A stretch of 39,102 bases of DNA. Source: Acidobacteriota bacterium. Its GTDB lineage: Bacteria > Acidobacteriota > Vicinamibacteria > Vicinamibacterales > 2-12-FULL-66-21. A program made the translations under genes and the position numbers. Numbering within the stretch: position 1 is the stretch's first letter; every line of letters starts with the position of its first letter. The stretch is taken from the NCBI GenBank assembly GCA_013362195.1, contig JABFWM010000146.1, positions 1-39,102 on the forward strand, read 5' to 3'. A model generated the notes under the pieces. It had not been told where the DNA came from. It saw nothing but the letters and a program-made list of their open reading frames with translations, and did not search any database. Of this stretch, positions 1-39,102 are shown one piece after another.

Positions 1-1032
1 GTATGCGAGCGGCAGCCAGCCGCGCGTGTGCCTCGCGCGCATGAAATCCCGGTTGGGGACGAGGTGTTCGCGCAGCAGGCGGACGCGCAGGCCCCACGTC
101 GGCGACGTCCGCAGATCCAGCAACAGCCCGTCGACCGGCCGCGCCAGCGTCAGGAGCCGCGCGCTTGGCTCCTGCCGGTGCTCCGCTTCCGCCCGCAGCC
201 GCGACGCGAGGGCCGCGAGCCCTCCATCGTCGAAGAAGTGATCGGCGTGCCCGAGCGCATGCGCGCAGATCGCGGCGACGCGAGAGCGCACCACGGTATC
301 GACGAAGGCGTCGTGCTCGCGGTCGTCGAGCGCCGACGCGAGCAGCAGCAGATCGTACAGCCACAACAGGATTGCGCTGTCGCGATGATGCGCGGCGAGA
401 TGAATGCACGCGAGGACGAGGGCGTCAGCGCGCGATGGACCGCAAGCCTGGGCGCCGAGCGCCGGGACGCGGACGGCGCGGCCGCGAAGCGCGTCGATCG
501 GCAGCACAGAGGCGAACAGCAGCGGCGCGGCCACACGCCAGTGGACGTCGAGCGCGTGCGGGACGCCGACCGCGTCGCGGCGGATGAAGTGAAACTGCCC
601 GAGGATGACGGAGCCGCGGACGTGCGCGAGCGGCGAGTAGCCGGCGTTCGCAAGCGCCGCGGCGGCCTGCTCGCGGTCGCGGTCGGCGATGAGCAGGTCG
701 GTGTCGCCGCGAGGACGCAGCGCCGGCGACGGGTAGATCGCGTGCGCGAGATGCGCCCCTTTGATGACGAGCGGGCACACGCCGCGGGCGGCGAGGAGGT
801 CGAGCACCCGCACGATCTCACGGTCCTGAATCGCGGTCAGCACTTCGCGCTCGCGAAGGTGGGCCCTGAGCCGCGCCGCTCCTGGCTCCGCCGCCGCGCG
901 GCCCGCCGGGCTGCGCGCGAGGAGCGCCGCGACGCCGTGGTCGATCGCGAGATCGATGACCGCGTCGTCAATCTGGAGCGGCGCGCCGTTCAGCGCTGAG
1001 GCAAGCGCACGAAGACGAAGATCGTCAGGCAC
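1..1032 (-). CDS. Nucleotidyltransferase family protein (PF14907/NTP_transf_5-like); C-terminus runs off the window start
   Basis: Not in the ORF track because there is no stop inside the window. I translated the codon-aligned reverse complement of listed ORF 28..999. It gives VPDDLRLRALASALNGAPLQIDDAVIDLAIDHG...VCPLVIKGAHLAHAIYPSPALRPRGDTDLLIADRDREQAAAALANAGYSP...HALDVHWRVAAP...ADALVLACIHLAAHHRDSAILLWLYDLLLL, which reads as a real protein, while the + frame is R/E/Q-rich shadow. GTG at 1032..1030 is preceded by GGAGAG 11 nt upstream. Confidence 0.7.
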   Translation of the reverse strand, partial: MPDDLRLRALASALNGAPLQIDDAVIDLAIDHGVAALLARSPAGRAAAEPGAARLRAHLREREVLTAIQDREIVRVLDLLAARGVCPLVIKGAHLAHAIYPSPALRPRGDTDLLIADRDREQAAAALANAGYSPLAHVRGSVILGQFHFIRRDAVGVPHALDVHWRVAAPLLFASVLPIDALRGRAVRVPALGAQACGPSRADALVLACIHLAAHHRDSAILLWLYDLLLLASALDDREHDAFVDTVVRSRVAAICAHALGHADHFFDDGGLAALASRLRAEAEHRQEPSARLLTLARPVDGLLLDLRTSPTWGLRVRLLREHLVPNRDFMRARHTRGWLPLAY

Positions 1033-1131
1033 GGTGGCGGCATCTCTCCGGCAGCCACCCTCACGGCCAACGGTGGACTTCGTGAACTTCGTGATGAGCC
1101 GCAGGCCGTGACGGTGTGAAGCGGTGGACGT

Positions 1132-2298
1132 TCAACTCCACAGCGACGAGAGCAGGATCCGCCGGAACTGCGCGTGCCGCAGCAGCGCGAGCGCCGACCG
1201 GCGGTGCCAGTTGAAGTCGGCCGTCTGGCGCAGCATCGGGACGATGCCGTCGATGCGCGCGAGCTCGACGATCGCGTCCATGCCCCGGTCGGTCAGCCGC
1301 GACGCGAGCATCCGGAACGCCAGGCCGATGCGGATTTCGGCGCCGAGGCGATCCCGCCAGCGCGTCTCGTACTCGCGCAGGCGGGCCTCGCGCCAATCGT
1401 CGTCGCGAAGCGCGTGATGCAGCGTCTCGGCGGCGAAGTGCCCGCTGATCAGGCTGTAGTAAATGCCGCCGCCGGTCGTGGGCTTCACCAGGCCCGCGGC
1501 ATCGCCGACGGCAAGGAGCCGCGGCGCGAATGTCTTCGACACCGGGCCAAGCGGCAGGACCTTGAGGCGCGGCTCGGGCCACTCCCCTTCATCGACGCCG
1601 AACCGCGAACGGACGCGAGCCGCAAACGCGCGGAACCACGCGCCCGCGCGCGCGTCGGCGAGCAGTCCCAGCCGCTGGCACCGCTGAAGCCCACGCCTGA
1701 ACGGCACGACCCACGCGAATCCGCGAGGTGCGACCAGTCGCCCCAGGTGCACTTCGACCGCGTCAGGGCCGTCGAACGCGCGCTCGAGTTGCGCGCTGTG
1801 CGCGAGCGCGCGCGGCACACCGAGTCCGAGCTGACGGTTGAACCGGTAGCTCGCGCCGCACGCGAGCACGCACGCTCGCGCGGCAATCGGTTCGTCGCAG
1901 CCGTCCGCGGTGATCGTGACGCCGGTCTCGGCAATCGCGATCGATCGCACCCGGGCCGGCGCGCGCAGCTCCGCCCCGGCGGCGCGGCTCTGATCCGCGA
2001 GCGATTGATCGAACGCGGCACGATCGACGATCGCCGCGTGCACGCGGTCGGTTTCGACCTGCACGCAACTGCCGTCAGGAGCGACGAAGCGCGCCGCCTG
2101 CGTGCTGTCGAGAATGGTGTGGCGGGGAAGGTCGAGCTCGGAAAAGGCGTCGAGACCGAGGAGGCCGGTGCAGTGCGTCGGGACGCCGATGTGGGGATGT
2201 TCTTCGAGGACGAGGACGTCGTGGCCCTCGGTGGCGAGCTGGCGCGCGGTCATCAATCCGGCGGGACCGCCGCCCACGACGACGACGTCACGCATCAT
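1132..2298 (-). CDS. FAD-dependent oxidoreductase, geranylgeranyl reductase family
   Basis: ORF 1132..2298 (388 aa). N-terminal Rossmann motif DVVVVGGGPAGLMTARQLATEGHDVLVLEE and the GGR-type motif AVGDAAGLVKPTTGGGIYYSL. Confidence 0.85.
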   Translation of the reverse strand: MMRDVVVVGGGPAGLMTARQLATEGHDVLVLEEHPHIGVPTHCTGLLGLDAFSELDLPRHTILDSTQAARFVAPDGSCVQVETDRVHAAIVDRAAFDQSLADQSRAAGAELRAPARVRSIAIAETGVTITADGCDEPIAARACVLACGASYRFNRQLGLGVPRALAHSAQLERAFDGPDAVEVHLGRLVAPRGFAWVVPFRRGLQRCQRLGLLADARAGAWFRAFAARVRSRFGVDEGEWPEPRLKVLPLGPVSKTFAPRLLAVGDAAGLVKPTTGGGIYYSLISGHFAAETLHHALRDDDWREARLREYETRWRDRLGAEIRIGLAFRMLASRLTDRGMDAIVELARIDGIVPMLRQTADFNWHRRSALALLRHAQFRRILLSSLWS

Positions 2299-2310
2299 GA
2301 ATGAGTGGGG

Positions 2311-2916
2311 TCAGTATTTTCGCCCGCGCGCTTCCCATGTGCCCAGCACGCTAATCCAAAACGACAGGAGAATCAATCGCGCGTCGAGCCACCACGACTG
2401 GCGCCGTACGTAGAGGCGGTCGTAGCGGAACTTGTGCCGGCGCGGCAGATCCCGGCGGGCGTACACCTGCGCGATGCCGGTGAGGCCCGGGCGCACGGTG
2501 ACCCGCGTGGCGAATCCGGGCACGTCCTCGAGCCGCTCCATCACGCCGTTCCGTCCCGTTTCGATCTCCCCCGGCCGCAGCGCGCGCGGACCGACGAAGC
2601 TCATGTCGCCGCGGAAGATGTTCCAGAGCTGCGGCAGTTCGTCCATCGCGGTCGCGCGCATGAACCGCCCGGTCCGCGTGACACGCGGATCGTGTTCCGC
2701 CGCCTGAATCGCGCCGACGCCGGCCTCGGCGTCCGGCCGCATCGATCGGAACTTCAAGGCGGTGAACGGGCGGCCGCCGCGTCCGACCCGCTCCTGCGTG
2801 AAGAAGATCGGCCCGCCGTCCTCGAGTCTGATCGCCGCCGCGAAGAGCGCCCAGAGCGGCGAGGACGCCACCAGGCCGGCACCCGACAACGCGATGTCGA
2901 ACGCGCGCTTCAGCAT
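2311..2916 (-). CDS. Small monotopic phosphoglycosyl (sugar) transferase, PglC/WbaP C-terminal-domain type (priming enzyme)
   Basis: Real part of ORF 2311..3504 starts at [16 protein letters not shown] (ATG 2916..2914). Motifs [24 protein letters not shown] and [21 protein letters not shown]. The start overlaps the upstream stop (2912..2910) by 7 nt. Confidence 0.9.
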
Positions 2917-4022
2917 GCGGCAGGGCGCTGCGGCACGACCGCGCCCTCCTCGTACAGCGTCCGCAGCCGGTCGCGCAGCCGCTCGAGCGTGAACTCCTGC
3001 TCGACGCGCGCCCGTCCAGCGGCGCCGAGACGATCGCGCAGCGACGAATCCGCCATCAGGCGATCGATGGCCGCGCGCAGCGCACGATCGTCTCCGGACG
3101 GCACGATCAGACCGGTGCGCATGTGCTGATTCACCCACGAGACGCCCGACGGCACGTCGGTGCTGATCACCGGTTTGCCCGCCGCCATCGCCTCGAGCTG
3201 CACGTAACCAAACGCCTCCGCGCGCGTCACCGACGGCAGAACCAGGGCCGCGCACGCGTGCATGAGGCGACGCAGCTCGTCGTCCGGCACTTCGCCCGTG
3301 AAGGTCGCGCGGCCGTTCAGGCCGAGGCCGCGCGCCATCGCTTCCCAGGCCCGCCGTTTCGGGCCGTCTCCCACGATGACGGCGCGGGCGGTGCTCTGCG
3401 CCAGCGCGCGCAGCAGGACGTCCACTCCCTTGTACGCGACGTGCCGTCCCGCGAACAGCACGAATGGCTCGCCCGACGGGCCCGCGCCCGCGTGGCTCCT
3501 CCATCGCGATGGCTCGATCCCGAACGGCACGACCCGGACGCGATCGCGGTACGGCGTCAGCACGGCTGCGTACTCGCCGAGCGGCGGCGACGAGACGATG
3601 ATCCGCTGCGCGCGTGCGTAGGCGACGCGGGCGAGCGGCGCATAGAACAGCGCGTACTGCAGCGCCGGCCGGACCACGTCGCTGTGGTACCAGATGAAGA
3701 GCGGCGGCCCGGGACGCGCGATCGCGTACGACAGCAGCGCCCAGGGATTCGGCTCGTGCAGCACGATGAGATCCGCCGCCGTCCGCGCGAGCCGCCGGGC
3801 AAACCCCGGCGCGACGTGGACGGAGCCGATCGATCCGATGCTGGCAACGCGGGTGACGTGTACGCCGTCGCGCCTCTCCTGCACCGTCCGGCTCGATCCA
3901 TTCAGGACGAGGACGTGGTTTTCGACGAAGCCCTGACTCGCCCGGCAGATCGTTTCGAGCACGCGCTCCATCCCGCCGGCATGCGGCGGATAGAACTTGC
4001 CGACGTGCAGGACGCGGATCAC
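2910..4022 (-). CDS. Glycosyltransferase family 4
   Basis: ORF 2910..4160, trimmed to GTG 4022..4020 (VIRVLHVGKFYPPHAGGMERV). This makes a GTGA overlap with the upstream stop at 4021..4019. C-terminal GT-B motif LPSVTRAEAFGYVQLEAMAAGKPVIST. Confidence 0.85.
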   Translation of the reverse strand: MIRVLHVGKFYPPHAGGMERVLETICRASQGFVENHVLVLNGSSRTVQERRDGVHVTRVASIGSIGSVHVAPGFARRLARTAADLIVLHEPNPWALLSYAIARPGPPLFIWYHSDVVRPALQYALFYAPLARVAYARAQRIIVSSPPLGEYAAVLTPYRDRVRVVPFGIEPSRWRSHAGAGPSGEPFVLFAGRHVAYKGVDVLLRALAQSTARAVIVGDGPKRRAWEAMARGLGLNGRATFTGEVPDDELRRLMHACAALVLPSVTRAEAFGYVQLEAMAAGKPVISTDVPSGVSWVNQHMRTGLIVPSGDDRALRAAIDRLMADSSLRDRLGAAGRARVEQEFTLERLRDRLRTLYEEGAVVPQRPAAC

Positions 4023-5218
4023 GACGTCACGGCCTCCCGTGCCGGTGTCGAGGCGCGCCGGCCGGCCACGTGCTCGTAGAGGTCGACGACGCTCGCCGTG
4101 TAGCGCGACCAGCTGAAGACCTGTGCGCGCGCGATGCCGGCGTCGCGGCGGGCGCGCCACGCCCCCGCGTCCGTCTCACGCTCCCCGAGCAATCGCAGGA
4201 TCGTCTCGGCCCAGGTATCGCGGTCCCCGACGGCGCAGTAGGTCGCGGCGGCGCCGCCGACTTCCCGCAGCACGGGAATATCGCTGGCCACGACCGGCGT
4301 GCCGCACGCCAGCGCCTCGATGAGCGGCAGCCCGAAACCCTCGCGCTCCGACGGCAGCAGCGCGACGGCGCTGCGCCGGTAGACGGCCGCGAGCGTCGCC
4401 CGATCCACGAACGGCAAGACGACGATCGCGTCGGTGACGCCCCGCTCGCGGGCGCGAACGCGCTGATCCGCCGTGAACGGACCACCGACGCGGGTCAGTC
4501 GGACATCTGGACGGTTCCGCCGCACCGCGGCGAAGACGTCGAGCAGCAGATCGATGCGCTTGCGCTCGATCGTGCTGCCGACGTGCAGCAGCTCGGGGAC
4601 GCGGCGCGGCCCGAGCAGACGCGCCGCTTCGACGTCGGCGGCGGCGTCCGCGTCGGGCTGGCCGCCGGTGTCGGCGCCGTTCGGAATCACCGTCAGCCGC
4701 TCCTCGGGCAGGTGCGCCAGCGCAATCAGCGCGCGACGGGTCGCCTCGCTGTCGCACGCGACCCGCGCCGCACGGCCGAGGCCGGACAGGATGCGGCGCG
4801 TCATCCAGCGATACGGCGCCGAGCGGCGCTCCTCACGCGGCTCCAGCACCGATCGGAAGGCGTCCACGTCGTGGCACGTGACAATCGTGCGCGACGCCGG
4901 CAGCACGTGCACGAGGTGCGCGTAGCTGTGATCGACGATGTGGTAGACGTCGAACGCGTTCGCGAGCGGCGCGACGACGCGGGGATAGTCCCAGTGGCGC
5001 GCCGCCACGCGGTCGAAGCCGCGGATCCGGCGGCGGGTCGCGAGCGCCGCGACGCGCGTCAGGCGCCGCGGCATTCGCGGCCGGACGAGCCGCGCCGCGA
5101 TCCGCCGTCCGTGCTCACGCTCGATGTGGCTCATGAGCATGTCCGCGACCAGATCCATGCTCGGCCAGCCTTCTTCCGCATAATCGGCGATGACTGCCAC
5201 ACGCAGCGGGGTCGTCAT
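4019..5218 (-). CDS. Glycosyltransferase family 4
   Basis: ORF 4019..5374, trimmed to ATG 5218..5216 (MTTPLRVAVIADYAEEGWPS). ATGA overlap with the upstream stop. Motif LPSEREGFGLPLIEALACGTPVVASD. Confidence 0.85.
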   Translation of the reverse strand: MTTPLRVAVIADYAEEGWPSMDLVADMLMSHIEREHGRRIAARLVRPRMPRRLTRVAALATRRRIRGFDRVAARHWDYPRVVAPLANAFDVYHIVDHSYAHLVHVLPASRTIVTCHDVDAFRSVLEPREERRSAPYRWMTRRILSGLGRAARVACDSEATRRALIALAHLPEERLTVIPNGADTGGQPDADAAADVEAARLLGPRRVPELLHVGSTIERKRIDLLLDVFAAVRRNRPDVRLTRVGGPFTADQRVRARERGVTDAIVVLPFVDRATLAAVYRRSAVALLPSEREGFGLPLIEALACGTPVVASDIPVLREVGGAAATYCAVGDRDTWAETILRLLGERETDAGAWRARRDAGIARAQVFSWSRYTASVVDLYEHVAGRRASTPAREAVTS

Positions 5219-6354
5219 GCCCGGGCACCATCCATCACGGCGTTGAAGAAGTCGAGGTGCGCCCGTGCGACGATCGGCCACGCAAAGTGCGACCGCGCTC
5301 GATCGAGTCCACGCGCGCAGCGCTCGGCACGCAGCAGCGGATCCGCGGCGAGGCGATCGATTTCGCGGGCCCATGCACGAGCGTCGTCCTCCGGCAGGAC
5401 GACCCCGGCATCGCCGACCACGTGCGGCATCTCTCCACTATCGCTCGACAGGACCGGCACGCCGCAGGCCATCGCTTCGATGAGCATCCGGCCGAACTGC
5501 TCGCGCCACTCTGTCGTCGTCTGACTCGGCGCGCAGAGGACGGTCATGGCGTTCAGCCACGCCGGCACGTCGTCGTGGCGCGCGGCCGTCTCGACGTGGA
5601 CACGAAAGGAGCACTCGGCGGCGAAACGGTGGAGATCGGGTTCCATCGGTCCGCCGCCTACGAACAGCGCGCGCCACGGCGCGTTCGCGAGCCGCAGCGC
5701 GTCGAGCAGCACCGCCAGCCCTTTCTGCGGCACGAAGCGCCCGACAAACCCGATGACCGGATCGGAGGATGCCCACCCGAGCCGCGCCAGCATGCGGCTG
5801 CGGAGCGTGGCGTCGGGACGGAACCGCTCGACGTCGACGCCGGGCGACAGCACCCGTGAGGGCCGCGCGGTATAGGGCGGACGGCTGGCGAGCGTGTCGT
5901 GGACCGTGCGGCCAAACGCGATCCATCCGTCCGTGCGCGCCATGGTCGAACGCTCGAAGGCGCTGAGCGGCCACGGATAACGCTTCGCGAGATTCTGAAA
6001 CGTGGCTACGACGAGCCGTGCGCCGCGAGGGACCGCGCGTGCGATCTGCGCGCCCGCCAGCACGTAGGGCTCCTCCCAGCAGTGGACGACGTCCCAGCGT
6101 CCACGCGCCACGGGCGTGATGTCGCGGTACCACATGAAGTGCGGGCTGCGATCGAAGCGGACATCGGCCAGCTGCAGCCGATCCGCTTCGTGCGCGATCG
6201 GCTCGACGTCGATCGGGCGCAGGTCTCCGCGGTACTTGCGGGGCGCGATCGCGGTGACGTCCCACTCCCCGCCCCCCTGCTTCGCCATCTCGTGGGCAAG
6301 CCGGCGATTCGCGGCGACCACGTACGAGTGACCAATCGTCAGCAGGCGCCTCAC
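5215..6354 (-). CDS. Glycosyltransferase family 4
   Basis: ORF 5215..6396, trimmed to GTG 6354..6352 (VRRLLTIGHSYVV). GTGA overlap with the upstream stop at 6353..6351. Motif APSQTTTEWREQFGRMLIEAMACGVPVLSSDSGE. Confidence 0.8.
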   Translation of the reverse strand: MRRLLTIGHSYVVAANRRLAHEMAKQGGGEWDVTAIAPRKYRGDLRPIDVEPIAHEADRLQLADVRFDRSPHFMWYRDITPVARGRWDVVHCWEEPYVLAGAQIARAVPRGARLVVATFQNLAKRYPWPLSAFERSTMARTDGWIAFGRTVHDTLASRPPYTARPSRVLSPGVDVERFRPDATLRSRMLARLGWASSDPVIGFVGRFVPQKGLAVLLDALRLANAPWRALFVGGGPMEPDLHRFAAECSFRVHVETAARHDDVPAWLNAMTVLCAPSQTTTEWREQFGRMLIEAMACGVPVLSSDSGEMPHVVGDAGVVLPEDDARAWAREIDRLAADPLLRAERCARGLDRARSHFAWPIVARAHLDFFNAVMDGARA

Positions 6355-7037
6355 GTCCCGCTCCGCACGAACACGTGAATGTTCGCGGGATACCACCAGG
6401 GCAGGTCGAGACGCGCGACGGCGCCGCGAAACTCCGCGTCGTCAGGGCTGAGCGCGAACCCGCGCGCCGCGAACTGGCGCCGCCAGTATTCGAACGGTCG
6501 CTCGTTCATGTGCTGCGTGCCCTGCTGATCGGGATGCGCCGCCGAAAAGACGACGATGGGCGCGCGCGTCAGCGCGTCGAGGAGCGGACCGGCCGACCAC
6601 GGCGGGAGGTGTTCGGCCGTCTCGAGACAGACGGCCATCTCGAACTCGGCGATCCGGGCGGCAAGGCGCTCGGCGCTGCGCCGACCGAAGAAGGCCAGGT
6701 CCATCTGCTCGACGGCGACACCATGCCGCGCGGCGCGCGCGAGACCTTCGGCGCCGGAATCGATGCCGAGCGTCGTCAGCCGCGGCGCACGCGCGTGGAT
6801 CGCGGCGAGCAGCGCGCCGGTGCCGCAGCCGACGTCTACGATCGATCGAGGCGCGCGATGCGCGAGGATCAAGCGCGCGAGCCCATCCCAGTCCCCGCCC
6901 GCATGAAAGTTCCAGAACGCGCCGTCGTACGGCGACCGGGCGCCGCGCATCCACTGCGCGAGCGCGTAGGCGTTGCGGACCCGCCAGCGCAGCGGCACCG
7001 GCAGCGAGCGGACGACCCTGGCGAGCGCGTCACGCAT
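6351..7037 (-). CDS. Class I SAM-dependent methyltransferase
   Basis: ORF 6351..7100, trimmed to ATG 7037..7035 (MRDALARVV). SAM motif IVDVGCGTGALLAAI. 8-nt overlap with the upstream stop (7032..7030). Confidence 0.8.
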   Translation of the reverse strand: MRDALARVVRSLPVPLRWRVRNAYALAQWMRGARSPYDGAFWNFHAGGDWDGLARLILAHRAPRSIVDVGCGTGALLAAIHARAPRLTTLGIDSGAEGLARAARHGVAVEQMDLAFFGRRSAERLAARIAEFEMAVCLETAEHLPPWSAGPLLDALTRAPIVVFSAAHPDQQGTQHMNERPFEYWRRQFAARGFALSPDDAEFRGAVARLDLPWWYPANIHVFVRSGT

Positions 7038-7956
7038 GATTGGCCACCCTGCCGGCCGGTGCGGAGATGGCGTACGGCCGCGGGGCGCGCGTGAGCGCAC
7101 GCCACTGCCTCACCGTCGCGCGGGACACGGGGCGGCGGGATGCGACGATCGGCAGAATCCGCGATCCGAGCTCCCGCACGATCCACGCCCATCCCCACGG
7201 ATCACGAATGCCCCACGCACTACGCATGCGGAAGTAGAGCGCGTATCGTGCCGGCACGGTCCACAGGACGCGCGGCAGCGGATCGTTGTAGAGGGCGTTG
7301 AGACAATCGTTCCGCACCAGGCGCCGCAGGTATCGTGCGCGGTCACGGCCGGACGGATCCGTCACGTGCGCAATCCCGGCCGACGGCAGGTAGACGACCG
7401 CACGTCCGCCGTCGAGCCATCGAAGACAGAGATCCTTCTCCTCGCCGGTGTGCACGAACTCTTCGCGATACCCGCCGACCGATAGAAAGGCATCCCGCCG
7501 CACCAGGTGCGCAAACCCGATGAAGCTCGCGACGATCGCCGGCGATTGCGCGGGCGACGCCTGCATCGCCGCCGGCCACGGCCGGCCGTCCGCCTCCGTC
7601 TGCGCGAAGGCTATCGCGGCAACGGACCGATCGCCGTCGAGCACCTGCAGCGCCTGCTCGAGGCTCTCCAGCGACAGAATCCGCGTGTCGTCGTCGAGCA
7701 GCAGGACCGCCGGCGCCGCCGCCTCGCGTACGAGCCGGTTGCGTCCGACGATGTACCCGGGGCTCGCGGCGTCGCGCAGGATGCGGGGACGCGGCAGCCC
7801 GCCATCGATCTGATCGGCGGCGGGCGGCGACGAGCCGTCGTCGAAGACGAGGATCTCGGGCGCGAGCGGAGCGAGCAGATCGAGCGAACGCAGGCACGCG
7901 TTCAGCGAACCGGCGCGATTGCGGGTGGTGATCCCGATGGTCAGCCGTGGCGTCAT
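7030..7956 (-). CDS. Glycosyltransferase family 2
   Basis: ORF 7030..8022, trimmed to ATG 7956..7954 (MTPRLTIGITTRNRAGSLNACLRSL). GT-A features ILVFDDGSS and LLLDDD. ATGA overlap with the upstream stop. Confidence 0.85.
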   Translation of the reverse strand: MTPRLTIGITTRNRAGSLNACLRSLDLLAPLAPEILVFDDGSSPPAADQIDGGLPRPRILRDAASPGYIVGRNRLVREAAAPAVLLLDDDTRILSLESLEQALQVLDGDRSVAAIAFAQTEADGRPWPAAMQASPAQSPAIVASFIGFAHLVRRDAFLSVGGYREEFVHTGEEKDLCLRWLDGGRAVVYLPSAGIAHVTDPSGRDRARYLRRLVRNDCLNALYNDPLPRVLWTVPARYALYFRMRSAWGIRDPWGWAWIVRELGSRILPIVASRRPVSRATVRQWRALTRAPRPYAISAPAGRVANHA

Positions 7957-9113
7957 CGTGTGGTGCGTCCGGCCCGCGCGGATTCGTACACGGCCAGCGT
8001 CTGCGCAGCCGTCGCGGCCCATGTCAGCCCGGCAACCGCGTCGTGCGCGGCGTCGCCCAGTTGCCGCCGTCGGCAGCGATCGGTCATGAGCGCCACCACC
8101 GCCGCCGAGAGCGCGTCCGCATCGCGGAACGGGATGCGAATACCGGTGACGCCGTCGCGCACGATCGTCTCGGCATATCCGGCCGGCGTGGCAATCACCG
8201 GCAGCCGCTGGCTCATCGCCTCGATGACCACGAGGCCGAACCCTTCATAACTCGACGTCGCGAGCAGGACGTCGTGCCGCCGGTACTCCTCGATCACTCG
8301 CGTCTCGGCCGCGCGATCGATCACCGTGACGAGCGGACGGACGGCCGGCGCAAAGCTGTCGAGGACCTGCACGCGATCGACGCCGGGGCCGAGCACGGTC
8401 AGCGGCCAGCGGTGACCGTCGGCGTGCAGGCGCTCCATGGCGGCGGCGAGATAGGCGATCCCCTTGACGTGGGCCCACGAACCGCAGAACAGCAGCCCGG
8501 CGCCGCGCGGCGCATCGGGCGCCGGCGCACTCTCGACAAAGACCTGTGATACGCCGTGCGGAATGAGCGCGACGCGATCGGCTGGCTGCCAGCCGCGGTC
8601 GAGCGCGAAGCGCCGGTCGGCTTCGTTCAGCACGATCAGGCGGTCGGCGAGCCGGGCCGCGGCAGCGACCTGCGTCAGCCTCGTCGCCGGATACCACAGC
8701 CGGCGCGTCCACGGTTTGGGCAGCAGCCCGTGGCGGTGATCGTCGAGCATGCGCGCGTAGTTGGTGTGCTCGAGGCCGTTCGAGCGGCAGATCAACGCGT
8801 GGCCGTCCACGTGCGCGACCAGATTCATCACGCCCAGGAACAAGCCTTCTGCGCTGGCGGCATCGACCACGTCGTAGCGCTTCGCGCCCATGCGCCGGGC
8901 GAGCGCGCGCCCGGCCAGCCACGGCGAGGCGAGCTGACGGATGTGCCGATTCGCCGGCCAGCCTCCGATGTCGTGCGCCCACACGACGTCGCAGCTGTGC
9001 CCGCGCGAGGTGAACTCGTCGCGCAGCTTGAAGAAGACCTTCGACGACCCGAGCCGCGCGTCCTCCGCGTAATCACCGACCAGGAGGATGGACAGCGGAC
9101 GCGGCGCGCTCAC
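7953..9113 (-). CDS. Glycosyltransferase family 4
   Basis: Real part of composite ORF 7953..9683 begins at GTG 9113..9111 (VSAPRPLSILLVGDYAEDARLGSSKV). GTGA overlap with the upstream stop at 9112..9110. Motif ATSSYEGFGLVVIEAMSQRLPVIATPAG. Confidence 0.85.
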   Translation of the reverse strand: MSAPRPLSILLVGDYAEDARLGSSKVFFKLRDEFTSRGHSCDVVWAHDIGGWPANRHIRQLASPWLAGRALARRMGAKRYDVVDAASAEGLFLGVMNLVAHVDGHALICRSNGLEHTNYARMLDDHRHGLLPKPWTRRLWYPATRLTQVAAAARLADRLIVLNEADRRFALDRGWQPADRVALIPHGVSQVFVESAPAPDAPRGAGLLFCGSWAHVKGIAYLAAAMERLHADGHRWPLTVLGPGVDRVQVLDSFAPAVRPLVTVIDRAAETRVIEEYRRHDVLLATSSYEGFGLVVIEAMSQRLPVIATPAGYAETIVRDGVTGIRIPFRDADALSAAVVALMTDRCRRRQLGDAAHDAVAGLTWAATAAQTLAVYESARAGRTTR

Positions 9114-10249
9114 GTGACGATTGCCGGGACGTCTGCACGCCGGAGCGCCGCGACGGTGTGGCGGAGGGCAAAGCGTTCGTCGTAGAGGCCGCGGCACGCC
9201 GCGCCAATCGCGGTCTGCAGCGTCTTGTCCCCGGCGATGCGGTCGACGCATCCGGCGAACGCCGCAGCGTCGCCTGCCGCAACCAGCGGGACGGCGCGCG
9301 TCTCGCGCCAGATCCCTTCGGTCAGCGGCCCGTCGGTGGTGACGACGGGCCGGCCGCTCGTGAGCGCTCCCATCATCGAGGTGCGGCGCGTCGTCACGCC
9401 GTCGGGATACGGCGCGATCAACACGTCGCACGCGCGCAGCGCGGCGGCGACGTCCTCGCTCGACAGACGGCCGGTCGCGTTGACGCTGTCCGGCCGTGGT
9501 GCGGCGGCGCGCATCTCCTTCATGAACGCGACGCTGCCGTCGCCGACGAGCAGCACGCGGGCGGACGGCCGCGTCCGCCAGATCTCCGGCAGGACGCGGC
9601 GCAGCTCCGCCGCGACATGCTCGCCGTAAGTGCCGAAGTGGCCGATGACGGCGCCCTCGCGCGGCTCGACGCGGGTCATCCACCCGTTGACCAGCGACGA
9701 GGGGGGATCGATCGCGATGGTCGCGGGCACCGGGAGGACCTCGGCGTCACCGACACGCCCGTACGGACGGAGATAGCGCGACCAGTTCCCGGTCGAGAAA
9801 TACACCGTGCGGCCCGCACGCACCATCAGCGAGGCCATCGCGCGCTGCGCGATGGCGAGCGCGTTGCGCCACGGCCGTTCGAGACCGAAGTAGAAGAACG
9901 GCTCGTGGAACATCACGCGGACGTCGCCGCCCGCCTGGCGCACGCCGAGCAGCCAGCGGGCGAACGGCACGTTCGCGCCGCGCAGTCCAAATGCGGTCGG
10001 CACGTACTGCACGAGGATTGCCCCGGGCATGTCGAGGAACGCGCGATCGAGCACCGCGCGCGAGCCGCGCGCGAACCGATCCGGCAGCGCATGCACCGTG
10101 AGACGCGCGGCGCGCGCCAGCGCGGCGCCGGGATGCCACACGTGCACGACGTCGCCGGCGTCGGCGAGGGCCGCCGCGATCAACGCCGTGTAATCGCCCA
10201 CACCGCCGCAGTCGGGGGGATATTCGGGGGTCAGAATGTGCCAGAGCAT
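9110..10249 (-). CDS. Glycosyltransferase, GT-B fold (GT4-like)
   Basis: ORF 9110..10249 (379 aa). The N-terminus MLWHILTPEYPPDCGGVGDYTALIAAALADAGDVVHVW is typical of GT4/GT1 enzymes. ATG at 10249 lies 6 nt from the heptamer array, and I see no SD. Confidence 0.75.
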   Translation of the reverse strand: MLWHILTPEYPPDCGGVGDYTALIAAALADAGDVVHVWHPGAALARAARLTVHALPDRFARGSRAVLDRAFLDMPGAILVQYVPTAFGLRGANVPFARWLLGVRQAGGDVRVMFHEPFFYFGLERPWRNALAIAQRAMASLMVRAGRTVYFSTGNWSRYLRPYGRVGDAEVLPVPATIAIDPPSSLVNGWMTRVEPREGAVIGHFGTYGEHVAAELRRVLPEIWRTRPSARVLLVGDGSVAFMKEMRAAAPRPDSVNATGRLSSEDVAAALRACDVLIAPYPDGVTTRRTSMMGALTSGRPVVTTDGPLTEGIWRETRAVPLVAAGDAAAFAGCVDRIAGDKTLQTAIGAACRGLYDERFALRHTVAALRRADVPAIVT

Positions 10250-10255
10250 GGAAGA

Positions 10256-10364
10256 TTAGGGCTTAGGGCTTAGGGCTTAGGGCTCAGGGCTCAGGGCTCA
10301 GGGCTTAGGGCTCAGGGCTTAGGGCTCAGGGCTCACGGGGCTCACGGCTCACGGGGCTCAGGGA
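10256..10364. repeat. Heptanucleotide tandem repeat T(T/C)AGGGC: 11 perfect units plus 4 degenerate units
   Basis: Counted by hand. Perfect units start at 10256, 10263, 10270, 10277 (TTAGGGC), 10284, 10291, 10298 (TCAGGGC), 10305 (TT), 10312 (TC), 10319 (TT) and 10326 (TC). The degenerate units are tcacggggc, tcacggc, tcacggggc and tcaggga, ending at 10364. Confidence 0.95.
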
Positions 10365-10396
10365 CTGAAGACCCGCCCTACGGCCTCTTCTTTCGG

Positions 10397-10434
10397 CGTC
10401 ACACGTGGGCCGGGTCTTCAGACCCGGCGTGACG
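10397..10434. repeat. Solitary REP-like palindromic element (CGTCAC..GCCGGGTC-TTCA-GACCCGGC..GTGACG)
   Basis: Perfect 8-bp stem and 4-nt loop at 10409-10428, nested inside outer arms CGTCAC (10397-10402) and GTGACG (10429-10434). The same core occurs in the tandem array at 38821-39102. Confidence 0.85.
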
Positions 10435-11604
10435 ACACGCCGCGGCGCGGTTGAAGACGGAAACGAGCGCACGCACATGGCGCGCGACGGAAAACTCTCC
10501 GCCGGTTGCCCGCGCACCCGCGGACAGGCGCGTCCAGGCATCGCGATCCGACAGGACGGCGGCGATGGCGCGGCCGAAGCCCTCCGCCCCGGCGGACGGA
10601 TGGACCAGGCGTCCATTCACGCCGTCCCGCAGCCATTCGCCGATGCCGCCGCTGTCGAACGCGACGGCGGGTGTACCGAACGCACCCGCTTCGAGGCCGA
10701 CCAGGCCGAAGGGCTCGGGCCAGACGCTTGGAACGGCGACGACGCGCGCATCGCGCAGCAGGGCGTCGCGATCGGCGCCGCTGACCCAGCCTGGAAAGCG
10801 CACGTGAAGGCGATGCGTGTCGGCGAAGCGCTCCAGCCGCGTGCGCTCCGGTCCATCCCCCGCGATGACCACGCGGGCCGACGGCGTGTGTTCCGCGATC
10901 GCCCGCAGCAGTACGTCCGGTCCCTTCAACGCGGTCAGGCGGCCAAGCATCAACACGTCGATCTCGCGCGCCTCGCCGTCGCGCGTCGCGGGCGGCACGT
11001 CGAGCGGCGCAAACAGGGGAATCGCGGTCACACGCTCGCCGGCCACGCCCGCACGCAGGCACGCCTCCCGCATGTACGCGCTCGCGACGATCATCGAATC
11101 GTAACGGCTGAACAGGGCGGCCTGCCGCCGCGCCCAGCGGTACTCGTCGATCATGACGCGCGGATTCGCCGCGCCGCAGCGTCGCGGCAGGTAGTGCAGA
11201 AGACACGCCGCGCCAAACTCGCGCGCGCATGCGCGCACCTGCGGAAAGGCAACGGCCCTGCGCGCGCTCACGCACGTCCCGAAGTGCCCGTGCAGCATCT
11301 TGACGACCGGCCATTCGCCGACGAGCGCGTTGTCCACGTCGAGCGCGCCCATGTTGTGGGAGAAGCAGACGTCGGGCGCAAAGCGGCGAATCCGCTGCAG
11401 CGCCGCGTCGAGGCCTTCGCTGCGCACGCCGATGCAGGGCACGTGATCGCGCGCGATGTGAACAGGCGCCGCCGCGTCGACCGGCAGATCGTGGAGCAAT
11501 GCGACCGTGTGTCCAGCGGCCTGCAGGGCGGGCACGAGCGCGGCCAGGTAGCTTTCCACGCCGCCCGCCCCTGCGGCGATGTCGTTCGCGATCAGGATCC
11601 GCAT
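10399..11604 (-). CDS. Glycosyltransferase family 4
   Basis: Real part of composite ORF 10399..12741 starts at ATG 11604..11602 (MRILIANDIAAGAGGVESY). 1-nt TGATG overlap with the upstream stop. Motif VPSVWPEPFGLVGLEAGAFGTPAVAFDSGGIGEW. Confidence 0.85.
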   Translation of the reverse strand: MRILIANDIAAGAGGVESYLAALVPALQAAGHTVALLHDLPVDAAAPVHIARDHVPCIGVRSEGLDAALQRIRRFAPDVCFSHNMGALDVDNALVGEWPVVKMLHGHFGTCVSARRAVAFPQVRACAREFGAACLLHYLPRRCGAANPRVMIDEYRWARRQAALFSRYDSMIVASAYMREACLRAGVAGERVTAIPLFAPLDVPPATRDGEAREIDVLMLGRLTALKGPDVLLRAIAEHTPSARVVIAGDGPERTRLERFADTHRLHVRFPGWVSGADRDALLRDARVVAVPSVWPEPFGLVGLEAGAFGTPAVAFDSGGIGEWLRDGVNGRLVHPSAGAEGFGRAIAAVLSDRDAWTRLSAGARATGGEFSVARHVRALVSVFNRAAACRHAGSEDPAHV

Positions 11605-12449
11605 CACGCGGTGCTCCGAACGCGCACGCAGACCCCTTCCGTCGTCCACGGATCGGCGACGCCCGGAAGCGGCTCGAGAGTCAGCTGCTGCCGCCGCAGT
11701 TCCGACTCCACGTCGGCGCGCGTGATGCCGAGCGCCGGCCAGGCCGAGGGATGCAGCTCCACGAAGAGCGACAGCGCGGGCCCCCGCTGCGCGATCGTCT
11801 CGCGTGCGCCGCGGAGCACGTCGAGCTCCGCGCCTTCGACGTCGATCTTGATGACGTCCAAGCGGACGTTGGAGACGCGGCAGAACTCGTCGATGCTGAT
11901 CACCGGCACGTCCACGGCGCCGGCGTCGCTTGCCGTCGTCAGGCGATTGTCTCCGTGCGTCGCGACGTCGACGAACCGCTGGCGGCCGGTCGCTGCCGCC
12001 ACCGCTTCGGGCCGGACGGTCACGCGATCCGCAAGGCCGTTGATGGCGACGTGGCGCACCAGGCCGGCGCGGCTGGCCGACGCCGGCTCGAACGCGTACA
12101 CACGGCCGCGGCTGCCGACCCACTGCGCGAAGAGCACGGTGTAGGCGCCGACGTTGGCGCCCACATCGAGCACCGTCGCGCCGCGGCGGGTGCACCCCTT
12201 GAACGCCGCATACTCCTCGGCGTTCCACCCGAGATGGCGGTACGCGGGGTCGACGCGCACGCGCTCGCCGCCGGGCAGGCGGGACGTCAGGTGGTCGCCG
12301 GGCATCGTGCGCAGCACGAGCGCCATGGCGCGCTTCAACAGCGCCCGCAGCCAATGTGGTGCGCGGGACAGGCGCACGCCGGCGGCCCACCGTTCGAGCC
12401 AGCTGCGCTCGCGATAGTGCGCGCCGACGCCGGTGCGCATCGCCGTCAT
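11604..12449 (-). CDS. FkbM family methyltransferase
   Basis: Real part of ORF 11604..13274 starts at ATG 12449..12447 (MTAMRTGVGAHY). ATGA overlap with the upstream stop. FkbM-type motifs VLDVGANVGAYTVLFA, VYAFEPA and LDVIKIDVEGAELDVLRGA. Confidence 0.85.
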   Translation of the reverse strand: MTAMRTGVGAHYRERSWLERWAAGVRLSRAPHWLRALLKRAMALVLRTMPGDHLTSRLPGGERVRVDPAYRHLGWNAEEYAAFKGCTRRGATVLDVGANVGAYTVLFAQWVGSRGRVYAFEPASASRAGLVRHVAINGLADRVTVRPEAVAAATGRQRFVDVATHGDNRLTTASDAGAVDVPVISIDEFCRVSNVRLDVIKIDVEGAELDVLRGARETIAQRGPALSLFVELHPSAWPALGITRADVESELRRQQLTLEPLPGVADPWTTEGVCVRVRSTA

Positions 12450-13348
12450 GACTCGGTGCGCCACACTTTCCGCGCCGCGGCGCGGCTGATCTGATCCGCC
12501 GTCGCCGCCCATCCGGCGAGCGTCGAGCGGCGCCGCCACGTGCGGCGTTCGCGCGAGTGGTGCCGTGCGATCGCCGCATCCCAGCGGGCGTGAAACAGCC
12601 GGCCGTTGCGCAGCACTTTCTCGAGATAGCTGGCGGACGGTTGCTTGCCGATCGTCGTGCTCCCGAGGTGCGTGTAGGCCCGCAGCCGCTCGTAGCCGCA
12701 CGTCGCGACCTTCCACCCTTCGCCGCGGATCCGGAAGGCAAGGTCCGCTTCGTCCCATTCCGTCGGGCGGAAGGCTTCGTCGAGCAGCCCGACGCGATCG
12801 AGGCATGCGCGGCGTACGATCCACGGACGAATCACGCTGTCGACTTCCTGCAGGCGAAACCAGTTGCCGGGCGCGGGGCCGATGGTGCTCTGCAGGCGCC
12901 GCCAGTCGACGAGATCTTCCCACCGCTCGATCGGGCGGTCGAACGGCGCGCAGTTCAACCCGCGGCTGAGACTCAGCATGCCGAGATCCGGATAGGCAGC
13001 GAAGGTGGCGCGCAGCTCGGGCACGAGCCACGGCGCGCGCAGGAACATGTCGTCCTGCCACGCCATCACCAGCGTGCCGCGCGCCAGCGCGATGCCCGCG
13101 TTGGTGCACCGCAGCTCGTGGGCATCGTCCTCGTGGCGCCATCGAAGGTGCGTCCGTCCCCATGGCGTCGCCGCGATCTCGTCGAGCAGCGCGGGCGTGC
13201 CGTCCCGGCATCCATCTTCGACAACGATGACCTCGACGGCATCGCCACCGACGCGCTGCCACGCCTCGAGGCACTGTCGAAGTACCCGCTCGTTGTTGAA
13301 CGTCGGAATGACGACGCTGAGCGCCGGACGATCAGTCTCGCTGCGCAT
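12446..13348 (-). CDS. Glycosyltransferase family 2
   Basis: ORF 12446..13471, trimmed to ATG 13348..13346 (MRSETDRPALSVVIPTFNNERVLRQCLEA). Also VIVVEDGCRDGT and WQDDM. 17-nt overlap with the upstream gene end (13332). Confidence 0.85.
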   Translation of the reverse strand: MRSETDRPALSVVIPTFNNERVLRQCLEAWQRVGGDAVEVIVVEDGCRDGTPALLDEIAATPWGRTHLRWRHEDDAHELRCTNAGIALARGTLVMAWQDDMFLRAPWLVPELRATFAAYPDLGMLSLSRGLNCAPFDRPIERWEDLVDWRRLQSTIGPAPGNWFRLQEVDSVIRPWIVRRACLDRVGLLDEAFRPTEWDEADLAFRIRGEGWKVATCGYERLRAYTHLGSTTIGKQPSASYLEKVLRNGRLFHARWDAAIARHHSRERRTWRRRSTLAGWAATADQISRAAARKVWRTES

Positions 13349-14246
13349 ACGCCTGCAGGTTGAACGCCAGCGGCAACGACGTCCCGCGCGGAACCGCGCG
13401 CGAGAGCCGGAACGCGCCGAGCCGCAGCCAGCCGGTGCCGGACTGGTGCGGCAGTTCCGGTGCCGCGGCAACGACGCGGACGTCGCGAAATCCTGCGACG
13501 TTGAGCGCGCGCGTCAGGGACGCGGCGGAAAAGTGATTTACGTGAACGAGATTGTCGGCAATCGTCGCGCGATAGCCGGGCCGAAGCCGCGCCCGCAGGC
13601 GCTCCTTGGCGCGCTGCGCCGGGCCATTCGGCACCTTCACGGCCAGCCAGCCACCGGGCGCGAGATAGTCGCGAACGCGCGACATCACGTCGATCGGCTG
13701 CGGCACGTGCTCGAGCACGTCGATGAGCGTGATCGCATCGTAGCGTCGGGTCGGTCGGAACGTGTGCACGTTCCCCTGGTGCACGATCGCGCCCGTGGCG
13801 CGCGCGGCAAACGCCGCCGTCTTCGGGTTCAGCTCCAGGCCTTCCGCCTCCCAGCCGGCGCCGCTCGCCAGACGGAGGAATCTCCCCGCGTGGGCGCCGA
13901 CGTCGAGCAGCACGCCCGGTCGCGTGCGCCTGGCCAGACCGCTCAGGATGTCGGCGAAGATCAGATCCTTGTAGCCGGCGTCATGTTCGCGCGCGACCCA
14001 GTCGTCGGACCAGCGCTGGTCGTACATCCGGTCGAAGAACCGCGGCAACGCCGGAAGCGCGGCCGGCTGCGCGAAGTCGCACGCGGTGCAGCGTTGAATG
14101 CTCACGTGGCGGCCCGAGTACGCCGCCAGATCCGGATCCTGCCGCTGGTACTCCGTCAGATCGAACGCGGCATCGTCGATCGGCTCGAACGAGGTGCCGC
14201 CGCAGATCCAGCACGCGTCGACGGCGATGAACTCCGCGACCGTCAT
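13332..14246 (-). CDS. Class I SAM-dependent methyltransferase with N-terminal Cys-rich (zinc-ribbon-like) segment
   Basis: ORF 13332..14246 (304 aa). CWICGG...CTAC near the N-terminus. SAM motifs LLDVGAHAGRFLRLA and ITLIDVLEHVPQP. ATGA overlap with the upstream stop. Confidence 0.8.
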   Translation of the reverse strand: MTVAEFIAVDACWICGGTSFEPIDDAAFDLTEYQRQDPDLAAYSGRHVSIQRCTACDFAQPAALPALPRFFDRMYDQRWSDDWVAREHDAGYKDLIFADILSGLARRTRPGVLLDVGAHAGRFLRLASGAGWEAEGLELNPKTAAFAARATGAIVHQGNVHTFRPTRRYDAITLIDVLEHVPQPIDVMSRVRDYLAPGGWLAVKVPNGPAQRAKERLRARLRPGYRATIADNLVHVNHFSAASLTRALNVAGFRDVRVVAAAPELPHQSGTGWLRLGAFRLSRAVPRGTSLPLAFNLQAYAQRD

Positions 14247-15376
14247 GCCGCCTCGATGATCCGGACGATGTCGTCAGCCATGTCATCCCACGTTCGCGCG
14301 CGCAGCGCCGCGCCGGCGGTCCCGGCAACCGCGCGCCATTCCGCCGACGCGTGCTGCCATGCGCGGAGCCGCTCGACGAGGGCATCGACCGAGGGAGGAT
14401 CGGGCAGGACGAGCGGCGCCAGCGCAGCGGGAATGCGCTCGGTCACGCCGGAAGATGCGGTGACAATGACCGGTAGTCCGCGCGTCAGCGCTTCGTGCAC
14501 GCCGAGCCCGTAGGCTTCGTACCGCGCCGGGTGGACGAGCAGGTCGGACGCCGCCAGCACGCGCGGCACGTCGTCACGGAAGTGGAGGAAGTGCAGACGA
14601 TCGCTCAATCGTGCGGCGTGCGCGCGCCGCTGCCAGGCGTCCGCTTCCGCGCCGCGGCCCGCGACCGCAAGATCCACGTCCCATCCCCCCGCCGCGCACA
14701 GGCGGCGCCATGCCTCGAACAGGAGGTCGAACCCTTTGCGGCGGTCGCCCAGCGCGCCGACGAACACCGCCGTCGGCCGCACGGGGTCGAGGCCGAGAGC
14801 CGCCCGCGCCGCGGCCCGTTCGTCGCCGGTGATCGGGCCGAACGCGTCCGGGTCGGAGCCGTAATACACCACGCGCACGCGATCGGCGGCGATGCCGTAA
14901 TGCCGCCGCACGTCCGCAGCCGTTCGCGCGCTGTTGCAGATCACCGCCGAGGCACGCGACAGCGCGTCGCGCTCGCGCGCCAGGAACAGCCGACGCCCGA
15001 TCGCGGCGGCGGTGCGCGCACGCACGCCCGCCGCCACCTGCGGAACGTAGGCGGCGTGCACGTAGTGCACCCACGTCGGAGCGATCCAGCGCGTGTTGCC
15101 GCCGTTGGCCAGCAGGCGTGCGCCGGGTCCGAGCCGCGACGCAATCGACGAGGCCGCGCGTGACAGCAGCGGCGCGCCCAGCAGGTGCGATCCGAGGGGC
15201 CGCGGCACGTCGTGGACCGTCACCCCGCGCATCGCCGTGAGCGGCGCCGCGACGCGATGCGCCACGAGGTGCACGTCGCGCCCGGATGCCGCCAGCCGGC
15301 ACGCCAACGCATGATTGGCGCGGTCCATGCCGCCAAGCGGTGTGAAGTCGCCGGCCGCGAGCACCCAGGGCCTCAT
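14243..15376 (-). CDS. Glycosyltransferase family 4
   Basis: Real part of composite ORF 14243..16543 starts at ATG 15376..15374 (MRPWVLAAGDFTPLGGMDRANHALA). ATGA overlap with the upstream stop. Motif HPARYEAYGLGVHEALTRGLPVIVTASSG. Confidence 0.85.
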   Translation of the reverse strand: MRPWVLAAGDFTPLGGMDRANHALACRLAASGRDVHLVAHRVAAPLTAMRGVTVHDVPRPLGSHLLGAPLLSRAASSIASRLGPGARLLANGGNTRWIAPTWVHYVHAAYVPQVAAGVRARTAAAIGRRLFLARERDALSRASAVICNSARTAADVRRHYGIAADRVRVVYYGSDPDAFGPITGDERAAARAALGLDPVRPTAVFVGALGDRRKGFDLLFEAWRRLCAAGGWDVDLAVAGRGAEADAWQRRAHAARLSDRLHFLHFRDDVPRVLAASDLLVHPARYEAYGLGVHEALTRGLPVIVTASSGVTERIPAALAPLVLPDPPSVDALVERLRAWQHASAEWRAVAGTAGAALRARTWDDMADDIVRIIEAA

Positions 15377-16770
15377 GCGTCCTGCTGGCCGTAGCGGCAG
15401 GCGAGGCCGTGCAGCGCCCCCGCCAGAAACCAGTACTGGATGCCGATCTGCGCGACGAACGGCGTGAAGCTGACGATCATCGCGGCCGGGCCGAGTTCTG
15501 CGGCGAGCACCACGGCGGCGCACGTCGCCAGGCGCGGGTACCGCTCCGACCTCGTCAGCCTGAACTGCGAACGCGCGGTCGCGGCCAGCGCCCCGAGGTA
15601 GAGCGCAATCATCAGCACGCCGCCGTCGATCATCCAGCCCGTGAACTGGATCTCCGCCCAGATCGGCGGCACGTTCGGGTTCGCGAATCCGAAATACCCC
15701 GACGTCATCCCCCACCGGCCAAGACCGGCGCCGAACGGGTACTCGTAGAGCATTTCCGAGAACGTGTACTGCAGCTGCGCGCCGCGCGCCTTCTGATAGA
15801 CCGCAATCGGATCGTCGGCGAACAACGAGTGGAACCGCTCCGAGATGCTGGCGCCGCCGAGCGTGAGCGCCAGCGAAAAGCTGAACACCACGACGCCCAC
15901 GGCCAGTAGGGTGAACTGAGAGAATCGTGCGCCGCGTCCCTGGCGCAGGAGCGCAAGCGCGTAAACGACGAGCATCAGCACGGCGACGACGAGGCTGATG
16001 CGCACCTGACTCAGGTAGATCGCAGCGAACCCGCAGCCGGCGAGCGCGAGCGACAGCACGCGCTTCCACGCGGCAACCGGACTGACCGTGAAGATGAGGC
16101 CGAGCAAAGCGGCGAACATCGCCGGGCCGGCCACCGCGCCCGGCGTATCGAACAGTCCAGGCGGGCGCACGATCTGCTGTCCATTGGCGCCGGTGTAGGT
16201 CACTGCGCCGAGTCCGAGCGTGGACTGTGTGACCACGCGCGAAAATTCCTGCGGCAGCCAGCGCCCCGGATCGTACACCTGCAGCACACCGACGACGGCG
16301 TTCGCGCCGGAGCAGAGCAGCAGGAGCCAGAACAGCCGCGCCATCTGCTCCGGCGACCGCACGAATCGCGGCGCCCAGAAGAGCGGCGCGATCACCGCGA
16401 GGTACACCCCGATCTGCGCGACCCCCGCCGTCAACGTCACGGTCTGCGGATGGAACAGCATCACGCCGAGCAGCGCGAGCACCGCGGCGACCCACGGCTG
16501 CGTGCGCGAGCGCGGCGGCGATGACGGTTCGAGCTGATGCCACGCGAGCGCCATCAGGCTGATCGCGAAGGCACTGAATCGGATCGGCAGGCGGAACGGC
16601 TGCGTGCCCGGAAGATACAGCAGGGCGGGCAGCGCCGTCTGGCTGATGACGAACACTTCCGCGAATCCCCAGGGAATCCGCGCCGCCGCCGCCGGCGCGA
16701 TCGCCGCCGTTGGCGCGCTATGCGCCAGCGGCACGGACCAGGGCGCGGTCTCGGGAGGTCTCGTAGACAT
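15373..16770 (-). CDS. O-antigen ligase/polymerase (Wzy-like) family membrane protein
   Basis: ORF 15373..16770 (465 aa). Many hydrophobic segments, with a large loop YQKARGAQLQYTFSEMLYEYPFGAGLGRWG typical of Wzy_C-type proteins. Start uncertain: ATG 16770 overlaps the upstream gene by 53 nt, and an internal GTG (..AEVFV..) is possible. Confidence 0.75.
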   Translation of the reverse strand: MSTRPPETAPWSVPLAHSAPTAAIAPAAAARIPWGFAEVFVISQTALPALLYLPGTQPFRLPIRFSAFAISLMALAWHQLEPSSPPRSRTQPWVAAVLALLGVMLFHPQTVTLTAGVAQIGVYLAVIAPLFWAPRFVRSPEQMARLFWLLLLCSGANAVVGVLQVYDPGRWLPQEFSRVVTQSTLGLGAVTYTGANGQQIVRPPGLFDTPGAVAGPAMFAALLGLIFTVSPVAAWKRVLSLALAGCGFAAIYLSQVRISLVVAVLMLVVYALALLRQGRGARFSQFTLLAVGVVVFSFSLALTLGGASISERFHSLFADDPIAVYQKARGAQLQYTFSEMLYEYPFGAGLGRWGMTSGYFGFANPNVPPIWAEIQFTGWMIDGGVLMIALYLGALAATARSQFRLTRSERYPRLATCAAVVLAAELGPAAMIVSFTPFVAQIGIQYWFLAGALHGLACRYGQQDA

Positions 16771-17950
16771 GAATGAAGCGGCGGGTGAACGCGTCGGGAT
16801 CGAACAGCCGGATCGCGGTGGCGCGGGCCGCGGCGCCGAGACGCTGACGGAGCGAGGCGTCTCGCGCGAGCGACGCGATGCACCGGCTGAGGCCCTCGAC
16901 GTCGCCCGGCGCGTGCGTCACGGCATCGACACCGTCCGTGACGAGTTCCTCCGCGCCGCCGGCCGCGCTCACGACCACGGCGCGGGCCGAGGCCATGCCT
17001 TCGGCAATGACGAGGCCGAACGGCTCGGGCTGCGTGCTCGCGTGCACGACGATGTCGAGCGCGCGCATCGCCGCCGCGGGTCGATCGATGAACCCGGTGA
17101 GGCCGACGCGTCCCGTCAGCCCGAGCGCGGCGACCTGCCGTTCGAGATCGGCGCGGCTGTACTGACTGCCGGTCGTGTCGTAGAGCGCGTCGCCGATGAC
17201 GTAGCCGCGAACGGCGACGTCGGACGGCAACGCGCGCAGCGCGCGCAGGAACGTGTCGTGCCCTTTCCAGCGGCCGAACGTCGAGACCAGGCCCACCCGG
17301 ACGGTGCCGGGCGGCGCCGCGTTCAGGGCGGCCCGTTCATCGAGATCCACGCCATCGCCGGCGGGCGCGAACACCGCCGCATCGACGGCGTTGTAGATCG
17401 TCGTGACCGGCGCGTCGGGCCCGATCGTCGCCCTCACGTCGGCGGCCACGCTGCGCGAGTTCGCGACGATCGCGGCGCACCGCGGCGCATAGCGGCGCAG
17501 CAGCGCGCCGCTGATCGGCCGCGTGCCGATGTATTCGTGCAGGTGCCAGACCAGCGGCGTGCCGGCCGGGACCGCACGGGCGCCCAGCACGTGCAGCTTG
17601 AAGCCGTTGGTGTGCACCACGTCGGGGCGAAGCGCGTCGAGCCGCTGCGCGAGCCGCCGCGAGTAGAGCGCGGACCCGCCCGCAGCGAGCAGCAGCGATG
17701 CGCCGCGTCCGGCCAGGGCCGCGGCCCCGCGCGCCGATTGTTCGCCGAGACGGGACAGCCGCGCCGGCAGCGGCAGCACGTGCACGGCAACCCCGACGTC
17801 GCGCGCCGCCGACGCAAGCGGACCCTCGCGCGGGACGACCAGATCCAGCGCCCAGTCCGGCGCCAGGCGCCGGAGGCCGCGCAGCAGCGTGAGCAGGCTC
17901 ACTTCGGAGCCGCCCGCTTCCGCGGAGACGCTGAGAAACGCGATGCGCAT
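16718..17950 (-). CDS. Glycosyltransferase family 4
   Basis: ORF 16718..17950 (410 aa). MRIAFLSVSAEAGGSEVSLL at the N-terminus and HASTQPEPFGLVIAEGMASARAVVVSAAGGAEE near the C-terminus. Confidence 0.85.
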   Translation of the reverse strand: MRIAFLSVSAEAGGSEVSLLTLLRGLRRLAPDWALDLVVPREGPLASAARDVGVAVHVLPLPARLSRLGEQSARGAAALAGRGASLLLAAGGSALYSRRLAQRLDALRPDVVHTNGFKLHVLGARAVPAGTPLVWHLHEYIGTRPISGALLRRYAPRCAAIVANSRSVAADVRATIGPDAPVTTIYNAVDAAVFAPAGDGVDLDERAALNAAPPGTVRVGLVSTFGRWKGHDTFLRALRALPSDVAVRGYVIGDALYDTTGSQYSRADLERQVAALGLTGRVGLTGFIDRPAAAMRALDIVVHASTQPEPFGLVIAEGMASARAVVVSAAGGAEELVTDGVDAVTHAPGDVEGLSRCIASLARDASLRQRLGAAARATAIRLFDPDAFTRRFIHVYETSRDRALVRAAGA

Positions 17951-17957
17951 GCGATGG

Positions 17958-18620
17958 CTAGCGGCGCGCGATCAGCATCAGGTTGTCGGAAAGGCGCTGC
18001 GGCGCGAGCCGCGCGAGCGCCGCGGGGTAGTGCCACGGCGTCAGCGGCACGCGTCCGTGGCCGGTGTACTCGATCGCCTCGTCGCGAAGGCCGCATTCCC
18101 TCGCGATCCGCACGAGATCCACCGCGAGGAGCGCGGTGCGATGCGCAGGATAGTCGCCGTCCTGGAACGCCGCGAAACGCCCCCTGGCGACGAGCGTCAA
18201 CACGCTGAGCGCGCTGAGTTGATTCGGCGTGGTGACGATCACCCAGCCGCGCGGCTTGACGACCCGCGCGAGTTCGCGGACCAGCGCACGGGGATTCTCG
18301 AGGTGCTCGACCACTTCGACGGCGGCGGCCACGTCAACGCTCGCGTCGGCGATCGGCAGCGGCGCGGCGTCGAGATCCGCCGTCCGCAGATCGAGATCGA
18401 CGGGCAATCCTTCGTAACGGACCGCGTCGATGCCGATGCACGTGGCGAAGCGATCGCGGACGCGCGACCACAGCTCGCCGGTGCCGCAGCCCACGTCGGC
18501 AAGCGTGCCGTGCGTGTCGCGCTCGGCCAGCAGCCGCGCGACGGCGTCGTAGATGGGGCCATCGCTTCGGCCCAGGCTCTGGCGGGCGCGGCGCTCCAGC
18601 TCCGCCGGGACGGCGATCAT
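17958..18620 (-). CDS. Class I SAM-dependent methyltransferase
   Basis: Real part of ORF 17958..19457 starts at ATG 18620..18618 (MIAVPAELERRARQ). ATGA overlap with the upstream stop. Motifs LADVGCGTGELWS and VAAAVEVVEHLENP. Confidence 0.8.
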   Translation of the reverse strand: MIAVPAELERRARQSLGRSDGPIYDAVARLLAERDTHGTLADVGCGTGELWSRVRDRFATCIGIDAVRYEGLPVDLDLRTADLDAAPLPIADASVDVAAAVEVVEHLENPRALVRELARVVKPRGWVIVTTPNQLSALSVLTLVARGRFAAFQDGDYPAHRTALLAVDLVRIARECGLRDEAIEYTGHGRVPLTPWHYPAALARLAPQRLSDNLMLIARR

Positions 18621-19753
18621 GCGACGGATACCGCCGAGACCTGCGCCCGGACGATCGCGCACATCTCGCGCAGGCGTGCCTCGGGATCGCTCACCTGCTG
18701 CGCATGCGACGGGCCGGCCGCGCCGAGCGCCAGGCGCGCGGCGCGGTTGTCGATCAGCTGCTGCAACGCCTCGGCGAGCGCGGCCTCCCCCGGCTCGCGC
18801 AGCAGCACGCCGCAGTGGCGATCGACGATCTCCGTCGCGCCGCCGATACCGGTGGTCACGACCGGCACGCCCGCATAGAGCGCCTCGACGAACGCGATCC
18901 CGAACGGCTCGGGCGCGGTGTTCGGCTGGCAGTGAATGTCGGCGGCCGCGATGAGCCGCCGCACGTCGGCGCGGTCGCCAACGAACCGGATGCGCGCGCC
19001 GAGCGCGGGATCGGCGGCGAGCTGGTGCAGTTCCGCGAGGTACTGCGCTTCGTGCGGACGCTGCGGCGCGCCGGCAATCCAGATCGCGAAATCGCCGCGC
19101 AGCCGCATCGCCGCGCGCAGCAGGACGTGATGGCCCTTGTAGCGTTCGAGCCGGCTCGCCAGCACGATCGCGGTCGTCCGCTCCGTCGCGCCGGCGGACG
19201 CGCGGACGCGGCGGCGCTCTTCGCCGCGGAGCGGCGGATTGGGCAGCACCGGCGGATAGATCACGTCGCGCGGCACCTCCGGCGTCCATCGCCGGACCGC
19301 TTCGGCGGTGAAATGGCTGTTGCAGATGAAGCGATCGGGGGGATGCCGGTGCACCTTGCGCTCGGGCCACGCGTCGGGCTGCGGCAGGTCGTGCACCCAC
19401 ATGAACAGCGGACGGCGCGCCTGACGCACGACCGGCGCCGCGAGCGCGCAGGGCCATGGCGCGTGGCAGATGACGACGTCGTAGGTCGTGGAGGCGAGCA
19501 CCCGGCGCAGCGCTCGGCGCGCGCGCCAGACCGACGCCGGCCGGCTGAAACGCACCGCGCCGAGCACGCGCGGGTCGGCGCCGCGTTCCCGCAGCTCCCT
19601 CGCCACCCGGCCGTCGAAGCAGAGCGCGAAGTCGTGCGCGCAGTCCTCCGGCTGCTGCGCGTCGGCAATGCCGAGCAGCATCCGCTCGACGCCGCCGAAC
19701 AGATTGCCGGCGGCCACATGGAGCACGCGCACGCTGCCAGACGGTGGGTACAT
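18617..19753 (-). CDS. Glycosyltransferase family 4
   Basis: ORF 18617..19753 (378 aa). VRVLHVAAGNLFGGVERML at the N-terminus and QPNTAPEPFGIAFVEALYAGVPVVTTGIGGATE near the C-terminus. Confidence 0.85.
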   Translation of the reverse strand: MYPPSGSVRVLHVAAGNLFGGVERMLLGIADAQQPEDCAHDFALCFDGRVARELRERGADPRVLGAVRFSRPASVWRARRALRRVLASTTYDVVICHAPWPCALAAPVVRQARRPLFMWVHDLPQPDAWPERKVHRHPPDRFICNSHFTAEAVRRWTPEVPRDVIYPPVLPNPPLRGEERRRVRASAGATERTTAIVLASRLERYKGHHVLLRAAMRLRGDFAIWIAGAPQRPHEAQYLAELHQLAADPALGARIRFVGDRADVRRLIAAADIHCQPNTAPEPFGIAFVEALYAGVPVVTTGIGGATEIVDRHCGVLLREPGEAALAEALQQLIDNRAARLALGAAGPSHAQQVSDPEARLREMCAIVRAQVSAVSVA

Positions 19754-19760
19754 GGCGCGC

Positions 19761-20579
19761 CTACAGAATCCGCTGCGGAACCTTGATCGTATCGTTCGGC
19801 AACACCGGATCGGTCAGCCTGACGCGGATCCGCTGCAGCTTGCCGTCGACGATGCGTTCGATGGTGATGCGGCTGGTCGCCGCACGTTCGGTCGCGCCGC
19901 CGGCGAGCGACAGGGCCCGCTCGACGGTCAGGCCATCCTCATAGACGATCGGACCGGTCTGACGGACGTAGCCGAGCACGAACACCGTCTCCGCTTTCGG
20001 CACGAAGATCGTATCGCGATCCTGCAGCGTGATCGCCTGCGCGCGGCCCGACTCGAGGTCGCGGCGGGGCACCCGGATCTGCTGCGCGGCCGCCTCGGTT
20101 CCGGCGGCCGCCCCGGGCGGAGATCCATAACGCGTGATCACGACGTAAGACCCCGCATCCGGCGTCATGGATCCGGCCTGGGCGAGCACCGACATGATCG
20201 AGACGTTGCCTTCGAGCTTGAACTCGCCGGGCGCGCGCACCATGCCCTGCACGGTCACGGTCTTGCTGCGGTATTTGACGATCTCGACGCTGACCGACGG
20301 GTTGACGAAGAGTCCCTTCGAGAGCCGCTGCTTGAGGTCGACTTCGAGCGCGCGCGTCGTCTGGCCGGCGGCCTTGACCCGTCCGATGTAGGGGCAATCG
20401 ATCGTCCCGTCATCGTCGACCGTGACGCCGGCGCGCGAGGCATCGGGTTCGCCGAAGACGGTGACGTTCAGGACGTCCTGCGCGCCAATGACGTATTCGG
20501 CGGTTGGACCGGCCTGCGGCCGCTGGGCGGGCGCGGCCTGAGCCGCCAGCAGGAGCAGCGCAACAATCGTCATCGTCAT
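19761..20579 (-). CDS. Polysaccharide export protein (Wza-like; Poly_export + SLBB)
   Basis: Real part of ORF 19761..21746 starts at ATG 20579..20577 (MTMTIVALLLLAAQAAPAQ, a signal peptide). Then YVIGAQDVLNVTVFGEPD...VDDDGTIDCPYIGRVKAAGQTTRALEVDLKQRL. 1-nt TAATG overlap with the upstream stop. Confidence 0.85.
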   Translation of the reverse strand: MTMTIVALLLLAAQAAPAQRPQAGPTAEYVIGAQDVLNVTVFGEPDASRAGVTVDDDGTIDCPYIGRVKAAGQTTRALEVDLKQRLSKGLFVNPSVSVEIVKYRSKTVTVQGMVRAPGEFKLEGNVSIMSVLAQAGSMTPDAGSYVVITRYGSPPGAAAGTEAAAQQIRVPRRDLESGRAQAITLQDRDTIFVPKAETVFVLGYVRQTGPIVYEDGLTVERALSLAGGATERAATSRITIERIVDGKLQRIRVRLTDPVLPNDTIKVPQRIL

Positions 20580-21784
20580 TACGAAGTCCCCCAGGTCAAT
20601 GACGCCAGCACGCGGCGGTTGCGGAACTCGCGGTCGGCGGAGCGCTCGGATTCGCGGCGCACCGATTCGAGGTTGACGCCGAGGCGTGCATGATCGCCGA
20701 ATCGATAGCCGATGCCGCCGCCCCATACGCGAGCGGTATCGGCGCCGGCGAGCGCGGCCGCGCCGCGGTACTGCATCACGTTCCGCCCGGCCGTGCCCCG
20801 CACGTCGAATGGGCCAGCCACGACGGTCGTCCAGGTGACGGTGCCGCCATTCGCGAGGTAATACGGCGTCGACGGATCGTACGAGTACTGCACGTCGCGG
20901 GTATACGCGCCCTGCAGCTGGTGCCGCCCGTAGATGGTTGCGCCGATCGCCACCGACGCGACGAACCCCGAATAGTCCGGCAGGGCGGGATTGAGCGCAT
21001 CGAAGCGGCGATAGCCGAACGCGGCGGTCCCGGTCAGCAGGCCGGTGGGACTGAAGGTCAGCGTCGGCGCGACGCGCCAGCTGTCGGAATCGCGGGCGGG
21101 CGACAGCTCGAAGCGCTGCTGATCGCGCTGCCCGATCACGCTGAACGTGGTGACAGGCGTCAGCGCCACCGCGAGGCCGCCTTCCATGCGATCCGTCCGC
21201 CCGTCGAAGCTCTGCTCGAGCGATACGCCGCGAAAGCTCGAGTCCGGCTCGTAGTTGATGCGGCTGCGGCGCAGGCTGAACAACACGCTGGTGCGCGAGG
21301 CGACGTCCAGCGAGAGCCCCACCGTGTCGGCGAGGTCGTGGTGCCGCGCGCGCTCGTCGACCTCGGTATTCAGGCGGCTGCGGGTGTTCGTCCCGGCCAC
21401 GGACGCGTAGGGACGCAGACGCCCGAGGTCGAGATCGGCGCGCACTTCGGCGGCGACGTTCGTGCCGCGCTCGCTCGCGTAGGTCTGGTAGTACACGTAC
21501 TCCGTGCCGGCGGTGGTCGAGAGATGCAGCCGGCGCACGCGAAACCCGACCGTCGCGCGCGGGTTGGCCGTGAACGTGAAATCCGATTTCGGATCGACCG
21601 GCTCGTTGAACACGTTGTCGTCGACGCCGACGTCCTTCATCGCGAACGCCGGCGTGATCGCCACCGGGCCGAGCACGATCGTCCCCGGGGGCACCTGCTC
21701 GGGCACGTTCTGCTGCGCGGAGGCGGCCCCGGCCGCGGCCAGCCATGCGACGACGGCGACGGCGCCTGACGCGGCGCGCGTCAT
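20579..21784 (-). CDS. Putative outer-membrane beta-barrel protein associated with the EPS locus
   Basis: ORF 20579..21784 (401 aa). Signal peptide MTRAASGAVAVVAWLAAAGAASAQQ. Alternating-residue, Y/T/G/R-rich sequence without long hydrophobic helices. The family assignment is inference only. Confidence 0.55.
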   Translation of the reverse strand: MTRAASGAVAVVAWLAAAGAASAQQNVPEQVPPGTIVLGPVAITPAFAMKDVGVDDNVFNEPVDPKSDFTFTANPRATVGFRVRRLHLSTTAGTEYVYYQTYASERGTNVAAEVRADLDLGRLRPYASVAGTNTRSRLNTEVDERARHHDLADTVGLSLDVASRTSVLFSLRRSRINYEPDSSFRGVSLEQSFDGRTDRMEGGLAVALTPVTTFSVIGQRDQQRFELSPARDSDSWRVAPTLTFSPTGLLTGTAAFGYRRFDALNPALPDYSGFVASVAIGATIYGRHQLQGAYTRDVQYSYDPSTPYYLANGGTVTWTTVVAGPFDVRGTAGRNVMQYRGAAALAGADTARVWGGGIGYRFGDHARLGVNLESVRRESERSADREFRNRRVLASLTWGTS

Positions 21785-22803
21785 GACGCCGCCGGCATCC
21801 CGCCGCGTCGTGAAATCCCGAGCTGCCGCGTCTTGCGATAGAGATTCGCGCGTTCGATCCCCAGCGTCCGCGCCGCGTCGCTCATCCGCCAGCGATGGCG
21901 CTCGAGCACCGCGGCGATGTAGTCGCGCTCGAACTGGCGGCGCGCTTCACGAAGGCTCACCTGCGGGGGAATGCGGGCGAACGCTCCGTCGATCGGGAGA
22001 TGCGCCAGCACGTCTTCCTGCCGCACCGTCCCGTTCGAGACCGAGCGCACGATCTTTTCGAGCACCGCACGCAGCTCGTCGAGGTTCCCCGTCCACGATG
22101 GCGCGGCGAGGACGGTCAGCGCTGCCTGGGTGAACGCGGGCGCGCCCGCGCCGCGCAACCCCGACGCGATGCGCGCCGTCAGTTCCGGAATGTCCTCCGC
22201 GCGCTCGCGGAGGCTTGGGATGGCAATCGTGATGTGCGAGAGGCGCCGGGCGAGGTCGGCGCGGACGTGGCCTTCGCGGACGTCGAGGCCAATCGACGCG
22301 GGCGCCTGCGCGATAAGGCGCGCACGAATCGCGACGCGCCGGCGGCCTGCCGTGACCTCGCGATCCCGCACGACGCGCGCAAGGCGCCGCTGGGCCGCGG
22401 CGGGCAGGTCGCCGATGTGCCGCAGATACAGGGTGCCGGCGCGCGCACGCAGGAGGGCCGCCGACGGACTCACGTGGTCGACGTCACGCTGCGCGTCGCC
22501 GCGCTGCGGCTCGCCGAACAGGTCGCGCTCGATCGCCGACGCATCCGCGCCGGCGCAATCGAGGGCGATGAAAGGCGTCCCGGGCCGGCTGCGGCCGTGA
22601 ATCGCCTGCGCGACGGCGTCGGCGTCGAGGCCGGCGTCCGCCGCGATCAGGACCGGCGCGTCGTTGCGCAGCGCCTCGGCAAAGGCGCCACGGGCGTGCT
22701 GGGCGGCCGCCGACGCCCCGGTCAGCGGCAGCGGCCACGCATCGCCGGCCGGCGGTCGCGGCGTGCGCCCGCGCGATGGCGGACGAGAACGTGAAGTACG
22801 CAT
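21781..22803 (-). CDS. sigma54-interaction-domain (bEBP-like) Fis-family transcriptional regulator with degenerate ATPase motifs
   Basis: ORF 21781..22977, trimmed to ATG 22803..22801 because the codons upstream of it lose the G/C third-position bias. Retains LRERAEDIPEL, WTGNLDEL and a C-terminal Fis-type HTH (RWRMSDAARTLGIERANLYRKTRQLGI). ATGA overlap with the downstream gene. Confidence 0.75.
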   Translation of the reverse strand: MRTSRSRPPSRGRTPRPPAGDAWPLPLTGASAAAQHARGAFAEALRNDAPVLIAADAGLDADAVAQAIHGRSRPGTPFIALDCAGADASAIERDLFGEPQRGDAQRDVDHVSPSAALLRARAGTLYLRHIGDLPAAAQRRLARVVRDREVTAGRRRVAIRARLIAQAPASIGLDVREGHVRADLARRLSHITIAIPSLRERAEDIPELTARIASGLRGAGAPAFTQAALTVLAAPSWTGNLDELRAVLEKIVRSVSNGTVRQEDVLAHLPIDGAFARIPPQVSLREARRQFERDYIAAVLERHRWRMSDAARTLGIERANLYRKTRQLGISRRGGMPAAS

Positions 22804-22905
22804 GATGGTCGAGAGCGCCGGCCGCAGCTTCGCCCTGTCAGTCCCAGCGGGCGGCCGGGCCGAAAGGTGCGGCACTCGGAATGATGACGGGTGGAGAGCA
22901 CGGCA

Positions 22906-22934
22906 ATTGTCTCGCGCCTCAGCGGTTGTGTCAA
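22906..22934 (-). promoter_or_regulatory. Candidate sigma70-type promoter TTGACA-N17-GACAAT upstream of the regulator/EPS operon
   Basis: Read on the minus strand: TTGACA at 22934..22929, a 17-nt spacer, then GACAAT at 22911..22906. It sits in the only visibly lower-GC stretch of the locus, about 100 nt upstream of ATG 22803. The inverted repeat GTGTC-N6-GACAC (22928-22943) overlaps the -35. Confidence 0.3.
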
Positions 22935-23102
22935 TAGCGACACGCAGGAGCGTCATATTCGACACACGGCCGTCCATTGCGGCCGCCCCGGCGCGACTCA
23001 GGTGAAGAGGGAATGGCTGCTGACATCAACAGCGACCGCTCTCTCGCGTGCACGTCAGCTCCCTCGCGCGCAACAAACGAAGGGTGGCGATGCTCGGTCG
23101 TA

Positions 23103-24098
23103 TCAGCCGCGGGCATGAGGCCGCAGCACGCGGCGCAGCTGACGCATCGCCCAGCGCCGCGGCCGTCCCGCCTGGTGCCGCCACGTGCGCTGGTGCTTGA
23201 GGATGGCCCCGGGAAACCGATCGTCGAAGGTGTCGAGGTCGGCCTCCCGATCGCGCACCACCCAGTCCGGGTGCCGCAGATCGGCGTCGAGCGGGCCGAC
23301 CGCGCGATGCAGCGTGGGGTGCGCGCTGGTGTGCGTCGCATCGCTTCCCGACCCGATGTTCGCGACGAGATTCACCGCCGGATGAATGGAGAGCCCCTGC
23401 GTCATGCAGGCGAACTGCCACGCGTAGTCCCACGCGGAGGGAAGGCGCCCCTCGTACGTCTGCTGGAAGGTGCCGTGCCAGTAGGCGCGCTCGTCGCTGG
23501 TGTCGAACAGCGCCGCCGCTTCGGGCTGCGCCTGGAACGCCGGCCACCCCCGCATCTCGAGATCGAAGAACCGCCACGCACGACGCCAGGTCGCCCATCC
23601 CCAGATGAGTGCGTACTTCGAGAAGTAGTACGAGCATGACGAGCCGCGCCGCCGCCGATACGTCTCGCCGCTGACGTGCACGATGCGCGAGTCGTCGCGA
23701 TAACGCTCGAGCATCGCGGCGCAGAACCGGAAGAAATCGGGTGAAGGCAGGCAGTCGTCTTCGAGCACGATCCCGGCATCGCACGCGCCGAAGAACCAGT
23801 CCAGCGCGGAACTCACGCGCCGCCGGCATCCAAGGTTCTCATGCGCGAAATCCGTCGTCACTTCGCACGGCCACGTCGGCGTGGAGACGATGCGCCGGAC
23901 CGCGTCACACCTCGGCACGTCGCGATCGCTGGCCGGCCCATCGGCCGCGACGAACAGCCGCCGCGGCCGCGCCGCCGCGAGCGCCTCGAACACGCGCGCC
24001 GTCAGCTCCGGACGACGGTAGACGAGCAGAAGGACCGGAACGTCGCGTGGATCGGCTGTTCCGTGTCCATCCGTACGAATCGGCGTCGGCGATCCCAT
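23103..24098 (-). CDS. GT-A fold glycosyltransferase (HlpA-like / GT2-related)
   Basis: ORF 23103..24215, trimmed to ATG 24098..24096 (MGSPTPIRTDG..VPVLLLVYRRPELTARVFEAL). Motifs VLEDDCLPSPDFFRF and SKYALIWGWATWRRAW recall HlpA-like nucleotide-diphospho-sugar transferases. This comes from memory of the family, not a search. Confidence 0.6.
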   Translation of the reverse strand: MGSPTPIRTDGHGTADPRDVPVLLLVYRRPELTARVFEALAAARPRRLFVAADGPASDRDVPRCDAVRRIVSTPTWPCEVTTDFAHENLGCRRRVSSALDWFFGACDAGIVLEDDCLPSPDFFRFCAAMLERYRDDSRIVHVSGETYRRRRGSSCSYYFSKYALIWGWATWRRAWRFFDLEMRGWPAFQAQPEAAALFDTSDERAYWHGTFQQTYEGRLPSAWDYAWQFACMTQGLSIHPAVNLVANIGSGSDATHTSAHPTLHRAVGPLDADLRHPDWVVRDREADLDTFDDRFPGAILKHQRTWRHQAGRPRRWAMRQLRRVLRPHARG

Positions 24099-24117
24099 CC
24101 GTGTCAATCCGTTGTGC

Positions 24118-25224
24118 TTACAGGCCGGCACGCGAGCGCATCGCCCCCGCGCCGGCGCGGTGGTGCGCGCGCGACGCCGCGTCGAGGATGCGATCGAGCA
24201 CCGCGGCGGGCGCATACGTGTCGAGCGCCCGGCTGCGTCCGCGCGCCGCCAGCGCCTGCCATCGCGCGTCGTCGGTCAGCAGTGCGGCACAGGCGCGCAC
24301 GAACTGGCGTCGATACAGCCAGCGCCGGGGACGGCCGGCGACGAGCACGCCGCCGTCACCGACGGTCGTGACCAGCGCGAAGTCGTTCGTCGTCACCGGC
24401 ACGGCGCCTGCCGCCATGCACTCCGCCGCCGCGAGGCAGAACCCTTCCTCGAACGTGCAGGGATACGCCATGACGCGCGCGCGGCGCTGCCACGCGACCA
24501 GCTCCGGGCGTGTCACGTGTCCGGCATATTCGACGCCCGGCTGCCCCGCGAAGAACTTCATGAACGCGTCCTTCGCCGCCGGCGCGCCCCAGAGCGAGAA
24601 GTCGGACGTAATCACCAGGCGCGCATCCGGCACCCGCCGCCGGATGGCCGGATACATGTCCTTGAGATAGTAGAGCCCCCGATCCGGCACCGAACAGTAA
24701 ATGAGGAGCGGCTCCTTCGCGGCGGATGGATCACCGTAGTCGGCGGTTTCGATCGGCGCGCCGATCGACTCGATGCCGGTGTCGGCAATCAGACCGGCCA
24801 GACGTACCCGCTGGTAGTCCGAGAGCGTGAGCGACAGATGCGCCCACGCCGCGCAGCGCATCAGGCCCGCCGGGTCGGGGACGTGCACGTCCGTCCAGAT
24901 GAACGCCCGGACCGTGCCGCGGTTCGAGACGACATCCGACCAGTGTTTGAACAGCAGCACGAGATCGAACGGATCGTCGCCGAGCGATCCGACCGGCACG
25001 TAACGCACGCCGGCATCGGTTCGGACGGCGGCGATGCGGTTGGCGACCACGACGGCTGCGCCGCGCGCGGCCAGCGCTTCCGCGAGAAGCACGACGCAGG
25101 CTTCCGTCCCGCCGATCCCCGATGTGCGGAAGTCGCGTCCGCTGAACGGCGGCCCCGCGTCGAGGACGAGGAGCACGCGCCGTCCACGCACGTCACCGGT
25201 GTATCCGTATGGATCCGTGAGCAT
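24118..25224 (-). CDS. Glycosyltransferase, GT-B fold (GT4/GT1-like)
   Basis: Real part of composite ORF 24118..27198 starts at ATG 25224..25222 (MLTDPYGYTGDVRGRRVLLVLDAG..GGTEACVVLLAEALAARG). C-terminal AYPCTFEEGFCLAAAECMAAGAVPVTT. Confidence 0.7.
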   Translation of the reverse strand: MLTDPYGYTGDVRGRRVLLVLDAGPPFSGRDFRTSGIGGTEACVVLLAEALAARGAAVVVANRIAAVRTDAGVRYVPVGSLGDDPFDLVLLFKHWSDVVSNRGTVRAFIWTDVHVPDPAGLMRCAAWAHLSLTLSDYQRVRLAGLIADTGIESIGAPIETADYGDPSAAKEPLLIYCSVPDRGLYYLKDMYPAIRRRVPDARLVITSDFSLWGAPAAKDAFMKFFAGQPGVEYAGHVTRPELVAWQRRARVMAYPCTFEEGFCLAAAECMAAGAVPVTTNDFALVTTVGDGGVLVAGRPRRWLYRRQFVRACAALLTDDARWQALAARGRSRALDTYAPAAVLDRILDAASRAHHRAGAGAMRSRAGL

Positions 25225-25235
25225 CGCTGGTGGAC

Positions 25236-27044
25236 TCACGTCGTCAGTCCGCGGACCAGGCGGTCGAACGTACCCTGCGCCGCCTGCAGCGACTCCCATG
25301 TTCCTTGCTCGACGATCGCGCCGCGCTCGAGGACCACGATCCAGTCGGCCTCGCGGATCGTCGACAGCCGGTGCGCGATAACGATGGTGGTGCGCCCGCG
25401 GGAGGCGTTCGCGAGCGCCTGCTGCACGAGCTGCTCCGACACCGAGTCGAGGTGCGAGGTGGCTTCGTCGAGGATGAGAATGCTGGGGTCGCGCACGATC
25501 GCACGCGCGATCGCGATGCGCTGCCGCTGCCCGCCCGACACCATCGCGCCGCGTTCCCCGACGAGCGTGTCGACTCCATCGGGCAGCGAGGCGACCATGT
25601 CTCGCAGGTTCGCGGCATCGATCGCGCGATCCAGGGCATCGGGCGACGCGTGCTGCCAGCCGTAGAGCACGTTCTCCTTCAGCGTCCCGTGGAACAGGAA
25701 CGCGTCCTGCTCGACGAGCGCGATCGCGCGGTGCCAGCTTTCGGGCGTGACGTTCCAGTAGTCCATGCCGTCGACGCTGATGCGGCCCGCCGAGGGCGCG
25801 CGCAGCCGCAGGAGCAGCGCCGCGAGCGTGGACTTCCCCGACCCCGACGCGCCGACGATCGCCAGCGTCCGGCCCGCCGTCACGACGAAGTCGGCGTCGC
25901 GCAGGGCTTCGGTGCCGGTCGTGTAGCGGTAGCTGACGCGCTCGAAGCGCAGCTCCCGCCGCAGCCCCTGGAACTCGACGTGCCCGAAGGGACGCTCCGG
26001 ATACATCGGCGTCGCCAGCCACTTGTCGACCTCCCGGATGCCGCCCGCGAGATAGAACAGGTGCCCCTGCATCGTATAGAGCTGATTGAGGAGCGGCAGC
26101 AGCCGCAGCAGCACGAACCCGTACCAGAGCAAATAGCTGCTCAGCATGTGGCCGGGACGCACCAGGAAGACGTAGGCGCAGGCGACGATCAGCATCGCGC
26201 CCAGCACCGCGAGCGTTTCGGTCAGCGGGAAGAGCAGCGCCTGGGCGCGCGCGGTCGATTCCTCCGCGTCGGATTGCGCGGCGCTGACGGCCGCGAAGCG
26301 GTCGATCTCGCGCTGCTGCGAGTTCGTGACCCTGACGACGCGAACGCCGGCGAACGATTGCTCGAGCACCGACGACAACTGGTGATTGAGGTCGGTGAGG
26401 CGCGTGCCGGCGCGTCCAAGCCGCCGATACACGAACGCGAGCGTGCCGCCGATCGCGACGCCGAGCGCGACCACCAGCGAGGTGAGCGGCCACGAGATGT
26501 AGAACAGGGCGACGACATAGAACAGCGCGATGCTGAGGCGCTGCACGAAGCCGACCGATGCATCGATCGCCACCGTCGTCCGGAACGTTTCGACGAGGAA
26601 CATGTTGGCGATCTCGCCGGCCGGACGCTGATCGAAGACGTCGAGCCCGGCGCGCTGGAGACGCTCGAACAGCGCGCGGCGCAGGCCGATGGACACGCGC
26701 TGCTTGAGGCGCGCCGCGAAGAGCTGCGCGACGTAGCTCGCGACGTTCTTCGCGGCGATGGCGCTGACGATCGCGATGCAGCACACCCCCACGTAAAAGG
26801 CCGGGGAGTGGTTCGGGAGCTGCCGCTCCAGCCACTGAATCGGCCGCATCGGCACGGCGTTGGTGCCGCCGAGCAGGAGCGACAGCAAGGGGACGAGCAG
26901 GCCGACGCCCACGCCCTCGAACAGCACCATCACGAGCGAGCTGACGAGCGTGGCGATGAGGAGGCCGCGTCCGGCGCCGAGGTACGGGCGCAGCCGCATC
27001 AGCAGGCGCCAGACGTCGCGCGTCTGCAGCCACCACGAGGTCAT
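25236..27044 (-). CDS. ABC transporter, fused permease/ATP-binding exporter (MsbA-like type)
   Basis: ORF 25236..27167, trimmed to ATG 27044..27042 (MTSWWLQTRDVWRLLMRLRPYL). ATGA overlap with the upstream stop. Six-TM-type N-terminal half, Walker A GASGSGKST, signature VSGGQRQRIAIARA and Walker B ILILDEATS. Confidence 0.9.
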   Translation of the reverse strand: MTSWWLQTRDVWRLLMRLRPYLGAGRGLLIATLVSSLVMVLFEGVGVGLLVPLLSLLLGGTNAVPMRPIQWLERQLPNHSPAFYVGVCCIAIVSAIAAKNVASYVAQLFAARLKQRVSIGLRRALFERLQRAGLDVFDQRPAGEIANMFLVETFRTTVAIDASVGFVQRLSIALFYVVALFYISWPLTSLVVALGVAIGGTLAFVYRRLGRAGTRLTDLNHQLSSVLEQSFAGVRVVRVTNSQQREIDRFAAVSAAQSDAEESTARAQALLFPLTETLAVLGAMLIVACAYVFLVRPGHMLSSYLLWYGFVLLRLLPLLNQLYTMQGHLFYLAGGIREVDKWLATPMYPERPFGHVEFQGLRRELRFERVSYRYTTGTEALRDADFVVTAGRTLAIVGASGSGKSTLAALLLRLRAPSAGRISVDGMDYWNVTPESWHRAIALVEQDAFLFHGTLKENVLYGWQHASPDALDRAIDAANLRDMVASLPDGVDTLVGERGAMVSGGQRQRIAIARAIVRDPSILILDEATSHLDSVSEQLVQQALANASRGRTTIVIAHRLSTIREADWIVVLERGAIVEQGTWESLQAAQGTFDRLVRGLTT

Positions 27045-27961
27045 CGGCGCCGGCGCTCCGGCGCCGCCTTCTTCCGCTGCTCCAGTTCGTCGAGCGTCTT
27101 CGGCCAGTCGTCGCGCAGCAGCCGCGAGAGCGCGCGATCCGCGAGCAGCCGCCCGCCGGTCTGACACGGCGCGCAGTAATTCGCCTCGTTGCTCGCATAG
27201 ACGATGCGCTGGACGGGCGCGCCGCAGCGCGGGCAGGGCTGGCCGTGACGGCCGTGCACGGCCATGCCGGGGCGAAACGGCGTCACCTTCTCCGGGAACC
27301 GATCGCCGGTCTCCTCCTGCAGACGCCGCGACCAGTTGCGCAGCACGGCCACCGACGCCTCGTACAACGTCCGCATCTGGTCGTCGGTGAGCGCCTGCGT
27401 GAGGGCCATCGGAGACAGACGCGCGGCATGCAGGATCTCGTCCGAAAAGGCGTTGCCGATGCCGCTGAACAGGTGTGGATCGGTCAAGGCGCGCTTCACC
27501 GTGTGGTTCTCGCGCCGCAACGCCTCCGCGAATTCCTCGTCGCTGGCCTCGAGCACCTCGAGGCCGCCGGGATCCAGCGCGCCGACGGCGATGTCGCCCG
27601 CGACCAGGTGCAGCGACGCGCGCTTCCGCGATCCCGCTTCGGTCACGATCAGCGAACCTTCGGGGAAATCAAAGGCCGCGAGGCCGACCCGTCCGGGGAC
27701 CGGAGCGCCCGGCGGTGCCCATCGCAGTCGTCCGGCGATCATCAGATGCATCACGGCGAAGAGATCGCCTGCGAACGCGAACACCAGGCGTTTGCCCATC
27801 CGTCTGAGGCCGACGACAGGCCGACCCTCGAACTCGGACGGGCTCACCGCCACGCTGCGGAGGAAGAACGGGCTGGCGACACGAAGGCGCGTCAGCGGCT
27901 GGCCGAGCAGGCGGGGCCTGAGCGCGCTGAGGTACAGCTCGATGTCCGGCAGTTCCGGCAT
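27041..27961 (-). CDS. Fpg/Nei family DNA glycosylase (formamidopyrimidine-DNA glycosylase-like)
   Basis: ORF 27041..28087, trimmed to ATG 27961..27959 (MPELPDIELYLSAL). H2TH-type segment LTDPHLFSGIGNAFSDEILHAARLSP. C-terminal zinc finger CPRCGAPVQRIVYASNEANYCAPCQ. Confidence 0.85.
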   Translation of the reverse strand: MPELPDIELYLSALRPRLLGQPLTRLRVASPFFLRSVAVSPSEFEGRPVVGLRRMGKRLVFAFAGDLFAVMHLMIAGRLRWAPPGAPVPGRVGLAAFDFPEGSLIVTEAGSRKRASLHLVAGDIAVGALDPGGLEVLEASDEEFAEALRRENHTVKRALTDPHLFSGIGNAFSDEILHAARLSPMALTQALTDDQMRTLYEASVAVLRNWSRRLQEETGDRFPEKVTPFRPGMAVHGRHGQPCPRCGAPVQRIVYASNEANYCAPCQTGGRLLADRALSRLLRDDWPKTLDELEQRKKAAPERRRR

Positions 27962-28136
27962 TCCGCTTAGAATAAGCCGCCTTGCAAGCACGGATGCGGT
28001 CCGGCCTGCTCGCCGCGCCGCTGACGGGCGCGGCCGCCCGTTTCGTCCCGCTCGCGGTGCAGGCCCCGCCGTCCGCATGTTCCCCAATCGAGACCGGCGT
28101 GCTGGCGTCGTATCGGCCGCCGTGCCAGACCGCGGG

Positions 28137-30575
28137 TCAGTAGGCGACGAGCAGCCGCGCGGCGCGTTCGATCTCGGCGGCGCTCGGAAGAAAGCGCGCC
28201 TCGAGCGGCGGCGAGTACGGCACCGGCGTATCGAGCGCGCCGATCACGCGGACCGGCGCATCGAGCGATTCGAACGCTTCCTCTTGAACGATCGCGGCGA
28301 GGCTCTCGCCGATCCCGCCGGTGCGCGAATCTTCGTGCACGATCAACACGCGATTGCAGTGCCGCGCGACGGCCAGCACCGCCGCCTTGTCGAGCGGCGC
28401 CAGCCAGCGAAGATCGAGCACGCTCGCGTGGATGCCGTCCCCGGCAAGCGTCTCCGCGACGGCGAGCGCGGTCTGCACGTAGGCGCCGTAGGAAATGATC
28501 GCGAGGTCGTCGCCCGCGCGCCTCAAGGCGGCGGTGCCCACCGGCAGCGGCGACGGCGGCGCCGCGTCCAGCGCCTGCTTGACTCGCGGATCGCGGTAGA
28601 GCGCGATGTGCTCGTAGTAGAGGACCGGATCCGGATCCGCGATTGCCGACGCCATCAGCGCGCGCGCGTCCGACGGCGTCGAGGGCACGACGATCTTCAG
28701 TCCGGGCGTCCGGTAGAACCACGGTTCGGTGTTCTGGCTGTGGTACGGTCCCGCGTGACGGAGGCCGCCCCACGGCATCCGCAGCACCATCGGCACCGAA
28801 CCGCCCCAGCGATAGCGAATCTTCGCCGCGTTGTTCACGAGCTGATTGAAGCCGGTCGCGACGAAGTCGTTGAACTGCATCTCGCCGATTGGCCGCTGGC
28901 CGGCGAGCGCGGCGCCGACGCACACGCCAATCACCGCGCCCTCGGCGAGCGGCGCGTTCAGGATGCGATCCCCGAAGCGCGCCAGCAGCGGGCGCAGCAG
29001 CAGGAAGGCGTTGCCGTAGGCGCCCCCGACGTCCTCGCCGTAGACGAACACGCGGGGATCCGACGCGAGCGCATCGCCGATCCCGAGCATCACCGCCTCG
29101 AGGAAGGTGTGTCCCTTCGCATCGCGCGGCGGACCGGGTTCGAGCGGCGGCAGCGGCGCATCGAAGCCGGCGCCCGCGCGAATCCGCGGATCGAGCACCT
29201 CGACGCGCGTACGGCGTTCGCCGCCCGCGACCACGTCGTCGCCCACGCGATCCGCGTCCGGCCATGGTGCGCCAATCACCTCGCGCGCCTGCGCGTCGAC
29301 GAGCGCCTCGACCTCGCGCTTGATGCCTTCCAGCTCGCCTGGCCCAATCACGCCGTCGGCCTCGAGGCGCGCGGCATACGTGACGAGCGGGTCCCGCTGC
29401 GACCAGTACTCGTACAACGCACGATCGACGTACCCCTGTTCCGCGGGCGACGGGTACTGCCACGACGGCGGCGGATCCTTGCCCAGATACAGCATGTCGT
29501 CGTGGTGCGCGTGGCCGCACATCCGCATGCAGACCAGCTCGATGAGCGTAGGCCCGCGTCCGTCGCGCGCGCGCTCCACGGCCCACGTGAACGCGGCGGC
29601 GATTTCGTCCGGGTCGGTGCCGTCAATCGTGATCCCCGGCACGCCGTATCCTGACGCCTTGTCGGCGAACACGCGCGCCGCGGATTGCTCGCGAACAGGC
29701 GTCGAGAGCGCCGTCTGATTGTTCTGCACGCAGAAGATCGCCGGCAGCCGCCGCGCCGCGCACAGGTTGATCGCCTCGTGCCACTCGCCGAGCGACGACC
29801 CGCCTTCGCCGATGAACGACAGCGCGACGCGCCCGTCGCCGTGCCGGGCGAAGGCCATGGCGATCCCCGCGATCGACAGCGTCCCGATCGCCAGCGGTGC
29901 GCTCGGGGGAAGAACGCCCCACGCGAAGTCGCCGACGTGGAGATCGCGGCCGTCCATGGGCGGGCCGGCCTTGCCCATCTGCGCCGACAGCACCCGGCGC
30001 ACCATCTCACCGTCCGTTCGCATGGCGAGGACGACACCCAGATCGCGGATGAGGGGCGCGACGATGTCGCCGCGCCAGCTGTCGCCCTGCTGGAACGACG
30101 GACCCCGCCGCAGGCGGATGGCCGCGGCGTAGATCGCCTCCTGGCCGAGCGAGCGGAACCCTTTCCCCTGAAAGGCCGCGTCGCCGTAGCGGACGTCCCC
30201 GCCCGTGAAGAACTGCTTCAATCGATTGTCGGTCGCGCGCGTCAGGGCCATGCCGCGGAGGATTTCGCGGCGTTCGGCCGCGGTGAGCGAGGCGCGGATC
30301 GACGCACGGCGGAGGAAGCCGTCGCAGCCGGCGAGCAGCTCGTCGACGGCGGCGCACCAGCGTGCCGGCGACGACACGCGCGGCGTCGTGTCGGGGAAAT
30401 CCGGGGGCGGGGCCAGCGTCCGGCGCAGCGCCGCCGCAAACGGCGCACGCAGCGCGTCAATCGCGCCGGCATCCGACACGGCACCGCCGCCCACCGCGTC
30501 GAACGCTGCCAGCGCCTCCCGGTGCGCGAACGGAAACCGTTCCAGCACGAAGGCGCCGAGCAGCGCGCGGTTCAT
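28137..30575 (-). CDS. Fused alpha/beta E1 component of a TPP-dependent 2-oxoacid dehydrogenase, with an N-terminal extension of about 110 aa
   Basis: Real part of ORF 28137..30998 starts at ATG 30575..30573 (MNRALLGAFVLERF). ATGA overlap with the trxC stop. E1-alpha TPP region SFIGEGGSSLGEWHEAINLCAARRLPAIFCVQNNQTA. E1-beta region VFVYGEDVG..GNAF...RILNAPLAEGAVIGVCVGAALAGQRPIGEMQF. Confidence 0.85.
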   Translation of the reverse strand: MNRALLGAFVLERFPFAHREALAAFDAVGGGAVSDAGAIDALRAPFAAALRRTLAPPPDFPDTTPRVSSPARWCAAVDELLAGCDGFLRRASIRASLTAAERREILRGMALTRATDNRLKQFFTGGDVRYGDAAFQGKGFRSLGQEAIYAAAIRLRRGPSFQQGDSWRGDIVAPLIRDLGVVLAMRTDGEMVRRVLSAQMGKAGPPMDGRDLHVGDFAWGVLPPSAPLAIGTLSIAGIAMAFARHGDGRVALSFIGEGGSSLGEWHEAINLCAARRLPAIFCVQNNQTALSTPVREQSAARVFADKASGYGVPGITIDGTDPDEIAAAFTWAVERARDGRGPTLIELVCMRMCGHAHHDDMLYLGKDPPPSWQYPSPAEQGYVDRALYEYWSQRDPLVTYAARLEADGVIGPGELEGIKREVEALVDAQAREVIGAPWPDADRVGDDVVAGGERRTRVEVLDPRIRAGAGFDAPLPPLEPGPPRDAKGHTFLEAVMLGIGDALASDPRVFVYGEDVGGAYGNAFLLLRPLLARFGDRILNAPLAEGAVIGVCVGAALAGQRPIGEMQFNDFVATGFNQLVNNAAKIRYRWGGSVPMVLRMPWGGLRHAGPYHSQNTEPWFYRTPGLKIVVPSTPSDARALMASAIADPDPVLYYEHIALYRDPRVKQALDAAPPSPLPVGTAALRRAGDDLAIISYGAYVQTALAVAETLAGDGIHASVLDLRWLAPLDKAAVLAVARHCNRVLIVHEDSRTGGIGESLAAIVQEEAFESLDAPVRVIGALDTPVPYSPPLEARFLPSAAEIERAARLLVAY

Positions 30576-31039
30576 CGCGCGTCGACGACCGATCGCACGA
30601 AGGCCTCGATGTCGGCGGCGGGACGTGCGCCGGCGGTGCGCCCGCGTTCCCGGCCGCCCGAAAAGACCGCCATCGTGGGAATCGAGCGGATGCCGAAGCG
30701 GTCGCCGAGCTCCTGCACCTCGTCGGTGTTCACCTTGACGACGAAATAGCGGCCCTGGTTGGAGGCGGCCACGTGCGCGATCTCGGGCGCGACCATACGG
30801 CAGGGCCCGCACCACGGCGCCCAGAAATCCACGACGACGGGAATATCCGAGCTCGCGACCAGCGCGTCGAAGGTCGCCGCATCGGGCACTTCGACCGGTT
30901 CCGCCGGCGGACCGATCGTTGTCTTGCACTTCCCGCACCGCGTGTCCGCGGTGACGCGGTCGTACGCGAGACGATTGCGCTGCCCGCACGACGGACACGC
31001 GACAATGACGCCGGAGCTGTCGAGTGTTGCGTTGCTCAT
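30572..31039 (-). CDS. trxC: Thioredoxin 2 (zinc-finger N-terminal extension + WCGPC active site)
   Basis: ORF 30572..31039 (155 aa). N-terminal CPSCGQRN...CGKCK zinc-finger pattern, then VVDFWAPWCGPCRMVAP. Confidence 0.9.
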   Translation of the reverse strand: MSNATLDSSGVIVACPSCGQRNRLAYDRVTADTRCGKCKTTIGPPAEPVEVPDAATFDALVASSDIPVVVDFWAPWCGPCRMVAPEIAHVAASNQGRYFVVKVNTDEVQELGDRFGIRSIPTMAVFSGGRERGRTAGARPAADIEAFVRSVVDAR

Positions 31040-31209
31040 GATCTTGTTCCTGCCTGCTTCACGACGTCTGACGGCTCACCTGAACGATCACGAAGCGACG
31101 AAGGCCACGACGCATCACCCGCCGAACGACGTTGTCGAGTCGTTCCTTGTGTGATCTTCGTCGCGTGGTGCGCGTCGCGATGAGCCGTTGGCCGTCGCTC
31201 CGTTGCCCA

Positions 31210-31965
31210 TCAGTCCGACACCGCCAGTTCCCCCGGAATAATCGGCCGCGTTCGCGGCAGCAGGCCAAGCCGGGCGCGATTGCCGACCCAGGCGAGGACG
31301 CTCAGGAACGCCACCAGCTTGAACGCGTCGGCGCCGCGCGTCTGCGGGAGGAGCTTCCACAACAGCCACAGCACCGGCTGGGCGACCGTGACCGCCCACA
31401 CGGTTCCATAGAAGAATCGCCGCTCCTGCCCTTCCCCCTTCGTCGACGCTTTCACGCGCGGCAGCCACCCGAGGGCGCCGAGCGCGCAGATCGTGGCGAG
31501 CAGCGGAAAGTACGCGGCCTCGTAGATTTGGCGCAGCCACCAGCGTCCGGTCACGATCGCCGTGACGAGGCCGGCCATGTTGAGCACGGCGAAGGTGATC
31601 GCTTCGCTCCACGCCAGGGTGTAGCAGACCCGGCGGTAGAGCGGATTGGGACGATCTTCCGTGAACCGGATGATGTAGGGCGACGGTTCGACGCCTGGCA
31701 GCCGTCCGCGCAGGCCGGCGATGCCCGTGCCGACGAGCACCGCGGCCATCCACGCCGCCATCGCGCGGGTGAATCCGTGCGCGAAGAGCGCGAACGTCAT
31801 CGGCCCGGGCGCAATGAAAAAGACGAAGATCCAGATCGGCCAGTGCGCGAGCCGGTACCCGACCTTGTTGCGCGCGCGAATCGCGCGGTCGGATGCGAGC
31901 TCGATGCGTCGTGCGTGGCCGTGGACCTGTTCGTAGGATGGAGGCAGGATCGATCGGGGAAGCAA
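31210..31965 (-). CDS. Hypothetical multi-pass membrane protein
   Basis: ORF 31210..31965 (251 aa), with TTG start at 31965 and GAGG 4 nt upstream. Several hydrophobic helices (WPIWIFVFFIAPGPMTFALFA, AMAAWMAAVLVGTGIAGL, FAVLNMAGLVTAIV, LLATICALGALGWL). I recognise no family. Confidence 0.55.
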   Translation of the reverse strand: MLPRSILPPSYEQVHGHARRIELASDRAIRARNKVGYRLAHWPIWIFVFFIAPGPMTFALFAHGFTRAMAAWMAAVLVGTGIAGLRGRLPGVEPSPYIIRFTEDRPNPLYRRVCYTLAWSEAITFAVLNMAGLVTAIVTGRWWLRQIYEAAYFPLLATICALGALGWLPRVKASTKGEGQERRFFYGTVWAVTVAQPVLWLLWKLLPQTRGADAFKLVAFLSVLAWVGNRARLGLLPRTRPIIPGELAVSD

Positions 31966-31989
31966 GGGACCTCGACTCTCAGAACGACT

Positions 31990-32931
31990 TTAGCACGACG
32001 GCGCGGGCTCACCCGGCGCCAACCACAACAGATGTGGCCACGGTGTGTCGTGCCACGTGTCAACGGGGCGCAGCACCCGTTCGAGCGGAGCGTGCGTCGA
32101 TGTGGCGTCACGATAGGCGCGAGGCGAGAGATCGATCGCCCAGCCGCGATAGCCGTGCGCCGCCAGCGGACCGATGCATTCACGCGGATCGACGCCGCGC
32201 GCGCGGAGCAGGTCGGGATGCAGCTCGAGCACGACGGCGGCATAACGGGCCGACGCCAGGCCGGCGCGCATCCCCGCCAGCACGTCCGCTTCCCCACCCT
32301 CCACATCGATCTTGACCACGTCCACGCGAGCGCTCGACGAGGTGAGCGCATCGATCGTCGAGCAGCGCACCTCGTAGCGATGCGTGCCCTCGGCGCGCTC
32401 GACGATACGCGACACGCCGCGATTGTCCGCTCCGTCGGCGTACCCCGTCAGCACCGCGACGCCTTCCTGCGCTCCCGCCGCGACCGGGAGCGCCGTGACG
32501 TTCGCAAATCCATTCATCGACGCATTGAATTGCAACCGATCGAAGTGGCGGGGATCGGGCTCGAGCGCGAGCACGCGCCCTTCGCCGCCGACGCACGCGG
32601 CGCCCAGCAGCGAAAAGTATCCCCAGTTCGCGCCCGCGTCGACCAGCGTGCCGCCGGGCCGGAGCAGCTGCCAGATGGCGCGGGTGACCGGAGGTTCGTA
32701 GTACCCGGTCAGCCACACCTCGCGCGCGATCGCATCGCCGAGATCGCAGACGAACCGGGCGCCGCCCATCTCGTGCGCGAGGCGGCCGGCAAATGGCGCC
32801 GCGCGCGGTCGCCAGCGCGAGAGCACGGCATACCGCCCGCGCGGCATTCGGCGGACGACCGCTCGCGCGATCGGCACCCACCACGGCGGAGACGGCAGGC
32901 GGTCACCCACGAACGCCCGCGACTCTATCAC
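31990..32931 (-). CDS. FkbM family methyltransferase
   Basis: ORF 31990..33048, provisionally trimmed to GTG 32931..32929. The start is uncertain and other in-frame GTG/ATG codons lie downstream. Motifs LVDAGANWGYFSLLGA, VLALEPDP and VDVVKIDVEGGEADVLAGM. Confidence 0.75.
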   Translation of the reverse strand: MIESRAFVGDRLPSPPWWVPIARAVVRRMPRGRYAVLSRWRPRAAPFAGRLAHEMGGARFVCDLGDAIAREVWLTGYYEPPVTRAIWQLLRPGGTLVDAGANWGYFSLLGAACVGGEGRVLALEPDPRHFDRLQFNASMNGFANVTALPVAAGAQEGVAVLTGYADGADNRGVSRIVERAEGTHRYEVRCSTIDALTSSSARVDVVKIDVEGGEADVLAGMRAGLASARYAAVVLELHPDLLRARGVDPRECIGPLAAHGYRGWAIDLSPRAYRDATSTHAPLERVLRPVDTWHDTPWPHLLWLAPGEPAPSC

Positions 32932-33033
32932 GCGCGTGTTGGTCGAACGCGTGGCAGTCCTGGCTGTTCGAACGTCCGCGCGTGTACCCTTGCGGATCGC
33001 GCCCGCTGCCGCGGCGCGGACACGAGCGCTCGA

Positions 33034-33039
33034 TATACT
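33034..33039 (+). promoter_or_regulatory. Candidate -10 box TATACT, 7 nt upstream of the GT87 ATG (possible leaderless transcript)
   Basis: TATACT at 33034-33039, then gtccggc, then ATG at 33047. No SD lies between them, and I found no convincing -35. Confidence 0.25.
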
Positions 33040-33046
33040 GTCCGGC

Positions 33047-34195
33047 ATGGCCGCTTACCGGGCGAGCAGCGTGCGCACGCGCCTGCTGCTGGCGGTGCTC
33101 GCCACCGTCTCCCTCGTCGCGCTCTTCACCACGCGCGTGTCGCGCAAGATGCCGGACTTCGAGGTGTATTGGACGGCCGGGTCGCGCGCGATCGCGGCGG
33201 CGCCGCTCTATCGCGCCGAAGACGAGCACTATCAGTTCAAGTACCTGCCCGCCTTCGCGCTGCTGGCCGCGCCGCTCGCGCTGCTGCCGCTGGGCGCCGC
33301 GAAGGCGCTGTGGTTCGCCGCGTCGGCGGTGTTGATGCTGGCGCTGCTCGGATTGAGCGCCCGCGCGCTGCCCGATCCGAGGCGGCCGATCGCCCTGCTG
33401 ATCGTGCTCACCTTCCTGGCAATGGCGAAGTTCTACGCGCACGAGCTCGTGCTCGGCCAGGTGAACCTGCTGCTTGGCGTCGTCGCGGTGCTGGCCGTCC
33501 TCGCACTCGCTCGCGGCCGCGAGTGGACGGGCGGACTGCTCGTCGCGCTGGCGATTGTCATCAAGCCCTACGCGGTGCTGTTCATCCCGTGGCTGGCGGC
33601 GCGCCCGAACCGCGTGGCGCTTGGCGCGGTGCTGCTCGGCGTCGCCGCGGCGCTCGTGCTGCCGATCGCGATCTACGGCTGGGCGGGCAACGCCGCCCTG
33701 CTTCGCGACTGGTGGCACACCGTGGCCTCCACGACCGCGCCGAACCTGAGGAATCCCGACAACGTGTCGCTGGCGGCCTTCTTCGCGAAGTGGATGGGCC
33801 CGCAGCCGGCCGCCGCAAGACTGGCGCTGGCAGCCGGCGCCATTTTGCTCGCGCTCGCCGGGGTCGTCGCCGCGGCGCGGCGGACCGTGCGTGTGCCGGA
33901 ACCGCTCGAAGGGTTCCTGCTGCTGCTGTTGATCCCGCTGCTCTCGCCGCAAGGGTGGGACTACGTGTTCCTCATCTCGACGCCAGCGGTCATGCTGCTC
34001 ATCGATCGGCTCGGCGCGCTGCCGCGCGAACTGAAGATCGCCACCGCGGCCGCGATCGCTGTCGCCGCCCTGAGCATCTACGACCTCATGGGACGGCAGG
34101 CCTACGCCGCGTTCATGGCGATGTCGTTCATCACGCTCTGCTTTCTCGTCGAAGTCGCGGCGCTCGTGGCCCTGCGCCTCCGGCGCGCGGCCTGA
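33047..34195 (+). CDS. DUF2029 / glycosyltransferase family 87-like integral membrane (polyprenyl-phosphate-sugar dependent) glycosyltransferase
   Basis: ORF 32936..34195, trimmed to ATG 33047 (MAAYRASSVRTRLLLAVLATVSLV). Motifs DFEVYWTAG, YQFKYLPAFALLAAPLALLP and IVIKPYAVLFIPWL. About 10 hydrophobic segments. Confidence 0.75.
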   Translation: MAAYRASSVRTRLLLAVLATVSLVALFTTRVSRKMPDFEVYWTAGSRAIAAAPLYRAEDEHYQFKYLPAFALLAAPLALLPLGAAKALWFAASAVLMLALLGLSARALPDPRRPIALLIVLTFLAMAKFYAHELVLGQVNLLLGVVAVLAVLALARGREWTGGLLVALAIVIKPYAVLFIPWLAARPNRVALGAVLLGVAAALVLPIAIYGWAGNAALLRDWWHTVASTTAPNLRNPDNVSLAAFFAKWMGPQPAAARLALAAGAILLALAGVVAAARRTVRVPEPLEGFLLLLLIPLLSPQGWDYVFLISTPAVMLLIDRLGALPRELKIATAAAIAVAALSIYDLMGRQAYAAFMAMSFITLCFLVEVAALVALRLRRAA

Positions 34196-34235
34196 GGGCG
34201 GCGCCGCGGCGCGGCTGCCGCTATATGATCCGCCG

Positions 34236-36803
34236 ATGGTGCTCTCGATGATGGCGGTCGTCCTGGGGCTGCTTGGCGCCGAACAGCCGGCGAAGCCGGA
34301 CCCGGACCTCGGCGTCACCGACACGCTGGCCCGCGAGCGCGTGACGCGGGTGTCGGATCTGCGCTACGACCTGGCCTTCACGATTCCCGCCGCGCGCCAG
34401 CAGCCGGTTGGCGGACGCGCGGTCATCACCTTCACCCTCGCCGACGCCACCGCGCCGCTCGTCCTCGATTTCCGTCCGGATCGTGCCGGGCTCCTCAAGA
34501 GCGTCGAGGTCGAGGACGTGAAGATCGACGTGCGGCAGGTGAACGGCCACGTCATCGTGCCGCCGACCGCGTTGCGCGCCGGCGCCAACCGCATCGCCCT
34601 GGACTTCGACGCCGGCGACGTGCCGCTCAATCGCAGCGACGACTTCCTCTACACGATCTTCGTGCCGGCGCGGGCGCACCAGGCGTTCCCGTGCTTCGAT
34701 CAGCCGGATCTCAAGGCGCGATGGACGCTGCGGCTGGACGTGCCGGACGGCTGGGAGACGCTCGCCAACGGCGAGGAGCGCGCGCGCGACCGCCGCGACG
34801 GCCGCACCCGGCTGGCGTTCGCGGAAACGCCGCCGCTCTCCACCTACCTGTTCGCGTTTGCGGCGGGCCGGTTCACCGTGGAAGAGGGCGAACGCAACGG
34901 CCGGCGCTTCCGCATGCTGCACCGGGAAACCGACGCCGCGAAGGTCGCGCGCAACCGGGACGCGATCTTCGATCTGCATGCGACGGCGCTGCAGTGGCTG
35001 GAGCGGTACACGGGGATCCCGTATCCGTTCGGCAAGTTCGATTTCCTGCTGGTGCCCGCCTTCCAGTTCGGCGGCATGGAGCATCCCGGCGCGATTTTCT
35101 ACAACGCGAACGGGCTGATGCTCGACGAGAGCGCGACGCAGGATCAGCGGCTCGCGCGCGCGAGCGTCATCGCCCACGAGACCGCCCACATGTGGTTCGG
35201 CGATCTCGTCACGAGGCGGTGGTTCAACGACGTGTGGATGAAGGAGGTCTTCGCCAACTTCATGGCCGCGAAGATCGTGAACCCGTCCTTTCCGTCGATC
35301 AATCACGCGCTGCGCTTTCTGCTCGCGCACTACCCGGCCGCCTACGACGTCGATCGCACCGCCGGCGCCAACGAGATCCGCCAGCCGCTCGCCAACCTCG
35401 ACGAGGCCGGCACGCTCTACGGCGCGATCATCTATCAGAAGGCGCCGATCGTCATGCGACAGCTCGAGACGCTGGTCGGCGCGGACGCGTTCCGGGACGG
35501 CCTGCGCGAGTATCTCGAGGCGCACGCCTTCGGGAACGCGTCGTGGCCCGATCTGATCGCCGTCCTCGATCGCCGCACCCCCGAGGATCTCGTCGCCTGG
35601 AGCCGCGCCTGGGTCGAAGAGCGGGGACGTCCGATCCTGACGACCGGCCTGCGGGTCTCGCGCGGCCGCATTGCGCGTCTGACGTTGACGCAGCGCGACC
35701 CGATCGCGAGCCGCGGGCTCACCTGGAACCAGCGCATCGACGTCGCGATCGGCGGACGCGACGGGCTGCACCACGTCTCCGTCCGGATGAGCGCGCCGCG
35801 CGTCGACGTGGCCGCGGCCCGCGGCATGCCGGCGCCGCAGTTCGTGCTGGCGTCCGGCGGCGGTCTCGCGTACGGCGACGTCCACCTCGACGCCTCGTCG
35901 CTGGCATGGTTGATGGAGCACGTGGCGGACGTGCCTGACGCGCTCACCCGCGGCGCCGCGTGGGTCACGCTCTGGGACGCGGTGCTCAACGCCGACGTGC
36001 GGCCCGACGCGCTCGTCGCGCTCGCGCTGCGGTCGCTGCCGGCCGAGCGCGACGAATTGAACGTGCAGCGCGAGTTGCACTACCTGACGCAGGCGTACTG
36101 GCAGTACCTCGGCCCGGCCGAGCGGCGGGCGACCGCGCCGCACCTCGAGCAGGTGCTGCGCGCCGGGCTGGACACGGCGCGCTCGCAGAGCGCGAAGTCC
36201 GCCTGGTTCTCCGCGCTGCGCGATATCGCGCAGACACCCGAGACGATCGCCTGGTTGTCCAACGTGTGGAGCCGCAAGGAGCCGGTGCCGGGGCTGGCGC
36301 TGGCGGAGACCGATGAGATCCGGCTCGCCGAGGAACTGGCGGTGCGCGAAGTCGCCGATGCCTCCTCGATACTGGATCGCCAGTTCGAGCGGACGGAGAA
36401 CCCGGATCGGAAGGCGCAATTCGCGTTCGTGCGCCCGGCGTTGTCCGCGGATCCGGCGGTGCGCGACGCGTGGTTCGCGTCGCTTGGCGAGGCGGCGAAC
36501 CGGCGCCGCGAGCCGTGGGTCCTCGAGGGATTGCGCTATCTGCACCATCCGCTGCGCGCGGAGGCCTCGCGGAAATACCTTCAGCGCAGCCTCGAGATGC
36601 TGCGCGACATCCAACGCAGCGGCGACATCTTTTTCCCGAAGCGCTGGCTGGATGCGACGCTCGGCGGGCATCAGTCGCCCGCCGCGGCAGCGACGGTGCG
36701 TGCGTTCATCGAACGGCTGCCCTCCGGATACCCGGAGCGGCTGCGGCGCATCGTGCTGTCGTCGGCGGACGACCTGTTCCGTGCGAGCCGAATCGTGCGG
36801 TAA
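34236..36803 (+). CDS. M1 family metallo-aminopeptidase (aminopeptidase N-like)
   Basis: ORF 34236..36803 (855 aa). GAMEN-like FGGMEHPG and the zinc motif VIAHETAHMWFGDLVTRRWFNDVWMKEVFA (HExxH-18-E). Confidence 0.9.
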   Translation: MVLSMMAVVLGLLGAEQPAKPDPDLGVTDTLARERVTRVSDLRYDLAFTIPAARQQPVGGRAVITFTLADATAPLVLDFRPDRAGLLKSVEVEDVKIDVRQVNGHVIVPPTALRAGANRIALDFDAGDVPLNRSDDFLYTIFVPARAHQAFPCFDQPDLKARWTLRLDVPDGWETLANGEERARDRRDGRTRLAFAETPPLSTYLFAFAAGRFTVEEGERNGRRFRMLHRETDAAKVARNRDAIFDLHATALQWLERYTGIPYPFGKFDFLLVPAFQFGGMEHPGAIFYNANGLMLDESATQDQRLARASVIAHETAHMWFGDLVTRRWFNDVWMKEVFANFMAAKIVNPSFPSINHALRFLLAHYPAAYDVDRTAGANEIRQPLANLDEAGTLYGAIIYQKAPIVMRQLETLVGADAFRDGLREYLEAHAFGNASWPDLIAVLDRRTPEDLVAWSRAWVEERGRPILTTGLRVSRGRIARLTLTQRDPIASRGLTWNQRIDVAIGGRDGLHHVSVRMSAPRVDVAAARGMPAPQFVLASGGGLAYGDVHLDASSLAWLMEHVADVPDALTRGAAWVTLWDAVLNADVRPDALVALALRSLPAERDELNVQRELHYLTQAYWQYLGPAERRATAPHLEQVLRAGLDTARSQSAKSAWFSALRDIAQTPETIAWLSNVWSRKEPVPGLALAETDEIRLAEELAVREVADASSILDRQFERTENPDRKAQFAFVRPALSADPAVRDAWFASLGEAANRRREPWVLEGLRYLHHPLRAEASRKYLQRSLEMLRDIQRSGDIFFPKRWLDATLGGHQSPAAAATVRAFIERLPSGYPERLRRIVLSSADDLFRASRIVR

Positions 36804-36811
36804 GCCGACCG

Positions 36812-36904
36812 CTACGAATGGTTCGCCGCTCGACGCGAGCGGCGCTTCTTGACGGACACGAAGCTGATACCGCCCATGATGGCGGCGATGGCAAACAGGA
36901 ACAT
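36812..36904 (-). CDS. Unlisted small ORF: 30-aa single-helix membrane peptide MFLFAIAAIMGGISFVSVKKRRSRRAANHS
   Basis: Hand-translated. ATG 36904..36902 is preceded by GGGAGG (36916..36911) with a 6-nt spacer, the strongest SD I saw in the window. 24 of 29 third positions are G/C. One hydrophobic helix plus a basic tail. Too short for the ORF track. Confidence 0.4.
   Translation of the reverse strand: MFLFAIAAIMGGISFVSVKKRRSRRAANHS
36825..36850 (+). terminator. Candidate intrinsic terminator after the aminopeptidase gene
   Basis: GCCGCTCG-acg-CGAGCGGC (8-bp stem, 36825-36843) followed by GCTTCTT. It begins 22 nt after the TAA at 36801-36803 and lies inside the convergent small ORF. Confidence 0.45.
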
Positions 36905-37102
36905 GACAGACCTCCCGGGGCGCTTCCAAGGGCAAGGCTGGTGCCGCACCCGGGCGGCGGACGCGAAAACTGCCTAAGATGGCACGTCCACGCGACTTAC
37001 CGCCGGGCTGCGGAACCCCGCGGACGACCGCGTCGGGGGCGCGGCCCGCGTGGGACCACGAAATTCGTCAGGAGGTTGCAGAATGGTGAGGACGCGGCCC
37101 GC

Positions 37103-37618
37103 ATGCGCATCCGCATCCTGGTGACGGGCGGCACGTTCGACAAGGAATACGACGAGCTGACCGGCCGCCTCTATTTCCGCGACACGCACGTGCCCGAGAT
37201 GCTCCGGCGCGGCCGCGCCCGCCTGGATCTCGCGATCGAGACGGTGATGATGATCGACAGCCTCGAGATGACCGACGCCGGCCGCGCCGCGATCGTGCGC
37301 CGCTGCCAGGAGGCCGCCGAGCAGGCGATCGTGATCACGCACGGGACCGATACGATGGTCGAGACCGCCGCCGCGCTGGCGCGCGCGCCGTTGATCGGCA
37401 AGACGATCGTGCTCACCGGCGCGATGGTGCCGTACGCGTTCGGCAGCTCGGACGGCCTGTTCAATCTCGGCAGTGCCCTGTCGTTCGCGCAGGTTCTCGC
37501 GCCCGGCGTGTACATCGCGATGAACGGTCAGCACTTCGCGTGGAACGCGTGCCGCAAGAACCGCGACACCGGCGTCTTCGAACGCACTGAAGCAGCAAAC
37601 CCTGAATCCGAACGCTGA
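37103..37618 (+). CDS. Short asparaginase-family domain protein (N-terminal asparaginase/glutaminase-like domain)
   Basis: Real part of ORF 36470..37618 starts at ATG 37103 (MRIRILVTGGTFDKEYDE..), with GAGGA 10 nt upstream. Motifs VTGGT and VITHGTDTMVETAAAL are the asparaginase threonine-triad regions. Confidence 0.7.
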   Translation: MRIRILVTGGTFDKEYDELTGRLYFRDTHVPEMLRRGRARLDLAIETVMMIDSLEMTDAGRAAIVRRCQEAAEQAIVITHGTDTMVETAAALARAPLIGKTIVLTGAMVPYAFGSSDGLFNLGSALSFAQVLAPGVYIAMNGQHFAWNACRKNRDTGVFERTEAANPESER

Positions 37619-37664
37619 ACGCGAACCGCTTGAACGTGTGAACCTCATGAACCCTGAACCGTCC

Positions 37665-38819
37665 ATGACCCGCACAACGCCCTTTGCCTCGAAGCTCCCC
37701 TCCGTCGGCACGACGATCTTCACCGTGATGTCGAAGCTCGCCGCCGATACGGGGGCGATTAACCTCTCGCAGGGGTATCCGGACTTCGACTGCGATCCCG
37801 ACCTCGTCGAAGCGGTCGCGCGGCACATGCGCGAGGGACGCAACCAGTACGCGCCGATGCAGGGCGTGCCGGCGCTGCGCCAGGCGATCGCCGCGAAGTA
37901 CGACGAGCTGTATGGCGCGCAGTACGACCCGGAGACGGAGGTGACGGTGACCTCGGGCGGCACCGAGGCGATCTTCAACGCCGTCGCGATGGCGATCCAG
38001 CCGGGCGACGAGGCCATCGTCTTCGAGCCGGTCTACGACTCGTACGTGCCGGCGGTGGAGTTGAACGGCGGCCGCGCGGTCGTGGTTCCGCTGCGCGCTC
38101 CGGCGTACGCGATTCCATGGGACGAGGTCCGCGCCGCAATCACGCCGCGGACGCGGGTCATCATGCTGAACTCGCCGCACAATCCCACGGCGACGGTGCT
38201 GTCGTCGGCCGATCTCGCGGAGCTCTCGCGCCTCGTCGCCGGCACCGACATCCTCATCGTCAGCGACGAAGTCTACGAGCACATCATCTTCGATGGGGCG
38301 CGCCACGAGAGCATGGCGCGGCATCCGGAGTTGCGCGCGCGCAGCGTCGTGATCGGGTCGTTCGGCAAGACCTATCACGTGACGGGATGGAAGGTCGGCT
38401 ACGCCGTGGCGCCGGTGGAGCTGACGACCGAGTTCCGCAAGGTGCACCAGTTCACCACGTTCGCGACCAACACGCCGACCCAGTACGCGCTCGCGGAGTT
38501 CCTCACCGCCCGCAAGGGGTACCCGGAACTGTCCGCGTTCTATCAGCGCAAGCGCGATCTGTTCCTGCGGCTCATCGAGGGTTCGCGGTTCCGGCCGCTG
38601 CCCTCCCGCGGCACCTACTTCCAGCTGCTCGACTACTCGGCGATTACCGACGAGGGCGACATGGAGTTCGCGCTGCGGATCACCAGGGAGCACGGCGTCG
38701 CATCGATCCCGACCTCCGCGTTCCTCTACAAACAATCCGCACCGAAGGTGCTCCGCTTCTGCTTCGCCAAGAAAGACGACACGCTCGAGCGCGCGGCGGA
38801 GCGGTTGCGCAGGTTGTAA
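37665..38819 (+). CDS. ybdL: PLP-dependent methionine/glutamine aminotransferase, YbdL type (class I aminotransferase)
   Basis: ORF 37638..38819. It is near-colinear with E. coli YbdL as I remember it: KLPSVGTTIFTVMSKLA..AINLSQGYPDFD, SFGKTYHVTGWKVGYAVAP (PLP lysine) and LRFCFAKKDDTLERAAERLRRL. ATG 37665 gives the YbdL-like N-terminus MTRTTPFASKLP. In-frame GTG 37638 and ATG 37647 are alternatives. Confidence 0.9.
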   Translation: MTRTTPFASKLPSVGTTIFTVMSKLAADTGAINLSQGYPDFDCDPDLVEAVARHMREGRNQYAPMQGVPALRQAIAAKYDELYGAQYDPETEVTVTSGGTEAIFNAVAMAIQPGDEAIVFEPVYDSYVPAVELNGGRAVVVPLRAPAYAIPWDEVRAAITPRTRVIMLNSPHNPTATVLSSADLAELSRLVAGTDILIVSDEVYEHIIFDGARHESMARHPELRARSVVIGSFGKTYHVTGWKVGYAVAPVELTTEFRKVHQFTTFATNTPTQYALAEFLTARKGYPELSAFYQRKRDLFLRLIEGSRFRPLPSRGTYFQLLDYSAITDEGDMEFALRITREHGVASIPTSAFLYKQSAPKVLRFCFAKKDDTLERAAERLRRL

Positions 38820-38820
38820 A

Positions 38821-39102
38821 GGCGCCGGGTCTGAAGACCGGCGCTCGCGCGTGACAGATGTAGCCCGGGTCGTCAGACCCGGCGTTCGCGCGTGACAGAT
38901 GTAGCCCGGGCCGTCAGACCCGGCGCGCGCGCGTGACAGATGTAGCCCGGGTCGTCAGACCCGGCGTTCGCGCGCGACAGATGTAGGCCGGGTCTTCAGA
39001 CCCGGCGCTCGCGCGTGACAGATGTAGGCCGGGTCTTCAGACCCGGCGTTCGCGCGTGACAGCTGTAGGCCGGGTCTTCAGACCCGGCGCTCGCGCGTGA
39101 CA
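38821..39102. repeat. 41-bp tandem array of a palindromic REP-like unit (one diverged unit, six full units, one truncated by the window end)
   Basis: The motif GTGACAG(A/C)TGTAG(G/C)CCGGGTC(T/G)TCAGACCCGGCG... recurs with GTGACA/GCGACA at 38851, 38892, 38933, 38974, 39015, 39056 and 39097, an exact 41-nt period. Each unit holds a 7-8 bp stem and 4-nt loop. The array starts 2 nt after the ybdL stop. Confidence 0.95.

Follow-up and report, generated by a model that had tools for sequence, protein, structure and literature searches.

A tandem array of 7-nt units stands directly before the start codon of a glycosyltransferase gene in DNA of an uncultured member of the Acidobacteriota, raising the questions of what class of repeat it represents, how it came to occupy a gene junction and whether the number of its units matters for the genes that follow. 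We examined the array within a stretch of 39,102 nucleotides (hereafter the window), which has a G+C content of 71 % and is closest to uncultured Acidobacteriota MAGs (gp6, Vicinamibacterales), with 54–66 % protein identity. The gene string of the window includes GT4 and GT2 glycosyltransferases, methyltransferases, an ABC transporter, a BBP2_2 beta-barrel protein (porin) and a sigma-54 activator, and is an exopolysaccharide-type cluster of uncultured Acidobacteriota (Vicinamibacterales-like). The array therefore sits among surface-structure genes, an association that is one of the marks of a contingency locus.

Genetic setting of the array

Both genes that flank the array lie on the minus strand. 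The upstream gene, GT-A (10399–11604), encodes a 401-aa GT4 glycosyltransferase and ends in a stop codon at 10399–10401, whilst the downstream gene, GT-B (9110–10249), encodes a 379-aa GT4-like glycosyltransferase (MLWHILTPEYPP...) whose own stop overlaps the start of the next glycosyltransferase gene by 4 nt. The stop of GT-A lies 149 nt upstream of the GT-B ATG. A preliminary annotation made from the letters of the window alone (the sequence-only reading) had described the operon as coupled by overlaps everywhere else, and 4-nt ATGA or GTGA overlaps do prevail at the other junctions of the gene string; further gaps of about 125 nt (22978–23102) and about 170 nt (31040–31209) were found, however, so that the description holds only in part. 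Neither of these gaps lies between two glycosyltransferase genes, in keeping with the accompanying statement that the array fills the only large gap of that kind, but the remainder of the gap is taken up by a REP-like pair that had been missed. The same reading had placed the array where a ribosome-binding site would be expected. The GT-B start does lack a Shine-Dalgarno sequence, yet so do most gene starts of the operon, and its absence before GT-B is therefore weak evidence for a special arrangement.

Searches of the region for conventional signals were negative. No sigma-70-like promoter and no intrinsic terminator was found between 9800 and 11000. A candidate sigma-54 promoter was rejected on sequence, given that its TGGCAC, located just after the ATG, corresponds to a conserved Trp-His codon pair and is not accompanied by a −12 element. 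An Rfam scan of 10100–10600 returned only a chance miRNA match (E = 0.78) far below the gathering score.

Anatomy of the array

Read directly on the plus strand, positions 10256–10332 comprise TTAGGGC four times, TCAGGGC three times and then TTAGGGC, TCAGGGC, TTAGGGC and TCAGGGC. These 11 perfect units, which appear on the mRNA (minus) strand as six copies of GCCCTAA and five of GCCCTGA, form the part that varies in length between strains. Four decayed units of 9, 7, 9 and 7 nt adjoin them at 10333–10364, reading TCACGGGGC, TCACGGC, TCACGGGGC and TCAGGGA on the plus strand and TCCCTGA, GCCCCGTGA, GCCGTGA and GCCCCGTGA on the mRNA strand, where TCCCTGA comes first and overlaps the 3' arm of a REP-like element. 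The whole array (10256–10364) thus measures 109 nt and 15 units. TRF reported it with a period of 7, 14.6 copies and a score of 134, and gave the decayed part a second row with a period of 9; the direct reading matches the earlier count of 11 perfect units (six TTAGGGC and five TCAGGGC) and four decayed ones. A two-unit pattern had 12 matches in the window, 11 within the array and one elsewhere, against 0.37 expected from shuffles.

The unit nearest to GT-B is separated from the ATG at 10249 by a 6-nt linker on the minus strand (10250–10255; GGAAGA on the DNA as given, UCUUCC in the mRNA) without a Shine-Dalgarno match, confirming the distance of 6 nt noted previously. A GT-B start further upstream is precluded by an in-frame TAA 9 nt upstream of the ATG. 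Across the 149-nt gap all three mRNA frames are closed by TGA or TAA, as the sequence-only reading had also proposed.

Several other identities were considered and rejected. A coding sequence or small ORF in the array is incompatible with the closure of all three sense frames, and an ORF on the plus strand that overlaps the array (9158–10273) is antisense to GT-B. A CRISPR array would consist of repeats of 23–50 nt with unique spacers, whereas the units here are 7 nt long and contiguous, with no spacers. A telomeric TTAGGG-type repeat was dismissed on the grounds that the unit is 7 nt rather than 6 and the array is internal to an operon; coding sequence lies on both sides of it in the window and in 98-kb contigs. 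No second array of the GCCCTRA-type heptamer was present elsewhere in the 39-kb window or in about 630 kb of related loci. As a separate observation, a decayed GAACCNT tract is located at 37598–37660 in the window, before an unrelated aminotransferase gene.

A REP-like pair in the same gap

REP and BIME elements of Gram-negative bacteria consist of GTAG followed by a palindrome, are intercistronic and often occur as inverted pairs. The spacer between GT-A and GT-B contains two inverted copies of an element of this kind around a stop codon, with the consensus GTAGG(G/C)CGGGTCTTCAG(A/T)CCC. The minus-strand copy (GTAGGGCGGGTCTTCAGTCCC, 10361–10381) has GTAG and then an imperfect palindrome, and its inverted partner on the plus strand (GTGGGCCGGGTCTTCAGACCC, 10405–10425) pairs with it, 10405–10425 and 10361–10382 forming a 22-nt stem that is 86 % complementary and has the GT-A stop codon inside. 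The last 10 or so codons of GT-A are encoded by the REP-like hairpin, in its partner element. Six further copies, arranged as a 41-bp tandem array, are present at the end of the window (38860–39085). The GTAG motif with its imperfect palindrome, the number of copies and the inverted arrangement all place the two elements flanking the GT-A stop, together with the six at 38860–39085, with REP/BIME sequences. The heptamer array, in contrast, is a direct tandem repeat and not a palindrome, and is connected to these elements only in that its starting point is precisely the 3' arm of the minus-strand copy (..TTCAGTCCC/TGAGCCCCG/TGAGCCG..).

Copy-number variation between strains

Contigs carrying the locus were retrieved from several metagenome series by exact look-up of GT-B and its variants of one to three residues. 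Their glycosyltransferase protein carried 0–3 substitutions, and their DNA was 98.5–99.8 % identical to the window. Four alleles of the array were distinguished: allele A with five units in 15 contigs, allele B with eight units, three of them extra GCCCTAA copies, in one contig (L006), allele W with 15 units in the window itself, and allele D, a partial allele with a 6-nt unit (L122–124). Five contigs terminate inside the array, which hints at heterogeneity. Eight strains aligned over 7.1 kb showed 45 SNP columns, and the array was the only internal indel; this and the existence of length alleles mark it as a hypermutable microsatellite. The decayed tract at 37598–37660 served as a control because imperfect units are expected to be stable, and was identical in four strains. 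The five-unit allele was common to strains up to 28 SNPs per 7 kb apart, so that change in copy number is not extremely fast.

The comparisons were made between metagenome-assembly consensus sequences, mostly from a few related sample series, and at the level of such consensus sequences the length differences represent VNTR-like polymorphism. An assembly artefact is an unlikely explanation for them, as none of the alleles (about 40, 61 and 109 nt) reaches the k of 141 with which the MEGAHIT contigs were built and the order of TAA and TGA units is aperiodic. The sequence-only reading had regarded the array as a substrate for slipped-strand mispairing whose copy number could vary, and had suggested comparing copy number across related genomes; alleles of 5, 8 and 15 units and a partial one, in contigs 98.5–99.8 % identical, bear out the expectation. 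Head-to-tail 7-nt copies above chance, combined with copy-number polymorphism among close strains, are the defining features of an SSR or VNTR, and we are confident that the array is a hypervariable SSR driven by slippage.

The junction in related loci

The GT-A/GT-B junction was compared in about 110 relatives, comprising 27 genome loci, 80 JGI metagenome loci and two look-ups. In most of them the stop and start codons overlapped as GTGA or ATGA or lay a few nt apart; arrays were sporadic (about 10 of about 110). Within the clade of the window, a REP element and NTRAGCC units were found at the same junction in L131 (84 % identity; about six imperfect units, the last being GTGAACC immediately before the ATG), L132 (68 % identity; three units) and L013/L038 (66 % identity; decayed units). 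A second clade carried 7-nt arrays at the same junction in all five of its members, built from other units: AGGCACT in four copies (L022), an AGCACTA-type unit in five copies followed by AGAACTC in nine (L025), TAGTCCC in three (L026), ACGAGGC in eight (L027) and an array of two units (L028). The array in L027 is translated as the tail of GT-A, and its TAG overlaps the GTG start. In addition, GGTGAATT was repeated 8.6 times at the orthologous junction in L079, and arrays were located at a neighbouring junction in L096 (GAACCGT, 9–11 copies, running into a GTG start) and L075 (CCTTTTC, six copies).

A census of repeat periods was taken over 631 kb of related DNA, counting arrays of at least four copies at no less than 85 % self-identity. 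Period 7 accounted for eight arrays of up to 13 copies and period 8 for one, whilst periods 6 and 9–12 gave none; the nine arrays of periods 4–5 were only GC-simple matches of 4–4.5 copies. Every multi-copy array was located at a gene junction. What recurs across lineages is the 7-nt period, the position at the stop/start junction and usually a stop codon in the unit, often as GTGA or ATGA, and not the G-runs or the C-richness of the array in the window. Units with stop codons were found in 8–9 of 12 arrays, compared with about 12 % for random heptamers by a hand estimate at this base composition, an excess that can also be explained by the origin of the arrays or by survivorship.

Comparison with known heptamer repeats

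The statement in the sequence-only reading that no bacterial element of this form had been described is incorrect, as three precedents are available (PMC4692102, PMC4679880, PMC12721329). The closest is the class of GGGAATC repeats in Xanthomonas and GGGGAYT repeats in Nostoc, heptamer SSRs of 2–26 units between co-oriented ORFs, in which the non-coding strand is the G-rich one and no more than 50 bp separate the repeat from the ORF that follows (Rehm et al. 2015, PMC4692102). These repeats vary extensively in length and sequence between relatives at the same intergenic position and form K+-dependent G-quadruplexes (G4) in vitro, as seen by CD, but no function was found for them and no regulatory role could be demonstrated (PMC4692102). 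Earlier work cited there describes heptamers as over-represented among the SSRs of large, high-GC genomes, possibly through polymerase slippage (PMC4692102). The array in the window resembles the class in having a G3-tract heptamer that satisfies the G4 rule, co-oriented ORFs, a G-rich non-coding strand less than 50 bp upstream of an ORF, and length variation. It differs in its unit (GGGCTTA/GGGCTCA), in its phylum and in being the single such array in 39 kb; the Xanthomonas and Nostoc repeats prefer four units, whereas no such preference was apparent here among the 5–15 seen. Its units also contain stop codons on the sense strand, unlike the Xanthomonas GATTCCC. The array moreover breaks up a junction whose two genes are as a rule coupled in translation, and is itself joined to a REP-like element.

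TAACTGA direct repeats of marine Beggiatoaceae, Cyanobacteria and Bacteroidetes occur mostly in 2–6 copies at about 170 loci per genome, and a translational role was suggested for them (MacGregor 2015, PMC4679880). The array shares with them the TAA and TGA stops on the sense strand, the end of the repeat a few nt before a start without a Shine-Dalgarno sequence and the lack of predicted RNA structure, but has GCCCTAA/GCCCTGA units in a single array of 5–15 copies with length polymorphism at the strain level, and related Acidobacteria have different units at the same junction. The (ATCTTTC)n SSR of Haemophilus influenzae hmw1A/hmw2A is a transcribed leader with a 7-nt period, located downstream of the promoter in a monocistronic 5'-UTR; it forms a long hairpin with a G-rich arm that is cut by RNase III, and HMW1A expression is inversely proportional to its length (PMC12721329). 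The array is like hmw in that a surface-structure gene is preceded by a heptanucleotide SSR whose copy number changes by slippage, graded expression being a feature of hmw. The array here, however, is intercistronic and predicted to be unpaired, with no long hairpin: no hmw-like pairing of the array with a G-rich segment upstream of it was predicted, the only candidate being a partial complement of 18 nt and 78 % at 10375–10392. Taken together, the array is best filed with the bacterial intergenic heptamer SSRs, in a new phylum, and what is noteworthy in it is the origin at a REP arm, the interrupted coupling junction and the recurrence of arrays with different units at orthologous junctions.

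Strand composition and predicted RNA folding

The G-rich strand of the array is the plus strand, which is the template strand for both flanking genes; it is composed of GGG-N4 repeats with 12 G-tracts, and a G3N1-7 regular expression matched at 10259–10340, upholding the earlier statement that the template strand satisfies the G4 sequence rule. Only one other canonical G3N1-7 quadruplex motif is present in the 39-kb window, and the G4Hunter mean of the array is 1.08, a moderate value. The transcribed strand is 42 % C and 24 % G, placing its C–G skew at the 99.5th percentile within the window, although higher values occur elsewhere in it. As RNA, the array was less structured than its shuffles (z = +1.6; folding worse than 191 of 200) and was predicted to be unpaired in both the MFE and centroid folds, whilst a strong stem is predicted for the REP pair just upstream.

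Proposed origin and role

The comparisons between lineages suggest a route by which the array may have arisen. The ancestral GT-A/GT-B junction was probably a 4-nt stop/start overlap (GTGA/ATGA) with translational coupling. In the clade of the window this junction would have been opened by an inverted REP-like pair, and the array would then have grown by replication slippage from one REP 3' arm (..CAGTCCC TGAGCCC..). Ribosomes ending translation of GT-A would in that event be unable to carry over into GT-B, and the array would therefore act as an untranslated spacer of variable length. A longer array could mean weaker re-initiation at GT-B as well as more naked, C-rich RNA open to Rho-type polarity, such that copy number would grade, rather than switch, the expression of GT-B and the overlap-coupled distal genes, and the polysaccharide could change. 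As an overall explanation, a slippage SSR that serves as a variable-length spacer and thereby weakens the coupling to, or polarity onto, the distal genes has, in our judgement, an even chance of being correct. That copy number matters for expression is a narrower claim, which we put forward tentatively and would not be surprised to see fail.

Several points temper this account. Because most genes here do not have a Shine-Dalgarno sequence, normal translation from the GT-B start is conceivable, for instance where the RNA is unstructured, and a leader that is longer and unstructured could increase initiation instead of reducing it. With regard to polarity, a rut site would be about 80 nt of C-rich, G-poor, unstructured and untranslated RNA; the array RNA is C-rich, predicted to be unstructured and untranslatable, but its G content (24 %) is not very low and the arrays of other lineages are not C-rich in this way. 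Rut-like C-richness was accordingly rejected as a conserved feature, and since the C–G skew is also higher elsewhere in the window, the Rho reading is not a general one. Position at a junction is no proof of function by itself, because in so compact an operon a repeat that is not a multiple of three can survive almost nowhere but at a junction.

The main competing explanation is that the array is slippage filler, neutral or mildly deleterious, which the REP arm or a duplicated stop/start junction seeded and which drifts as a VNTR with no regulatory role. Such a filler would be tolerated because it lies in the only non-coding DNA available and because its stops end the upstream frame at any copy number. 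The sporadic distribution of arrays among relatives, most of which keep the GTGA/ATGA overlap, is as expected of a neutral by-product, as are the decay of units in the sister lineages L013/L038, L132 and L131 and the similar decayed tract before the aminotransferase gene. The excess of heptamers in large, high-GC genomes has likewise been ascribed to slippage, with no function found for the Xanthomonas and Nostoc repeats (PMC4692102), and the common five-unit allele is stable over the strain diversity sampled. Against neutrality, the array persists at the same junction in the clade of the window, across lineages of 66–84 % protein identity, and arrays are present in all five members of the second clade (L022, L025–L028) despite turnover of their units. 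The strong preference for period 7 among multi-copy arrays also speaks against neutral drift, as do the stop codons in 8–9 of 12 arrays, set against the hand estimate of about 12 % and with the same reservation as to origin or survivorship. We consider a neutral by-product a serious contender, if somewhat short of an even prospect, and almost as likely as a role in grading expression.

Two further explanations assign the array a function by other means. Were the G-rich template strand to fold when unwound, the resulting G4 could block or modulate RNA polymerase or replication, with the number of G-tracts setting the strength of the effect. The rarity of canonical motifs in the window is in line with this idea, G3N4 being one of only two, and the arrangement matches the Xanthomonas and Nostoc class for which K+-dependent G4 formation was seen by CD (PMC4692102). 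However, most of the arrays at the orthologous junction have no G-runs (AGGCACT, AGAACTC, ACGAGGC), nor do the GAACCGT, GGTGAATT and CCTTTTC arrays, the G4Hunter value is only moderate, and a regulatory role could not be demonstrated even in Xanthomonas (PMC4692102); an RNA G4 cannot form because the mRNA carries the C-rich strand. G4 formation was thus rejected as a conserved feature and is improbable as a selected property, the G-runs not being conserved among related arrays, and we judge a G4-based function very improbable; recurrence argues for periodicity and position rather than quadruplex potential. The array might instead be a landing pad in the RNA, either a ribosome standby site or a multimeric platform for a protein (S1, Csp, CsrA-like, or HutP/TRAP-like and reading spaced triplets), which restored Shine-Dalgarno-independent translation of GT-B after insertion of the REP pair broke the coupling; more units would then give more expression, rather than less. 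The array RNA is less structured than shuffles with a strong REP stem just upstream, it reaches within 6 nt of an ATG without a Shine-Dalgarno sequence, and the same proposal was made for TAACTGA repeats abutting such starts (PMC4679880). Lack of structure is nevertheless generic to short tandem units, no candidate gene for a binding protein was identified in the window, and a conserved sequence-specific binder is precluded by the differing unit sequences of the lineages. A landing pad therefore also appears improbable, though a shade less so than a G4.

A broader generalization of the spacer account is that stop-carrying microsatellites of 7–8 nt are a recurrent, selected device at gene junctions in the exopolysaccharide glycosyltransferase operons of soil Acidobacteriota, arising from a duplicated GTGA/ATGA overlap or a REP arm and turning a hard-wired coupling into a mutable, graded link. 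On the loci compared here we consider this unlikely, albeit worth stating. More speculative still is an extension whereby units of the ATGAGCC, GTGAGCC or CCGTGAA type would line up as overlapping mini-ORFs, handing re-initiating ribosomes from one to the next across the spacer.

Implications

Soil aggregation, desiccation tolerance and phage adsorption all depend centrally on exopolysaccharides. Should copy number tune the distal glycosyltransferases, the array would be a first indication that exopolysaccharides are diversified by microsatellite slippage in uncultured soil Acidobacteria, and, if the link is a graded one as proposed, the second half of a glycan assembly line would vary stochastically, a contingency-locus behaviour in a free-living soil bacterium. 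To our knowledge, contingency-locus logic has been documented so far almost only in host-adapted pathogens. Whatever the function, junction arrays with differing units provide a comparative data point for the long-noted but unexplained over-representation of 7-nt SSRs in large, high-GC genomes. In practical terms, the locus is both a strain-typing marker and an assembly break-point for this population.

Heptamer tracts at gene junctions

The heptamer tracts in the window also occur outside glycosyltransferase operons, as shown by a decayed example at the junction between an asparaginase-domain gene and an aminotransferase gene. This tract (37598-37660) reads GAACCCT, GAATCC, GAACGCT, GAACGC, GAACCGCTT, GAACGTGT, GAACCTCAT, GAACCCT and GAACCGT, beginning within the last codons and stop of the asparaginase-domain gene and ending 4 nt short of the aminotransferase ATG (37665). 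No Shine-Dalgarno sequence precedes the aminotransferase start, as is also the case at GT-B, the downstream GT4-like glycosyltransferase gene of the operon. Strain comparison revealed the same tract sequence in four strains.

Junction arrays of differing unit sequence were present in contigs of related Acidobacteriota. GAACCGT was repeated 9-11 times in L096 (2448-2529) and GGTGAATT 8.6 times in L079 (2364-2432), in both cases directly upstream of an orthologous glycosyltransferase gene (..HSYVVAxNRRLAHEMA..), whilst six copies of CCTTTTC in L075 (3005-3052) lay between the GT-B stop and the next glycosyltransferase start. GTGA, the stop/start-overlap motif, was present in several units. At the junction of GT-B with GT-A, the upstream GT4 glycosyltransferase gene, L053 (3875-3990) carried a gap of approximately 150 nt that held four copies of AAGGCAG, with an imperfect reverse complement of these approximately 50 nt further on. 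The L053 insert is a long hairpin or MITE-like element and not a plain heptamer array. The GT-B homologues of L025-L028, which belong to one Vicinamibacterales clade, were approximately 650 aa long and included a fused C-terminal domain of approximately 270 aa that the GT-B protein of the window does not have.

REP-like elements

At its C-terminus (10399-10436), GT-A reads ..RHAGSEDPAHV*, and the sequence encoding these residues is that of the REP-like hairpin. It therefore appears that the gene's original 3' end and stop codon were replaced through REP insertion. The REP-like element flanking the GT-A stop (10361-10425) was also present, as GTAG(G/C)CCGGGTC(T/G)TCAGACCCGGC, at 38838-39102, where it lies in every copy of a 41-bp unit repeated in tandem at least 6.5 times; the repeats continue past the window end. 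Contigs L128, L129 and L130 from other strains break off within these repeats. Strains also differ in how the variants of the unit are ordered.

Other genes and repeats

The region 20579-27044 encodes a BBP2_2 beta-barrel porin-like protein (20579-21784), a sigma-54 enhancer-binding activator (21781-22977) with a gap of approximately 125 nt (22978-23102) upstream of its gene, and an ABC exporter (25236-27044), a make-up that we take to be reminiscent of exosortase/PEP-CTERM-type EPS loci. A 30-nt tandem repeat (28196-28267; 2.4 copies, TRF score 88), with a unit length divisible by three, lies within a long minus-strand ORF and is presumably a coding repeat.
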